NCBI GenBank assembly: GCA_963840455.1
Contig: CAWIYV010000004.1
Span: 1 to 64,000, forward strand
DNA: 64,000 nucleotides
Direction of reading: 5' to 3'
Origin: Nitrospirota bacterium
Lineage (GTDB): Bacteria > Nitrospirota > UBA9217
The notes beneath the pieces were generated by a model. It searched no databases, was not told the DNA's origin, and saw only the letters and a list, made by a program, of their open reading frames with translations. The position numbers and the translations under genes were made by a program. The stretch's first letter is position 1. Every line of letters begins with the position of its first letter. Of this stretch, positions 1-64,000 are shown piece after piece.

Positions 1-558
1 CCGAAACATCTTTTTCAGCGGCGACGCAGATCGTCGGCGACATCGTGGGCGTACCGGATGACCCAGAAGGACCGTTCCCGGTCCGATGCTGTCCGTCGGC
101 CCCGCATAGATTCTGCACCACACACAGGCCGAATTCGTCCTGATGTCCCATCACTCGTCCCATTCGCGCTCGTACTGCTTGTACTTTCGCCCAACACCCT
201 GCCACGCTCATCCGGAGTCCCGACAATGTTCCGGAAGGCACGGACAGTAATGGTCGTGAAGCTCCACGGCCAGCGCCTTGCTCCCGCCGGCGATCTCCTT
301 GTCCATGATCCAGAAGGTAACGGCAAGTATCTCGTGGAAGACCGTCTCGGGCGGTACATCCTTGAATGGCGGGTCAAGCCGCTGCAAGTCGTCCTTCACG
401 AACTCCGTTGCATGCCGGACGGCCAGCTCGAACAGAAAGGCTCCGAGTTCCCTGCGCGCCTGGTCCTTCGGCAGCCGCTTGATCCGCTCGGCCTGTTCCC
501 GTGTCAGGAGCTCGTGCCTGCCGGTGAGCTTTCTCTTGAACCACGTAATGATCGTCAT
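1..558 (-). pseudogene. Hypothetical protein with several apparent frameshifts in its 3' half (pseudogene or indel errors)
   Basis: ATG at 558 (MTIITWFKRK...). Protein-like segments continue in different frames after ~250 (VRAFRNIVG; KYKQYEREWDE; GHQDEFGLCVVQN; ERSFWVIRYAHD). Confidence 0.45.
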
Positions 559-1001
559 GGGGTGGCTGTTCCTCCGCTCTTGTAACATCGGTGGCATCAT
601 ACCACGTTGTCCCATCGTACTCAAGTGTCCTAAGAGCCTCTGGTCATGCCGGCAGTAATGAAAAAACTGTTTACACCGTTTTGATTTTATGCTACTGTTT
701 TCCCGTAACAGTCCAATACATGATACATCAATGCGGACGGACGCGCCCGGGAGCCAGCCAGCAGTGGGTCCCGGGAGAGAAGGCTGGATAACGATGCCAT
801 GGCATCGCGTCCGGCCTTTTTTCATTTGTACAGAGAGCAGCAGGCAGACGACGCAGACCTGGGGAGGCTGCGGCTATCCTGATCATTCCGGCGCAGGTCA
901 TGCGGCATTCGGCGCCCCCTCCCCGCGGCATCCCGGCATTCATCGCGAACACGAGAGACCGCTCCGGGCAGTCCTCGCTATTCTCTCTCAGGAGGTGTGC
1001 T

Positions 1002-1428
1002 ATGGGATTATTCGGCAATCTGTTCGGCAAGAAGGAAGAACTTCCCCCGCTCGACCCGGCCAGCCCCGCGGCGAAGCGGCTGGAGAAGTTCAAGACCGAG
1101 CTCGAAGCGTTCGTCGCCAAGATGAACGACACGCTCGAATTCGTGCCCGCCGATGAGGCGGTCTACTGCTTCATCGGCAAGCCGCCGGCCATGTTCGGCA
1201 TGGCCTGGTTCCATGACGGCAAGGAGCACAACATGAAGACGCTCGCCAAGGACAAGGGGCTCTCCAACAAGAAGCTCGCAGATCATGTCCCTCAAGCTCG
1301 GCGAGGCCTATCAGAAGCACATGGGTGAACCCTCCTTCTCGACCGCTATCGCCGGTAAGAGCGTCAAGGTCCACCCCTCCGACGCTCTGCGCAATGACGT
1401 AGTCCAGATCATCCACGTCCTCGAGTAG
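1002..1428 (+). pseudogene. Hypothetical protein with a single +1 frameshift near 1278
   Basis: SD AGGAGG then ATG 1002 (MGLFGNLFGKK...). After KKL the typical-codon frame shifts to QIMSLKLGEAYQKH...VVQIIHVLE*, TAG 1426-1428. Length 427 = 3n+1. Terminator follows. Confidence 0.65.
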
Positions 1429-1456
1429 TTCTGGTCTCGCCCTACCGATGTTCACC

Positions 1457-1481
1457 AAGCGGCCTTCGGGCCGCTTTTTTA
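1457..1481 (+). terminator. Rho-independent terminator
   Basis: AAGCGGCC-TTCG-GGCCGCTT followed by a T run. Confidence 0.85.
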
Positions 1482-1558
1482 TTGCGCACGACCGACATGC
1501 CAGGCCGCCTGTCCCCGCTCGCCCGACGGTGTTCTCCAGGCAGGATATCCTCTCTCCG

Positions 1559-1612
1559 CTACGAACTTCTTCCTAGGAACAAATACCCATCGTCATAGGA
1601 ACTAATGCCGAT
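1559..1612 (+). promoter_or_regulatory. Clustered 7-4-7 inverted-repeat sites (candidate NarL/LuxR-family operator)
   Basis: CTACGAA-CTTC-TTCCTAG (1559), CTAGGAA-CAAA-TACCCAT (1573), ATAGGAA-CTAA-TGCCGAT (1595). Same motif as 13759-13798. TATAAT at 1640. Confidence 0.55.
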
Positions 1613-1685
1613 TTCCCTTTTTCCCTCCGCGTAGTATCCTATAATCAACAAGAGCAAGAAAACCACCCTTAAGGAGGGAATGAAC

Positions 1686-2051
1686 ATGTTGAACAAAGGC
1701 GGACATAAAGTGGCGGCAGGGACCTACTGGAATCTGGCGAACGGCAATCGGGTGAACATGGAGCAGGAAGGCGTGCTTCCGGGAGACGGGAAGGCCCGGT
1801 ACCTCAAGGCCCCGGTGGCGGTCATGCTGGTGGCGGCCCCGGTGATCGGCCTGGTCTTTGCCGTGTTCCTCCCCTTCATCGGCATCGCGATGACCCTGAG
1901 CCTGATCGGCAAGAAGCTGGTCGATGGCGTGGCATCGGCGGCTGCGGGCAGCATGTCCTTCGGGTGGCGGCCCATCGAGGCCTACCTGGCCGGCCGGAAA
2001 CGGACGAAAGAAGCGCGGGAGAAGAAGTCGGACAAAGGCGCAAAAAGCTAA
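1686..2051 (+). CDS. Small membrane protein (soluble N-terminal GTYW domain, hydrophobic hairpin, basic tail)
   Basis: SD AAGGAGG at 1671; hydrophobic stretch VAVMLVAAPVIGLVFAVFLPFIGIAMTLSLIG; terminator downstream. Confidence 0.8.
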   Translation: MLNKGGHKVAAGTYWNLANGNRVNMEQEGVLPGDGKARYLKAPVAVMLVAAPVIGLVFAVFLPFIGIAMTLSLIGKKLVDGVASAAAGSMSFGWRPIEAYLAGRKRTKEAREKKSDKGAKS

Positions 2052-2075
2052 CGTACCACGAGCTGGGCACAGAGG

Positions 2076-2109
2076 AAGGCGGGACCGGTCACACGATCCC
2101 GCCTTTTTT
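2076..2109 (+). terminator. Rho-independent terminator
   Basis: AAGGCGGGA...TCCCGCCTT followed by a T run. Confidence 0.75.
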
Positions 2110-2265
2110 GTATCCATTGATCGGAACTAGCAGAAACCGCATCTTTCCGATTATTTATGCAATATTCTTCTCCACACAAAAAATATGCGTTTCCATATGG
2201 TATCTTCGACATATCGAACGTTCGCACGTTGCTGACCCACCACTCTCACTGAAAGGAGGAAAGGA

Positions 2266-3579
2266 ATGAGAACCATTCGTACCACAGCAGTACTTGCATT
2301 CCTCGCGCTGCCGCTCCTGCTGCCGACAGGGGCACTAGCCGCAGCGGCGGAAGGCAAAAAGGCGAAGAGCATCGACGAACTGGCTAAGATGTACGATTCG
2401 ACAGGCTGCAAACAATGCCATGAGGAGATCTACAAGGAGTGGGAAAAATCGCTCCATGCCCGGTCGATCTATGGCACCGGCAGGACCGCGGCGACGATCA
2501 AGACAACGGTCACCGTGGGGCTCATGGGCTGGAAGCATTCCGGCGTAAAAAAGCCCGAGGACGTGGAGAACCGGCACCTCGCCATCTGCACGAAATGCCA
2601 CCTCCCGCAGTTGGCGGACGCCACGGACGACGTGGCCAAGGAGATCGTGAAGAATGTCAATATCTTCATGGACCCCAAGTCCAGTGATGACGCGAAGAAC
2701 AAGGCGGAGCAGCAGCTGACCAAGGTCAGCATCAACTGCCTCGTCTGCCACCAGCGGAACGCGATCACCCACAAATGGGTGGACGGGTTCCCGCAGAAGA
2801 ACGAGGTCTTCGGCTCGAAGGAAGGCAGCCATCCGGACCCGGCGCATCCGGTCATGAAGAAGAGCCCCATCATGTCAGAATCCATCCTGTGCGGCCAGTG
2901 TCACGGCCTCGGGCCGAACTTCGAGCTCGAGAACCCCTCGCAATGCGGCACGCTCTACGGCAGCTACCTCTGGGCCTACCGCGCCGAAGGCGGCCAGGAA
3001 AGCTGCCAGGAATGCCACATGAAGAAGAGCAAGCTCGGCCACAACATGCAGAGCTACAATGACCTGAACATGGGAAAGGCGGCCGTGGACTTCCGGGTCG
3101 AGACCCTCGGCTATATCTGGCGCGACAAGGCGAAGATGATACCCCAGACGCTGGTCAAGATCGAGATGATCAACCGCGCCGGCCACGCCATCCCGGACGG
3201 CTGACCCACACCCAACCGGCTGGTCCTGGAAGTGACCGCGAAAGATTCAAAAGGAAAAGAGATAGCGAAGCATACCCGTATTTACATGCCCATTCCCCAG
3301 CAGCTCGGCCGCGGCGACAAGATGGGCCGCGGGCCCTACGAGAAAAGCGGCATCATTCGCGACAACGGCCTGCCTCCGAACAGGCCAGTGCTTGAACAGT
3401 TCGAGATCCCCTTCCCTGCTGAGTTCGTCAAGAAGGACGGCAAGGACGTGACCAACATCCTGGACTACGATATGACCGTGGACATCGAGCTCATCTACGA
3501 GCCCTTTGGCGACAAGGACACGGGCATCACGTGGCACAAGGTGACGAAGAAGATCACGCTTGAGAAGGGCGGAGTATAA
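2266..3579 (+). CDS. Multiheme c-type cytochrome selenoprotein, ExtKL-like (437 aa, Sec313)
   Basis: Signal peptide; 5 CxxCH motifs; ORFs 2266-3204 and 3232-3579 share one frame joined across TGA 3202-3204 (GHAIPDG-U-PTPNRLVLEV); SECIS-like hairpin 3219-3239. Confidence 0.88.
3219..3239 (+). promoter_or_regulatory. Putative bacterial SECIS element
   Basis: GC-U-GGUC-CU-GGA-AG-U-GACC-GC stem-loop; GGA loop begins 23 nt after the UGA. Confidence 0.65.
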
Positions 3580-3629
3580 GGGTCAGGAGACACTGAAGGC
3601 TGAAGACAGAAGAACGACCAGAAAAATAG

Positions 3630-3664
3630 AACGCCGGCGGGATCGCATCCTGCCGGCGTTTTTT
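3630..3664 (+). terminator. Rho-independent terminator
   Basis: AACGCCGGCGGGAT-CGC-ATCCTGCCGGCGTT followed by a T run. Confidence 0.85.
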
Positions 3665-3665
3665 A

Positions 3666-3872
3666 TTGAAGTTCCCTGCAGTAAAATGCAGGGAATCGTC
3701 GATCCTCAGGGATGTCTTTTTATCCTGGCTCCCGGGCAATACGCTCGCGCTTGGATTGAAGCTCCCTGCAGCAAGCTGCAGGGAATCTTCGATCCTCAAG
3801 GAACTTTTATTATTCTAATCGCCCGCTAACCCCGCAGCAAGCTACGGGGAATGCGCTCGCTCCTGGATTCAA
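3666..3872 (+). repeat. Head-to-tail pair of the dispersed two-hairpin element (degenerate 3666-3757, intact 3756-3872)
   Basis: TTGAAG-CTCCCTGCAGCAAGCTGCAGGGAAT...CCCCGCAGCAAGCTACGGGGAAT-GCGCTCGCTCCTGGATTCAA; homologous to copies at 38994, 54435 and 58589. Confidence 0.85.
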
Positions 3873-3888
3873 CAGACCTTATTTCTTG

Positions 3889-4851
3889 CTATTTGAGGAT
3901 ACCCTTCACGATCACGTCAACCGCTTCCTCGGGCGAGAGGCCGTGGGCCATGAGGGTCTCCATCTGGCGTTTGTCCACGCTCCCGATGGCGGCCTCGTGG
4001 GTCACCTTGGCGCCGGGGTCGTTCACCTGCACGATCGGGACCGCCCGCGCCACGGCCCGGTCCTTCACGATCTCCATGCAGTCCACGTGGCCGCGCGCAC
4101 CCTCTGCATTGCCCTCGGTGATGCCCGTGACCTCGGCTGTCGCGTCGTCCTCGATGGCAACGCGGGTCTTGATGATGCTGCGGCTGTTCTTCCCCGCAAG
4201 CAGGACCTTGTCGCGGATATGGATATCATCCGTAGCATGGCCGAAGACCCTTGCCGTCAGCTCGGCAACGGCGTTCTCTCCGGCCTCGACCGTGTAATCG
4301 ATGTCGAGCTTCCCCACCCTGCCGGTGGTCAGCGTGAAGTCGGTGAAGTACCGGCCATTCCTGCCCACCTGAACCGACAGTTTCGGCACGACCGTCACCC
4401 CGCCATGCGGACCGTGGTAGTGGGTCTCGGAGTACCGCATCTCCGCGCCCTCGCCTATGGAGACCGTGGCGTCCATGATGTGCCGGACCTTCTCTGCTTT
4501 CGGGAAGATGCAGTGGGCGATGAAGTGCGCCGACGCGCCCTCCTCGAGCTTCACCTCCATGGCGATCTTCTGCGTCCCCTTCTTGTGGAGGACACCAAAG
4601 CACATGTGGACCGGGTTCAGGAGCTTCACACCCTTCTTCACCGTCACCTGTGCACTGATGCCGTTCCAGGTCTCCCGCGCCCTGACCTCCAGCCCCTCGA
4701 CCGTGCGGCTGCTCAGGATGCGATGCCCGCTCGCGGCCAGGTGGGCAAAGCCCGCGTCGGCCAGGGCCTTCACGTCGCCGCCCGCGCTGCCGAAGCACGC
4801 GGTCAGTTCTTCGAGCTCAGACATAGTGGCACTCCCGTCCAGTGCAGACAT
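3889..4851 (-). CDS. SufB/SufD-family Fe-S assembly scaffold (SmsB-like)
   Basis: ARGHVDC and VTHEAAIGSVDK motifs; adjacent to a SufC-like ATPase. Confidence 0.88.
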   Translation of the reverse strand: MSALDGSATMSELEELTACFGSAGGDVKALADAGFAHLAASGHRILSSRTVEGLEVRARETWNGISAQVTVKKGVKLLNPVHMCFGVLHKKGTQKIAMEVKLEEGASAHFIAHCIFPKAEKVRHIMDATVSIGEGAEMRYSETHYHGPHGGVTVVPKLSVQVGRNGRYFTDFTLTTGRVGKLDIDYTVEAGENAVAELTARVFGHATDDIHIRDKVLLAGKNSRSIIKTRVAIEDDATAEVTGITEGNAEGARGHVDCMEIVKDRAVARAVPIVQVNDPGAKVTHEAAIGSVDKRQMETLMAHGLSPEEAVDVIVKGILK

Positions 4852-5542
4852 CGCAGTGCCTCGCCTTGTAATGCTCTGCCACCTTCGCCGGGTTCCCTGT
4901 GCAGACGATCCGCCCCCCGCAGAGCTGCGATGCCCGGTCCGCGATTGCGGCGATTTCCTCGCGGTGGGTGATGAGCAGCACTGCGGACCCTCCGGCTTTG
5001 AATGCCGCGATCACGTTGATGATATCCTGCGTGGAGAGCATATCGATGCCCGAGTCGGGCTCATCGAGGATGGCGAGCTTCGGCTGGAGCGCCAGCAGCG
5101 AGGCTAGTTCGATCCGTTTCCGCTCGCCGCCGGAGAGCGACCGGTCTACCATGCGTCCCTCGTACCGCTGAGCGCTCATGCCCACGAGTTCGAGATATTG
5201 GGCCGGATCGCCGCTGTCGCGCCGCAGCAAGAGATACTGGTTCACCGTGATGCCCTCGAACCGGACCGGCTCCTGCCACGCCATGGTGATGCCCAGCCGG
5301 GCCCGCTCGTGCACCTTGAGTCCCGCGAGGGACTTGCCGTCGAAGGCCACATCGCCGGACGTCGCTCCGTATCCCTCGCACCCCATGATCACGGAAGCCA
5401 GAGTGCTCTTGCCCGTCCCGTTCGTACCGATGAGCGCATGGACCTCTCCCCCCTCGACGGACAGCGACAGACCATCCAGGATACGCGCGGCGTGGTGCGC
5501 ATTCGTTTCGTAGACCAGGTCGTGTATTTCGAGAAGCGCCAT
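4817..5542 (-). CDS. SufC-like ABC ATPase (SmsC-like)
   Basis: Walker A GTNGTGKST, LSGGERKR, ILDEPDSG; C-terminal Cys cluster CDVCTGREC. Confidence 0.88.
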   Translation of the reverse strand: MALLEIHDLVYETNAHHAARILDGLSLSVEGGEVHALIGTNGTGKSTLASVIMGCEGYGATSGDVAFDGKSLAGLKVHERARLGITMAWQEPVRFEGITVNQYLLLRRDSGDPAQYLELVGMSAQRYEGRMVDRSLSGGERKRIELASLLALQPKLAILDEPDSGIDMLSTQDIINVIAAFKAGGSAVLLITHREEIAAIADRASQLCGGRIVCTGNPAKVAEHYKARHCDVCTGRECHYV

Positions 5543-5738
5543 AGCACGGCAATGTGACAGCAGGAAGCCGTCGCCTTTCTATCTATATTGTACACGAGCA
5601 GACGGGTGAATGGGTAGAGAGGGGTGCCTTATGCGACGACAGCCGGATCCGATACGTACACGGTGAGGGACAAAAAAAGGCCGCTTCCCGAGAGGGAAAC
5701 GGCCGGAAAAGCTTGAAAAATTTGCGTGGCAGACAGGA

Positions 5739-6044
5739 TCAGCAGCTGCAGGAGCCGCAGGATGAGCTTTCCTTCTGCATGCCAGAGAGCACGAAACCCT
5801 GACCTTCTGCAAAATCAATGGTCGTGTTCTCAAGCATCTGGTTCGCGCGGTCCTCCAGATATACCTTCAACCCGCTCTGCTCGAGGGTCATGTCGCCCGC
5901 CTGGGCGGCTTTGGCTATGTCCATAGCCAGCGAGGGGCTTCAGCCGCCGGGCACAAGGAATATCCTGATGCCGTCGCCTGCCGTACCCTGCTGGATGACC
6001 ACTTCCTTGAACTTTGTTACCGCACCGTCTGTAATGCTTACCAT
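5739..6044 (-). CDS. HesB/IscA-family selenoprotein (101 aa, Sec35)
   Basis: SD AAGGAGG then ATG 6044; MVSITDGAVTKFKEVV...GIRIFLVPGG-U-SPSLAMD; TGA 5940-5942 sits at the conserved GGC position; C-terminal CGSCSC. Confidence 0.88.
5912..5929 (-). promoter_or_regulatory. Putative SECIS element
   Basis: Perfect hairpin UGGCUAU-GGAC-AUAGCCA starting 10 nt after the UGA. Confidence 0.7.
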
Positions 6045-6136
6045 CACATCCTCCTTGAAGTTAACCAGAGAAGAACCCTGATCGATATCGATTATCAATA
6101 GTGCCGTATATTACTCCTATATTCAACTATTCGCAA

Positions 6137-6586
6137 CTACTTTTTCAGGCCTTCCCCTTTGCCCGCGGACAACGCCCCGATAAACCCTTGTATCTTTTCT
6201 CGTATTTCGTCCCTCGCCCGGCGAAATTCCTTCATAATGGTCACTTCCGTGCCGATGGTCCCGACAGGGTCCTTGACGGGCCAATGAATACGTTTCACTT
6301 CCGGCGGGGTCCGGGGACAGGCCTCTTCGGCATTTCCACAGAGCGTAATCACCACATCCATGGTACGCAGCAGATCCGGGTCTATCTCCCGGGAACGCTG
6401 GCCCGAGATGTCGATCTCCACCTCCCGCATGACGGCTATCGCCCGCGGATGGACGCCTGCCGCCATCAACCCGGCGCTGTGGGCCTCGATCAGTCCTTTG
6501 CCCAGATCACGCGTGAATCCCTCCGCCATCTGGCTCCTGCAGGAGTTGCCCGTACAGAGGAACATGACCTTCAGCATCGGCAGCAC
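6137..6586 (-). CDS. arsC: Thioredoxin-dependent arsenate reductase (LMW-PTP fold)
   Basis: FLCTGNSCRSQMAEG, ITLCG..EEACP and HWPVKDP motifs. Confidence 0.88.
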   Translation of the reverse strand: MLPMLKVMFLCTGNSCRSQMAEGFTRDLGKGLIEAHSAGLMAAGVHPRAIAVMREVEIDISGQRSREIDPDLLRTMDVVITLCGNAEEACPRTPPEVKRIHWPVKDPVGTIGTEVTIMKEFRRARDEIREKIQGFIGALSAGKGEGLKK

Positions 6587-6629
6587 CTCGCATCAGTCAA
6601 TGCCCTGCTTTTCAATGCGCACATTCTAT

Positions 6630-6872
6630 CTATAACTCGCCTCTGATCATGTCCTTGATCATGTCCATGGAAGGTATCGGCTTGCCGGAGTGCTTGACCT
6701 TCCCGTTCACGACGAGCCCCGGGGTCGACAGGACACCATGTTTGGCGATCTCGCCGATATCGGTGACCTTTACAACGGAAGCGGTGATACCGAGCTCCTT
6801 CAGCGCCACTTTGACCATCTCCACCATTTTCTGGCAGTTGAAGCATCCGGGGCCGAGTACCTTCACTTCCAT
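6630..6872 (-). CDS. Small redox-active disulfide protein (MTH895-like thioredoxin family)
   Basis: MEVKVLGPGCFNC...GVLSTPGLVVNGKVKHSGK. Confidence 0.88.
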   Translation of the reverse strand: MEVKVLGPGCFNCQKMVEMVKVALKELGITASVVKVTDIGEIAKHGVLSTPGLVVNGKVKHSGKPIPSMDMIKDMIRGEL

Positions 6873-6894
6873 GAAAGATCCTCCTCGAACGATA

Positions 6895-7191
6895 TCATGC
6901 CGGTACGCCCGCCTCTCTCAGAATTGCCTCATCGAGCATTATCTCAGGAATGGACGCCTATGCCTTGTTCTTATAGATGAAGGCCCTACATTCCGTCGGT
7001 TTCCCGGTCAGGTCAGTGCAGGACCGGCAAAAGATGAAGAAGTCACCGCGCTCACTCAGCATTTCCATGATGTCCTGGCCGTTGATGGACACTGAATTCA
7101 ACCGGTCGATCCTGTGCTCGTCGATCGAGTACTCCTTCAGATCGATGGCGATGCCCCGTTCCCACGGGACAGGAGATAAATGAGAAAACCC
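6895..7191 (-). pseudogene. 5'-truncated DUF2703-like gene with internal TAG
   Basis: Start-less frame GIAIDLKE...NSVSINGQDI...CRSCTDLTGKPTECRAFIYKNKA*ASIPEIMLDEAIL; TAG 6958-6960; upstream of the ars-type genes. Confidence 0.6.
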
Positions 7192-7237
7192 TTAGGAACG
7201 CCCGACGGACAATGCGTTCTCATTGCAGGACAAATGC

Positions 7238-7585
7238 TCATCTGTCTGATCGCCGTATCTCGACCGGGGTAATGCATTTCTGATACTCGGGAGACGGCGA
7301 TGTGCACGGCGTGCCCAGGAGCGTAACGGTCCGGTTCTGGTCGCGATCCATTAGTTGCCTGGCCAGGTCCCCGGTTACCAGATAGACCTTGTCCTTTGTC
7401 ACCCGGTCAGGGTCCTCGCCCTGCGGGACCAGAACGACGCGCGTAAATGGCGCGTTCCCCTTCACGCGGATGACGCCGGTCGCGGATATCATGTCTGCGG
7501 AATTGTTGCTTCCCATGGCCCAACCAGAGGACGACACAACTGTTAGCAGCAGGCATGCCGAGATCACATATGGAACAGCCCTCAT
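7238..7585 (-). CDS. Small exported hypothetical protein
   Basis: Signal peptide MRAVPYVISACLLLTVVSSSGWA; Cys pair near the C-terminus. Confidence 0.6.
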   Translation of the reverse strand: MRAVPYVISACLLLTVVSSSGWAMGSNNSADMISATGVIRVKGNAPFTRVVLVPQGEDPDRVTKDKVYLVTGDLARQLMDRDQNRTVTLLGTPCTSPSPEYQKCITPVEIRRSDR

Positions 7586-7650
7586 GATCATCCTTTCTTT
7601 CTCATGTCTGTTTAGCGGTAGCGCCGCTGACAACAGACTCATTATGCGGA

Positions 7651-9219
7651 TCAGAATCCCGGCTTGAAGCCCTTCCTGCGCATCTCCTTTTCCCTATCCT
7701 TGAACGCAGATTGGACACAGACGCTGCGAGGCCTGCCCAGCGCCTGGGATGATGCGTTCGCAGACTCCAGCATCAGCTTTGGGGACAGAGATATGGCAGG
7801 GGCCAGCGTGGAAACAGAGGACCTCACAACACTGCCACCCGATGCGACCGCTGTGTAAGATGGGTTTGAAACGACCAGCAATCCGGCCGTAGTATAGCTA
7901 TACGATACACCTGATACAAGACCCGTAGTAAGTTTGTTGTTACCATAATCAATGAATGCAGCCAGTGAACCCGAAGTGGTGTTCCAAGTAACCGTACCGG
8001 TCGTAGCTGATATCGTAGTAGGAGTATACGAGCTGAATGTGATGCTCGACGGACCGAGCAGCGGCAGCGTGGTAATATTTTTAAACTTCGGATTGTTGAA
8101 TATGCCAGGAATCGTATACGACCCACAGGTGCTCGGCCAAGTCTCGATGGACGTAAACGTCCATTCAGGATGGCCTGGCCACCATGTTGAGGTTGTCACG
8201 CCCGAGGCAATGGCGATGGACATGTCATAGAAGGTCGTATCAAATCTCCTGCTTGATGGGATTGACGCCAATGCATTATCGACTGACGTTACCCCAGCGG
8301 AGTTCTGCTGCATGATCTGCTTGAAGATGCTCCCGCCGGGCTGGGGCTGGTCGAACTGTTCCTTGAAATATTGCGACCACATATAGGCGATGCCGTAATC
8401 TGCCACCGTTCCCTTCCAATCAGTCAACGAATTAGAGGGGTCTTGCTCATAATCGTCAAGGCGCCCACAGCTCGGTCCATAGATATAGGTAGGCGCCGCC
8501 TCTGACATCGCCTCGTCCAACCACGTATCGTCATCGAGACCCTTCAGATGGGTCTTCTGCTCCCAATGGATCATATGTTGGAACTCATGTGCAAGGATTG
8601 TATAGAAATCGGCAGCCGTAATGGGGCTGGGGGGGGTTATGAGGAGCGGGTTGATGTTCAAATAGAACATCTCCCTGCGGTTCGAATAGGGATTGGCGGA
8701 CAGGGGATATTCATTCCCTTGATCGAAGTAGCCGGCGACGTAGCTACTGCCTGCCACGCTAAGACCATCCTTGATATTCAAAAGCAGGATGGTGACCAAC
8801 GGATCATTGTCGATTCCGGGATTCGGCTCGCTCCCGAAATTGTTCGTGTCCGCTGGATAGATGTTCGTGTCGAACTCAGTCTGGAGCCCAGAAAGGAGCA
8901 GGGGAAGGGCCCGGCCATGTTCAACGAAAATACGACTGTGCGCACCACCCGTGGACACCTCAGCGGCGCAAATGCAATAATAGGAGTTTGTTGTAAAGTC
9001 AGCGGCCCAGAAGGATGTTTCCTGGCTCGCACAGGGAGGACAGGCCGGCTGATTCGAACCCCCTCCCCCGCCGCAACTGCTCAATGCCAGCGCCGCGATG
9101 ATGGCGCACAAGGACAATACGCGAACGATCGTAAGCTGGTTGCTGTGCCCTGAACGAAACAATAGTACCTCCACTGGATGTCGATGAACATTACCTGATG
9201 AGAGAACGGCTGTGGACAC
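7651..9219 (-). CDS. Lipoprotein zinc metallopeptidase (M30/hyicolysin-like); true start probably downstream of 9219
   Basis: Lipobox LSSC-GGGGG; AHEFQHMIH; WLDEAMSE; YVAGYF; Ser/Thr-rich C-terminus. Confidence 0.75.
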   Translation of the reverse strand: MSTAVLSSGNVHRHPVEVLLFRSGHSNQLTIVRVLSLCAIIAALALSSCGGGGGSNQPACPPCASQETSFWAADFTTNSYYCICAAEVSTGGAHSRIFVEHGRALPLLLSGLQTEFDTNIYPADTNNFGSEPNPGIDNDPLVTILLLNIKDGLSVAGSSYVAGYFDQGNEYPLSANPYSNRREMFYLNINPLLITPPSPITAADFYTILAHEFQHMIHWEQKTHLKGLDDDTWLDEAMSEAAPTYIYGPSCGRLDDYEQDPSNSLTDWKGTVADYGIAYMWSQYFKEQFDQPQPGGSIFKQIMQQNSAGVTSVDNALASIPSSRRFDTTFYDMSIAIASGVTTSTWWPGHPEWTFTSIETWPSTCGSYTIPGIFNNPKFKNITTLPLLGPSSITFSSYTPTTISATTGTVTWNTTSGSLAAFIDYGNNKLTTGLVSGVSYSYTTAGLLVVSNPSYTAVASGGSVVRSSVSTLAPAISLSPKLMLESANASSQALGRPRSVCVQSAFKDREKEMRRKGFKPGF

Positions 9220-9323
9220 TCTATAACATCTGATACGCGTGGAGCGAAAGGGAAAAAAGTTCTTTACGTACTCTTGCAGTCAGCAGCATTGTATCAGGAA
9301 AACGTTGGATAGCGCAGCCGGTC

Positions 9324-10649
9324 TCAGCGCAAGCTCAACATATAGTCGGTCATTTCGCGCAGTTCCTTGTCCGTCAGGTCCAGTTTCGGCATGATCGAAC
9401 CTGGCGTCACTGCCTGGGGATTCCGGAAATGCCGGAGATGCCACTCCACATCCGGCCGCCTCGCGGCAACATGCGTGAGATCGGGTCCGATCTTTCCGCC
9501 TTTGCCGTGAATGCTGTGACAGGCGCTGCAGCCGCTCTTTGCATAGAGGGCCCGGCCGGCCAGGACCGAGGGAGACGTAACGGCCGGCGCATTCACGATG
9601 GGGGCCCGGGCGCCGGCAATGGTGAGGGCGAGGACGGTTGTCACCACGAGCGCTCCTGCGGCCATCATGCGCTTTCGCTTTGCCGGATTCCGCTCCGGGG
9701 ACCGGTCAAGGAACGGGAGCAGGAGCAGGACCGCGCCGGCGAGGTTCGGCAGGATGACCGTGCCCACGAGCTCGAACTTACCTTCGAAGATCCTGAGCAT
9801 CTGGAAGACGAAGTAGAAATACCACTCAGGGCGCGGATTGTAGGAGCTGTCCGTGGGGTCGGCCTGGGGCTCCAGCGGTGCCGGCAGGAGTATAGCCAGG
9901 CTAGCCAGAACGAGGAATACCAGCAGGATAAAGACGGTGTCCTTGAAAAGCTGGTTCGGGAAGAGCGGTTCGGACCTGTACGGGACACGGTCAGCCGCGT
10001 TCCAGATGCCGCCCGCTCCCGCCCGCTCCAGCAGGAACACATGCATTCCGGCCAGGAGCGCCAGGCTCCAGGGAAGGATATAGGTATGGATGGCGAAGAA
10101 GCGGGAAAGGGAGAATGCTCCCAGCTCTGTGCCGCCGCGTATGATGCGGAGAAGTGTGCCGCCGACCACGGGCACTGTGCCCGCCACGTTCGTGCCGACC
10201 ACCGTGGCCCAGTATGCCTTCTGGTCCCAGGGCAGCAGATAGCCTGTGAAGGCGAATCCGCCGACAAGGGCGATGAGCCCTACGCCGAGGACCCACACGA
10301 TCTCGCGGGGCTTCTTGTACGACCCGAAGACGAAGACCCGGACCATGTGGAATGCCACGAGGACCATCATGAAGCTCGCTCCCCAGTGGTGCAAACCGCG
10401 CACGAAGCTCCCGAAGGGGGCGGCCTCCTGGATGAACTTCACACTGGCATAGGCGTGGTCCGGCGTCGGGGCGTAGTACATGGCAAGGAAGATGCCTGTG
10501 ATCATTTGCAGGGTAAAGATAAAGAGCAGCGAAGCGCCGAGCACGTAGAACCAGCTCGAGCCACCGGGGATGGGCCGGTCGGCAAAGGTCCTTCCGAGGT
10601 CCCTGACCTTGATGCGTTCATCGAGCCAATCGATCAATAGTTTCAACAT
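9324..10649 (-). CDS. Cytochrome b (bc complex) fused to a C-terminal monoheme cytochrome c
   Basis: RGLHHWGAS, GYLLPWDQ and PEWY motifs; C-terminal CSACH...GPDL...GSIMP. Confidence 0.92.
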   Translation of the reverse strand: MLKLLIDWLDERIKVRDLGRTFADRPIPGGSSWFYVLGASLLFIFTLQMITGIFLAMYYAPTPDHAYASVKFIQEAAPFGSFVRGLHHWGASFMMVLVAFHMVRVFVFGSYKKPREIVWVLGVGLIALVGGFAFTGYLLPWDQKAYWATVVGTNVAGTVPVVGGTLLRIIRGGTELGAFSLSRFFAIHTYILPWSLALLAGMHVFLLERAGAGGIWNAADRVPYRSEPLFPNQLFKDTVFILLVFLVLASLAILLPAPLEPQADPTDSSYNPRPEWYFYFVFQMLRIFEGKFELVGTVILPNLAGAVLLLLPFLDRSPERNPAKRKRMMAAGALVVTTVLALTIAGARAPIVNAPAVTSPSVLAGRALYAKSGCSACHSIHGKGGKIGPDLTHVAARRPDVEWHLRHFRNPQAVTPGSIMPKLDLTDKELREMTDYMLSLR

Positions 10650-10757
10650 ATTGCCTCCTGCAATCTATGGCGAAGGTGGAAAGATGCGCGCTTCCGACCT
10701 CCATCTTTCTTGCCTTCTTACCTCCGGATATATTTTCTCCCTGTCCCGTGTTGGTTG

Positions 10758-11267
10758 CTATGCCACCGCTTTCTTCGTTGTCCCCACCTGAAAGACCTCG
10801 TACTTCACCAAAACCTTGCCGTCCTCGACCTTCGTGTCAATGGTATCGAGCGGCCGGGGCGCGGGCCCGGCGATCACCTTTCCGTCAATATCAAAGATGC
10901 TTGCATGGCAGGGGCATTTGAACTGTTTGTCCTGGCTGAACCAGCGGTAGCCGCACCCGAGATGAGGGCAATTGGGGGAGAATGCCCTCACGTTCCCGTC
11001 CGGCTTTTTCACGAGCCAGACGGTGCGTTCGACCTTCTCCTCCTGCCATCCGGTCTTGACGGTCTGAAAGAATCGGCGCTCCTGCGGCTCGTTCACCGCG
11101 AGGTCGACTGACGTACCGGCATCGCTCCAATCCGGTTCCTTTTTCCGCAGGACCGGCAGGATTCCGAAGCCGGCGAGCGGTACGGCTATTGCCGCACCGA
11201 TGAACGCGCCGATACCGATGATCGCCCTTACCATGAAATTGCGTCGTGATACGTTCTGGTCGGACAT
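10758..11267 (-). CDS. Rieske [2Fe-2S] subunit of the cytochrome bc complex
   Basis: Tat motif SRRNFM; CPHLGC and CPCHAS; SD AAGGAGG before ATG 11267. Confidence 0.92.
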   Translation of the reverse strand: MSDQNVSRRNFMVRAIIGIGAFIGAAIAVPLAGFGILPVLRKKEPDWSDAGTSVDLAVNEPQERRFFQTVKTGWQEEKVERTVWLVKKPDGNVRAFSPNCPHLGCGYRWFSQDKQFKCPCHASIFDIDGKVIAGPAPRPLDTIDTKVEDGKVLVKYEVFQVGTTKKAVA

Positions 11268-11354
11268 GGCTACCTCCTTCTGTGTCACGGAACGGTGGGC
11301 TTGCAAGCGCAGGGTCAATGGCTCAATTGTATCGCAACTCTGCGCGGAGTCAAG

Positions 11355-11993
11355 TCATATCGCCAGTGCATCGCGTTCGCCCCGGGCATAGCGTTGCGCG
11401 AGCACCAAGAGCTTCAGATAGTAGCTGTCGATGCAGGGGACGAATTCGGCCGGGCCGACCGTTGCCATGCGCTCTTCCCCCGTTCCGGCCGTGAGCACTC
11501 CATTCGCCGCGGCAATCCTGCCGGAAAACAGCCTGATGCCCTCTTCTATGTCCAGTTCAAGTACGGCATCGACCTCGTCGGGCTGAAGGACAAGGCGGTC
11601 CGGTCTCATATCCAGCGGCAGCAGGAAAACGTCCTGGAACTCGTATTCGAAAACACCTGGCAAGAAACAGTACACGAAGACCCGACGCCCCACCGGGACC
11701 AGTGATGGGAACGGGACCGTGAGCCCCAGTTCCTCCCTGCTCTCCCGAGGGCCTGCCCCTGCAGCGTCCTCTCCCGCGGTATAGTGCCCGCCGACGCTCA
11801 CATCGAACAGTCCCGGAGCGATCTTTTTTTCCCGGGACCGTCTCTGGAACAGGGCGCGATCCCTTCCCTCCCGGCGATAAAAAATGAGGCAGTGGAACGC
11901 GCCGTGCCAGACGCCGTTCGCGTGGGCATCGTCCCTGCCGATGCGGGCGCCGGTCTTCCTGCCGGTGCAATCGAGGACATCGAACTGTTCCAG
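11355..11993 (-). CDS. NUDIX hydrolase (IPP-isomerase-like), probable CTG start
   Basis: Open frame EQFDVLD...AHANGVWH...LFQRRS..K..APGLFDVSVGGH...RESREELG; SD AAGGAG 7 nt before CTG 11993; no in-frame ATG/GTG until 11801. Confidence 0.78.
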   Translation of the reverse strand: MEQFDVLDCTGRKTGARIGRDDAHANGVWHGAFHCLIFYRREGRDRALFQRRSREKKIAPGLFDVSVGGHYTAGEDAAGAGPRESREELGLTVPFPSLVPVGRRVFVYCFLPGVFEYEFQDVFLLPLDMRPDRLVLQPDEVDAVLELDIEEGIRLFSGRIAAANGVLTAGTGEERMATVGPAEFVPCIDSYYLKLLVLAQRYARGERDALAI

Positions 11994-12161
11994 GGCAGAT
12001 CTCCTTCAGTGGCCCATCCGACGGCCGGGCCGCTTGACGGTGCGGGGTCATTATAAAGGAAATGCTTCTTCGTGACAACCGCTGAAAAGTCCGCTATAAT
12101 AATCACGAATCTGTGGCGGAAGCGCTCCATGCGCTCCTGCCGCGGCCCTCCCCCATGAACG

Positions 12162-13151
12162 ATGAACATATCTTCCATCTTCCATGCATGGCCGGGCATG
12201 TACCTTGCCCAGTCCTTCCTCCATTCGCTCATCGCCGCGCTCATCGTCGATACCGCGCTTCTCGCTTGGAAGATCGAGGCCCCGGTCATCCGGCAGCGGT
12301 TCCGCCTGCTGGTGATCGTGCTTCCGATCCTTTCCTTCCCGTTGTACCAGTTCATAACACCCGAACGGGGTTCGGCCCTTTTCCGGCTGGACGCATACTT
12401 TGACATGAGCCGGTGGCTCGATCTGGAGCTCTGGGGCGAGGTCCCCGCGGGCGTGCTGTTCCTGCTCTTCCTCGTGTTTACCGCAGTGGTCTTCGTCCTG
12501 CAGGAGATGCTTCCCATCGTCCGGCATACACTGTCCTCCGGTGAAGGGGCGGTGGATGGCGTCCGTCCCGAGCCGGAGTCGCGGGTGACCCGCGCCCTCG
12601 AAGGGATCCCCGGCCGGAAGCCCGAGGTGTTCATCATCGATGACGAGGCATTCGCCATGTTCTCCTCCACCGGAAAGGAACCTGCCGTTTTCCTGTCCGG
12701 CGGGCTCGTCGAAAAGCTGACCCTTGACGAGCTCCGGGCGGCCATCGCCCACGAGATCGGCCACATCCAGCGCAGCAGGCGTCCTGCCATGGTGATGATC
12801 TTCATCCTCCGGGTGTTCATGTTCTATAATCCGATCGCCCTTATGGAGTTCAGAAGGATCATACAGGAAGAGGAAAAGATATGCGACGACGTGGCATCGT
12901 CGATCACCGGTGACCGGGCCGCGCTGGCCGGTGCGCTCCGGAAATTCTACAATCCCGACAACGAGGACCCTGCGCCCCCCCGGGAGGACGCCTCCCGCCT
13001 TCGCGACCGGATCGAGGAGTACAGCCATACCCTGCTGATCGAGGAACGGATCACCCGGCTCGAGGAACCCGCGGCGCCCGCGGTGAACACGTCGGCGGTG
13101 TACTTTGTCGTTCTCGTGACCATCCTGGCCGTTAACTATTATGTCGTATAA
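12162..13151 (+). CDS. M56/M48 (BlaR1-like) membrane metallopeptidase
   Basis: Several TM segments; AHEIGHI; FYNP..; EEEKICDD. Confidence 0.82.
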   Translation: MNISSIFHAWPGMYLAQSFLHSLIAALIVDTALLAWKIEAPVIRQRFRLLVIVLPILSFPLYQFITPERGSALFRLDAYFDMSRWLDLELWGEVPAGVLFLLFLVFTAVVFVLQEMLPIVRHTLSSGEGAVDGVRPEPESRVTRALEGIPGRKPEVFIIDDEAFAMFSSTGKEPAVFLSGGLVEKLTLDELRAAIAHEIGHIQRSRRPAMVMIFILRVFMFYNPIALMEFRRIIQEEEKICDDVASSITGDRAALAGALRKFYNPDNEDPAPPREDASRLRDRIEEYSHTLLIEERITRLEEPAAPAVNTSAVYFVVLVTILAVNYYVV

Positions 13152-13169
13152 GAGGAGGACCATGATCCG

Positions 13170-13769
13170 GTGAAACGAACGCTCGGCGGCATGCTCCTGT
13201 TCTCGACGATGATCGCCATCCTGACCGGCCTGCTCCAGCTGCTCAACTGGATACCCTCGGCGGTCCAGGACGGCGCGTTCCAGAGATACGCAAGCATTGA
13301 TGAAGTGCGGGCGCGCCTCAAGATAAGCACGGTGTACACACCGGTCTACTACCCGCGGTCCGTCCAATGGCCGCCTTCCCTCATCGCGGCGCAAACGAGG
13401 CCGTACCCCGCCGTGGTGACCGAGTTCGTCAAGAGCGACGACCCCGGGGTGACCATCCTCGTCATTACCCAGACCGCACTCCCCCATCCCCCGCTCGTCG
13501 AGAAGTTCCGGCTGGCCGCGGTACGGGAATCGGTGCGCTTCGAGTTCAAGGGAAGGACCGCCCTGCTCGAGGTCGGGGTGTGCCGCAAGGATGAGCAGTG
13601 CTGCCGTATGACATGGAATGAAGGGAATGTCGGCATTGCCCTCGTCATGCGGTCGTCACCCGTGGAATTGGTCAGGATCGCGGAAAGCATGATCACGAGG
13701 CCGCACGAAGCCGGCCATTCGGCTGAGAGCCCCGGGAAAGAACGTGATACGCCGGGGACTAGGAACTAA
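13170..13769 (+). CDS. Membrane-anchored hypothetical protein
   Basis: SD AGGAGG; one N-terminal TM helix followed by a soluble domain. Confidence 0.7.
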   Translation: MKRTLGGMLLFSTMIAILTGLLQLLNWIPSAVQDGAFQRYASIDEVRARLKISTVYTPVYYPRSVQWPPSLIAAQTRPYPAVVTEFVKSDDPGVTILVITQTALPHPPLVEKFRLAAVRESVRFEFKGRTALLEVGVCRKDEQCCRMTWNEGNVGIALVMRSSPVELVRIAESMITRPHEAGHSAESPGKERDTPGTRN

Positions 13770-13825
13770 TTCCTAGAGCAATAAGAATTTTTTCCTATGG
13801 CAAGAAGGGGATTCTCTGCTATAGT
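13759..13825 (+). promoter_or_regulatory. Paired 7-4-7 inverted-repeat operator plus extended -10
   Basis: Perfect CTAGGAA-CTAA-TTCCTAG (13759) and ATAAGAA-TTTT-TTCCTAT (13781), 22 bp apart; TGcTATAGT at 13817-13825. Confidence 0.65.
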
Positions 13826-14013
13826 GAACATCAGCACAGGGATCATGATTGCGCTGGAAGAGAATTCCCCGGTGGCGTCCTGGCCGGATGCGCACATGGC
13901 CAACGGCTCCTGCTTGCACCGGCACGAGAGGGGGAAACGGAGAGCACCTGACCAGGCGCCCTCCGCATCATCCACCGTCCAGCCTGTTACCATCTTGATC
14001 AAGGAGGCGAAGA

Positions 14014-15462
14014 ATGAGGGAAGGGAACCGTGTTCTTCCGTATCTTATGCTGCTGATATTCGCATTGCTGATAGTCCCTGGGACGGGAAGGTCCGCCGAG
14101 CCGGGGTTGGACGAGGATGCCACGGCATGCCTCGGATGCCATGGCGAGCGGGGACTGACGGTCAAGTTCCCGAGCGGCGAGGTCCTTGATGCTTTCATCG
14201 ACGGGAACAAATTCAAAGCGTCGGCACATCGGTCCCTCTCCTGCTCCGCCTGTCACGCGGAATTCTCGGCCAAGGACCACCCGCAACGTGCGTTCCGGAG
14301 CCGGGAACAGTACAGCAGCAAGGCCTCGTCCGTGTGCCGCCAGTGCCATGCAGAGGAGCAGCTGAAGAAATCCCCGGTCCACGCGTCGCTCCTGGCAAAG
14401 GAGAACAAGGCCCCGGTATGCTCGGGCTGCCACAATCCCCACACGGTAACATCCGTTGCCGGCGGCAAGCAGTTCGTCTCCGAGAAGGACCACTGCCTGC
14501 GATGCCACCAGCACGCCATGGGCATCACCCTGCGGAACGGGGAGAAGGTCTCCCTGAAGGTCGATGCGGCCGCGCTGGAAGGGTCGGTCCATACCAAGCT
14601 CGCTTGTTTCGACTGCCACTTCGGTTTTTCCGCCACCCGGCATCCCAAGCGGAACTTCAACACTCCCCGCGATTTTTCCATCGCCCAGGCCGAAGCCTGC
14701 CGCCGCTGCCACTTCGACAAATACACCAAGACCCTGGAAAGCATCCACTATTCGATCCTAAGCCACGGGAACCTGAAGGCGCCGGTCTGCACTGACTGTC
14801 ACGGCGCACACACCGTGGTCCAGGCGCGCGCCGACAAGCTCAAGAGCTCGAAAAGGTGCGGCAAATGCCACCAGGCGATATTCGGGACCTACACGAAGAG
14901 CATTCACGGTACCGCGCTGGTTCAGGAGAACAACACCGACGTCCCCATCTGCGCCGACTGCCACACGGCACACAGCATCCAGGGCGCCCACACTCAGGAT
15001 TACCGGGACAAGGTCCCGGAGATCTGCGGCAAGTGCCACGGCAACAGCACGCTTATGAAGAAATACGGCCTCAACCCCGGAGTCGTGACCTCCTATCTCC
15101 AGGACTTCCATGGCGTGACCCTGAAGTTCTACCAGCGCCAGAAGGACGGCACAGCGCCGGACAGCGCGCGAAAGGCCATCGCGACCTGCGTCGACTGCCA
15201 CGGGATCCATGACATCACCAAGACCACGGGCCCGACGACGAACATCGTCAAGGCGCGCCTCAAGAACCGCTGTCAGAAATGCCATGCCGGCGCCACGGAG
15301 GAGTTCCCGGACGCGTGGCTCTCGCACTACGAGCCAAGCCTCTCCAACGCACCGCTCGTGTTCCTGATCAACCTGACCTACAAGTTCTTCATCCCGTTCA
15401 TGCTGATCGGGCTGATCTTGCAAATACTGCTGCACGTATGGCGGTATGCGGTCAACCGGTGA
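14014..15462 (+). CDS. Membrane-anchored multiheme cytochrome c (13 CxxCH)
   Basis: Signal peptide, 13 CxxCH motifs counted, C-terminal TM helix. Confidence 0.92.
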   Translation: MREGNRVLPYLMLLIFALLIVPGTGRSAEPGLDEDATACLGCHGERGLTVKFPSGEVLDAFIDGNKFKASAHRSLSCSACHAEFSAKDHPQRAFRSREQYSSKASSVCRQCHAEEQLKKSPVHASLLAKENKAPVCSGCHNPHTVTSVAGGKQFVSEKDHCLRCHQHAMGITLRNGEKVSLKVDAAALEGSVHTKLACFDCHFGFSATRHPKRNFNTPRDFSIAQAEACRRCHFDKYTKTLESIHYSILSHGNLKAPVCTDCHGAHTVVQARADKLKSSKRCGKCHQAIFGTYTKSIHGTALVQENNTDVPICADCHTAHSIQGAHTQDYRDKVPEICGKCHGNSTLMKKYGLNPGVVTSYLQDFHGVTLKFYQRQKDGTAPDSARKAIATCVDCHGIHDITKTTGPTTNIVKARLKNRCQKCHAGATEEFPDAWLSHYEPSLSNAPLVFLINLTYKFFIPFMLIGLILQILLHVWRYAVNR

Positions 15463-15501
15463 GCCGGAGAGAACAACCATTCCCCTGAAGGAGGGATCGC
15501 C

Positions 15502-16254
15502 GTGGCAAACAAATCTCATGTGTTCATAAAAAGGTTCGGGATCGGCAGGATCGTGGAGCACCAGGCCAATGCGCTGGTCTTCACCCTCTTGGTGATCACC
15601 GGGCTCTCGCAGCGTTTTCACGAATATAAAGCGTCCTACTGGATCATCAAGACCATCGGGGGGGTGGACACGCTGCGGTTGGTCCACCGCGCGTCGGGGA
15701 TCATCTTTGCCCTGCTGATCATCGTGCATATTGCCGTGGGCATCTACGGCATCATGAAAAAACGGTGGCCGGCATCCATGATGGTCAACGCGAACGACTT
15801 CCTGAACGCCATGGAGAACATGCGGTACTACTTCGGGATCTCGAACCATCCCGCGCTCTGTGACCGGTACGACTATAAGCAGAAGTTCGAGTACTGGGGC
15901 GTCATTGCCGGAGGGTTCCTGATGATCTCCACGGGAGTGGTCCTCTGGTTCCCTGTCAACGTCGCCCGGTTCCTGCCCGGCGAGGTCATCCCGGCGGCAA
16001 AGGCGGCCCATTCGAATGAGGCGCTGCTCGCGTTCCTGGTCATCGTTACCTGGCACATCTACAACTCGATCTTCAGCCCCGAGGTCTTCCCCCTCGATAC
16101 GGGCATCTTTACCGGGAAGATCTCCCGGGAACGCATGGTCCACGAGCATCCGCTCGAACTGGCTCGCATCGAGAACGTTCCCGTCGAGGAGATCACGAAA
16201 CATCACCATACCCATCCAGTAGATACGGGATCGAATCAGGGCGGGGAGGCATAG
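15502..16254 (+). CDS. Di-heme cytochrome b subunit (FdnI/HydC-like)
   Basis: TM His residues (EHQ, VHR, AHS, WHI); RYDYKQKFEYW motif. Confidence 0.88.
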   Translation: MANKSHVFIKRFGIGRIVEHQANALVFTLLVITGLSQRFHEYKASYWIIKTIGGVDTLRLVHRASGIIFALLIIVHIAVGIYGIMKKRWPASMMVNANDFLNAMENMRYYFGISNHPALCDRYDYKQKFEYWGVIAGGFLMISTGVVLWFPVNVARFLPGEVIPAAKAAHSNEALLAFLVIVTWHIYNSIFSPEVFPLDTGIFTGKISRERMVHEHPLELARIENVPVEEITKHHHTHPVDTGSNQGGEA

Positions 16255-16389
16255 CGCCCCCTCGCCGTTCCCTCCCCTCAGCTCCGCCTCCGCGGCGGTG
16301 GACGAACTCCGCTCGACGAGGCCCCGAAAGTGTGGTACTATGATGAACAACTGACCCGCCCGGGGCACCCCTGTCCGGACGCATAGCCT

Positions 16390-18198
16390 ATGCAAAAACG
16401 GATTATCGTTTCCATCCTCCTCAGTGTGCTCATCATCCTCATCAGCCTCGGCCTGGTGAGCTATCACCACATTGAAGATAGCATTGAACGGTCCTATGAG
16501 GACCATCTCACCGAGGCGAAGATCATCGGAACCTCCATCGACCACATCCTCGAAGAGAACCTGACCCGCCTCTATGACATCTCCCTGTCCGACAGGATCG
16601 ACATCACGGACAGGAACTGGGCGCCGGAGCAGGAGGCGCTGAAAGCCGCCTACCATTACTCCATCTTCACCGACGGCGTGTTCCTGCTTGACAAGATCGG
16701 GAATGTCCTCCTGACCTACCCTCCGCGTGAAGGATGGACCATCAATATGCTCGGCGTCCCGCCGGTAAGCAAGGTCATCAGCGACATGCGGCCCGTCATT
16801 TCGAGCGTCTTCACCATGGAGCCGTCCCGCCGGAAGGTCATCTTCGCCCTCGTTCCTCTCAAGAACCGGAACGGCGACGTGGTGGGCGCCGCCGGAGGAC
16901 TTATCGACCCCACGAACTATCAGTTCACGCGGATCCTGACCTCGATCGCGGCCGCCAAGACCACGAACATCGAACTGGTGGACAGTCAGGGGATCGTCAT
17001 CGCTTCGAACCATCCCGAGAGCATCCTGACCGGGATCGACCACAACAAGTTTCTGGGCAGGCTTATCGCGGAGAAAAAGAGCACCGTTGCCACGTGCCAT
17101 CGCTGCCATGCCGCGGCCAAGGAGTCGGCGCGCAGGACTGAGGACGTCCTCGTCTTCACGCCGCTCGATCTCGCACCGTGGGGCGTGGCGTTCCGGTTTC
17201 CCAAGGACATCATCTACGCCCCTTCCGAATCACTGAAAAAAGGGTTCATCATGCTCGGCATCATTTCCCTGGCCACGTCGTTCGTGCTGGCCCTCGGGAT
17301 GAGCAAGAGCATCGTGAAACCGGTCCGGCAGCTGATCCAGGCAACGGGAAGGATCGCCCGGGGCAATCTCAGTGAGGAAGTGAACATTGAGAGCACCGAG
17401 GAGATCGGCACGCTGGCCCTTAGTTTCGAGGGCATGCGGCAGAAGCTTGCCGACTCCCTGGACAGCATCCAGCGCCAGAACCTCGAACTGGAGCAGCGGG
17501 TCCGGGAGCGGACGCACCAGCTCGAAGAAAAGCACGCTATCAACAGGATCCTGCTGCGGAAGCTGATCACGTCCCAGGAGGACGAGCGCAAGCGGATCGC
17601 GCGCGAGCTCCACGATGAATCGCTTCAGACGCTCTCCGCCCTCCTCATGAACATCGAGTTCTGCAGACTGCATCCGGACCTGATCACGCCACAGAAGGTC
17701 GCCCAGATGAAGGAGACCGTGACGCTGGTCATCAATGAAATGTCCAAGGTCATCCAGAACCTCCGGCCTACGGTCCTCGACGACCTGGGATTCGAGGCGG
17801 GGATCATCTGGCTCATCGACCGGAACCTGAAAGAACGTGGCATCAACTGCTTCGTGAACCTCCAGAACCTGGAGGAAGACAAGCTGCGCCCCGAACTCCA
17901 GGTAACGCTCTTCCGCATTATCCAGGAATTGACCACGAACATCGCCCGGCACGCGCAGGCGAAGAATGTCCTCATCCACGTAAAGAACGACAATAAGCTG
18001 TTCACCATGACCATTGAGGACGATGGGATAGGTTTCGACACGGGAACGGTGTTCGAGAACACCCTGACCGGCAGGGGCCTCGGCATCCTGGGCATGAAGG
18101 AAAGGGCAGCGCAGGTGAACGGAACCTTGAAGGTCTGCTCGACCCCCGATCAAGGCACGATGGTCCTGTGCGCCGTTCCGCTATCATCGGAGGTTTGA
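16390..18198 (+). CDS. HisKA_3 sensor kinase with Cache/HAMP domains and an extracytoplasmic CxxCH
   Basis: ERKRIARELHD, DDGIGF, GLGILGMKERA; CHRCH between the two TM helices. Confidence 0.92.
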   Translation: MQKRIIVSILLSVLIILISLGLVSYHHIEDSIERSYEDHLTEAKIIGTSIDHILEENLTRLYDISLSDRIDITDRNWAPEQEALKAAYHYSIFTDGVFLLDKIGNVLLTYPPREGWTINMLGVPPVSKVISDMRPVISSVFTMEPSRRKVIFALVPLKNRNGDVVGAAGGLIDPTNYQFTRILTSIAAAKTTNIELVDSQGIVIASNHPESILTGIDHNKFLGRLIAEKKSTVATCHRCHAAAKESARRTEDVLVFTPLDLAPWGVAFRFPKDIIYAPSESLKKGFIMLGIISLATSFVLALGMSKSIVKPVRQLIQATGRIARGNLSEEVNIESTEEIGTLALSFEGMRQKLADSLDSIQRQNLELEQRVRERTHQLEEKHAINRILLRKLITSQEDERKRIARELHDESLQTLSALLMNIEFCRLHPDLITPQKVAQMKETVTLVINEMSKVIQNLRPTVLDDLGFEAGIIWLIDRNLKERGINCFVNLQNLEEDKLRPELQVTLFRIIQELTTNIARHAQAKNVLIHVKNDNKLFTMTIEDDGIGFDTGTVFENTLTGRGLGILGMKERAAQVNGTLKVCSTPDQGTMVLCAVPLSSEV

Positions 18199-18200
18199 CC

Positions 18201-18860
18201 ATGGCAAAGAAGACGAGGATCCTTATCGCCGACGATCACGCGATGGTCCGCCAGGGCATCGCCTCGTTCCTGGGCATGTCCCAGGAGTTCGAGGTCGTGG
18301 GCGAGGCCGCCGACGGCGTGGAGGCCATCGAGGCCGTGAAGCGGACCAAACCGGACATCGTGCTGATGGACATATCCATGCCGCGGCTCGGCGGGCTCGA
18401 GGCCACGCTCGAGATCAAGAAGTCCTATCCCGGGGTCAAGGTCCTGGTCCTGACGCAATACGAGGATATGGTGTACATCAAACGGTTCTTCAAGGCGGGC
18501 GCGTCCGGGTATCTCCTGAAGAAGGCGGTCGGGGAAGACCTCCTCACGGCGATCCGGTCCGTCATCGAGGGAAAGGTCTACGTTCATCCGTCGATCGCGT
18601 CGGGGGTAGTTGACGGTTATCTGGGGATACAGAAGGGAGAGCCGCAGGAGGACCCCTACGACCTGCTAACGGACCGGGAAAAACAGGTGCTAAAGCTCAT
18701 CGCCGAGGGCCATACCCACAAGGAGGCGGCCGACATCCTGAACATCAGCGCCAAAACGGTTATTGCCCACCAGACCAACCTCAGCGAAAAGCTCAAGATC
18801 CATTCCCGCGCCGGCCTCATCAAGTTCTCGATCCAGAAAGGGATCATCAAGATCGAGTAG
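18201..18860 (+). CDS. NarL/LuxR-family response regulator
   Basis: ILIADDH, LMDISMP, LTDREKQVL..IAEG HTH. Confidence 0.93.
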   Translation: MAKKTRILIADDHAMVRQGIASFLGMSQEFEVVGEAADGVEAIEAVKRTKPDIVLMDISMPRLGGLEATLEIKKSYPGVKVLVLTQYEDMVYIKRFFKAGASGYLLKKAVGEDLLTAIRSVIEGKVYVHPSIASGVVDGYLGIQKGEPQEDPYDLLTDREKQVLKLIAEGHTHKEAADILNISAKTVIAHQTNLSEKLKIHSRAGLIKFSIQKGIIKIE

Positions 18861-18898
18861 CGCGGGCATCCGAACACTGGTAGCACGGGAACGCGCGG

Positions 18899-19183
18899 TC
18901 AGATTTTGCCGTCGACCATCTCGCGCATCTCTTTACCGGCCTTGAAGAACGGCACTTTCTTAGGAGGCACGGAAACCGTCTCGCCGGTCTTCGGGTTCCT
19001 CCCTTCCTTGGCGCGCCGGTGGCGGATCCGGAAGCTCCCGAACCCGCGGATCTCGACCTTGTCCTCTTTTGCCAGGGCGAACTTGATGCTGTCCAGGACG
19101 GTATTGACGACCACTTCCACCTGCTTCCTGGTCAGCCCCGGTTTTTTCTCCGAGATCTTGTCGATCAGCTCTGCCTTCGTCAT
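18899..19183 (-). CDS. ihfB: Integration host factor beta subunit
   Basis: MTKAELI...VEIRGFGSF...GRNPKTG; downstream of rpsA-sppA. Confidence 0.88.
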   Translation of the reverse strand: MTKAELIDKISEKKPGLTRKQVEVVVNTVLDSIKFALAKEDKVEIRGFGSFRIRHRRAKEGRNPKTGETVSVPPKKVPFFKAGKEMREMVDGKI

Positions 19184-19211
19184 GCACGCTCCTCCTCTGG
19201 TGACCTGTTCC

Positions 19212-20117
19212 TCAATATCGATACTGCAGGCTCATTCTGCTGTGGTCGAGCCCCCGGCTGACAACCTCCGAAAACCATGATGCCGCTTCTTCCTTGAAAT
19301 ACTCCAGGAACGGCACCTTCTTTTCTTTCTTGACGATCTTGGGCTTCCCCTTGATCCCTGCCATCTCTGCCGCCACGAGGATGCTGTCCTCGAGGTCGCC
19401 AAGCTGGTCCACCAGTTTCAGCTGGAGCGCCTGACGGCCGGTAAAGACCCTTCCGTCGGCAATGGCCTTTACGTCCGCTTCCGGGAGGTTCCTCCCTTTT
19501 GCCACGGCCTCGATGAACTGGCTGTGCACATCGTCAATGACCGCCTGCAGCAGTTTCTTCTCGGGCTCCGACATCTCCCGGTAGGGCGATCCGATGTCCT
19601 TGTACTCACCTGCTTTGACCACCATCCCCTTCACGCCGATCTTTTCGAGCAGTTTCTCCACGTTGGCGAACTCCATCTTGACGCCAATGCTGCCCGTCAG
19701 CGTCCCCGGATTAGCGACGATCCGGTCACCGGCCGCGGCGATGTAGTAGCCCCCCGAGGCCGCGACGGACCCGAGGGACATGACAACCTTCTTCTTGCCC
19801 GTGTTCCTGGCGTTCAGCACCGCGTTGTAGATCTCCTGGGACACGACCACGCCGCCGCCGGGGCTGTCGATCCTGATGATGATCGCCTTGATGGAGGAAT
19901 CATCGGCATGATCGTTGATCTCTTCCACGATATGATCTGCATTGACCAACAGGCCCTCGATCTTCACCAGGGCGACCTTGTCCATTCCCGGCAGCGGTGC
20001 CAGGGGCCTGGACGACCTTCCTCCCGATACGAGGGTGGCAAGGTACAGGACCGCGAAAAAGATGACGCCCAACCCGAAGGCGGCGACCAAGATCATAAGG
20101 ATCGGTTTGTTCTTCAT
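19212..20117 (-). CDS. sppA: Signal peptide peptidase SppA (S49)
   Basis: IDSPGG, AASGGYYIA, TGSIGV. Confidence 0.93.
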   Translation of the reverse strand: MKNKPILMILVAAFGLGVIFFAVLYLATLVSGGRSSRPLAPLPGMDKVALVKIEGLLVNADHIVEEINDHADDSSIKAIIIRIDSPGGGVVVSQEIYNAVLNARNTGKKKVVMSLGSVAASGGYYIAAAGDRIVANPGTLTGSIGVKMEFANVEKLLEKIGVKGMVVKAGEYKDIGSPYREMSEPEKKLLQAVIDDVHSQFIEAVAKGRNLPEADVKAIADGRVFTGRQALQLKLVDQLGDLEDSILVAAEMAGIKGKPKIVKKEKKVPFLEYFKEEAASWFSEVVSRGLDHSRMSLQYRY

Positions 20118-20125
20118 GCGAGTCC

Positions 20126-21820
20126 TCAGTTCCCCCGGTCTTTCATCAGCGAACCGATGGACGTGTCGAATTTCTCCTGCTGTTTCATGAACTCCTTCAT
20201 GCTCGCCTTATCCTGTCCCTTGATATGCCCCTTGATGGACAGGGCTACCTTCCGTTCACCCCGGTCGACCTTCAGGATCCGTGCGGTGACCGTGTCGCCT
20301 TCTTTGATCTCGGCGGAATCCCGGGGGATCTCCGAAAGGGGTATCAGTCCTTCGATCCCGAACTCCAGCTCCACGAAAAGCCCGAAGTCCGCCTTTTTCG
20401 TCACCTTCACGGTCTCATCCTGCCCTACCGGGTAGCGTGCGGGAATGTCCTTGTCCCACGGGTCCGGCGTGAGCTGCTTGAGCCCCAGCGAGATGCGCTG
20501 CTTCTGCGCGTCGATGTTCAGGACCACCGCCCGGGCAGTCTGACCCTTCTTGAGAAGGTCCGACGGATGTTTCACATGCTTGGTCCAGGACATATCGGAG
20601 ATGTGGATCAGGCCGTCGATGCCCTCCTCGATCCCGACGAAGGCCCCGAAATCGGTGATGGTCCTCACCTTGCCTTCGACCGTGGAGCCCACGGGGTATC
20701 GCTGCCCAATGGTGTCCCAGGGGTTCGGGCCGACCTGCCTGACACCGAGGGAAATGCGCTTGGCTGCCGGATCAACGGCAAGCACCTGTGCCTCTATGGT
20801 ATCGCCGACCGCCATCACCTTGGATGGATGCTTGATCTTCTGGGTCCACGACATCTCGGAAACGTGCACGAGTCCTTCCACGCCGTGTTCGAGCTCGACG
20901 AATGCGCCGTATTCCGCGAGGCTGGTCACCTTGCCGTGCACGCGAGATCCCACGGGATACCGCTCCGCCACCGAAAGCCACGGGTCCGGCGACCGCTGCT
21001 TGAGTCCCAGCGATATCTTCTGCTTTTCCCGGTCGAACTTGAGGACGATCGCCTCAACCGTGTCGCCAGGCTTGAACAGCGTAGACGGATGGCCGATCCT
21101 GCCCCACGACATGTCCGTCACGTGGATGAGACCGTCGATGCCGCCCAGGTCCACGAACACACCGTAGTCCGTCACGTTCTTCACGATGCCGGACACGGAC
21201 GTGCCCTCGGCAAGGCCGGCGAGGAGGGCTTCCTTCCGGACGTTCTGCGCGCTCTCCAGAAGGGCCCTGCGCGAAAGGACGATGTTCCCGCGGCCCGAGT
21301 TCATCTTGATGATCTTCAGGTCCAGCACATGGCCCAGGAACTGGTCGAGGTCACGGACGGGCTTGATGTCGATCTGGGAGCCAGGCAGAAATGCCGGAAC
21401 GCCGATGTCGACCATGAGCCCTCCCTTGATGCGGGAAAGGACCCGACCCTTGAGAACCGTGCCGTTCTGATATGCCGCGTTCAGGTCATCCCATGCCTGC
21501 AGCTTCTTCGCCTTCTCGCGGGAAAGGATGAGGTTCCCCCGCGAATCCTCCGCCTCCTCAAGGAACACCTCCAGTTCATCACCTGGCTTGAGCGATGCAA
21601 GCTCCTCGGGCGCGAACTGCTCGACGGGGATGATGCCGTCAGATTTGTACCCAAGGTCCACCAGGACCGCGTTGGACTGTACCCGCAGCACCCGTACCTT
21701 GACGAGAGACCCCTTCTGAAAGCTTTTTAGCGACTGACTGTACAGCCGCTCGAACTCGCTGCTTTCCGGTTCGGCCTCGTGCGATTCCTCGAACTCAACA
21801 TCACCGCTGCTCATGCTCAT
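20126..21820 (-). CDS. rpsA: 30S ribosomal protein S1
   Basis: Repeated S1 domains; SD AGGAGG-like before ATG 21820; cmk-ispH-rpsA synteny. Confidence 0.95.
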   Translation of the reverse strand: MSMSSGDVEFEESHEAEPESSEFERLYSQSLKSFQKGSLVKVRVLRVQSNAVLVDLGYKSDGIIPVEQFAPEELASLKPGDELEVFLEEAEDSRGNLILSREKAKKLQAWDDLNAAYQNGTVLKGRVLSRIKGGLMVDIGVPAFLPGSQIDIKPVRDLDQFLGHVLDLKIIKMNSGRGNIVLSRRALLESAQNVRKEALLAGLAEGTSVSGIVKNVTDYGVFVDLGGIDGLIHVTDMSWGRIGHPSTLFKPGDTVEAIVLKFDREKQKISLGLKQRSPDPWLSVAERYPVGSRVHGKVTSLAEYGAFVELEHGVEGLVHVSEMSWTQKIKHPSKVMAVGDTIEAQVLAVDPAAKRISLGVRQVGPNPWDTIGQRYPVGSTVEGKVRTITDFGAFVGIEEGIDGLIHISDMSWTKHVKHPSDLLKKGQTARAVVLNIDAQKQRISLGLKQLTPDPWDKDIPARYPVGQDETVKVTKKADFGLFVELEFGIEGLIPLSEIPRDSAEIKEGDTVTARILKVDRGERKVALSIKGHIKGQDKASMKEFMKQQEKFDTSIGSLMKDRGN

Positions 21821-22034
21821 GACACTACCTTTCCTCCTGCCGTCATTTATCCTAGAAAAAGCATTAAGACACTTAAGAAGCGTATGAACACCGTGATACA
21901 AGCGGATACGATCCACAGAAAAACATTCATCCGACCGGAGAACCGCCTGTCAAGGAAAAATCCGCCGCTATCCCACTTTTAGCCGATTTGGTCAGAGTCA
22001 CATGCCGTTGTTAAATTTATCGCACAGCTGGCTG

Positions 22035-22874
22035 TCAGGTCTTCCCTCCGGCCTTCAGACGCTCCACTACCGCATCAATGACCCAGCCTGGCGTGGATGC
22101 ACCGGCCGTCACCCCAACGGTCCGGGCTCCCGTCAGCCATTCTGACCGGATCTCATCGACGACCTCGACATGGTAGGTCGGTTTGCCGGCCTCACGGCTG
22201 AGAGAGACCAGCCTGCCTGTGTTTGCGCTGTTCCTTCCGCCCACCACGATCATCACATCGACCCGTGAGGCCAGTACCCGGGTCGCATCCTGGCGCTCCT
22301 TGGTCGAGCTGCAGATCGTGTTAAAGACCTTTAACTCATTGGAAAGACGGAGCAATCTTAGCACAATTTCAGAAAAATTACCATAAGATTGCGTCGTCTG
22401 TGCAACAACACCGAGCCGCCCCTGAAGTTTCAACTGATCAATGTCCTCAGGTTGTTCAACGACCACGGAGTTTTCACCGGCATATCCGAGGATGCTCTGG
22501 ACCTCCGGATGCTTCTTTTCTCCCACGACCACGACCCGGTACCCTTCCCTGCTGAGCGACTGCGCATGCTGCTGGGCCTTTGCCACAAAGGGGCAGGTGA
22601 GGTCGATAATGGTTAGCCCCTTTTCCCGGGCACTCGCAAGCACTGTCGGAGGCACGCCATGAGAGCGTATGATCAGCGAGTCTCCGGACCGCAGCCCGGA
22701 GAAGTCCTCGACGGTCTCCACCCCGGCGTCCCGCAGCCGGGAAACTTCCTGGGGATTATGGATGAGCGGGCCCAAACAGTAAACCTTGCCCTCGCCCGCG
22801 GCCTTGAAAGCAGTGCTGATCGCACGCTGTACGCCAAAGCAGAAACCGGCCTTGTCCGCCAGGATCACTTCCAT
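22035..22874 (-). CDS. ispH: 4-hydroxy-3-methylbut-2-enyl diphosphate reductase
   Basis: GFCFGV, IHN, TCPFV, HPEV, NTIC, SAN motifs. Confidence 0.95.
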   Translation of the reverse strand: MEVILADKAGFCFGVQRAISTAFKAAGEGKVYCLGPLIHNPQEVSRLRDAGVETVEDFSGLRSGDSLIIRSHGVPPTVLASAREKGLTIIDLTCPFVAKAQQHAQSLSREGYRVVVVGEKKHPEVQSILGYAGENSVVVEQPEDIDQLKLQGRLGVVAQTTQSYGNFSEIVLRLLRLSNELKVFNTICSSTKERQDATRVLASRVDVMIVVGGRNSANTGRLVSLSREAGKPTYHVEVVDEIRSEWLTGARTVGVTAGASTPGWVIDAVVERLKAGGKT

Positions 22875-22875
22875 G

Positions 22876-23562
22876 TCACTGACATTCCTTCCCGGTGATA
22901 TGCGACAACATTGCCGCTACCACGTCATTGATCGTCATCGTGCTGGAATCCACATACCGGGCATCGGCGGCCCGGGTCAGCGGAGCGATCGCGCGGCTGC
23001 TGTCCTGCAGGTCCCGTGCCCGGATCTCCTCCGTGATTGCGGCGCGGTCGACGTCCATGCCCTTTTCCTTCAGTTCCTGCCAGCGACGCCTTCCCCGCTC
23101 CTCGGCGCTGGCGTCGAGGTAGAACTTGATCTCGGCACGCGGAAAGACCACCGTCCCGATGTCCCGTCCGTCCATTACCACGCCGCCCGCTTCGCCCAAC
23201 ATGCGCTGGAGCGTCAGGAGCCGGGCGCGGACAGCCGGGGACTTGGAGACCGCCGAGGCCAGCATGCCCATTTCCGGTGTTCGGATGTCGTCCGTCACAT
23301 CAATGCCGTTCACCAGGACGCGCTGGCCGTCCGCGTCATGCCGGATCGTCACCTCGGTCCCGGCGCACAGACGGGCGAGTGCTCCCTCATCTGCCGGATC
23401 GACGCCGTCCCGCCTCGCTTTCCAGCCGATGGCCCGGTACATGGCGCCGGTGTCGATATAAGTATACCCCAGCCGCCGGGCAAGCAGTTTCGCAATGGTG
23501 CTCTTACCCGCCCCCGACGGGCCGTCAATGGCAATGACCGGGCCTTTGTTCCTCTGATCCAT
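22876..23562 (-). CDS. cmk: Cytidylate kinase
   Basis: IAIDGPSGAGKST, DTGAMYR, DGRDIGT. Confidence 0.95.
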   Translation of the reverse strand: MDQRNKGPVIAIDGPSGAGKSTIAKLLARRLGYTYIDTGAMYRAIGWKARRDGVDPADEGALARLCAGTEVTIRHDADGQRVLVNGIDVTDDIRTPEMGMLASAVSKSPAVRARLLTLQRMLGEAGGVVMDGRDIGTVVFPRAEIKFYLDASAEERGRRRWQELKEKGMDVDRAAITEEIRARDLQDSSRAIAPLTRAADARYVDSSTMTINDVVAAMLSHITGKECQ

Positions 23563-23608
23563 AGTTCACCTGCATGAGCCCGGGTTCTCAGCCGGCGCAT
23601 CTCCGCTT

Positions 23609-23860
23609 ATTTGAAATCCCTGCCCAGCTTCTTAATAATATATATGCCCTGGGAAGACGCTCCCAGGACGCCCGGTTATCAGCCTTCTTGATCATATCCG
23701 CTATGATCTCGGCGGCACGCTGGTCGCCCAGATTGCCCAGGCGCTGATGATCACATCCTGGGACCGCGGGGGGTCGCATGCTGCCGAGCAGCGTCGCCGT
23801 GCCTGCAAGGTGAGGGTCGCCGGACTCGGACAGCTTAAGGACCGTCCCCTCCGACTCCTT
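23609..23860 (-). pseudogene. Degenerate HEAT/PBS-repeat gene remnant
   Basis: Frameshifted pieces QDVIISA / LGNLGDQRAAEIIADMIKK / VLGASSQGIYIIKKLGRDFK*. Confidence 0.35.
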
Positions 23861-23870
23861 GCAGCAAAGG

Positions 23871-25169
23871 TCAATATGCAAGCTGTGTCAGCATGCGTTC
23901 GAAACCCGGGAAGGACGTCTCGATCCACTCGGCATCCTTCACGGTCGTCTCCCCGGAAGCGGCCAGGCCAGCCATTGCCATGGACATGGCAATGCGATGG
24001 TCACCGTGGCTTTCGCATTCCGCACCGGCAAGCCGTTCCCTGCCCGTGATCTCCATGCCGTCGGTAAGCTCGCGGACCTCGGCGCCCATCTTCCGGAGCT
24101 CCGCGGCGATGGTCGCGATGCGGTCGGACTCCTTGACACGCAGTTCCGCCGCATCCCTGATCACGGTCGTTCCCTCGGCATGCGCCGCTGCCACGGCGAT
24201 CACCGGGAACTCATCGATCGCCCGCGGGACCAGGTCGCCGCTGATCTGGGCCGCACGGAGCCTTCGGTATCGAACCCGAAGGTCCGCCACTGGCTCTCCG
24301 GCCTGTTCCCGTCGCTTCTCCAGTACAATGTCCGCCCCCATGGAGGTCAGGATGTCGATGATCCCGGTGCGCGTGGGATTGACGCCCACGTTCCGGATCA
24401 GAATGTCCGATCCGGGAACAATGCTTGCTGCAACCAGGAAGAACGCCGCGGACGATATATCGGACGGGATCTCCAGCGTGCCCGGCGCCCGCAGTGCTTG
24501 CTGTCCCGCCATGCTGACCTGAAGGCCCTCGTCCTTGATCTTGACGCCAAAGAACCGGAGCATCCGCTCTGTGTGGTCCCGGGACTTGTGCGGCTCGCTG
24601 ACCGAGGTCACGCCTCCCGCGTACAGCCCGCAGAGCAGGACTGCTGACTTTACCTGGGCGCTGGCGACCGGGCTGAGGTAGTCAATGGCCCTCACGTTCC
24701 CGCCTGCGCCCCGGACCGCAAGGGGGGCCAGTTTTCCGCCGGAGCGTCCGTCGATCACGGCGCCCATTCTCCGCAGCGGCTCCACGATCCTCCCCATGGG
24801 GCGCTTTACCAGGTACTGGTCCCCGGTGAGGACTGAAAAGAAATCCTGGCCCGCCAGGAGCCCCGTCAAAAGCCGCATGCCGGTCCCGGAGTTCCCGAGA
24901 TCGAGGACACCCGCGGGTTCCGCAAGGCCCTCCAGCCCCCTGCCATGCACGGTGAGACTGCCGGGACCGTGTTCCTCGACCGTGATGCCGAGCATCCGGA
25001 CTGCCTTCGCCGTGTTCAGCGTGTCCTCGCCGGGAAGGAACCCGCTGATGTCGGTCTTGCCTTCGGCAACAGCGGCGAACATCACCGCGCGGTGGGACAG
25101 CGATTTGTCGCCGGGCGGCGTCAGTTCTCCGGCAAGGCCGCGGGAGGGATGTATGCGAAGGTCGGACAT
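23871..25169 (-). CDS. aroA: EPSP synthase
   Basis: PGDKSLSHR, GNSGTGMR, SAQVKSA, ELRVKESDR, DHRIAM. Confidence 0.96.
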   Translation of the reverse strand: MSDLRIHPSRGLAGELTPPGDKSLSHRAVMFAAVAEGKTDISGFLPGEDTLNTAKAVRMLGITVEEHGPGSLTVHGRGLEGLAEPAGVLDLGNSGTGMRLLTGLLAGQDFFSVLTGDQYLVKRPMGRIVEPLRRMGAVIDGRSGGKLAPLAVRGAGGNVRAIDYLSPVASAQVKSAVLLCGLYAGGVTSVSEPHKSRDHTERMLRFFGVKIKDEGLQVSMAGQQALRAPGTLEIPSDISSAAFFLVAASIVPGSDILIRNVGVNPTRTGIIDILTSMGADIVLEKRREQAGEPVADLRVRYRRLRAAQISGDLVPRAIDEFPVIAVAAAHAEGTTVIRDAAELRVKESDRIATIAAELRKMGAEVRELTDGMEITGRERLAGAECESHGDHRIAMSMAMAGLAASGETTVKDAEWIETSFPGFERMLTQLAY

Positions 25170-25172
25170 GGG

Positions 25173-26033
25173 CTACCCGAGCCCCTTTCGCAGATCGCTC
25201 GCCGCACGGAACAGCGCTTCCAGCCGATGACCGTCCTTGTGCTTGATCGCCTTTTTTATCCTGTTGAGCGAGAACTGGTACTGCTCGATCATCTCGATGA
25301 TGTTCTTGCCGTTCAACAGGCAGACATCGCGCCACATCTCGGGAGAGCTGGCGGCGATGCGGGTGAAGTCACGGAAGCCGGCGCCGGAGAAGGTGATATA
25401 GTTATCTGTTTCCGAACTGAACTCCGCAACCGTGCTGACCATGGCATACGCTGCAGCGTGGGGAAGATGGCTCACGGCAGCGAAGATATGGTCATGACGA
25501 TCCGGGTCCATGATGACGACGTTCATGCCCGCAGCGGCCCACAGGGCCCTCACGGCATCGAGCGCTCCGGCATCGGTCCCGTCCGTGGGCGTCAGGATGC
25601 ATTTTGCACCCTGGAAGAGCGTCTCCGTTGCCGCATCGACACCGTGCTTTTCCCTTCCGGCGATGGGGTGTCCCGGAACGAAGTGCACCCCGGAGGGAAG
25701 AAGGCCCTCAAGAGTCCTGACGAGCATGCCTTTCACGCTTCCCACGTCCGTCAAAATGGCACCTTTCTTCATATGGGGAGCGATCTCCCGGACGATAGGT
25801 TCGAAAGTGCCGACGGGCGCCGCAAGGACCACGAGGTCGGCATGCTCCACAGCATGGGCAGAGCTCTGGCCCATATGGTCGATCACGCCGAGCCTGATCG
25901 CCTGCTCCAGCGTCTCCCTGCTCCTGCCAGCGCCGTGGATCTCTCCGGCGAGCTTCTGCGCCTTCATGACCTTTGCGAGCGATCCGCCGATGAGACCCAC
26001 ACCGATGATGGTGACCTTATTGAAGAAGAGCAT
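25173..26033 (-). CDS. tyrA: Prephenate/arogenate dehydrogenase
   Basis: GVGLIGGS, DVGSVK, HPIAG, SHLPH, TRIAAS. Confidence 0.93.
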   Translation of the reverse strand: MLFFNKVTIIGVGLIGGSLAKVMKAQKLAGEIHGAGRSRETLEQAIRLGVIDHMGQSSAHAVEHADLVVLAAPVGTFEPIVREIAPHMKKGAILTDVGSVKGMLVRTLEGLLPSGVHFVPGHPIAGREKHGVDAATETLFQGAKCILTPTDGTDAGALDAVRALWAAAGMNVVIMDPDRHDHIFAAVSHLPHAAAYAMVSTVAEFSSETDNYITFSGAGFRDFTRIAASSPEMWRDVCLLNGKNIIEMIEQYQFSLNRIKKAIKHKDGHRLEALFRAASDLRKGLG

Positions 26034-26107
26034 AATGATGAGCAACGAACGACAAGTTCACAACCTCGACCCTCTTGTTTCTTGTCTCTCGTCCCTTGTC
26101 GTTGATA

Positions 26108-27121
26108 CTATATCTCCCGTCCCACCGCATGCGCAATGGGCCGCATCTCATCCATAAGCTGTTTGAAAGCCTTGGGCTTGAGCGACTGTTCCCCGTCGCA
26201 GAGCGCTTCCTCGGGGTTCGCGTGCACTTCGATCAGCAGGCCGTCAGCGCCTGCTGCGACCGATGCCTTGGCCATTGGGGCGACGAGGTCCCACTTTCCT
26301 ACGGCATGGCTGGGATCGACGATAACGGGGAGGTGGGTCATCTGCTTCAGCACCGGGATGGCCGAAAGGTCCAGTGTGTTCCGCGTCGCGGTCTCATAGG
26401 TGCGGATGCCGCGCTCGCACAGGATCACGTCGCGGTTCCCGCCCGCCATGATGTACTCGGCGGACATGAGCCATTCCTTGATGGTGGCGGAGATACCCCG
26501 CTTCAGGAGCACCGGTTTTCTACAGAGTCCGACCTCCTTGAGGAGCCGGAAGTTCTGCATGTTGCGGGCGCCGATCTGCAGGATATCGGCGTATTTCGCG
26601 ATGAGCTCGATGTCCCGAACGTCCATCACCTCGGTCACGATGGGCAGGCCGGTGCGCTCCCGGGCTTCGGCAAGGTACTTGAGCCCTTCTTCCTCCAGGC
26701 CCTGGAAGGCATAGGGCGAGGTCCGCGGCTTGAATGCGCCGCCGCGAAGGAAGTTCGCGCCCCCATCCTTGACCGCCTTGGCGATCTCGACGAGCAGGGT
26801 CTTGTTCTCCACGGCGCAGGGTCCCGCGATGACCGCGATCCGCTTGCCGCCTATCGTTTCCTTCCCGATGGTGACAACGGTGTTCTCGGGGCTGAAATCC
26901 AGGCTCGCGAGCTTGAACGGCTTCAGGATCGGCAGGACCTTCTCAACGCCGGGGATCGCCTCGAGCGGCACCGCCTGGAGCACGGCCTCATCGCCGATGG
27001 CGCCGATGATCGTCCGCTCGGTGCCCTCGGACACATGGGCCTGGAGGCCCAGGCTCTTGAGCTTCTTGATGACATGTTCCTTCTGCTCGCGGGTGGCATC
27101 GGGCCGTAGTACGATGATCAT
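26108..27121 (-). CDS. aroF: DAHP synthase type I-beta with N-terminal regulatory domain
   Basis: [31 protein letters not shown]. Confidence 0.95.
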
Positions 27122-27289
27122 AATAGTCCTTTCAAAACTTCAAGATCGTTTTGCCACAGAGAACCCGGGTACTCAGAGGAAGACCTGAACGGGTACTGTC
27201 TCCCGCAGGAAAGCGATTGTTCCGCATCCTACCGGCATACTATGCATACTGCTCTCTCGGCGACCTCGAGGTCCTCGGTGGCAACGGGT

Positions 27290-28378
27290 CTACGCCTTCA
27301 GCACAGCTTCCAGCGCAGCGGCGAACCGCTTGTTCTCCTCGGGCAGTCCGATGGTGACGCGCAGTTTCTTCGGGCCCATGGGCCGGATGATCACGCCCGT
27401 CTTGAGCAGACGGTCGTAAACCTCCCTGCCCTCCAGCGCGGTCTCGAACATGATGAAGTTCGCCTCCGTCGGTATGTAGGAGATGCCGAGCCGATCGAAT
27501 TCCCGGCACAGGAACTGTTTCCCTTCGTTGTTCATGGTCACGGACTTCTCCACGTGCTTCCGGTCGGCCAGAGCGGCAAGCGCGCCGATCTGCGCCAGCG
27601 AATTGGTATTGAAGGGCTGGCGCACCTTGTTCATCAGCTCGGCGATCGCCGCGGTCGTGATGCCGTAGCCGATGCGGAGACCGGCGAGGCCGTAGATCTT
27701 GGAGAAGGTCCTGAGCGCCAGCACGTTCCTGCCCTCGCGCAGATAATCCAGGGAATCAGGATAGTCCGCACGGGTGACATACTCGAAGTACGCCTCGTCC
27801 ACTGCCACGAGCACATGGTCCGGGACTCGGCCCATGAAGCGGTCCATCTCGGCCTTCGTGTTCATGGTGCCCGTCGGGTTGTTCGGGTTCGCGATGAAGA
27901 CGATCCTCGTTTTTTGTGTAATTCGTTCAGCCATGGCGTCAAGGTCGTGACGCATGTCCTTGCACGGCACGATGACGTTCGTCCCTCCGGCGGCCTGGGT
28001 GATCATCTTGTACACCACGAATGACGGATCGGCCGAGACAACTTCATCACCAGGCTGAACAAAGGTCCGCACCGCCAGTTCGATGAGCTCGTTGGAGCCG
28101 TTCCCCAGGACGACCTGGGCAAGGTCCACGCCCAGATCCTTGGCGAGCGCCCGGGAGAGATAGAAGCCGCTGCCGTCAGGATACCGGTTCAGCCCTTCGA
28201 GCGCTTTCCTGATGGCTGCCATTGCCTTGGGCGACGGTCCGAGCGGGTTCTCGTTCGAAGCGAGCTTGATGCTCCCGCTGATGCCCAGTTCCCGTTCAAG
28301 TTCCTCGATGGGTTTTCCCGGAACATAGGGTGAGATGGTTTTTATGTTCTCTGAAACAGGTATCATTTCGATAGCCAC
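27290..28378 (-). CDS. hisC: Histidinol-phosphate aminotransferase
   Basis: KLASNENP, NPNNPTG, DEAY, RTFSKIYGLAGLRIG. Confidence 0.95.
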   Translation of the reverse strand: MAIEMIPVSENIKTISPYVPGKPIEELERELGISGSIKLASNENPLGPSPKAMAAIRKALEGLNRYPDGSGFYLSRALAKDLGVDLAQVVLGNGSNELIELAVRTFVQPGDEVVSADPSFVVYKMITQAAGGTNVIVPCKDMRHDLDAMAERITQKTRIVFIANPNNPTGTMNTKAEMDRFMGRVPDHVLVAVDEAYFEYVTRADYPDSLDYLREGRNVLALRTFSKIYGLAGLRIGYGITTAAIAELMNKVRQPFNTNSLAQIGALAALADRKHVEKSVTMNNEGKQFLCREFDRLGISYIPTEANFIMFETALEGREVYDRLLKTGVIIRPMGPKKLRVTIGLPEENKRFAAALEAVLKA

Positions 28379-28420
28379 TCCTCGGCAGTAGGGTTGATGC
28401 TCTCGTCTCTCGTCTTTTGG

Positions 28421-29494
28421 CTACTGACTTCTCGGATAGGACCCCAGCACCTTCAGGAACATGCAGTCCTTCTTGAGCTGATCGATGGCATGGGCCACCT
28501 TTGGCTCCTCGATGTGTCCCTCCATGTCGAGGAAGAACACATAATCCCATACCTGCCTTCCTGACGGTCGCGCGTCAAGCCGGTTCAGGTTGATCCCCGC
28601 TTCAGCGAACGGTGTCAGCATGCTGTGCAGCGCGCCCACCTTGTCCTTGATGGAGAACATGATGGAGGTCTTGTCGCGACCGGTCTTCCCCTTCGGCTTC
28701 CGGGAGATGACAATGAACCGGGTGAAGTTATGGGGATTGTCCTCGATCTTCTTTGCCACAATCTGGAGGCTGTAGAGGATCGCAGCCATCTCGCTGGCAA
28801 TGGCGCCGACCTCGGGATCGTCTTTCGCCATCTCGGCCGCCCGTGCCGTACTCGGCGAATCCAGGATGGGAATTCCCGCCACGTTCTTTTCGAGCCACTG
28901 GCGGCACTGCCCCGGCACCTGGGGATGGGTGTAGATCTTCCTGATGTCCTCCAGCTTTCCGGAGCGGTTCATCAGATTCTGTGAGACCTCCAGCATGATC
29001 TCGGCGGTGATCTTGAGGTCCGAATCGATGAACATGTCGAGGGTGTAGTTCACCACGCCCTCGGTGGAGTTCTCGACAGGAACGACGCCATAGTCCACCC
29101 GGCCCCGTTCGACCTCGCCGAACACATCCTTGATGCTCTCCACAGGAACATACTGGGCCGCCAGGCCGAACTGTTGCATACCGGCCATGTGGGTGAAGGT
29201 GGCCCGAGGTCCGAGGTAGGCTATGCGGAGAGGACGCTCCAGCGAAAGAGATGATGACAGGATCTCCCGGTAGACCGCTTTCAGCGTGTCCTGCGGGAAG
29301 GGCCCCTGATTGCGGGATGTCAACCTCTCCAGGATCTCACGCTCGCGATTGGGCGAGTGAAAATCGAGCTTCTCGACCTTCTTGATGTCGCCGACCTCAA
29401 TGACGACCTTTGCCCGCTGGTTCAGCAGGTCAATGATCTTGTCATCGATCTCGTCGATCTTTTTTCTAAGTTCTTGTATTTTTTCGATAGTCAT
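28421..29494 (-). CDS. pheA: Chorismate mutase/prephenate dehydratase
   Basis: N-terminal AroQ domain, PVENSTEG, NFTRF, C-terminal ACT domain. Confidence 0.95.
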   Translation of the reverse strand: MTIEKIQELRKKIDEIDDKIIDLLNQRAKVVIEVGDIKKVEKLDFHSPNREREILERLTSRNQGPFPQDTLKAVYREILSSSLSLERPLRIAYLGPRATFTHMAGMQQFGLAAQYVPVESIKDVFGEVERGRVDYGVVPVENSTEGVVNYTLDMFIDSDLKITAEIMLEVSQNLMNRSGKLEDIRKIYTHPQVPGQCRQWLEKNVAGIPILDSPSTARAAEMAKDDPEVGAIASEMAAILYSLQIVAKKIEDNPHNFTRFIVISRKPKGKTGRDKTSIMFSIKDKVGALHSMLTPFAEAGINLNRLDARPSGRQVWDYVFFLDMEGHIEEPKVAHAIDQLKKDCMFLKVLGSYPRSQ

Positions 29495-29809
29495 TGCGAA
29501 GTGTTGTAATCTCTGGCAAGAGGGTGAATTATAGTAAATTTTACGGGGAGTTGCAAGGACTTTTTCCAACTATTCTGTTTACTGGAAAAGGCGTGAATTT
29601 GTGTAGAGCATTGCAAGATAAGAGAAAATCGTGGCGCCGATTAAAGCTGCCAACCACCCGCACTCCTACAGTGAAAACGCATAAAACGCATTATTACGGT
29701 ATTAGTTAATGAAGGATGTCAGGGTCTGGTTCATACAGACAGGTCATGCCGACCCTGGCAATGCGGCCCCTGCGCCGCCCACTCTTAATCCGAGGAGGCA
29801 GGTTCATCG

Positions 29810-30787
29810 TCATCGGTCTATCCTGATCCCTTCCGTGCTCGTCACCATTCCCTGATCATCCACGATGATCGCCTCGGCTCCGAACCTCCTGACGATCTTC
29901 ATACCCTCCTCAGGTCCCAAAATAAACGGGATCTTGGCGAGCGGATCGATGAGCGCCCCCTGTTTTCCTATAAGGGTCACGGATATGACGCCGGTCGACG
30001 GCCTCCCGGTACGGGGGTCGATGATATGATGATACCGCTTATTTTCCCTGATGACGAACCGCTCGTAATCGCCGGAGGTGCAGATATATTTGTCGCTGAG
30101 CTCCAGAACGGTCAGGGTCTTGTCCTTCTCCCGGGGATGCTGAACGCCGATCCTCCATGGGTTGCCGTCCTCCCGGCGGCCCAGCGCCCAGATGTCGCCC
30201 GCCAGCGCGATCAGGGCGTTGTTGATCCCGCGCCGTTTCATGAGATCGGCTACCCGGTCGGCGATGTATCCCTTCATGCCCCCGAAGTCCAAGATCATGC
30301 CCTTCTTTTTCAGAAAGAGCGTCGACGCTTTCTTGTCCATGACGATGTTCCGATAGTTGACCAGGGGGCGGACCCCTGCGATGTCCTCGTCCGTCGGCAC
30401 CTTTCCTTCCTTTAACCGCATCTGCCACAGGACCACGAGCGGTCCGATGGTCACATCAAACACGCCGCCTGAGAGCTCCGAGATCTTCGCCGCATGCTCT
30501 ACGACCTCGATCATCTCAGGAGAGACCTTGACCGGAACTGTTCCGGCGGCAAGGTTCACCTTCGCGATCTCGCTGGTGTCCTTATAGAGCGACATCATGG
30601 CATCAAGCCGCCTGATCTCCGCCATGGCGGCGTCTACGGCCCGTTCTCCCTCCTCAGCCGTAGGCGCCACGACCGTGATGGAGACCTGCGTTCCCATGAT
30701 GGTTTCGGTCTTCTGCGTGGTCCTCTGTTTCGAGCAACCAAACGCGAACACGGCCAGTAGCATGATGACAGAAAGAGATCGTTTCAC
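29810..30787 (-). CDS. apbE: FAD:protein FMN transferase (ApbE family lipoprotein)
   Basis: Lipobox AFGC; MGT; FDVTIGPL; TSGDYER; HIIDPRTG. Confidence 0.9.
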   Translation of the reverse strand: MKRSLSVIMLLAVFAFGCSKQRTTQKTETIMGTQVSITVVAPTAEEGERAVDAAMAEIRRLDAMMSLYKDTSEIAKVNLAAGTVPVKVSPEMIEVVEHAAKISELSGGVFDVTIGPLVVLWQMRLKEGKVPTDEDIAGVRPLVNYRNIVMDKKASTLFLKKKGMILDFGGMKGYIADRVADLMKRRGINNALIALAGDIWALGRREDGNPWRIGVQHPREKDKTLTVLELSDKYICTSGDYERFVIRENKRYHHIIDPRTGRPSTGVISVTLIGKQGALIDPLAKIPFILGPEEGMKIVRRFGAEAIIVDDQGMVTSTEGIRIDR

Positions 30788-30874
30788 GGCATCTCCACGG
30801 AGAGGATGTTCCTCAGACGATAGAACTGATGAAGGGATGCAACAGGCCACTATAGGGGATCCGGGAGGATCTTG

Positions 30875-31660
30875 CTATTTCTTGCCCATTTTTTTCCTGG
30901 CGAGCAGCCCCCGCGCGGCCGAACGGACAGCCTCGGAAACGTTCCGACTCTTTTCGAGCATGGCAAGATCCTTTTCGGTCATCCGGGTGACGAACCCGAC
31001 GGCAACTCCCGGCGGACACTTAGGATTGTTAACGAGCGCCTGGGCGACGGTGTACTTCTTCGTCCAGTCGGAGTTAGTCCCGATCTTCCGCATGATATCC
31101 TCGCCCAGATTAGCGGACTTGGCGAAGAACTCGATCTCTCCATCGGTGATCCTCGGATTCTCCAGGACCGCTGTCGAGACCTGCTTGTTGGATTCGCGGA
31201 TGAGCAGACCCCGCGCCTCTTTGCCGCCCGAGAGGGCAAGCTTGATCTTCTGCGGATTCGTCATTTTCTGGACGGCCTGGATGACGTTGAACTTCTTTTT
31301 ACCGGGCGCTTCTTTTGGCTTCCCCGTTCCCGGGACTGCGACGGCGGTCACCGGTTCATCGACCACCACCAGGTCAAGAACACGCGTTCCGGAAATGAAG
31401 CTCTTGATCTCGTCGGAGGCGGTCAGGGCGATGAAGGCGAGGGTCGTTTCGTCAAGGTTCGGGCAGCGGACAAGGTCCTTGAGAAGGTACTCGTCGTCGG
31501 AATAGACCTGGGCAATCCGGTCGAGAACGGTAGAGGGTGTATGGACATCGAGGATAATATTCCTGAGCGTGATGGGAGAACAATGCTCGATGTCCAGAGG
31601 AAGCCGCTTCCGCTTTCGTTTCCGGACAAGGATATATTTCCACTGATCTACGGGGTCCAT
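30875..31660 (-). CDS. Conserved hypothetical helical-repeat protein
   Basis: QKIKLALSGGKEARGLLIRESNK...VLENPRIT...ALVNNPKCP pattern. Confidence 0.75.
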   Translation of the reverse strand: MDPVDQWKYILVRKRKRKRLPLDIEHCSPITLRNIILDVHTPSTVLDRIAQVYSDDEYLLKDLVRCPNLDETTLAFIALTASDEIKSFISGTRVLDLVVVDEPVTAVAVPGTGKPKEAPGKKKFNVIQAVQKMTNPQKIKLALSGGKEARGLLIRESNKQVSTAVLENPRITDGEIEFFAKSANLGEDIMRKIGTNSDWTKKYTVAQALVNNPKCPPGVAVGFVTRMTEKDLAMLEKSRNVSEAVRSAARGLLARKKMGKK

Positions 31661-31777
31661 GGGCCTCTCTTGAGGGCGGTGACGGTGTCAGCAGTAAATC
31701 ATCTTGAGAAATCAGAGGAAAGTATACTTGCAGTACATTGCCTTGTCAAGGCGCGGCAGTTGTCACGGGGGCAATGC

Positions 31778-31984
31778 TCAACTGACCTTGTAACCTGCCT
31801 CCACAACAGCAGCCGAAAGTTTCTGCGGCGAGACCTTCGCATCATCATAGGATACGAACGCCTCGGCCTTCTGCAGGTCGACCTTGGCGTCCTGCACGCC
31901 CGGAACCGCCTTGAGCGCCTTGGCGACCCGCATCACGCAGTGGTTGCAGGTCATTCCCTGTACTTTGATCGTTGTCGTTGCCAT
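31778..31984 (-). CDS. copZ: Heavy-metal-associated (CopZ-like) chaperone
   Basis: GMTCNHC motif, 68 aa, SD AGGAGG. Confidence 0.88.
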   Translation of the reverse strand: MATTTIKVQGMTCNHCVMRVAKALKAVPGVQDAKVDLQKAEAFVSYDDAKVSPQKLSAAVVEAGYKVS

Positions 31985-32093
31985 GTTCCGCCTCCTGAAG
32001 TCGTAACGATAGATTCACCCGGGACATAATACCGGAATCGCCGCGGGAGGTGAAGCGTTTTTCTTCATCAAGCCGCCCATCCAAAACAAGGTT

Positions 32094-33446
32094 CTATTTC
32101 AGCCCGTACTTTTCCATCCGGTAGATGAGCGTGGGACGGGTAATGCGCAGGTACTCTGCGGCGCGGGTCTGATTCCCCTTGTGTTTCTCCAGCGCTTTGT
32201 TGATAAGGTCCTTCTCGAGCTCCTCGAGCGACAGCCCTTCTTCGGGGAGATTGAGCAGGACCTCGGAGGCCCCCGCCGCTTTCCGGCTGAGCTTTTCCGG
32301 AAGGTCCTCGCGCGTGATCGTGTCGCTCCGTTTGAGGATCGAGGCCCGCTCCATGACATTTTCCAGTTCGCGCACGTTCCCCGGCCATCCGTAGGCAGTA
32401 AGGAGGGCAAGGGCGTCGGGCGCGAGCCGTACGGTCGGGCCGGGACTGAACTTCCTCAGGAAGTGCTCTGCCAGAACAGGGATGTCGTCCTTCCGGTCCC
32501 GGAGGGGCGGCATCTGCAGGATCACGACGCTCAGACGATAGTACAGGTCTTCCCGGAAGTGCCCTTCCCGTACCTCCCGTTCCAGGTCCTTGTTCGTTGC
32601 AGCGATCACCCGGACATCCAGGTCGATCTGCTTGACACCGCCCACGCGGTCGACCGTCCTTTCCTGGAGCGCGCGGAGGATCTTGGCCTGGAGGTCGACG
32701 CGCAGGTCGCCGATCTCATCCAGGAAGAGCGTACCGCCGTCTGCCAGTTCGAACTTCCCCTCCCGGTCGCGCACCGCGCCGGTAAACGCCCCTTTCACGT
32801 GTCCGAAGAGCTCGCTCTCGATGAGGTTCTCGGGGATGGCCGCGCAGTTCACGGCGACGAACGGCCCCGCCGAGCGTCCGCTGCTGTAGTGGATCCCCCG
32901 GGCGAGGAGCTCCTTGCCGGTGCCGCTCTCGCCCGTCACAAGGACCGTGGCATCGCTCGGCGCAACGCGTCCAGCGAGGGCGATGACCTCCCGAATCTTC
33001 TCGCTGTTGCCGACGATGGCATCGAACCGGTACCGGTCAATGACCTCGGCGAGGAGCCGGACATTCTCCTTTTCCAGGCGACGCATCTTGAGCGCCCGCT
33101 CCAGGGTGATGCGGAGCTCGTCGCGATTGAACGGCTTGGTAATATAGTCGAAAGCCCCCTGCTTCATGGCCGACACGGCGCTTTCGATGGTCCCGTAGGC
33201 GGTGATGATGATGACCGGAACGTTCAGGTCCGCCTGGCGTACCTTCACCAGCACCTCCAGGCCGCTCATACCGGGCATGGTGATGTCCGTGATCACTGCG
33301 TCGCAAGGCCCTTTCTGGAAGAGCGCGAGCCCCTCTTCCCCGCTCGCTGCCGGAATCACCGAGTAGCCGCTCTCGGCCAGGCTGTACTCGATCACCCGTC
33401 TGAGGCTGGGATCGTCATCAATGAGAAGGATAGAGGGTTTTTTCAT
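32094..33446 (-). CDS. Sigma54-dependent NtrC-family response regulator
   Basis: REC domain, GESGTGKE, GAFTGA, Fis HTH. Confidence 0.95.
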   Translation of the reverse strand: MKKPSILLIDDDPSLRRVIEYSLAESGYSVIPAASGEEGLALFQKGPCDAVITDITMPGMSGLEVLVKVRQADLNVPVIIITAYGTIESAVSAMKQGAFDYITKPFNRDELRITLERALKMRRLEKENVRLLAEVIDRYRFDAIVGNSEKIREVIALAGRVAPSDATVLVTGESGTGKELLARGIHYSSGRSAGPFVAVNCAAIPENLIESELFGHVKGAFTGAVRDREGKFELADGGTLFLDEIGDLRVDLQAKILRALQERTVDRVGGVKQIDLDVRVIAATNKDLEREVREGHFREDLYYRLSVVILQMPPLRDRKDDIPVLAEHFLRKFSPGPTVRLAPDALALLTAYGWPGNVRELENVMERASILKRSDTITREDLPEKLSRKAAGASEVLLNLPEEGLSLEELEKDLINKALEKHKGNQTRAAEYLRITRPTLIYRMEKYGLK

Positions 33447-33756
33447 AACCTATGCTCCGCCAGGCACGGATAGGACAACCGATGCGCAGGAAACATCAAC
33501 TGACTGTTGCCGCAGATCGAGACGAATGTACGCGTATTTGACCGTACCGTCCGGTCCGGCCTGAGCACGGGCGATGAAGAACGAGATGAACTTGGCATCC
33601 TAGGCCGGATATGCCGGAACGAATAATCTGAGACAGGCTTATACCCACCGGCCATAGGCAAGATTCAGTCAATCCAGTTATCCTGTCACAAGGTTTGATA
33701 TTTCTTTCTGCCCAATGTGCTCCGTGCGTACTCTGCTTCCTCAGCGGTAAAATCTC

Positions 33757-34863
33757 TCAAGATTCCGGGATCCTGACCGTGAACGTCGTCCCCTTCCCTG
33801 GAACGCTTTTGACGTCGATGGTGCCGTGGTGGTTCTGGATTATGCGGAACGTTATGGCCAAGCCCAGCCCGGTGCCATCCTGTTTCGTGGTGAAGAAGGG
33901 GCTGAAGAGCTTCTTCCGGTTCTCCGGGGAGATTCCCGCTCCCGTATCCGTGATATTCACTTCGATGCCGCTGTCGTTCCGAGCACTGGCCACGGTCATC
34001 GTGCCGCCGCCCGGCATGGCCTGGATGGCGTTCAGGACAAGGTTCAGGAAGGCCTGTTTCAGCAGCCCGGCATCAAGGTCCCGCTTCCCGATGCTTCGGT
34101 CAAGATGCTTTTCTACGGCGACGCGCGCCGCCCGGGCGGGCTGCGCCGTCAGGTTGAGGACAGACTCGATGACCTCATTGACGTCCTCCTGCTTCAGCTC
34201 GGGAGGCTTGGGCCGCGCGAAGCTGAGGAACTCCTGGACGATCTGGTTCAAGCGGTCCGTTTCCTTCAGGAGGATCTGGATGAACTCTTGCTTGGGGGCG
34301 TCGGGCCCGTAATCGTCCCTCAGGATCTCGGCCACGCCCTTGATGGAACCCAGCGGGTTCCTGATCTCGTGCGCCATGCCTGCGGACAGTTCTCCCAGCG
34401 CGGAAAGCCGGTCCGCGCGCCTGAGCTGTTCCTCGGTCTCGAACAGAATCTCAGTCCGCTCCTTCAGTTTCCGGTGGGACTCGTCGAGCCTGACCAGAGC
34501 CTGCTCATAACGCTCCCGCTGGTTCCGTTCCATCTGGCTCAGGATGCCCGTGGTTCCGCCGATCAGGATGAAGAGAAAGATCTCGACATAGTTGTAGATA
34601 TCGACGAACGGCTCTTCCCTGTGCCAGTGGATGAAGAGGTGCCGGGAAAAGAGCGCGGAGGAGGCAATGGAAACGAGCACGCCTCCCGCGAACCCGTACC
34701 AGTACGCGGCAATGATGATGGGAGCAATATAGAGATGCCCAAGCAAACTGTGCAGCCATCCAGGCGCCACCCCCTCCAGGCGGTAATGGATGAAAGCGAT
34801 AAGCCCCAGCAGGCCGGCCAGGATGACCAGCCTGATGACGTTCTTTCTTTGTGATACCTTCAT
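33757..34863 (-). CDS. Membrane sensor histidine kinase
   Basis: N-terminal TM helices; AHEIRNPL; GTGLGL. Confidence 0.93.
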   Translation of the reverse strand: MKVSQRKNVIRLVILAGLLGLIAFIHYRLEGVAPGWLHSLLGHLYIAPIIIAAYWYGFAGGVLVSIASSALFSRHLFIHWHREEPFVDIYNYVEIFLFILIGGTTGILSQMERNQRERYEQALVRLDESHRKLKERTEILFETEEQLRRADRLSALGELSAGMAHEIRNPLGSIKGVAEILRDDYGPDAPKQEFIQILLKETDRLNQIVQEFLSFARPKPPELKQEDVNEVIESVLNLTAQPARAARVAVEKHLDRSIGKRDLDAGLLKQAFLNLVLNAIQAMPGGGTMTVASARNDSGIEVNITDTGAGISPENRKKLFSPFFTTKQDGTGLGLAITFRIIQNHHGTIDVKSVPGKGTTFTVRIPES

Positions 34864-35093
34864 GAGGGTAACGGGAATTTTTTTACAGATTAAACCAAAT
34901 CTCCACAGCCGGGTCTATTATTACACAAGAAGCGGGCCAAGAAAAGGATAAAAGAAAATTAACCTTCACAGCTGGGGATAGGTGGTGGTCCCATCGTCCG
35001 AATGAATCGGTATGACAAGGACCGGGACCTAAAACCGTAACTTTAGACTTGAAGATCGGAAGGCCCTCTTTCCGAACCTTCATGGATATTGGC

Positions 35094-35122
35094 TTGACAA
35101 GCACGGACGATTTTGTTATTGT
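35094..35122 (+). promoter_or_regulatory. Sigma70 promoter
   Basis: TTGACA-17-TATTGT with extended TG; SD AAGGAGGT downstream. Confidence 0.7.
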
Positions 35123-35157
35123 ACTAAATCTTAATGACCGAAAGGAGGTGAAACCAC

Positions 35158-35394
35158 ATGAAGAAGATGATTGCTCTGTTCACGGCAGTTATGTTCGCAC
35201 TGACCCTCGGCGTTGCATTCGCCCAGGAGAAGGCGGCGACGCCGGCCCCGGCCCCGACCGAGAAGAAGGCGGAGGAGCCGAAGAAGAAGAAGTCGCACAA
35301 GGAGAAGAAGGCTGAGAAGAAGGCCAAGAAGGACAAGAAGAAGGCCGAAGAGAAGAAGGCCGAAGCTCCGGCTGCAGCCCCGGCTGCGAAGTAA
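35158..35394 (+). CDS. Small secreted Lys/Ala/Glu-rich disordered protein
   Basis: Signal peptide ending AFA; KKAEKK-type repeats; own promoter, SD and terminator. Confidence 0.88.
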   Translation: MKKMIALFTAVMFALTLGVAFAQEKAATPAPAPTEKKAEEPKKKKSHKEKKAEKKAKKDKKKAEEKKAEAPAAAPAAK

Positions 35395-35450
35395 TCTCAT
35401 ACCGCTGATTTATTATCCCGAGCGGAACTATGAATTCGTAGATGTACTTA

Positions 35451-35481
35451 GGCAGGCGGTTCTTACCGCCTGCTTTTTTTT
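35451..35481 (+). terminator. Rho-independent terminator
   Basis: GCAGGCGGT-TCTT-ACCGCCTGC followed by a T run. Confidence 0.85.
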
Positions 35482-35495
35482 GCCCCGTTCTTTCC

Positions 35496-36161
35496 TTAAT
35501 CCCACCACAACACCACGCGTTTTGTCGCACTGATATCCTTGACCAGCTCGGCAAGGCTCCCCGTCCCCTCATCCACCGTATTAGGACTGAACTCGTAAAC
35601 ATCTTCGGCGAAGGCCTTGAGGTCCTGGGGCATGGTCCTGAACTCGATCTCCACCCAGTCATTCTCAGCGCCGACGATCTCGAACCGGATCCGCTTCTCC
35701 CACTGCTTCAATTTGGCGATCACATCCTCATGGCTCACGTCATCGTCGTCGCCATTGGTGTGCATGATCCGAAGGATCTCGTACTGGTCAGTTCCCTTGA
35801 TGATTCCGATCCTGTCGACCTTGAGGGAATTATTGATCTCGATCTGGAAGGCCATATAATTCCGCCGCTTCAGCTTTTCCCGGAGACACCACAGGACCTG
35901 GTCCGACCTGCTCCAGGGTACCGAGATCGCAATTCCGTCCGCCATGATCTGATACCCGTCCCCATCATACCCGCTCAGCCGGTGGAGCGGGCTCCTGGCT
36001 TCCTCCTTCACGAGCAGGAGGACATCGGCTTCAAACCCGATCTGAGATGCGAGATTCAGCTCCGAATGCGACAGACCATTTTGCGGGCCTGCTGCAGCCA
36101 TGAGCAGCATGACTCCCGGGAAAAGAACCGCATAGAAGGCCCTTGTGAAAACGCGCTTCAT
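35496..36161 (-). CDS. DUF4253-like exported protein
   Basis: Signal peptide; C-terminal FAEDVYEFSP..VD...LWWD. Confidence 0.75.
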   Translation of the reverse strand: MKRVFTRAFYAVLFPGVMLLMAAAGPQNGLSHSELNLASQIGFEADVLLLVKEEARSPLHRLSGYDGDGYQIMADGIAISVPWSRSDQVLWCLREKLKRRNYMAFQIEINNSLKVDRIGIIKGTDQYEILRIMHTNGDDDDVSHEDVIAKLKQWEKRIRFEIVGAENDWVEIEFRTMPQDLKAFAEDVYEFSPNTVDEGTGSLAELVKDISATKRVVLWWD

Positions 36162-36359
36162 GTCGTTCGCCCCCCTCCTGGTGCATCAGCCGATACGACG
36201 CGGAAAAGACAGTGAATAGTAGCATATCCCTCGGGGAAAGACAACAGATGCCAGGATGACCCGCGTTCCGTATAATGGCAGAACATCCTGTCCGGCAAAT
36301 AGAAAAGGGACGTCATGGATCGACGTCCCCCCTCTTACTACGATAAGTTAGTTGCTGGT

Positions 36360-36560
36360 CTAAAATCCTAAGATCGGATTCCGGAACGGGACCCGCAAGC
36401 CCTGTTTGCTCATATGCAGGGTCTTCTGTCTCCGTTTCTGGGCCTCAATTCGTTTCCGCTTCTTCTTGATGGAAGGCTTTTCGTAGAACATCCGATTCTT
36501 CAACTCCCGGAAGATCCCATCTCGCTGGATCTTTCGTTTCAGAAAACAGGGAGCGCCTTT
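36360..36560 (-). pseudogene. rpsU: Start-less ribosomal protein S21 (bS21) frame
   Basis: LKRKIQRDGIFRELKNRMFYEKPSIKKKRKRIEAQKRR is the S21 core; frame starts right after the RRM stop and ends at TAG 36360-36362. Confidence 0.72.
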
Positions 36561-36908
36561 TTAATATCTGTTATTTTTCCTTCCGCCGCCGAAGCCACCG
36601 CCGCCGGAACGACCACGCCCACCGCCTCCGCCACCGCCAAATCCGGACCGCGGCCGCTCCTTCTGCGGTCTGGCCTCACTGACCGTGATCGTCCTGTCCA
36701 GGAGCGATGTGCCGTTAAGAGAAGCAATGGCCTTGTCACCGTCCTCATCATTGGCCATCTCGACGAAACCGAAGCCCTTTGACCGGCCGGTCTCACTGTC
36801 CGTGATGATCTTTGCCGAAAGCACTTCGCCGATCTTGCCGAACGTCTCCCTCATGTCATCTTCGGTCATGTTGTACGACAGGTTCCCTACATAAAGCTTC
36901 TTGGCCAT
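36561..36908 (-). CDS. RRM RNA-binding protein with Gly-rich tail
   Basis: RNP2 LYVGNL, RNP1 KGFGFVEM; SD GGAGG. Confidence 0.93.
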   Translation of the reverse strand: MAKKLYVGNLSYNMTEDDMRETFGKIGEVLSAKIITDSETGRSKGFGFVEMANDEDGDKAIASLNGTSLLDRTITVSEARPQKERPRSGFGGGGGGGRGRSGGGGFGGGRKNNRY

Positions 36909-37245
36909 GTGCCCCTCCGTAGAATGTGGGTTTTTGGTGAAAAAAAAAGACCGCAAACTTAATAGTTTTTGCAGTCTCCCTCTCAACAAAAACTCATGCT
37001 TATTTACAATGAATAATAGCCCCGACATGGCTAAATGTCAACTTCTTTCACGCCTTTATAATGAAACCGGAGCCTTCCACCGTGAGGAACTGTTAGGGCA
37101 CGGTATATTTTGCTTGATTAATGAGACGCATAACGTGTATTATATATCCGCATTTTAATAGTGTGACTCCAGAAAGCAACGTTTGCACAGCTCTTGTGCA
37201 CTTTTTCGCCTACCAAGCGTTCCTTCTGCAACTAAAGAGGTCATT

Positions 37246-38364
37246 TTGAGCAAATCTGTTTTATCTTTACCGCAACTTACCGTAAAGGGAATTACCCTCA
37301 AACTGCCGGTGGTCCAGGGCGGCATGGGCGTCGGTGTATCCCTCTATCCTCTGGCCCGTGCCGTGGCGGTTGTCGGCGGGCTTGGCATCGTTTCGAGCGC
37401 CTGCCTCGACCGCGTTGTCACCAAGCGGGACAATGAGAAGATGGACGCATACCAGGCCGCTTACCATGAGGTCATGCTTGCCAAGGCACATGGCGGTTTT
37501 GCCGGCATCAACATCATGTGCGCGCTGGCAAAGGACTATGAGGCATCGGTCCGCGGGGCGCTGGACGCAAAGGCGGACGCGATCATTTCCGGCGCAGGCC
37601 TGCCGATGGGCCTCCCCGGTATCCAGCCGCCGAAGAACACGGCCCTGATCCCCATCGTCTCGTCGCCCCGGGCGCTCGACCTCATCTGCAAAAAATGGGA
37701 AAAGTTCAGCTACCGGCCTGATGCGGTCGTCCTCGAAGGCCCGCTTGCCGGCGGACATCTCGGCTTCAGGATGGACCAGGTGGACCTTGATGCGAATAAG
37801 TTGGAGAACCTCCTGCCGCCCGTCCTGGACATGGCCAAGAAGTACGGCGACATCCCGGTCATTGTTGCCGGCGGCATCTACACGAACGCCGACATCCGCC
37901 AGTTCCTCGACATGGGCGCGAAGGGCGTCCAGATGGGAACACGCTTCCTCGCAACGGAAGAAAGCAGCGCTTCCGAAGAGTACAAGAAGGCCGTCGTGGC
38001 GTCGAAGGATGAGGACATTATCGTCGCGACCGATCCGGGTTCGCCCTGCGGCCTCCCCTTCCGCGTCATAAAGCAGTCGCCAATGTATGTCTCCGCGCTT
38101 TCGCATCTCAGGAAACCCAAGTGCGACAAGGGCTACGTGCTCCTGAAGGACGCCGACGGGAAGTACACCAAATGCCCGGCCAAGGAGAGCAACGAGCACC
38201 ACTTTTGCATCTGCAATGGCCTGTTAAGCTCGGCAGGCTATAATCGCGACAAGGAAGAGCCGCTCTTCACGGTCGGCACGAATGCGTCGCGGGTCGACCG
38301 GATTGTGACGGTCCGGGCGCTCATGGAAGAGCTTTCCGGCAAGGTCCTCGCCCCGACGACATAG
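37246..38364 (+). CDS. Nitronate monooxygenase / FabK-like flavoprotein
   Basis: QGGMGVG, SGAGLP, EGPLAGGHLG, GVQMGTRF; TTG start inferred. Confidence 0.88.
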   Translation: MSKSVLSLPQLTVKGITLKLPVVQGGMGVGVSLYPLARAVAVVGGLGIVSSACLDRVVTKRDNEKMDAYQAAYHEVMLAKAHGGFAGINIMCALAKDYEASVRGALDAKADAIISGAGLPMGLPGIQPPKNTALIPIVSSPRALDLICKKWEKFSYRPDAVVLEGPLAGGHLGFRMDQVDLDANKLENLLPPVLDMAKKYGDIPVIVAGGIYTNADIRQFLDMGAKGVQMGTRFLATEESSASEEYKKAVVASKDEDIIVATDPGSPCGLPFRVIKQSPMYVSALSHLRKPKCDKGYVLLKDADGKYTKCPAKESNEHHFCICNGLLSSAGYNRDKEEPLFTVGTNASRVDRIVTVRALMEELSGKVLAPTT

Positions 38365-38488
38365 ACCGGCCGGGGAACAATCCGATGCACCGCTCCTGCG
38401 GGGCCTGTAGACCAGGGTCCCGCTATATTTTTTTTATCTGGCGGCCGCATCTCATCGCATCGTACCCGGAACAGTACACAAACATCCT

Positions 38489-39016
38489 ATGAGCAGATAC
38501 CGCATTCCGCAAAAGCCTGGATCAAAATACATCACCCCTGAAGGGAAGAAGCGGCTGACCGACGAGTTCTCCTATCTCTGGAAGGAGAAGCGGCCGGAAG
38601 TGACTGCAGCGCTTGCCGCGGCCGCGGCCGAGGGCGACCGCTCGGAAAATGCGGAGTATATCTACCGGAAGAAACAGCTCCGGGAGATCGACAGCCGCAT
38701 CCACTTCCTGAAGGGACGTCTGGAGGACGTGGTGGTGGTGGACACCGTCCCCAGCGACCAGTCCCGGGTATTCTTCGGCGCCTGGGTCAGGCTCGAGGGC
38801 GAGGACGGGAGCCGCGCTGAGTACCGCATCGTGGGACCCGACGAGTCCGATTCTGACAAGGGATACATCAGCATGGACGCCCCCATGGCGCGGGCGCTCA
38901 TGAAAAAGACCGAAGGCGATGAGGTTGCCGTGAAGCGGCCGAAGGGTGAAGCCGTGTTCACCATCACCAGGGTTTCGTATCGCCCTTTTACTCCTGAATC
39001 CAGGAGCGAGCGCTAA
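38489..39016 (+). CDS. greB: Transcription elongation factor GreB
   Basis: YITPEG, ERPEV-like KRPEV, GDRSENAEYIYRKKQLREID. Confidence 0.9.
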   Translation: MSRYRIPQKPGSKYITPEGKKRLTDEFSYLWKEKRPEVTAALAAAAAEGDRSENAEYIYRKKQLREIDSRIHFLKGRLEDVVVVDTVPSDQSRVFFGAWVRLEGEDGSRAEYRIVGPDESDSDKGYISMDAPMARALMKKTEGDEVAVKRPKGEAVFTITRVSYRPFTPESRSER

Positions 39017-39108
39017 CCCCGCAGTTGCTGAAGGTTAGCGAGCGATTAGACTAAAGAGTACTACCTTGAGGATCGAATTTCCCTGCAGATTGCTGCAGGG
39101 AGTTTTAA
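38994..39108 (-). repeat. Inverted copy of the two-hairpin element, overlapping the greB 3' end
   Basis: TGAATCCAGGAGCGAGCGC...CCTTGAGGATCGAA..TTCCCTGCAG..GCTGCAGGGAG is the reverse complement of 3756-3872. Confidence 0.82.
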
Positions 39109-39160
39109 TAGCATTCCTCCGCCGCTCGATTGACAAAACGCCGGCAGTTGGACTATCATA

Positions 39161-39364
39161 ATGCCCATGATCGAAACCTTGTTTTTTTTCTTCGGCCTGG
39201 GCTTCAGTGTTCTAGTCTATATCCGCTCCATCGTTCCGGGTGATCATCCGCCCCTCCGGAAGGTGATCTACACGATCCTGTCAACGATCGGCATCACCGG
39301 TATGGTGTGGCTCTGTGGGGTCCTCATCGCCCATTTCCTCCGGAAACTGGGCATGCTGCGTTGA
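39161..39364 (+). CDS. Small two-TM membrane protein (possible start 39167)
   Basis: Two hydrophobic segments; TTGACA-18-TATCAT upstream. Confidence 0.65.
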   Translation: MPMIETLFFFFGLGFSVLVYIRSIVPGDHPPLRKVIYTILSTIGITGMVWLCGVLIAHFLRKLGMLR

Positions 39365-39392
39365 ACCATGGTTCTCCCGGCGTTGGGAGAAC

Positions 39393-39424
39393 GAAAAAGG
39401 CACGCTCCCTTGAGCGTGCCTTTT
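39393..39424. terminator. Bidirectional terminator
   Basis: AAAAAGGCACGCTC-CCTT-GAGCGTGCCTTTT between convergent genes. Confidence 0.85.
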
Positions 39425-39456
39425 ATGCTTTCCGCGTGTCTCTCTTATTTCCTCGG

Positions 39457-40083
39457 TCACCTACCCAGTAATTTCACCTTCATCTCCAGCGGATGTTTCT
39501 GCGGGCCGCTCCCGACTTTCGCAGGATGGCCTACCGGTACCACGGCCATGAACTCTCCCTCGGGCTCGCCGAGGAACCGGAGCACCTCGTCCTTGATGAG
39601 ATAGAGTATCCCGAGCCAGACCGTTCCGAGGCCGAGTGACGTGGCAGCGAGCAGGATGTTCTGCACCGCCGCAGCCGAGCTCTGTATCTCCATGGTCCGG
39701 AAGAAGTCATGGGCCATCTCTTTCTCCACCTTGAACAGGTCGGTGCCGTGCCGGATCAGGTCGCCCGTGTTCGCCACGGCGATCACGACCGGCGCCGAGA
39801 GGATGCTCTTGGCGCCCATCCGGAGCAGCGCCGCTGCCGGCCGGGGAAGGGAAGCCGATTGTACTGTCACGAGCTGGGCCAGCTCGTTCCTCTTCTCGCC
39901 CCGAAGTACGATGAAGCGCCATGCCTGCTGGTTATGTGCGGACGGTGCCTGGTTCGCAGCGTGAAGAAGGACCCTCACCTGCTCTTCGGACACGTCGTCC
40001 TTTGTAAAGGTCCTGACGCTGCGGCGGGCCTTGATCGTCTTTAGGGCGTCATTGAGAGAAAGACCCGCATCATCGGGCAACAT
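39457..40083 (-). CDS. Nitroreductase family protein
   Basis: RRSVRTF, APSAHNQQAW, NILLAATSLGLGT. Confidence 0.92.
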   Translation of the reverse strand: MLPDDAGLSLNDALKTIKARRSVRTFTKDDVSEEQVRVLLHAANQAPSAHNQQAWRFIVLRGEKRNELAQLVTVQSASLPRPAAALLRMGAKSILSAPVVIAVANTGDLIRHGTDLFKVEKEMAHDFFRTMEIQSSAAAVQNILLAATSLGLGTVWLGILYLIKDEVLRFLGEPEGEFMAVVPVGHPAKVGSGPQKHPLEMKVKLLGR

Positions 40084-40125
40084 GGAGGACCTCCCTGGAG
40101 AAAAATGTCGTTGATCCTTCCGGGA

Positions 40126-40746
40126 TCATGGCACGAGCTTCTCGTGAATGAGCCTGTTCATGACGGCGTTCACGAACGGCCTCACCTGGTGCATGAGAGC
40201 GCCTTGGTACTTCGTCTCGGATATTGCCGACCAGACGGGCTTGCCGGTCCCGACGCTGTAGAGCGTCGTTTGCATGACCGCCACATAATAATCATAGGCA
40301 AACTCGCTCAAACCGCTGTCGGTCCATTCCGTGGTGGCGATGGTCTGGTCCCACTCCGCATCGAAGTTATGAGGAACAGCGTAGAGGCGGGTAGGGCTGT
40401 GAGTCTCTGCAGATACTTTCTTGATGAACTTCGCCGCAATGATCGAATCTGCTCCGGCCTCCCTGACCTTGGCTGCAACGATATCCCTGGCCGGCTGCGG
40501 TTCATCGGGCAGGACCGACGTGCTTGCTACGGCGTCGATCCCGCGGGCCTTCAGCTGCCGCACGAACTCATCCTCGAGCATGCTCCGTGGGCCCCGGTTC
40601 CTCACGACCCCGATGACAAAGACCTTTTTCAGGCCGCCCGGGAAGGCCGGGTCTCTCCAGGGGTCGATGATCTTCGTGCCCGCGCAGGCGGGCAGAAGTG
40701 CAAGAACGAGGAGCATCAGGATCCAGAACGATCGTCTGTTCTCCAT
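40126..40746 (-). CDS. Lipoprotein, hypothetical (DUF4136-like)
   Basis: Lipobox LPAC; KKVFVIGV; PVWSA..ET. Confidence 0.75.
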   Translation of the reverse strand: MENRRSFWILMLLVLALLPACAGTKIIDPWRDPAFPGGLKKVFVIGVVRNRGPRSMLEDEFVRQLKARGIDAVASTSVLPDEPQPARDIVAAKVREAGADSIIAAKFIKKVSAETHSPTRLYAVPHNFDAEWDQTIATTEWTDSGLSEFAYDYYVAVMQTTLYSVGTGKPVWSAISETKYQGALMHQVRPFVNAVMNRLIHEKLVP

Positions 40747-40906
40747 GGTTATCCTCCCTGGTCTACGACGCACACCTTCGCAACAGGACCACAGCAGAAA
40801 TGTGCTGGAGACGCCGATGATACGGCAACGGACCTCTTGCGTTGTTGGCCTCCTGAATGAAATAAGCGCGCTTAAGCGAGCATGCCCAGCCCGCTCCCGA
40901 TCGTCG

Positions 40907-41302
40907 CTATGCGTCATCCCGTCCCATCTCCCGCAAGGCATCCTTTGCGATCTCCCGCACGGCGGGGTTCGCGTCGTTCTGCAGTTCTCGCAAGGCATCC
41001 CGCGCAGACCGATGGCCGATGATCCCGAGCACGTTCGCCGTGTCCCCGCGGATGGTCGGGTTCTCATGCCCGAGGAGCACGAGGAGGCCAGGCACCGCGC
41101 CGGCCAGGGCCTGACGGTGCTCCTTCGCCAGTTCCTCGACGAGCGCCGTCGCGCCCAGCCTCACCATGATGGCGTCGTCACCCAGCAGATCGGGGATGAA
41201 CCGTACCACCGACGGGTCCTGCTTCATCATGGCGATGATGTTCTCGAGGAACCCCTTGCCCATGTACTCGATGAGCATTGCCCGCATTTCGTCGTCTTTC
41301 AT
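40907..41302 (-). CDS. HEAT-repeat protein
   Basis: VRLGATAL, IRGDTANVLGIIG, VREIAKDAL. Confidence 0.8.
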   Translation of the reverse strand: MKDDEMRAMLIEYMGKGFLENIIAMMKQDPSVVRFIPDLLGDDAIMVRLGATALVEELAKEHRQALAGAVPGLLVLLGHENPTIRGDTANVLGIIGHRSARDALRELQNDANPAVREIAKDALREMGRDDA

Positions 41303-41411
41303 GGCAATGGCAATAAGTATAGCACAACCCGACGATCCCTTCTCTCCCCTGTCCGTTCCCCCCGGAAAATTCCCTTGCAATGGCGGCGTCTTTCCTTTAT
41401 CATTGGTACCG

Positions 41412-41876
41412 ATGGAAGCAGCAAAACACGCTATTGAACCTGAGTTCCTGTCCCAGGCCCTCGCCCAAGGCACCAGACTCCGCATCGGCCAGATGAACAA
41501 GACTGAGCACGAAGGCGTGATCCGTGAGATCGGCCGTTACGAGATCAACGTTGAAGAGAACAACAACATCATTACCGTCCTGAAAAAGGACATTTCCTAC
41601 CTCTCGACGCCGGACCCCTTGATCACGGCAGCCGCGCCCGAAGATCCTTCCGCCGGCGCTGCCGCGGCGCCGGACGGAACTCCCGCCAAGCCGAACATCC
41701 AGCAGGAATTCCTGGACAAGGCCATCCGCGAGAACAACTCCCTCACGATCTTCCTCGTCACCGGCCAGCGCATCCGGGCGACCATTGAGGCCTACGACAA
41801 CTTCACCCTCCTCATCCGCGAGGGGGGCAAGCAGCACCTCTTCTACAAGCACGCGGTCACGACGATCAACCGATAG
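41412..41876 (+). CDS. Tandem double Sm/Hfq-domain protein (154 aa)
   Basis: C-terminal domain NIQQEFL...IFLVTGQRI...YDNFTLL...FYKHAVTT is Hfq-like; N-terminal domain EPEFL...EGVIREIGRYEI...VLKKDISYL looks like a degenerate copy; Ala/Pro linker. Confidence 0.8.
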   Translation: MEAAKHAIEPEFLSQALAQGTRLRIGQMNKTEHEGVIREIGRYEINVEENNNIITVLKKDISYLSTPDPLITAAAPEDPSAGAAAAPDGTPAKPNIQQEFLDKAIRENNSLTIFLVTGQRIRATIEAYDNFTLLIREGGKQHLFYKHAVTTINR

Positions 41877-41889
41877 AGGGACACCTGCC

Positions 41890-42303
41890 ATGGAAACCAA
41901 TCTCCTCGACAAGATGCTGAGCACGTACCGGTCCCAGAAGACCCCGGTGACCATCGTCCTGCAGAACAACGCACGGATCTTCGGCAGGATCGGGATGTTC
42001 GACAGCTATATCATCGTCATGGAGAACCAGCGGAACGAGATCGTCTATCGCCACGCAATTTCGGCCCTCCTTCCCTATGTTGCTGCCGAGCAGCCGCAGC
42101 CCCGCGAACAGAAGGTCGCCCCGGCACGGCCCGCGCCAAGGCCGGTCCCCAAACCGGCAAGGCCCACTCCTCCGGCAACGGCGAAGACCAGGCCGCCACG
42201 GCCTGAGCACAAGCCCGCCGCAACGCCGTCGGAATCGGGCCTCAACACCGGCATGAAGGAAGGCCTCCTGCGGTGGATGCAGGAACAGAAAGCGGGAAAA
42301 TAG
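41890..42303 (+). CDS. Divergent Hfq-family protein with Pro/Arg-rich tail (137 aa)
   Basis: NLLDKML...PVTIVLQNNARIFGRIGMFDSYII...VYRHAISA; tail ends LLRWMQEQK. Confidence 0.8.
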   Translation: METNLLDKMLSTYRSQKTPVTIVLQNNARIFGRIGMFDSYIIVMENQRNEIVYRHAISALLPYVAAEQPQPREQKVAPARPAPRPVPKPARPTPPATAKTRPPRPEHKPAATPSESGLNTGMKEGLLRWMQEQKAGK

Positions 42304-42304
42304 C

Positions 42305-43825
42305 ATGACCCGCCGTTCCCTGGCGCTATCTGCCCTTTCGGGGCTCCTGCTGGCGGCGTCATTCCCCAGCCTCGGTTATTCTTTTCTCGCCTGGTTTGCC
42401 CTCGTCCCGCTCCTGTTCGCCCTCCGGGACCAGACCGTAGGGACGGGCCTCTGGCTCAGCGGCAGCTTCGGGCTCGTTTTCTTCTGCGGCACTGTCTATT
42501 GGGTCACCAATTCGGTCCACTTTTACGGTCACGTGCCGCTTCTGCCCGCCTCGCTCATCACCCTGCTTCTCTGCGTGATCCTCGCTCTCTTCATCGTACC
42601 CTTCGGAGGAGCGCTCGTCCACATCAGGGCGACGCATCCGCGCTTGCTGTTCCTGGCCGCACCGGCCCTCTGGGTCACGCTGGAATATGCCCGCACGCAC
42701 CTGTTCTCCGGATTTCCCTGGGCGCTCCTGGGATATTCCCAATACCGGTCACTGCCGGTCATCCAGATCGCGGATCTCTTCGGCGTGTACGGCATATCCT
42801 TCCTGATCGTGCTCGCGAACATTGGCATCGCCGAGGTGCTCGCGGACCGGAAGAGATATCGTCCGCTGTTGGCCGCGGCGATCATGACGGCAGTTGTTGT
42901 CGGCTATGGATACTATCGTCTGAACGCGCCAGAAAGCGCAGGAAGCATCAGGATAGCGGTTGTCCAGGGGAACATCGAGCAGGACAAGAAGTGGGACCCG
43001 TCCTATCAGGGCGAGGTCATCGCGACCTATAAACGCCTTACGCTCAAAGCACTGGAGCAAAAACCAGACCTCGTGATTTGGCCCGAAACCGCCACACCCT
43101 TCTACTTCGGCGGAGGCGGCGACAACGTAAAATGGACCGACGACCTCAGACAGTTCGTCAGGACAATGAACACCCCCCTGCTCTTCGGCAGCGCGACCTA
43201 TGAGGTCAAGCCCGGCAGGGTCATCGATCTGTGGAATTCGGCGTTCCTGCTGGACCGTGACGGAGTAACCAGCGCCGTGTATCAGAAGATGCATCTGGTC
43301 CCCTACGGCGAATATATCCCCATGAAGAAGATCCTGTTCTTCGTGGAAAAACTGGTGCAGGCCATCGGCGACTTCCAGACCGGTAGGGAGTACACGGTCA
43401 TGAAGGTCCGGCCGCCGGCGGGAAATGATGTTGGCCTCAGCACGGTCATCTGCTACGAGATCATCTTCCCCGACCTCGTCAGAAGGTTCGTGAACAACGG
43501 GGCAACGGTCATGACCACCATCACGAACGACGCCTGGTTCGGCAAGACCGGAGCGCCGTACCAGCATTTCTCCATGGCAGTGCTGCGGGCGGTGGAGAAC
43601 CATGTCCCGATCGCCCGCGCGGCGAACACCGGTATATCCGGTTTCATTGACGCAAAAGGCCGCATCCTCGAGACCACAAGCATCTTCACCGAAGCGTATC
43701 TTACCCGCTCGCTTTCTCCTTCCACGCAGAAGACCATCTATACCCGCTATGGCGATATCTTTTCCTGGCTTTGTGTCATCGGATGTTTCCTGGCTGTCCT
43801 TCCCCTGCCGCGACCCAAACGATAG
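42305..43825 (+). CDS. lnt: Apolipoprotein N-acyltransferase
   Basis: QGNI, WPET, KMHLVPYGEY, ICYE, NDAWF, ANTGIS. Confidence 0.95.
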   Translation: MTRRSLALSALSGLLLAASFPSLGYSFLAWFALVPLLFALRDQTVGTGLWLSGSFGLVFFCGTVYWVTNSVHFYGHVPLLPASLITLLLCVILALFIVPFGGALVHIRATHPRLLFLAAPALWVTLEYARTHLFSGFPWALLGYSQYRSLPVIQIADLFGVYGISFLIVLANIGIAEVLADRKRYRPLLAAAIMTAVVVGYGYYRLNAPESAGSIRIAVVQGNIEQDKKWDPSYQGEVIATYKRLTLKALEQKPDLVIWPETATPFYFGGGGDNVKWTDDLRQFVRTMNTPLLFGSATYEVKPGRVIDLWNSAFLLDRDGVTSAVYQKMHLVPYGEYIPMKKILFFVEKLVQAIGDFQTGREYTVMKVRPPAGNDVGLSTVICYEIIFPDLVRRFVNNGATVMTTITNDAWFGKTGAPYQHFSMAVLRAVENHVPIARAANTGISGFIDAKGRILETTSIFTEAYLTRSLSPSTQKTIYTRYGDIFSWLCVIGCFLAVLPLPRPKR

Positions 43826-43918
43826 CGCCGGGCCGCCCGGGCAAGCGATCAATAAAAAAGCCGCCGGACCTCATGGTCCGGCGGCAGATGCTTCACTTCT
43901 CTCGCTGCCCGCTCGCTC

Positions 43919-44914
43919 TCAGAACCGGAAGGCCGCGTACAGCCCGATACCGGTGTTCGTCGTCTTGAGCGTTTGCTCGCCGACGGGGTCAATGAACTTC
44001 TCCTCGCTGGATTCGGCATAGATCGGCACCTCCATGCCGAAACGTTCGCTGAACCAGTACCGGCCGGCAAGCGTCGTCCGCGCCGTCGTTATCTTGTGCT
44101 CGTTTCCAGCTGCCATCCCGGTTTCTTTTTCCTCTTCGGCCTCGAGCGCGAGCCAAAGCGTGAGCTGCTTTCCGATGTAGCCCGCGATCTCGAAGTTCAC
44201 TGCCGCGATGTCGTACTTGGTCGTGCCCATGAATTCGACCTCACTTTTGCCGCCGCCGAATTCGAGCACAAGGCCGACCACGTCAGCGATCACTCCCCGG
44301 CCCCCGAAATAGACCACACCGATGTCGCGCGTCGCATCCGGCAAGCCGCTTTGCGTGTTCTCCGTCGATTCGCCATGGTACCGGAGATGGAGTTCCATGC
44401 TCGGGACAATGTACTGCCGGATACCCAGATCAAGCATGCTGTGTGCGATATCGATCTCCGGTTGAGAGACCCCGTTCACGGTCTGATCGATTGTTCCGCC
44501 ACCAAATCCGATGTTCAGGAACAGGCCGGTGTTCGTGGGAAAGAAATATTCGCCTCCGAACTGGAGAACGGCTGCGCTTGCCTTGCTGTCGGTTTCGAAT
44601 CCAGGGAACGTATTGTCCTTGTCCTTCGCCCCGATGAACACCAGGCCGGCTGATAGGGTGGACGGATGCTGGTAGAACTGCCGGAGATCGATGGGCTTGT
44701 CATCGTCCTTCAGGGGTGTGAAGAAGTGAGTGTACTGCACTGTGAACAGCGAGTTCTTCGTGTCGATCTTGCTCTTCGGGTCCGTGATGACGTTTGACTC
44801 CACTTTGCTCGTCGAGTCGCCCTCCAGGCCCACGACCACTTCATTCGACACGTCTGCAAAGGCCGGAACAGCAGCAAGACAGAAAAGCACTGCAATGACA
44901 ATCAATTTCCTCAT
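43919..44914 (-). CDS. Putative outer-membrane beta-barrel protein
   Basis: Signal peptide, alternating beta-strand pattern, C-terminal YAAFRF. Confidence 0.7.
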   Translation of the reverse strand: MRKLIVIAVLFCLAAVPAFADVSNEVVVGLEGDSTSKVESNVITDPKSKIDTKNSLFTVQYTHFFTPLKDDDKPIDLRQFYQHPSTLSAGLVFIGAKDKDNTFPGFETDSKASAAVLQFGGEYFFPTNTGLFLNIGFGGGTIDQTVNGVSQPEIDIAHSMLDLGIRQYIVPSMELHLRYHGESTENTQSGLPDATRDIGVVYFGGRGVIADVVGLVLEFGGGKSEVEFMGTTKYDIAAVNFEIAGYIGKQLTLWLALEAEEEKETGMAAGNEHKITTARTTLAGRYWFSERFGMEVPIYAESSEEKFIDPVGEQTLKTTNTGIGLYAAFRF

Positions 44915-45032
44915 GCGTCATACCTCCTCAGGGCTAGGCTTAAATGCAGGATGCATTGCGATGAAGATAGCAGAGGGGTCCGGGGACGTCAAGGTACTAT
45001 TCACCATGGGAAACCGGCGCAGCACGAACTGG

Positions 45033-45785
45033 TCAGAGCGTGCAGACCGACCGCAGGAATGCCGCTGACTTAAGCCGCTTGCCGAGGATATGGAGAGTGT
45101 GGGAGGTGAACGCCTGGTCAAGTTCCCGCATGATGTCCACGGAGGGTTTGAGACGGGTGACCTTGTCGAGGTCCATTCGGAGGGCATGATAATAGAAACC
45201 GATGGCGCCGGGGGAAAGCCGTATCTGGTCCTCGCCGGACGAGATGAGGCAGTCAGGGCAGAGCACGCCGCCCTTGAGGCCATAGAAGACCATGGGGCGC
45301 TCGGCGCCGCAGCCGCAGGAAAGGCACTTATCGAGTTTGGGCTGGAAGCCGAGGAGCGACAGGAACCGGATCTCGAAGATCCGGAGCAGGAACAGCGGAT
45401 CGACCCCTTCATTCAACAGGTGAAGGACATGGGCGAGCAGAAGGAATGCCTGCGGGTTCCGCTCTCCTTCCGGGGCGACCTCACGCACCAGTTCAACGAT
45501 GACGGAGCCAACGGCCATGCGGTCGAGGTCTCCGGCGATATCGAAATGCTGGCTGATGATATCGCTGGATTCTATCCGGATCAGCTCCTGGTGCTCTTTC
45601 TCATACAGGTGCAGGCGCGCGTGGGTGAACAGTTCAAGCCCCGCGCCAAAGCGACGAAAAGACTTCCGGGCATTCTTGGCAACGCCGCGGAGCCTGCCCC
45701 GGTCCAGGGAAAAGAAGGTGACGAGCTTGTCCGCCTCCCCCAGGTTCATGCTGCCAATGATGACGGCTTCGGTCTTGGACTTCAT
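45033..45785 (-). CDS. recO: DNA repair protein RecO
   Basis: GEADKLVTFF...GVAKNARKS; zinc finger CxxC...CxxC; near era. Confidence 0.93.
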   Translation of the reverse strand: MKSKTEAVIIGSMNLGEADKLVTFFSLDRGRLRGVAKNARKSFRRFGAGLELFTHARLHLYEKEHQELIRIESSDIISQHFDIAGDLDRMAVGSVIVELVREVAPEGERNPQAFLLLAHVLHLLNEGVDPLFLLRIFEIRFLSLLGFQPKLDKCLSCGCGAERPMVFYGLKGGVLCPDCLISSGEDQIRLSPGAIGFYYHALRMDLDKVTRLKPSVDIMRELDQAFTSHTLHILGKRLKSAAFLRSVCTL

Positions 45786-45804
45786 GATCGGAGCAAAATA
45801 GAGG

Positions 45805-46542
45805 TTACTGCATCCTGCGGATCCGCACCTCGACCCCCTTCTGGTCCCTCATGAGCGCAGTGAGCTTCGCGATGTCGGTCTCGCCAGTATGATAGGGATA
45901 AAGCACCCTGGGCTTGAACATCTTCGCGGCGTCCGCGACCATTTCCGGCGTCATGGTGTAGGGCAGGTTCATCGGCAGGAAAGCGATTTCGATGTTCTTG
46001 AGGGACTTCATTTCCGGGACATTCTCTGTGTCGCCCGCCACATAGACCCGCTTGTCAGCGAGGGTGATGATGTAGCCGTTCCCAACACCCTTGGGATGAT
46101 AGGGCTGCCCGTTCTCGCGCTTGCTTACCATATTATATGCCGGGACCGCTTCGACCGTCATTCCCTTGATCGCTTTCACGTCGCCGTTCTTCATGACCAC
46201 GCCGCCGCTCACCTGTCCTGCGCCGGCTTCGGTCAGGACGATCGTCGTCTTCTCTGTTCGGACCTTCTCGATCGCAGCAGGATCAAGATGGTCCCGATGC
46301 TCGTGGGTGATCAGAATGACGTCTGCTTTGGGCAGTTTGGCGTAGTCCGTAAGCTTGCTGTAGGGATCAACATAGATCGTTGCTCCGCCAAGCGTGAACA
46401 GCAGCGATCCATGTCCGATGAAGGTGATCACAAGATCACCGGCCGAGGTCTTGATAGTGTCCGGAGGGGACTGTTCCTGCGCCGCGGCCGCAGACGCAAG
46501 GACCAGGCTAAACAGCATCAAGGACAGGGAAGAGCGGAACAT
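45805..46542 (-). CDS. Exported MBL-fold metallohydrolase
   Basis: THEHRDH, AGDT, PYH motifs. Confidence 0.88.
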   Translation of the reverse strand: MFRSSLSLMLFSLVLASAAAAQEQSPPDTIKTSAGDLVITFIGHGSLLFTLGGATIYVDPYSKLTDYAKLPKADVILITHEHRDHLDPAAIEKVRTEKTTIVLTEAGAGQVSGGVVMKNGDVKAIKGMTVEAVPAYNMVSKRENGQPYHPKGVGNGYIITLADKRVYVAGDTENVPEMKSLKNIEIAFLPMNLPYTMTPEMVADAAKMFKPRVLYPYHTGETDIAKLTALMRDQKGVEVRIRRMQ

Positions 46543-46556
46543 GGCGACCCTCCTGA

Positions 46557-47183
46557 CTATTTCTCCGGACCTGCTGAAATTGCGCTGAGCTTTTTCTTCT
46601 TATGGTTCCGCACATAGAGCGCGATAATGACCGCACTCACGATAACAACACCGATCACTGCCTGATGGGAATACTGCATGATCAGTTCCCGGTTCGCGCC
46701 GATGAAGTAGCCGATGAAAGTAAGAATGGTGACCCAGATGCCTGCTCCCGCGAGCGTGTAGAGTGAGAACTTGACGTGGTTCATGCCTGCCAGCCCGGCC
46801 GGGAGCGAGATAAGATGCCGCACAACAGGCAGGAGCCTGCCGATGAAGGTCGATATCTCGCCATGGTCACGGAAATACCGCTCCACCTTGGCGAATTTCT
46901 CTTCCGTGATCCAGACGTACTTACCGTACTTGAGCAGCAGCGGCCTGCCGAGATAGTGCGCCGCATAGTAGTTCGCGTAGGCGCCCACCAGGCTTCCCAG
47001 CGTGCCGCACAGAATGGCGACGAGCGCGTTCATCTGGCCTTGCTGGGCAAGGTATCCCGCCGGCGGCATCACCAATTCGCTCGGGATGGGGATGATGGAG
47101 CTCTCCATGGCCATGAGCAGGAAGATGCCCGGGTAGCCCAGGGCGCCGATGGTCAGGAGCAGCCAGTCGATCAGTGCATGCAT
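46557..47183 (-). CDS. DedA family membrane protein
   Basis: ESSIIPIPSE, GRLLPVVRHLISLPAG. Confidence 0.92.
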   Translation of the reverse strand: MHALIDWLLLTIGALGYPGIFLLMAMESSIIPIPSELVMPPAGYLAQQGQMNALVAILCGTLGSLVGAYANYYAAHYLGRPLLLKYGKYVWITEEKFAKVERYFRDHGEISTFIGRLLPVVRHLISLPAGLAGMNHVKFSLYTLAGAGIWVTILTFIGYFIGANRELIMQYSHQAVIGVVIVSAVIIALYVRNHKKKKLSAISAGPEK

Positions 47184-47391
47184 TGTTACACGCTCCCCTT
47201 GACAGATTTTTGGAAAACCGTATTTTCACCGCAGAGTTCGCTGAGACCGCTGAGTTTTGACGCTTTTTAAATATCAGATCTATTTCTCTGCGTGCTCTGC
47301 GCTCTCAGCGGTATATCTCGTTCCATCTTAACGTCTTACGCCTTATGCTGTTTCTATTCCGTAATCTAAAATCTGCAATCCGCAATGCTGC

Positions 47392-48300
47392 CTATTCTTC
47401 TTCAATGATCCCGACGTTCCTGAGCATCCGGTTGTCGTCACGCCAGCCCTTCTTCACCTTCACCCAGAGCTGGAGGAACACCTTCACTCCCAGGAGCTTT
47501 TCCGCATCCAGCCGCGCCCGGGTGCCGATCTCCTTCAGCAGGGCGCCGTTCTTGCCGATGACGATCCCCTTCTGCGAATCGCGGTCCACGAAGATGGTGG
47601 CATCGATGCGCGTCAGGCCCGGCTCCTCCTTCACCTGGTCGATCATCACTGCCGTGGAGTACGGGATCTCCTCCTTGGTGAGCTCGAAGATCTTTTCGCG
47701 GATGATCTCGGAGACAACGAACCGCTCCGGCTGGTCCGTCAGCTGGTCGTCGGGAAAGTACTTTGGCCCCTTGGGCATCCGCTTCAGGAGGGCGTCCACA
47801 AGGCCGCCCAGGTCCTGCTTCAGGGCCGATACGGGGATGATCTCGGCAAAGGAGTAGAGCGTGCTGTATTCCTGCATGAGCGGCAGGAGCCGCTCCTTGT
47901 TGATGAGGTCCACCTTGTTGATGATCAGCAGGACCGGGGTCCTGACCTTTGCAAGGGAGTCGATGATGAAGCGGTCACCGCCTCCCGGCTTCTCCGTGGC
48001 CTCCACGAGCAGCATGATGACGTCCACTTCGCTGTACGTGCCAAGCGCCATGTTCACCATGATCTCGTTCATCTTATGCAGCGGTTTGTGGATGCCCGGC
48101 GTGTCGATAAACACCAGCTGGGCGTCCGGCCGGCTCAGGATGCCGCGAATGCGATTCCGCGTGGTCTGGGGTTTGTCGGAAATGATGGATATTTTCTCGC
48201 CCAGGAGGCAGTTCATGAGCGTGGACTTGCCCACGTTCGGCCTTCCGATGATAGCGATGAAGCCGGATCGGAAATCCCTCTCGTTCTTCGCCTCAGTCAT
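47392..48300 (-). CDS. era: GTPase Era
   Basis: GRPNVGKST, PQTTR, DTPG, NKVD, KH domain. Confidence 0.96.
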   Translation of the reverse strand: MTEAKNERDFRSGFIAIIGRPNVGKSTLMNCLLGEKISIISDKPQTTRNRIRGILSRPDAQLVFIDTPGIHKPLHKMNEIMVNMALGTYSEVDVIMLLVEATEKPGGGDRFIIDSLAKVRTPVLLIINKVDLINKERLLPLMQEYSTLYSFAEIIPVSALKQDLGGLVDALLKRMPKGPKYFPDDQLTDQPERFVVSEIIREKIFELTKEEIPYSTAVMIDQVKEEPGLTRIDATIFVDRDSQKGIVIGKNGALLKEIGTRARLDAEKLLGVKVFLQLWVKVKKGWRDDNRMLRNVGIIEEE

Positions 48301-48835
48301 GGCGGTAGCATACCCGAAAGAGGCATGCGACGCAAGAAAAAGCGGATCTCTTGTTGGGCAACACGGGGGGAGGTGGGAAAAGCAACTGCAACGACCTTGG
48401 TTATGGCAGTTCCAAAAGCCCCTGCAGCCCGTGAGCACTGACGATGCGTAGGCATGCGTCACAGAAGCATGGCAAATCACCGCGTCGTTTCCAGCACGCG
48501 CGTCAGCGGAAGTGCTGAGGATAGGACAGAGCGGACAAGAAAACCGCGGACAAACTGCATGCCTGCAGCGCAGTGCGAATGGGCTGCAGAAAAAAGGAGA
48601 TTTGCTTTTTTGGGCAGCCCGGGCTGCTGGAAAGGCAAAGGCTTACGTCTTTACCCAAACTCCGCAGGTCTCACCGGAGCGGACCTACACCCTGCCTTGC
48701 GATGCCGCGGGTGCAAGAGATTGAAGCTCTCTGCTCCTGGTCTTCTCCATGTCTCAATGGTCATCCTCTCTTCTGCCCGACATTTTAAATATCATTTGAC
48801 AATCTCCCGACGTTATCGGTATTATCAACCTACCT

Positions 48836-49822
48836 ATGACCGACCAGACCGTCATCCGCGAACGGATCATCAGGCTCAAGAAGGACCTGAACGCCATCAT
48901 CCTGGCCCACAATTACCAGCGGCCCGAGGTCCAGGACATCGCGGACATCACCGGCGATTCGCTTGAGCTCTCCCGCGCCGCTGCACGGACGGACTTCAAG
49001 GTCATCGTGTTCTGCGGCGTCCATTTCATGGCCGAGAGCGCCTCCATCCTCTCGCCCGACAAGACCGTGCTGCTGCCTGAGATCACGTCGGGCTGTCCCA
49101 TGGCGGACATGATCACCGTGGATGGCCCCCGCACAACAAAGCGGGATCTTTTCCGGGAGCTCTACGGCGTCACTTTTCAGTTCGCCGATGAATTCACGCT
49201 CCTGGACATCAAGCGGCAGCATCCCGGTGTTCCCGTGGTCGCCTACGTGAACACCTCGGCAGCAGTCAAGGCGGAGAGCGACATCTGCTGCACCTCGTCA
49301 AATGTGGTGAAGGTCGTCGAGTCCCTGAAGGAAGATACCGTCATCTGCGTCCCCGACCGGAACCTCTCGGCTTACGCTGCCAAGCGTACGAAGAAGAAGA
49401 TCATCTCCTGGGACGGGTTCTGCAACGTCCATCAGGTCCAGCTCACTATGGACGACGTGACGCACGCCAAGTCCGAACACCCCAAAGCACTGCTCGTGGT
49501 CCATCCCGAATGCCCTCCCGGGATCCAGGACCTTGCTGACCACATCACCAGCACCTCCGGCATGCTGCGCTATTGCAAGGAGTCGCCCAACAAGGAGTTC
49601 ATCATTGGAACCGAGGAAGGCCTCCTTCACCGGCTGAAGAAGGAAAGCCCGGACAAACGGTTTTATCTTCTCTCCCGCAAGATGGTCTGCCCGAACATGA
49701 AGCGCACGAAGATCGAGAGCGTCCTCACGGCCATGGAGAAGATGCAGTACGTCATCAAGGTGCCGGACGAGATCCGTGTCAGGGCAAAGCGGGCGCTGGA
49801 CCGGATGCTGGAGATCACATAG
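48836..49822 (+). CDS. nadA: Quinolinate synthase
   Basis: [37 protein letters not shown]. Confidence 0.95.
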
Positions 49823-49931
49823 TGCTGACGCGGAGAAACGGGGACAGGGAGACAGGGGGACAAAAGCACGCCACTTCAATCATCCCTCTCCGCGTCACCG
49901 CGTCACCGCGTTCTCCCGTCGAGATTTAACC

Positions 49932-51059
49932 ATGCTCACTGCCATCCTCATACTCCTCGCCGTCACTCTGCTGGTCCTGATCTGGTTCATCTTCCAGTCG
50001 CAGAAGCGTACTGCGGATCCGGCCGTCTCGCTCCTCCAGCAGGAGGTCCAGTCGCTGCGCGGCCAGCTCTCGGACGCCATGATCAAGAGTCAGGACGCGG
50101 TGAACCATCAGCTTGTCCACGTCGTGCAGCAGGTGAACTCGCAGCTCGGGCAGGTCACCTCACAGGTGAACACGCGGCTCGGCCAGGTCACCGATCAGCT
50201 TCAGAAGTCCACGGGGGACCTCAATACGCGGCTGGACAACGCGGCAAAGGTCGTTTCCGAGGTGAGCAAGGGTCTGGGCGGGCTGTCCGAAGCAACGAAG
50301 AAGGTCTTCGAGGTGGGCAAGGACATAGCGAGCCTGCAGGAGATCCTGCGCTCGCCCAAGCTCCGGGGCGGCCTCGGCGAGCTGTTCCTGGGCGACCTGC
50401 TGGCCCAGATCCTGCCGCCCGCCCACTTCACGCTGCAGCACCGGTTCAAGAGCGGTGAGGCCGTGGACGCGGTCATCCGGCTCGGCCAGAACCTGGTGCC
50501 CGTAGACGCGAAGTTCCCGCTCGAGAACTTCCGGCGGGTCATTGAGGTTTCTTCGGAAGAGGAGCGGAAGGCGGCGAAGCGGAAGTTTCTGGCCGACGTA
50601 AAGAAACATGTTGACGCGATCAGCGGTAAGTATATCCTGCCGGACGAGGGTACGTTCGACTTCGCCCTCATGTACATCCCGGCGGAGAACGTATACTACG
50701 AACTGATCATCAAGGACGAGGCCATGGACTCGGACAAGGGCCTGCTCAACTACTCATTCGCCAAGCGGGTCATCCCGGTCTCGCCGAACAGCTTCTATGC
50801 CTACCTTCAGACGATCCTCCTCGGCCTGAAGGGACTGCACATCGAAGAGCGGGCCCAGGAGATCCTGACCAATCTTGCCCGTCTTTCAGGCGACTTCCGG
50901 AAGTTCCGGGAGGAATTTGATACGGTGGGAAAGCATATCACGAACACGAAGTCGCGTTACGATGACGCCGACAAACGGCTCGAAAAGTTCAGTGACAAGC
51001 TTGAGTCTCTTAGTGAAGCCTCCCCCGCCATCGAGGAGACCCGGAAGCTACCGCTCTAG
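49932..51059 (+). CDS. rmuC: DNA recombination protein RmuC
   Basis: N-terminal TM, coiled coil, PKLRGGLGE, VDAKFP, FALMYIPAE. Confidence 0.92.
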   Translation: MLTAILILLAVTLLVLIWFIFQSQKRTADPAVSLLQQEVQSLRGQLSDAMIKSQDAVNHQLVHVVQQVNSQLGQVTSQVNTRLGQVTDQLQKSTGDLNTRLDNAAKVVSEVSKGLGGLSEATKKVFEVGKDIASLQEILRSPKLRGGLGELFLGDLLAQILPPAHFTLQHRFKSGEAVDAVIRLGQNLVPVDAKFPLENFRRVIEVSSEEERKAAKRKFLADVKKHVDAISGKYILPDEGTFDFALMYIPAENVYYELIIKDEAMDSDKGLLNYSFAKRVIPVSPNSFYAYLQTILLGLKGLHIEERAQEILTNLARLSGDFRKFREEFDTVGKHITNTKSRYDDADKRLEKFSDKLESLSEASPAIEETRKLPL

Positions 51060-51109
51060 TGGTTGGAGTTGTTCCTGCGCCTTCTGCCTTCAGACCTCAG
51101 CCTCCTGCC

Positions 51110-51442
51110 TCAATGGTCATGGCCTGACGCGCTATGCCCTCCCGAGATCACATACACGGCCTCTGAGCCGGTCCTGTTCTCCGCAATGCACATTTCCTCT
51201 CCTTTGAGATGGATGGCCTGGCCCTGCTTCAGCGTCACCGTGACCGCTCCCGTTAAGGTCAGGCCGCCTGTTATAACCATGATCATCTCCTCGTGGCCCC
51301 TGCCCGGCCTCAGCTCGCGCCCCTTTTCGCCGGCCCTGAGCACGCCGTAGATAAGATAGCACGCGTGGCTGCCGGTCTCATCAAAACCCAGGATGTACTC
51401 CCCAGACCCCGCGATCCTGCTGGCCACTTCGAACACCTTCAT
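51110..51442 (-). CDS. Cupin-like protein
   Basis: GSHACYLIYG...PGRGHEE beta-rich pattern. Confidence 0.65.
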   Translation of the reverse strand: MKVFEVASRIAGSGEYILGFDETGSHACYLIYGVLRAGEKGRELRPGRGHEEMIMVITGGLTLTGAVTVTLKQGQAIHLKGEEMCIAENRTGSEAVYVISGGHSASGHDH

Positions 51443-51629
51443 ATACGCACCTCACTGACACCTCAATGATGTCGATCACGTCACAACGACTCTATCACAG
51501 GATATAGCATAGTGCAATACAGCGAAGGTACCGTTTGTCAGGTCCTGCCGCCCTGTGTGATGCGAGCAAGGTCCTTTTCATCTGGTTTGAGCTCTGGTAC
51601 TATGACATGGCCAGAATGAGGAGGGAACA

Positions 51630-52241
51630 ATGGCAGCAACGACTGATGCCGGAGAACGGAAGGCCTGGGAGACCCTGGCAACGCTCAAGACTGCCGACGT
51701 TTGCAGGGCAGCGGCCGTGAGCTATGATGCTGCGTCGGGGCTCTATACGGTCAGGTCGTTCGGACAGGACATCGTTGTATCGCCAAAGTACCGGACGGTG
51801 TCGGGCTTGCTTCCGGTGACCGGCTGCCTTCCCGGCGAATACGGGGAATTGTTCCCGCTGGCGGTCCTCTGGTACCTGGTGCTCGCGAAGGACATTGTCC
51901 CAACGGGGAAGCTCGTCCACCTGGAGGACCTCCGCGGCGGGGACATCTTCGCCCGGGGGTCCCATGTACTGCCGCTGGAAAAGGTGGCCAAAAGATACGA
52001 AAATGACCGGGAAGGCTTCCTGAAGAAAGGGCTTGATCAGGGAGGTGAAACAATTCCGCTCGCAGACGCGGCGGTCCGGCTCACCCCCCTGCCGCGCGTG
52101 CCAATGACCATGACGTTCTGGCTTGCCGACGAGGAGTTCCCGGCGCGGGCGGGACTCTTTTTTGATTCCACCTGCAGTCTGCAGCTTCCCACCGACATCC
52201 TGTGGTCCCTTGCCAGGCTCTGCTGCCTCGCCCTGTTGTAA
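51630..52241 (+). CDS. DUF3786-like protein
   Basis: LPRVP...W.ADEEFPA...FD pattern. Confidence 0.75.
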   Translation: MAATTDAGERKAWETLATLKTADVCRAAAVSYDAASGLYTVRSFGQDIVVSPKYRTVSGLLPVTGCLPGEYGELFPLAVLWYLVLAKDIVPTGKLVHLEDLRGGDIFARGSHVLPLEKVAKRYENDREGFLKKGLDQGGETIPLADAAVRLTPLPRVPMTMTFWLADEEFPARAGLFFDSTCSLQLPTDILWSLARLCCLALL

Positions 52242-52245
52242 GCTC

Positions 52246-54075
52246 CTACATCTCCACCCGCGTTACCACGCCGTGCAGTTTGTTCGCCGGAAGCTTGAAG
52301 AACTGCACGATGTTCGGCGTCAGCTTCTTGATGACCGAGAACGCCTGCCAGCAGATGTTCGTTGCCGTGATGTCCTCGACCCCGTAGAAGATCGTCTTCT
52401 CCCTGATGTCCGCTTCCCGAAGGATCTCCTCCACGTCGGGGATCTCCATGTACCCCATCTGGATCTCGAAGGACCGGAGCCCCGGCGCAAGGTCCTCCTT
52501 GAAGTAGCCGGTCACGCCGAAGGGATCGTCACGCCGGACGATCGAGACGATGATATTGTCCTCGTAGAGGATGTTGTTCTTGAACATGGTGTGGACCACA
52601 TAAGGGGGGATCTCTTTCGCGTCCTTGGCGAAGAACAGCGCCGTGCCGCTGATCTTGTTCACGGCCTGGTAGATCTGATTATAGCTCAGCAGGAACACAT
52701 CCAGCTGCAGCGGCTGGAGCGCATTATAGAGCTTCTTCTGTCCCCGCGTGTACAGCATGATCATGCTGAACGGCATCGAAGCGATGATGAGCGACCAGAA
52801 CCCGCCGTGGGGGATCTTGTAGGTGTTGGACACGAGGAAGGCAATGTTCACCACGGTCACGAAGATCGAAACGGCAGCGTGCCCGTATTTCCCGCGACGC
52901 AGGAAGATCCAGGTCATCATGAAACCGGTCAGCGTCATGGTCCCCGTGACCGCCAGGCCGTAAGCTGCCGCCAGGTTGCTCGACCGCTGGAACTCGAACA
53001 TGATGAACAGCACGGCGATCAGCAGGAACCAGTTGACGGACCCGATGTAGATCTGCGACTGGCGCTCGCGTGAAGTGTAGTCGATCCTGAACATGGGCAT
53101 GACGCGGGTGGCGATGCCCTGGTACACGATGGAGAACATGCCGCTGATCATGGCCTGCGATGCAATGACCGTGGCCATGATGCTGAGCACCAGGAACGGG
53201 ATGTAGAGCGGCCGGGCCTGGTTGAACACCATTTCGAACAGCACGTTCTTGGCATCGGGATGGGCGATGACGAAGGCGCCCTGACCCAGGTAGTTGATGA
53301 TCAGTGCGAAGAACACGAAGTACCATGCACGGACGATGGGCGCCCTGCCCAGATGCCCCATGTCGGCATACAGCGCCTCGCCTCCCGTGGCGCAGAGGAT
53401 GACCTCGGACAGGACAAAGAACCCGGTGATACCGTGATCCACCAGGAAGTTGACCGCATAGTACGGATTGACGGCCAGGACGACGTACGGGGCGTGGATA
53501 ATGGACGCGAGACCGGACAGCGTGAGCGCCGCGAACCAGACGATCATGATCGGGCCGAACGCCGCAGCCACCTTCTCCGTTCCCTTTTTCTGGACCGAGA
53601 AGAGGGCGATGGCTATGAGGCCGGCGATGGCGATCAGGGCCGCCTGTTTGGTCTCCTCGAGCCCCGGGATCAGGAGCAGGCCTTCCACGGCGCTCAGGAT
53701 ACTGATTGCAGGAGTAATGACGCCGTCGCCGATGATGAGAGAGATGCCGATGAAGGAAAGCAGGGTGATAAAGGTCACCTGCCTGCCGGACCGGAGGAGC
53801 GGGACGAGGATCTCCCGCAGCACGATCGTGCCGCCCTCGCCCCGGTGGCCGAGACTCATGGCAAGCCAGGCGTACTGGACCGTGACCAGGAGGATGAGTG
53901 TCCAGACGATGAGCGACAGGACACCGACCACATGCTCATCTGTTACCGGCTTCGGCATCAGCAGGAAGATGACCGTGAGGGTGTAGATGGGGCTTGTGCC
54001 GATGTCGCCGAACACCAGGCCGAGCGACTGAACGATGCCGCGGAGAGAGATTTTTTTCTTCGTCATAGCGCCCAT
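52246..54075 (-). CDS. kup: KUP/HAK/KT potassium transporter
   Basis: GLVFGDIGTSPIY, GEGG, TGGEALYADMGH, AYGLAV. Confidence 0.95.
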   Translation of the reverse strand: MGAMTKKKISLRGIVQSLGLVFGDIGTSPIYTLTVIFLLMPKPVTDEHVVGVLSLIVWTLILLVTVQYAWLAMSLGHRGEGGTIVLREILVPLLRSGRQVTFITLLSFIGISLIIGDGVITPAISILSAVEGLLLIPGLEETKQAALIAIAGLIAIALFSVQKKGTEKVAAAFGPIMIVWFAALTLSGLASIIHAPYVVLAVNPYYAVNFLVDHGITGFFVLSEVILCATGGEALYADMGHLGRAPIVRAWYFVFFALIINYLGQGAFVIAHPDAKNVLFEMVFNQARPLYIPFLVLSIMATVIASQAMISGMFSIVYQGIATRVMPMFRIDYTSRERQSQIYIGSVNWFLLIAVLFIMFEFQRSSNLAAAYGLAVTGTMTLTGFMMTWIFLRRGKYGHAAVSIFVTVVNIAFLVSNTYKIPHGGFWSLIIASMPFSMIMLYTRGQKKLYNALQPLQLDVFLLSYNQIYQAVNKISGTALFFAKDAKEIPPYVVHTMFKNNILYEDNIIVSIVRRDDPFGVTGYFKEDLAPGLRSFEIQMGYMEIPDVEEILREADIREKTIFYGVEDITATNICWQAFSVIKKLTPNIVQFFKLPANKLHGVVTRVEM

Positions 54076-54300
54076 CCCGGCAGGGCCCCCTTGAGATAGT
54101 GGAACACCTGGACCCTACCGTTCAACCGGCCAGCCACGTAGATGCGGTCGTTCCCATCGATGGCGATCCCCGCCGGGAGAGGAAAATATCCTGACCGGGG
54201 CCCAAACTGCCCGATAATGAGCAGAACATTCCCCTGATGGTCAAATTTGAACATTGCTGAAGGCCGCGTCGGTCACGATACTGGACAGTACCGCTATGAA
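54063..54300 (-). pseudogene. 3' remnant of an NHL-repeat gene
   Basis: IVTDAAFSNVQI then a frameshift to FDHQGNVLLIIG...PAGIAIDGNDRIYVA..LNGRVQVF; no 5' part. Confidence 0.65.
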
Positions 54301-54390
54301 GAATCGATTGTGGATCATATTGCAAAGGTATGCAGACAATGATCGACTGTTAGTATACCATAAAAACAGGTGTCCGCCTCTTACTTTCCA

Positions 54391-54549
54391 GGGTAATCCC
54401 GCAGAACACTGAAGAGTTAGCGCTCGCTCCTGGATTTAAGCTCCCTGCTGCAAGAGGCATGGAGCTTCGATCCTCAGAGAACTCTGTTATTCTAATCGCT
54501 CGCTGGCCCCGCGGCAGACTGCGGGGAATGCGCTCGCTCCTGGATTTAA
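54391..54549 (+). repeat. Partial plus degenerate full copy of the two-hairpin element
   Basis: GCGCTCGCTCCTGGATTTAAG occurs twice; internal TTCGATCCTCA and ATTCTAATCGCTCGCT. Confidence 0.8.
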
Positions 54550-54719
54550 GGTGAATTGTTGACTGCGATGGCAGCTTCCCCGGGGCCATCGACCATCGCA
54601 GTACCGGTAAATATGTTCTTGACAGGCTATGCGATATTCGTTTAAATATACCCTATGAAAAATATCAGCTGCCAGCACTGCCAACTGAAAGAGATCTATT
54701 GATCCGGCCTTCCGGATGA

Positions 54720-55541
54720 ATGTCTGATATGGCACGGTACCCGGCAAGGCTGTGTATGCTCAGCGTAGAGATCATGACCGTCCTCATCATGGGTGCTGCG
54801 CTGGCCTGCGTGAGCGACACCACTTCGGAAGGCATTTCAGGGACGCAATTCGATCTCGTCTGGAAATATCCAAAACTCCCCCCTCCGGCCCAGTACGGCA
54901 ATATCCTGATCAGCCGCCTGACCCGCAGCAGCACGCACCTGCCGGTCGCCTTCTCACACTGGGTCCACCGGCGCTTCTATACGTGCCGTGTCTGCCATTT
55001 CGAGCTGAACTTCGCCATGAAGACGAACGCGTCGGACATCACGGAAGCAACGATCCGGAAGGGCGATTACTGTGGGGCATGTCACAACGGCAAGATCGCG
55101 TTCGGCATCAACGATTCCACATGCGGGAACTGTCACACCGGCAAGATCAACTCGTCCGATGACCGCTTCTCTCTCCTGAAGGACTTCCCGAAGGCAAGAT
55201 ACGGTGACGAGATCAACTGGGTCAAAGCGCTCAAAAAGGGCCTCATTACGCCGAAGCAGAGTCTCTTTAATCCGGACTATGAGCCGATCCAGTTCGAAAA
55301 GATCCTGCGTCTTGAGCCCGAAAGGAGGATGATTAAGACCCGGGCGATCTTCCCCCACCAGAAGCACACCGATTGGCTCGACTGCGCCGATTGTCATCCC
55401 GGCATCTTCAACATCCAGAAGAAGGGCGCCCAGCGTTTCCGTATGGACTACATCAATAGCGGGATGTTCTGCGGCGTCTGCCACCTCACTGTCGCCTTCC
55501 CTGTCCAGGACTGCAGGAGATGCCACCCTGACCTGAATTGA
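54720..55541 (+). CDS. Hexaheme cytochrome c (two c7-type modules)
   Basis: 6 CxxCH motifs; FSHWVH and FPHQKH. Confidence 0.88.
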   Translation: MSDMARYPARLCMLSVEIMTVLIMGAALACVSDTTSEGISGTQFDLVWKYPKLPPPAQYGNILISRLTRSSTHLPVAFSHWVHRRFYTCRVCHFELNFAMKTNASDITEATIRKGDYCGACHNGKIAFGINDSTCGNCHTGKINSSDDRFSLLKDFPKARYGDEINWVKALKKGLITPKQSLFNPDYEPIQFEKILRLEPERRMIKTRAIFPHQKHTDWLDCADCHPGIFNIQKKGAQRFRMDYINSGMFCGVCHLTVAFPVQDCRRCHPDLN

Positions 55542-55962
55542 CCCCACCCGATCCCCTGGCCGTGTGCAATGAGCGCTCCCCGACGACCCTGTCCAGATCA
55601 TGCTCGATCGCTGCAGTGACGCATGAACGAAAACGGTGGTTGAAACACAGATGAACACGGTTTAAAGAGCGGAGCAGAACCTTATGAGACGGAGGAACGT
55701 CACCCCACGGGTGATTCTTGTGTTTGGTTTATGATTCTGGAATATCCGTGTCGCTGAGAAGCGCCTGCTTTTGGTTATCCGTGTTGATGCGCGGCCAATG
55801 ATTTTTCAGGATCAGAGACCTGACGAGCAGGGTCGGGCAATACGAGCGGGAGCGCTGTAGCGCGGTCAGCGGTACCGGAAACCGCGGAGTCAGCCTGCAA
55901 ACGCTAGCCGCTGTAGCAGAGCAGCCGGGAGCACCATTCGCCTTCGGGTTCAACAGCAACGG

Positions 55963-56054
55963 TCAGATCAGACCAAACCGTTTCATGCGCCGGCGGAACG
56001 CGTCGCGGGGCATTTTCAGCAGCTGCGCAGCCCGGGTCTTAGTAATGCCATGGT
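55963..56054 (-). pseudogene. Fis-type HTH remnant of an NtrC-family regulator
   Basis: TKTRAAQLLKMPRDAFRRRMKRFGLI* directly after the kinase stop; resembles the C-terminus of 32094-33446. Confidence 0.6.
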
Positions 56055-57545
56055 TCAGGCGCTCCTTGTTTGTTCTTCGTTCTTGGGCAAGGGAAGGGTG
56101 ATCGTGAAGGTCGCTCCCCTGCCCGGCGCGCTCTCCACGCCGAGTTCGCCTTTGTGCTGCTCCACGATCCGTTGCGTAATGGACAGACCCAGCCCCGTGC
56201 CCTGATGGCGCGTGGTGAAGAAGGGGATGAATATCCTGCCCAGGTTCTCGGGCGTAATGCCATCCCCGGAGTCCGTGAAGACGATCTTGATCGCGCCGGG
56301 AATGTCGCCTTCACGCTCCTCGGCCCGCGTTTCGACCGAGAATTTTCCGCCCTCCGGCATGGCCTTGATGGCGTTCAGGGAGATGTTCAAAAGGGCCTGC
56401 TGCATCAGGTCCGGATCAAGGACCAGCCACGGCAGGCCGACCGTGAGCTTCCGCTCGACAGTGATGCCGTGTTTGGCGAACTGCGGCGAAAGGAAGTCGA
56501 TAAGCTTCCCGATGAGCTCGTTGATGTCCACGAGAGTCATCTTGGGTTCGGGCGGCCGGGCGAAGGAGAGGAGGTTCCGGACCGCCTTGTCCATGCGCTC
56601 CACCTGGGACAGCACCTCGTCCAATATGCCACGTTTCGGGTCACCGGCCGCGATGTCCTTCTTCAGCACCTGGATCACACCGGCAATGCCCGCCAACGGG
56701 TTTTTGATCTCATGGGCGATGCCGGCCGCCATCTCGCCGATGGATGCCAGACGGTCCGCCCGTTTCATCTGCTCGTAATGGTATCGCTCCACCCGGCGCC
56801 GGGCACGCTCCAGCTTGGACAGGAGCGAGTTGAACGCCTCGCCGAGCCTCCCGATGTCGTCGGCGCTCCTTACCTGCACCCGCGCCTCCAGCCCCCGCTC
56901 GGCGCGCTCCATGGTAGCAATGAGGTCCTGGATGGGGTCCGTAACGAACCGGGTCAGGAAGAGCCCGAGGAGGAGCGCCAGCGTCGCGGTGATGCCTAAG
57001 GCCCAGAGTATCATGGTCTTGCTGAGCTCGCCTACCTTTTCCTGCGTCTGGACCATGGACACGTCCACGGCCAGGATGCCGTTCAGCTTCGTCGAGGACC
57101 CATGGCAGCGAACGCATTGTTCCGTGTTCGCGATCGGGAAGAGCACGGAAAACACGCCTTCGTCCCGCCGCTTGATGGGCTTCTTGAACTCGCCCTCCAG
57201 GAACCATTTCTGGGTGGCGGCATCGACCTTCCGGCCGATCAGCCACGGTTTCGATGACTTCAGGATCACGCCGCTGGGGCTGAAGATCTTCAATTCCCGG
57301 ATATTCTGGTAGGTGCCGACGGCTTCGAGGACGTGCTGGACCTCCTTGCTCATGCCGTCCAGCATGGCGTTCGCGAGGCTCTGCTCGATGGTATTGGAGA
57401 TGATGAGGACGTTGTCCTCGAGTGCGGACTCCATCTGTGCACGCTGGTAGCCGATGTTGATCCACGTACCCGTACCGATGATGACTGCCAGGATGGCGGA
57501 CACCGAGATGATGATCTTGCTCTTGAGGCTCGAGACGAATCTCAC
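56055..57545 (-). CDS. HAMP sensor histidine kinase with periplasmic CxxCH
   Basis: CVRCH; AHEIKNPL; GTGLGL. Confidence 0.92.
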
Positions 57546-58459
57546 GCCGTCCTCACCTGCCCGACCAGCTCCCGCACGCTGCCGACACCCTGCTGCTCCA
57601 GGAACGCCCTGATGCCTTCCGCCACATCAACGGTCGCGCGGGGGTTCACAAAGTTCGCCGTCCCTACGGCGACCGCGGAGGCCCCTGCCAGGATGAACTC
57701 CAGGGCGTCCTCGGCCGTCATGATGCCGCCCATGCCGATGATCGGCAGGCTGACCGCTTTCGCCGCCTGCCAGACCATGCGCACGGCGACCGGCCTGATC
57801 GCCGGGCCGGAGAGCCCGCCCGTGCAGTTCGCCAGCCTCGGCCTCCGGCTCCGCACGTCGATGGCCATGCCGAGGAGCGTGTTGATGAGGGACAACCCAT
57901 CGCACCCTGCATCGCGCGCCGCCTTCGCGAACTCGGTGATGTCCGTCACGTTCGGGGAAAGCTTGGCGATGACCGGGAGCTTCGTGGCCTTCCGCACGGC
58001 CGAAAGGAGCTCAAAAGCGGCCGTGAGGTTCGTGCCGAACACGATGCCGCCGGCCTTCACGTTGGGGCACGAGATGTTCACCTCGAGGCCGGACACGCCG
58101 GGCACACCGTCCAACCGCTCCGCCACGCCCACGTACTCCTCGAGACTGTAGCCGAAGATGTTCACGATGACCGCCGTATCATAGATCCTGAGGAATGGGA
58201 GCTTGTCCCGGAGAAAGACGTCCACGCCCGGGTTCTCAAGGCCGATGGCGTTCAGCATGCCCGCCGGAGTCTCCCAGATGCGCGGCGGCGGGTTTCCGTT
58301 GATCGGTTTGAGGGAGATCCCTTTGACGATCACGCCGCCGAGCCGGTTCAGGTCGACGATATCGGCGTACTCCTCACCGTAACCGAAGGTCCCCGACGCG
58401 GTCAGCACCGGGTTCTTCAGCTTGATCCCGGCGAAGTCGATGGCGAGATCGATGCTCAT
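57542..58459 (-). CDS. pyrD: Dihydroorotate dehydrogenase 1B catalytic subunit
   Basis: [24 protein letters not shown]. Confidence 0.95.
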
Positions 58460-58588
58460 TTTTTTCTTTGGCTGCATAGACGCGCTTCCGTTGATACGGA
58501 CACTGTTGGCGGCAAGGATCATGAAGAGGAAAAAAGATATGCTGTCTTACGGGCCCAGCCTGCGCTCTTACCCTTGTACCGCCTCGTG

Positions 58589-58750
58589 TTGAAGCTCCCT
58601 GCAGTAAGCTGCAGGGAATCTTCGGTCCTCAAGGTAGTAATAGATCATTCTAATCGCTCGCTAACCCGCTGCACTCGCGGGTCCACTCGTAAACGCTGGG
58701 GGCAGGACCCCGCAGCAAGCTGCGTGGTTAGCGTTCGTTCCTGGATTCAC
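58589..58750 (+). repeat. Two-hairpin element copy with a ~40-bp nested insert
   Basis: TTGAAGCTCCCTGCAGTAAGCTGCAGGGAAT...GTTCCTGGATTCAC with extra GCTGCACTCGCGGG...GGGGGCAGG. Confidence 0.82.
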
Positions 58751-58866
58751 CTTTCGACCAGGAACAGAGAATACGTTACGCCATAAAGTTCACCGGGGAC
58801 ACCGAGGAAAAAATCGGCAAGCATGTACGCACATTTTTTTGTGGTCTCTGTGGTAAAAGATGCTTG

Positions 58867-59670
58867 CTAGAGTAATTTGACAGCCCACTCGACCTCGCGC
58901 GAGTCGAACACCGGTCCTTCCTTGCAGACGCGCTTGTATCCGCCCGCCTTCATGGCAATGGAGCAGCCCATGCAAACGCCCAGGCCGCAGGCCATGCGCT
59001 CCTCCATAGAGACATAACAGGGTACTGCGTGCTCTGCGGCGAGCCTGCTTACCGCGGCGAGCATGGCATGGGGACCGCAGGCGTAGATGACCGGCCGGCC
59101 GTCGCGCGCCTGACCGGAAAGATATTCCGCAAGGCTGTCGGTAACGAAACCGCAGGTGCCGCGGCTGCCGTCCTCGGTGGCGTAATGGATGGCCTTCACA
59201 CGCGAACGGAAGTCCTTCATGGCCGACATCGGCGGCAGGCATTCTTTATCGCGGGACCCCGCGAACACCCGGGACTGTTTTCCGTACCGGGCCGCAAAAT
59301 AGAGGAGCGGCGGGAACCCGCTGCCGCCTGCGATGAGAAGGGGCGTCGCGCCCTTTGCCGGTGCCGGGAAACCGTTGCCCAAGGGTCCAATAACGGACAG
59401 AATGCTTCCCTTCTTAACCGCCGTAAGCAGAGTCGTACCCCTGCCAACCACCCGGTAGTAAAGTTCAAGGGACCTCTTTGCGATGATCGAGGAAATGCCG
59501 AAGGGACGGGCAAGGAGCGGGTCAAGGTTCTCCGACACCCTGAGCATGACGAAATGGCCGGGGACGGAGACAGAGGCAAGCGCCGGCGCCTGGAGCACGA
59601 GCCGATAAAATCCCCTGCCTGCCGGCCGGTGATGGAGCACGGTCGCGCGGTGCAGCTTACTCGACGGCAA
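58867..59670 (-). CDS. pyrK: Dihydroorotate dehydrogenase electron transfer subunit
   Basis: RPFGI, GPLGNGF, ACGP, MACGLGVCMGC...CKEGPVF. Confidence 0.93.
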   Translation of the reverse strand: MPSSKLHRATVLHHRPAGRGFYRLVLQAPALASVSVPGHFVMLRVSENLDPLLARPFGISSIIAKRSLELYYRVVGRGTTLLTAVKKGSILSVIGPLGNGFPAPAKGATPLLIAGGSGFPPLLYFAARYGKQSRVFAGSRDKECLPPMSAMKDFRSRVKAIHYATEDGSRGTCGFVTDSLAEYLSGQARDGRPVIYACGPHAMLAAVSRLAAEHAVPCYVSMEERMACGLGVCMGCSIAMKAGGYKRVCKEGPVFDSREVEWAVKLL

Positions 59671-60139
59671 TCTCGATCTCCTGGATCTCGTATTCCACGG
59701 TCTTGGCAGGCGTGGTGATGGTCACCACGTCGCCCACCTTGTGGCCGATGAGCGCCTTGCCCACGGGCGACTGCACCGAGATCTTGCCTTTTTTCAGGTC
59801 GGCCTCTTCCTGGCCCACCAGGGTGTACTTCCTGATATCGCCGGATGACCTGTCCGCAAGCGTAACCGTCATGCCGAACACGACCTTTTCGTTCGTCAGT
59901 TTCGAGACATCGATGATCTGGGCGTGGGCAAGCTTGTGCTCCAGCTCGCGCTTCTTGGCGTCGATGTGGCCCTGGCGCTCCTTCGCAGCGTGGTACTCGG
60001 CGTTCTCCGAGAGGTCGCCATGTCCCCGGGCCTCCTCGATGTCCCTGATGTTCTTGGGGCGCTCCACTTTCATCAGGTGGTCGAGCTCCTTCTTGATCTT
60101 TTCGTAGCCCTCTCTGGTCATCGGAACTTTCTTGGTCAT
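59657..60139 (-). CDS. greA: Transcription elongation factor GreA
   Basis: [15 protein letters not shown]; follows carB. Confidence 0.95.
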
Positions 60140-63100
60140 CGCTGTTGATACTCCTGAATGGATCGTACCTGGATCTGTTTCGCCTTGAGGGCCTCGATGC
60201 CGCGCACCGCCGCCTTGGCGGCGGACATGGTCGTAAAATACGGGATGCCCTGCGTCAGGGTCGTACGCCGTATCGAGTAGGAGTCCTTCTGGGACTCCGC
60301 TCCGTACACCGTGTTGATCACCAGGTCAACCTGCCGGTCCTTGATGCTGTCGACGATGTGAGGACGGCCTTCGAACACCTTGTTCACCGTCTCGACGGCG
60401 ACGCCGCGCTTGGTGAGGTACTCGGCCGTTCCGCGCGTGGCAACCAGCGAGAAGCCGGCCCTCTCGAGGCCCGAGGCGACCTCATAGGCCGCTGGTTTGT
60501 CCTTGTCCTTCACGCTGATGAAGACCCTGCCCGAGGTCGGCATGGGGTTCCCCGCCGCGATCTGGGACTTGGCGAAGGACATGCCGAAGTCCGTGTCGAT
60601 GCCCATCACCTCGCCGGTGGATTTCATCTCCGGGCCGAGCAGTGTGTCCACACCCGGGAACTTGGCGAAGGGAAAGACCGCTTCCTTCACCGCCACATGC
60701 TTGATGTTCACGCTCTCCGTGAACCCGATCTCGGCCAGCGTCTTTCCCGCCATGACCCGTGCCGCGAGCTTCGCAAGCGGCACCCCGATGGCCTTGCTCA
60801 CGAAGGGCACGGTCCGGGAGGCCCGGGGGTTGACTTCCAGGACGTAGATGAGGCGGTCCTTTACTGCAAACTGGATGTTCATGAGCCCGACGACCTTCAG
60901 GTCCAGCGCGAGCGCTGTCGTCTGCCGGGCGATCTCCGCGATGATGTCCTTCGGCAGGGAGAAGGGCGGAAGCGAGCAGGCAGAGTCGCCCGAATGCACC
61001 CCGGCCTCCTCGATGTGCTCCATGATGCCGGCGACCACGACGGTTGTGCCGTCCGAGATCGCATCCACGTCGATCTCCACGGCATCCTCGAGGTAGCGGT
61101 CGACCAGCACCGGACGGTCCGGCGAGGCCTTCACCGCCCGGGTCATGTAGTTCCTGATGCTCTCCTCGTCGTAGACGATCTCCATGGCCCGGCCGCCGAG
61201 CACATAGGACGGCCGCACCATGACCGGGTAACCGATGCTGTTCGCGGCGTCCACGGCCTCATCGCACGAAACCGCCGTGCCGCTCTCGGCCTGGCGCAGG
61301 CCCAGCCGGTCCAGGAGCTCCTTGAACCGCTTCCGGTCCTCGGCACGGTCGATGCTGTCAGGCGACGTGCCCAGGATGCGCACGCCGAGCCGTTCCAGCG
61401 GCACCGCGAGCTTGAGCGGTGTCTGGCCGCCGAACTGAACGATGACGCCCATGGGCTTCTCGCGCTTTATAATATGGTAAACATCCTCGAGAGTCAAGGG
61501 TTCGAAGTACAGGCGGTCCGAGGTATCGTAGTCCGTGCTCACGGTCTCGGGGTTGCAGTTCACCATGATGGTCTCGTACCCGTCGTCCTTGAGGGCGAAG
61601 GCCGCGTGCACACAGCAATAGTCGAACTCGATGCCCTGGCCGATGCGATTCGGCCCGCCTCCCAGGATGATGACCTTCTTCCGGTCCGTAGGCTCCGCCT
61701 CGCACTCGGCCGTTCCCTGCCCCTGCTGTTCCTGGCTCCCGGCCCCTGGACCTGGGACCCTGAAGAACGGCTTCTCATAGGTCGAATACAAATACGGAGT
61801 GTGCGCAACGAACTCGGCGGCGCAGGTGTCCACCTTCTTGAACACCGGAATGATGCCCATCTCCGTCCGGGCCTTGCGGACAGCGTCCTCGGTGGCGGTG
61901 ATCAGCTTCGCGATCCGCCGATCTGAGAAGCCATACTCCTTGGCCATGCGGAGCGGATGATCGAGCGCGGGGATGCCGTTCGAGAGTATGCTCGCCCCGT
62001 TCTTTTTGATCTCCATTTCCCTATCAGTGATCTGTTTGATCTGGTGCAGGAACCAGGGGTCGATCTTCGAGAGGTTGAATATCTCGTCCACGGTCATTCC
62101 GGCGCGGAACCCGTCGGCAATGTACCAGAGCCGTTCCCAGTTCGGCACACTGATCTTTTGCCGGATGTCTGCGATCCCGTGCTCGATGTCGCCGTCGCGT
62201 TCGCGACGCGATTCGAGGCCGTAACGGTCGATCTCGAGGGAGCGGAGCGCCTTCTGGAGGGACTCCTTGAAGGTCCTGCCGATGGACATGGCCTCGCCCA
62301 CGGACTTCATCTGCGTGGTCAGCGTGGCATCGGCCTGGGGGAACTTCTCGAAGGCGAAGCGGGGAAACTTCGTTACCACGTAGTCGATGGTCGGCTCGAA
62401 GGACGCAGGCGTGGCCTTGGTGATGTCGTTCAGGATCTCGTCGAGCGTGTACCCGACGGCGAGCTTGGCCGCGAACTTGGCGATCGGGAAGCCCGTGGCC
62501 TTGGAGGCCAGCGCGGAGCTCCGGGAAACGCGGGGGTTCATCTCGATCACGATCATCCTTCCGTTCTTCGGATCGACGGCGAACTGGATGTTCGACCCAC
62601 CCGTATCCACACCGATCTCCCGGATGATCTTCAGCGACGCGTCGCGCATGATCTGGTACTCTTTGTCGGTCAGCGTCTGGGCCGGCGCCACGGTTATGCT
62701 GTCTCCGGTATGGATGCCCATGGGGTCGAGGTTCTCGATGGAGCAGACGATCACCACGTTGTCCTTGGCGTCGCGCATCACCTCGAGCTCGTACTCCTTC
62801 CAGCCGACCACGGATTCCTCGACCAGCACCTGGCGGACCGGGCTCGCGTCCAGTCCGCGGTTGATCAGTTCGGTGAACTCTTCCCGATTATAGGCGATGC
62901 CGCCTCCCGTGCCGCCGAGGGTGAAGGCAGGCCGGAGGATGGTCGGGAAGCCGACCTGTTCGAGGATCTCATAGGCCGTCTCCATGCTTGTGGCGAAACC
63001 GCTCTTGGGCACCAAAAGTCCGATGGCCTCCATGGCCGTCTTGAAGAGCTCGCGGTCCTCGGCCTTCTTGATGGCAGGGAGCTTGGCGCCGATGAGCTCG

Positions 63101-63438
63101 ACCTTGTATTTCTCCAGCACGCCGGTCTCGGCAAGCGCGACCGCAGTGTTCAGTGCGGTCTGGCCGCCCATGGTCGGCAGCAATGCGTCGGGCCGCTCGC
63201 GTTCGATGATCTTCTCGACGACGGCGGGAGTGATGGGCTCGATATACGTGCGGTGCGCCATCTCCGGATCTGTCATGATCGTGGCCGGGTTCGAGTTTAC
63301 CAGGACGATCTCGTAGCCCTCTTCCTTCAGCGCCTTGCAGGCCTGCACGCCTGAATAGTCGAACTCGCAGGCCTGGCCGATCACGATCGGCCCTGCGCCG
63401 ATGATCAGGATCTTTTTGATGTCGGTTCGTTTCGGCAT
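60136..63438 (-). CDS. carB: Carbamoyl-phosphate synthase large subunit
   Basis: [30 protein letters not shown]; duplicated ATP-grasp; MGS domain. Confidence 0.97.
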
Positions 63439-63568
63439 TCACATACCTCACAAAAAAAATTCTAAACCTTTTTTAACGCAGAGGACGCCGAGTACGCGGA
63501 GAAGTGCCATGCCAATTCAAGGCTGTTCTTACCTCTGCGACCTCCGCGATCTCTGCGGTGAAATTTAA

Positions 63569-64000
63569 TCACTCGAAGTTCTGCACCCAGCCGTTCTTCA
63601 ATCCATACTTCATCTTGATGTCGTAGGCCTCGTCGTATTCTTGTTCACTGATCCGGCGGTTGATCTCGGGATGTTCCGCGGACTTGAACGCCGGAAAGTA
63701 CTGCGACATGAGGCTGATGTACACATCTGCGGAGATCTCCGTTGCCAGGAATTTCATCACGGCTTCGGTCCCTGCCACACCATGGGGAAGCACCAGGTGC
63801 CTGACCAGGAGTCCGCGCTGCGCGATCCCGTGCTCATCCATGACCAGATTCCCTACCTGCCGGTACATCTCCTTGACCGCTGCCCGGTTCACCTCGACAT
63901 AGTGCGGGGCCACGGAGTATCGCACGGCGGCCGCATTATCAGAGTACCGCATGTCCGGCATGTAGATATCCACGATGCCGTCGAGCAGCTTGAGCATCTC
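63569..64000 (-). CDS. PflX-like radical SAM protein (C-terminal part; continues beyond window)
   Basis: LDGIVDIYMPD.RY, EMYRQVG, GLLVRHLVLP, MSQYFP. Confidence 0.82.
   Translation of the reverse strand, partial: EMLKLLDGIVDIYMPDMRYSDNAAAVRYSVAPHYVEVNRAAVKEMYRQVGNLVMDEHGIAQRGLLVRHLVLPHGVAGTEAVMKFLATEISADVYISLMSQYFPAFKSAEHPEINRRISEQEYDEAYDIKMKYGLKNGWVQNFE

Follow-up and report, generated by a model that had tools for sequence, protein, structure and literature searches.

A conserved pair of adjacent Hfq paralogue genes upstream of lnt in Nitrospirota, one of them encoding two Hfq-type domains

Bacterial Hfq is the textbook example of a homomeric Sm ring, and heteromeric rings are usually taken to have arisen from homomeric ones in archaea and eukaryotes. 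The window analysed here, a stretch of 64,000 nucleotides from a Nitrospirota bacterium, raises the question of whether a bacterium could build an Hfq-type ring from unlike modules, since a sequence-only reading of it had described two adjacent genes, with three divergent Sm/Hfq domains between them, as encoding a candidate heteromeric ring. Three such domains are indeed encoded there, by two co-oriented genes at 41412-42303 that we call A and B (Table 1).

Table 1. Features of the A-B-lnt locus, with positions in the window.
Feature	Position	Strand	Evidence
Sigma-70-type promoter, -35 TTGCAA (41375-41380), 17-nt spacer, -10 TATCAT (41398-41403)	41375..41403	+	conservation
Gene A, tandem-domain Hfq paralogue, 154 aa	41412..41876	+	PF17209 74.2 bits in 2 stretches; TIGR02383 78.7 bits
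A, N-terminal diverged Hfq/Sm domain (residues 8-66)	41433..41609	+	AlphaFold2, Foldseek, profile search, PF17209 below cut-off
A, Ala/Pro-rich flexible linker (residues 67-93)	41610..41690	+	low pLDDT, variable sequence
A, C-terminal canonical Hfq domain (residues 94-154)	41691..41873	+	PF17209 66.1 bits, above cut-off
Putative Shine-Dalgarno-like GAGGGA for gene B, overlapping the A stop codon	41876..41881	+	sequence inspection
Gene B, single-domain Hfq paralogue with tail, 137 aa	41890..42303	+	PF17209 55.8 bits; TIGR02383 52.7 bits
B, Sm/Hfq domain with YRH Sm2 motif (residues 1-62)	41890..42075	+	PF17209; fold from sequence only
B, basic Pro/Arg/Lys-rich variable linker (residues 63-116)	42076..42237	+	alignment
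B, nearly invariant C-terminal motif (residues 117-137), consensus MKEGLLKWMQEQKAAK	42238..42300	+	33-sequence alignment
lnt (apolipoprotein N-acyltransferase), third gene of the unit	42305..43825	+	LNT_N 138.6 bits; CN_hydrolase 115.7 bits

Domain architecture of the two proteins

The description of A as a degenerate N-terminal Sm-like domain, an Ala/Pro linker and a canonical Hfq domain was borne out by PF17209 and AlphaFold2, and the motifs quoted for the pair were all found (VLKKDISYL at A 56-64, FYKHAVTT at A 144-151 and VYRHAISA at B 52-59). When the Hfq model was run on each domain, the A C-terminal domain and B exceeded the PF17209 (Pfam Hfq) gathering cut-off of 27 bits, and the A N-terminal domain alone fell below it (13.5 bits, E 0.058; 12.3 bits in the genome scan). 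Of the NCBIfam models, the Hfq equivalog TIGR02383 has its cut-off at 61.7 bits, with A above and B below, and NF001602, with a cut-off of 95, gives 58.0 bits for A and 53.3 for B. NF010691 (176 positions) was considered as a model of the tandem and rejected, as it makes one match per protein, at profile positions 20-79 or 21-87. In a large protein database 538 relatives of A were found at E <= 0.001, and those among the 120 matches listed are 148-195 aa long. In the ESM Atlas the nearest clusters are Nitrospirota Hfq-domain proteins; among lower-scoring neighbours, which are no more than leads, are 164-aa Hfq proteins of Pseudomonadota as well as FljA-like repressors at 0.85-0.88.

The A C-terminal domain superposes on solved Hfq chains with an rmsd of 0.6-0.8 A (Foldseek) and stops directly after strand 5, without a tail. 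Its residues Q97, F131, Y145, K146 and H147 show no variation across 33 sequences, and as far as sequence can tell this module retains the full proximal uridine-pocket set Q, F, Y, K, H. The linker that precedes it is variable in sequence and in length (19-33 residues, median 28, in 33 relatives), with a pLDDT below 50 at residues 75-78 and 80-91 of the full-length AlphaFold2 model. The pTM of 0.77 reached by this model despite about 20 disordered linker residues, together with the rise of the N-terminal pLDDT in the full-length context, indicates that the two modules are confidently placed relative to each other, and A is thus modelled as folding into two Sm modules side by side. A Foldseek search with the full model returned no solved tandem Hfq: among the matches listed there were only single-domain chains, with at most 64 aligned columns.

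The N-terminal domain had been proposed to have an Sm fold, and it does model as one, with a helix at 10-19 followed by five strands and a pLDDT of 81.2 / 86-91 for the domain alone (33-row alignment) and 95-96 in full-length A. All 26 rows listed (ranks 1-50) of its Foldseek search of the PDB are Hfq chains (TM 0.74-0.89), the best match having E 2e-5, TM 0.79-0.88 and an rmsd of 1.3 A over 62 columns. Its PF17209 match is gapless over profile positions 4-59 of 64; the N-terminal domains of four relatives match this model directly (E 6.6e-5 to 9.1e-4), and the best relatives reach 21.3-24.4 bits, still under 27. A profile of the domain searched against 1.84 billion proteins found two canonical single-domain Hfqs in register (E 1.4e-4 and 2.1e-4). 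Homology from sequence comparison by itself is weak, with hhalign P values of 0.0063 against the A C-terminal domain and 0.0022 against B. By fold and profile, the A N-terminal domain is homologous to Hfq, yet it lies outside the family model PF17209.

What this domain has kept differs from what its neighbours have kept. In the 33-row alignment E9, F12, G35, G41, Y43 and K58 are invariant, and a four-way alignment together with the 33-row one makes these invariant residues correspond to Hfq Q8, G34, D40, F42 and K56. At the positions of Hfq Q8, F42, Y55, K56 and H57, the last of which we take to be a proximal-pocket/Sm2 residue of E. coli Hfq, it has E9, Y43, L57, K58 and K59, a departure from the Hfq set, and B has L6, Y40, Y53, R54 and H55, a partial agreement with it. 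The mapping to Hfq positions uses the E. coli proximal-pocket residues (Q8, F42, Y55, K56) as they are given in the Introduction of PMC4174439. At the arginine rim (R16, R17, R19) and on the distal face (Y25, I30) the canonical copy reads R-K-E-K and Y, and the Hfq pattern is not matched by the A C-terminal domain (I-R-E-N and F), by B (R-S-Q-K and V) or by the A N-terminal domain (A-Q-G-T and G). The last module retains just Y43, the aromatic residue of the pore, and lysine K58, its rim and distal-face residues being lost, and loops peculiar to it, GQMNK.EHEG and GRYE, are near-invariant. Its identity is 46-83% across loci L006-L057, that of lnt being mostly 55-76% (35% in L053, 82% in L058); judged by these identities, the domain is under purifying selection and about as conserved as lnt.

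Gene B was likewise found to be as it had been read, an Hfq variant with VYRHAISA, a Pro/Arg-rich tail and a short helix-like end, as PF17209 (55.8 bits) and a 33-sequence alignment agree. Its Sm domain has D7, L24, G32, D38, Y40, R54 and H55 invariant, and its predicted pocket is modified, with L for Q8 and R for K56. The hhalign probability for the B Sm domain against the A C-terminal domain is 96.9%; the two are 19% identical, and each is 38-40% identical to canonical Hfq. The basic linker of B measures 42-63 residues in 33 relatives, with a net charge of +3 to +8 and a median Pro fraction of 0.19, the linker/helix boundary being fixed for these statistics at 18 residues from the end. In the terminal motif W129 is invariant in 33 sequences, distant families included, and conservation in the same set reaches at least 90% at M122, K123, G125, L126, L127, M130, Q131 and K134. 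By inspection this motif reads as an amphipathic helix, and it looks like a docking peptide. A six-frame regex search of the genome for the tail motif found it in gene B only. The idea that B once had a second domain, of which the tail helix would be what is left of helix 1, was rejected, since hhalign of the tail alignment gave it no support (P 0.3 against the A C-terminal domain, 0.26 against B Sm and 0.63 against the A N-terminal domain).

Gene order, promoter and Hfq copy number

In the window, 13 nt separate the A stop from the B start, in agreement with what had been read from the coordinates (41876 and 41890), and 1 nt separates the B stop from the lnt start. The pair is flanked by a divergent HEAT-repeat gene and by lnt, miaA not being adjacent, so that its placement outside the usual miaA-hfq context and running into lnt was also correct. 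An Rfam scan of 38000-46000 at E <= 1 gave 0 matches. The synteny check that had been suggested for the pair showed that A and B are conserved together: B directly follows A in 53 of 55 loci and is itself followed by lnt in 50 of the 55, the 2 and 5 misses, respectively, being contig ends. The order A-B-lnt is thus found in 50/50 loci long enough, from five families of Nitrospirota, and it is also found in 7/7 loci from distant families and in family f6. In the distant-family loci the reading frames overlap by 8-32 nt. Distinct Sm paralogues that are to share a ring have to be made together, and those of this locus lie in one operon with small gaps, or with overlapping frames in distant families. 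The 100%-complete genome has one LNT_N match, lnt being single-copy, and a role as RNA chaperone leaves the fixed lnt link unexplained.

As a lone consensus match, the promoter upstream of A is at chance level (1 found, 1.0 expected). Its hexamers and their spacing are invariant in 7/7 aligned relatives with variable flanks, and the exact motif stands just upstream of A in 49 of the 53 loci that include the A start (L006-L060), the remaining 4 having an identical -35 and spacing with a variant -10. The promoter ends 8 nt before the A ATG and is therefore placed for a leaderless or near-leaderless mRNA, which the operon probably has, as inferred from this layout. Such a layout is not universal, since in 3/7 distant loci the promoter motif is absent and a Fur-family gene (Pfam-confirmed in L072 only) lies upstream of A on the same strand. 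RNA-library contigs, which are weak evidence as the libraries possibly contain DNA and a contig need not stem from one transcript, cover gene A in two studies, and one of them spans the A/B junction (41768-41947, 0 differences) and one the B/lnt junction (42220-42370), most of lnt and the promoter region being uncovered.

The separate canonical hfq that was to be looked for exists in the window's own genome, directly after miaA (IPPT 288 bits) on another contig. Among genomes at least 90% complete, three Hfq matches per genome were counted in 35/37 of family f1, 6/7 of f3, 2/2 of f6 and 1/1 of f7, and all other genomes listed have one Hfq match or none. A canonical copy of about 108-111 bits is kept in 37/38 f1 genomes.

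Assembly of the modules

On balance, we consider it probable that the locus encodes a second, lineage-specific Hfq-type RNA-binding system beside the canonical miaA-hfq, with A as a trimeric pseudo-ring and B acting with A; ring formation, RNA binding and the A-B contact are what we infer within this proposal. What the results above show is how the three domains fold, which residues they keep, that the genes are conserved together in an operon arrangement, and that a canonical paralogue is present. The three genes form one operon, with the conserved promoter 8 nt before the first start codon, and would be translationally coupled. A would trimerise into a pseudo-hexameric ring with alternating N-terminal and C-terminal modules, the RNA sites of which would be fewer than those of a homohexamer and non-equivalent. 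The modelling favours at least this A3 pseudo-hexamer, because of the confident placement of the two domains of A by AlphaFold2 (pTM 0.77). B would be produced in step with A and act together with it, placed either within the ring of A, for example as (N-C-B)2, or in a ring of its own tethered via the tail motif.

In the case where A3 and a B6 homohexamer would be two independent rings with separate RNA clients, the adjacency of the genes would result from co-regulation and the proteins would never touch. We regard this as possible, if doubtful. The known Hfq paralogues of Burkholderia and Bacillus anthracis are described as separate proteins in the accounts of PMC6200039 and PMC3474761, B scores like an ordinary Hfq, and the 19% identity between the A C-terminal domain and B Sm appears equally compatible with two independent specialised rings. 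A natural A-B fusion was not found among proteins of 271-2000 aa, a weak negative that also agrees with separate rings; two apparent fusion matches were discarded as gene A with an over-called upstream extension. However, A and B are strictly adjacent in 53/53 loci long enough, neither gene was seen alone in the loci examined, overlapping frames such as those of the distant families are the usual pattern for subunits in fixed proportion, and the invariant terminal motif of B calls for a conserved partner.

The form of A-B cooperation in which both proteins make one heteromeric Hfq ring with three module types, the basic tail of B and its helix with the invariant Trp serving as an arm for RNA or a partner, is one that we put forward tentatively and hold to be rather unlikely. 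Its simplest composition would be (N-C-B)2, given the 1:1 chain ratio that translational coupling would produce. Support for co-assembly is indirect, coming from the confident relative placement of the two A domains and from the tight coupling or overlap of the genes.

The constant presence of lnt could instead point to an envelope-linked role, the Sm proteins controlling or accompanying Lnt, by acting on translation of the single lnt within the operon mRNA or by tethering through the B helix to the membrane or to Lnt, rather than to an RNA chaperone. We find this improbable. It would account for lnt being always the third gene (in all of the 50 long-enough loci, in distant families and in f6), single-copy and 1 nt from the B stop, and it would suit the basic B tail and the hydrophobic face of its helix (M122, L126, L127, W129, M130). 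A cyanobacterial Hfq homologue acts through a protein partner at the pilus base, which offers a parallel. The invariance of all the proximal RNA-pocket residues of the A C-terminal domain argues for RNA binding, however, and a sequence constraint as strong as that of the B motif is rare in membrane-anchor helices. That the A N-terminal domain is a decaying duplication relic without function, A being an ordinary Hfq with a long N-terminal extension, is very improbable, since a domain that scores 13.5 bits and has lost its rim, distal and most proximal residues is nonetheless conserved about like lnt across some 50 species-level genomes, keeps its own near-invariant loops, reaches a pLDDT of 95-96 in the full-length model and is retained in five families.

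Under the favoured proposal of a lineage-specific A-B system, the locus would be a long-conserved natural intermediate, in which a degenerate and an intact Hfq module are covalently joined in tandem and a third, differently altered module comes from the same mRNA, in a genome that retains its ordinary Hfq. It opens the questions of how module asymmetry bears on the number and specificity of RNA sites, of whether paralogues sort into separate or mixed rings, and of what is gained from a basic tail that carries a docking helix, all three of which are testable with three small proteins that are expected to express in E. coli. The fixed lnt coupling and the apparent leaderless promoter might hint at a connection of RNA control with the maturation of lipoproteins.

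Comparison with known Hfq and Sm/Lsm systems

With canonical Hfq (PF17209, TIGR02383) the locus shares the Hfq fold in all three domains, that of B as judged from its sequence, and the equivalents of Q8, F42, Y55, K56 and H57 in the A C-terminal domain. Unlike canonical Hfq, A has two domains on one chain, the first of them under every family cut-off and without rim and distal residues; B has L and R in place of Q8 and K56; the pair is joined in an operon with lnt, out of the miaA context; and A has no C-terminal tail, that of B being basic rather than acidic.

Hfq is multi-copy in Burkholderia (Hfq and Hfq2), Bacillus anthracis (three copies), Magnetospirillum and Novosphingobium, according to PMC6200039 and PMC3474761. 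As in those genomes there is more than one paralogue per genome here, and the second copy is longer than the first. As these two sources present them, however, those paralogues are single-domain proteins and the Burkholderia glumae pair has distant locus tags, whereas A and B are adjacent and coupled, A is a tandem and a third, canonical copy is also present. Like the acidic C-terminal domains of E. coli and Caulobacter Hfq, whose tips are described as autoinhibitory in PMC5606850 and PMC6561178, the disordered tail of B ends in a short conserved tip; in contrast to them, the linker of B is basic and its tip is a predicted amphipathic helix with an invariant Trp and no acidic patch.

The cyanobacterial Hfq-related proteins (PF21979, Hfq_1) resemble the products of this locus in combining an Hfq fold with degenerate RNA-binding residues, but A (17.6 bits) and B (15.4 bits) both score under the cut-off of 27 and are not members of that family. 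The literature search returned no description of a tandem-domain Hfq, nor of Hfq in Nitrospirota; the phyletic survey of Sun et al. 2002, which is outside its coverage, is said to mention a duplicated Hfq motif.

The eukaryotic hetero-rings, for which PMC3710371 gives Sm(F-E-G)2 and Lsm(6-5-7)2 hexamers, have exactly the arithmetic of the candidate ring: three module types taken twice would also make (N-C-B)2. The modules of this locus differ from those of Sm/Lsm rings in being of the Hfq type (hexamer geometry, YKH motif) and in that two of them are covalently linked. If an A-B hetero-ring does form, it would represent an Sm ring of bacteria whose non-equivalent positions are fixed, and an independent parallel to the eukaryotic Sm/Lsm hetero-rings, coexisting with homohexameric Hfq in one cell and co-produced with its sole Lnt.

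Hfq modules encoded by genes A and B

Gene A, the tandem-domain Hfq paralogue, and gene B, the single-domain paralogue with a tail, encode three non-equivalent Hfq folds and are strictly co-inherited and coupled with each other and with lnt. Three divergent Sm/Hfq domains in two adjacent genes had been proposed in the sequence-only reading, all the cited motifs of which were found at their positions, and our data confirm this proposal by PF17209 for the C-terminal domain of A and for B, and by fold and profile for the N-terminal domain of A. Against PF17209, the Pfam Hfq family (cut-off 27 bits), the whole of A reached 74.2 bits in two stretches, its residues 94-154 alone 66.1 bits and B 55.8 bits. 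With the NCBIfam Hfq equivalog TIGR02383 (cut-off 61.7 bits), A reached 78.7 bits and B 52.7 bits. Residues 1-70 of A taken alone gave 13.5 bits against PF17209 (E 0.058), without gaps over profile positions 4-59 of 64. Public annotation gives gene A a single Pfam domain and the name 'host factor-I protein' or 'RNA chaperone Hfq', and one source name among its relatives is 'RNA chaperone Hfq [Nitrospirota bacterium]'.

Judged by sequence alone, the Sm/Hfq identity of the N-terminal domain of A would be weak: hhalign of the family alignments gave P 0.0063 with the C-terminal domain, the two lying in register (6-60 on 3-57), and P 0.0022 with B, the C-terminal domain and B being aligned with 96.9% probability. 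Modelled alone by AlphaFold2 (33-row alignment, without templates), the domain has a helix (10-19) and five strands at pLDDT 81.2. In the Foldseek search of the PDB with this model, all 26 matches listed (ranks 1-50) were Hfq chains, the best being Caulobacter 6gwk (E 2e-5, TM 0.79 and 0.86, rmsd 1.3 A, 62 columns). With the profile of the domain, 1.84 billion cluster representatives yielded no more than 16 proteins at E <= 0.001, including two single-domain ordinary Hfqs (82 and 72 aa, E 1.4e-4 and 2.1e-4) in register, and in four relatives the domain matches PF17209 directly (E 6.6e-5 to 9.1e-4). Fold, profile search and direct Pfam matches together settle that this domain, earlier described as degenerate Sm-like, is an Hfq module, so strongly diverged that it falls outside the curated family model.

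The three domains were aligned with the canonical Hfq of the genome, with conservation taken from alignments of 33 rows, distant families among them. The site table includes H57, a further proximal-pocket residue of E. coli Hfq.

RNA-binding sites of the four aligned domains (E. coli residue names, except H57, as used in the Introduction of PMC4174439)
Site	Canonical copy	A N-terminal domain	A C-terminal domain	B
Proximal pocket Q8, F42, Y55, K56, H57	present	E9, Y43, L57, K58, K59 (E9, Y43, K58 invariant)	Q97, F131, Y145, K146, H147 (all invariant)	L6 (at least 90%), Y40, Y53, R54, H55
Rim R16, R17, (E18), R19	R-K-E-K	A-Q-G-T	I-R-E-N	R-S-Q-K
Distal Y25	Y	G	F	V

One of the three modules, the C-terminal domain of A, has a complete proximal pocket set, and the sole site retained across all modules is the pore-facing aromatic residue. 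The N-terminal domain of A has conserved features of its own (loop GQMNK.EHEG, motif GRYE) and shares 18-24% identity with every one of the other three domains. The canonical Hfq shares 38% identity with the C-terminal domain of A and 40% with B, these two being 19% identical to each other. Taken together, the pairwise identities and the residue pattern indicate that the three modules diverged in different directions.

After its Sm domain, B carries a variable linker of 42-63 residues with a net charge of +3 to +8 and a median Pro fraction of 0.19, the boundary between linker and helix being set by script uniformly 18 residues before the C terminus. The motif that closes the protein (consensus MKEGLLKWMQEQKAAK) is almost invariant; its W129 does not vary even in families where the Sm domain is only ~30% identical, and no other occurrence of this motif was found in the window's genome. 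By inspection, the hydrophobic residues at i, i+4, i+5, i+7 and i+8 would form one face of a predicted helix. The strong constraint on such a short peptide suggests a putative docking motif for a conserved partner. In a locus of family f14 of the phylum (L074:2247-2972, minus strand), the gene B homologue has 241 aa, with ~70 residues inserted between strands 3 and 4 of its Sm domain, an insertion that may be genuine or an assembly error, and it retains the terminal Trp-containing helix.

Organization of the A-B-lnt unit and hints of its expression

Features of the A-B-lnt region in the window
Feature	Coordinates	Strand	Description
ORF	40126-40760	-	internal start resembling a lipoprotein signal (hydrophobic stretch ending LLPAC); without Pfam family
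Sigma-70-like promoter site	41375-41403		TTGCAA, 17-nt spacer, TATCAT; ends 8 nt before the ATG of A
Gene A	41412-41876	+	154 aa
Gene B	41890-42303	+	137 aa
lnt	from 42305	+	ORF of 506 aa; LNT_N 138.6 bits, CN_hydrolase 115.7 bits
Terminator-like hairpin	43860-43885		strong; 11 pairs, 10 G-C, then T run; the 331-aa ORF ends there
331-aa ORF	43919-44914	-	start reads like a signal peptide; without Pfam family; convergent with lnt
recO	45033-45785	-	beyond the 331-aa ORF

As a lone consensus match, the promoter site is at chance level. All 7 relatives aligned share its hexamers and spacing, with variable flanks. Of the 53 loci in L006-L060 that contain the start of A, 49 carry the exact motif upstream of it, the remaining four having the -35 and spacing unchanged and a variant -10. 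It is found at the same distance in the locus of family f6 and in two of five upstream regions of family f3 (L071, L076). The other three (L072, L073, L077) are without the motif, and the upstream gene ends 25-30 nt before A. The gene directly upstream of A in L072 (3947-4357, minus strand, same strand as A) is of the Fur family (PF01475, 114.6 bits), and in distant genomes of this type the unit may read fur-A-B-lnt. No Shine-Dalgarno sequence was found between the promoter and the start codon of A (41375-41411), which, together with the conserved promoter 8 nt from this start, indicates that the gene A mRNA is probably leaderless or near-leaderless. Leaderless translation is unusual for an hfq-type gene.

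The GAGGGA of gene B overlaps the stop codon of A, and lnt, single-copy in the window's genome, starts 1 nt past the stop of B; the pair runs into lnt, as had been noticed earlier. It also lies, as described, outside the miaA-hfq context, which is on another contig, its neighbours being a HEAT-repeat gene and lnt. The flanking genes are both on the opposite strand, the HEAT-repeat gene upstream and the 331-aa gene, then recO, downstream; recO is likewise the convergent neighbour in the relative L027. The minus-strand ORF at 40126-40760 is a putative lipoprotein gene, judging from its start, ~1.5 kb from the sole lnt. RNA-seq library contigs from two studies map to gene A; one of 180 nt (41768-41947, no differences) bridges the A/B junction and one of 151 nt (42220-42370) the B/lnt junction. 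These contigs are a weak hint of A-B-lnt expression, since such libraries may hold DNA and a contig does not equal a single transcript.

Distribution and relation to the canonical Hfq

A large protein database contains 538 relatives of gene A at E <= 0.001, and the 120 listed have 148-195 aa and a query coverage of 96-100%, including the N-terminal domain. Among 65 loci fetched from species-representative genomes, 55 (L006-L060) are gene A relatives, by record title uncultured Nitrospirota or Nitrospiraceae with one exception. By tblastn script, 53 of these 55 loci have the B Sm domain after gene A, both misses being at contig ends (<= 34 nt from gene A), and the pair is thus conserved together, a point raised by the sequence-only reading. 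The lnt gene comes next in 50 of the 55, the five misses being contig ends, and B or lnt is frameshifted in a few long-read assemblies (L017, L045, L053, L059). In a 401-genome sample of the phylum, the A N-terminal domain matched in 70 genomes (by family, f1 58/63, f3 9/12, f7 1/1, f14 1/1), with zero matches in the remaining families (e.g., f9 0/76, f11 0/35, f17 0/40). The gene order is the same, with overlapping reading frames, in 7 of 7 distant-family loci fetched; the N-terminal domain was detected only in the phylum search for L075, and by script only at E 0.96 for L072. Family f6 is a fifth family with the same operon, its N-terminal domain being still more diverged and missed by the query.

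The window's genome (4.03 Mb, 100% complete) has a separate canonical hfq, which the sequence-only reading had proposed to look for: it scores 109 bits and lies on another contig directly after miaA (IPPT 288 bits). Among genomes at least 90% complete, three Hfq matches were found in 35/37 of f1, 6/7 of f3, 2/2 of f6 and 1/1 of f7, and every remaining genome listed has one or zero. Of the two f1 genomes short of three matches, G131 (90% complete, 490 contigs) yielded no canonical copy and G206 has a split gene B. A separate family-level scan detected the canonical copy, at about 108-111 bits, in 37 of 38 f1 genomes. Given the canonical copy alongside it, the A-B pair supplements ordinary Hfq rather than replacing it. 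At the same completeness, no Hfq match was found in f9 (0/98), f17 (0/45), f16 (0/15) and f10 (0/7); copy numbers of Hfq across the phylum thus run from 0 to 3.

Proposed assembly and comparison with known systems

Full-length A was modelled by AlphaFold2 (33-row alignment) at pLDDT 85.0 and pTM 0.77, with residues 75-78 and 80-91 below pLDDT 50; the N-terminal domain reached pLDDT 95-96, versus 86-91 when modelled alone. In this model, the two modules appear confidently placed relative to each other. Among the matches listed for full-length A, with alignments of at most 64 columns, none was a solved chain with two Hfq modules. Because of the usual behaviour of Sm proteins, the linker of 19-33 residues, ample between neighbouring modules, and the confident placement, a trimer of A could close a six-module ring in which N-terminal and C-terminal modules alternate. 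The pockets would then be flanked by unlike neighbours, and the ring would bind fewer or different nucleotides than a homohexamer. B would act together with A, either (i) inside its ring as (N-C-B)2, matching the 1:1 yield of coupled translation, or (ii) in its own ring, reaching A or another partner via the basic arm and terminal helix.

We lean, by a narrow preference, towards joint action of A and B within a specialised RNA-binding Sm assembly. The earlier interpretation is supported in part: the three folds hold, the pair is conserved together and a canonical hfq lies elsewhere in the genome, and the hetero-ring of A and B is kept as a well-posed hypothesis. Two independent rings are rather unlikely, and a role directed at the envelope or at Lnt, encoded by the third gene of the unit, is improbable. 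That the N-terminal domain of A is a functionless relic is very improbable.

Further tandem Hfq-like proteins occur in metagenomes: P0133 (152 aa) has two similar Sm-like halves with the FKH motif kept in both, and in P0132 (195 aa) and P0135 (169 aa), as in gene A, an intact module follows a degenerate one. The tandem architecture may therefore be wider than the Nitrospirota lineage of gene A. ESM Atlas neighbours of gene A include FljA-like 'repressor of phase 1 flagellin' clusters (PF03614, ~135-160 aa; 0.85-0.87), one with PF17209 on 13% of its members; following this lead from language-model features, repressors of the FljA type may be tandem proteins related to Hfq.

Multiple hfq genes are reported, in parts of PMC6200039 and PMC3474761, for Burkholderia, Bacillus anthracis, Magnetospirillum and Novosphingobium. 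Full-text literature searches yielded no account of a two-Sm-domain Hfq (an earlier mention in the 2002 survey of Sun et al. is possible), of an adjacent coupled hfq pair or of an Hfq of Nitrospirota. The (N-C-B)2 arrangement would recall the eukaryotic Sm(F-E-G)2 and Lsm(6-5-7)2 hexamers presented in passages of PMC3710371. Relative to known Hfq paralogy, the new element is the covalent tandem of unlike modules together with a coupled third module.
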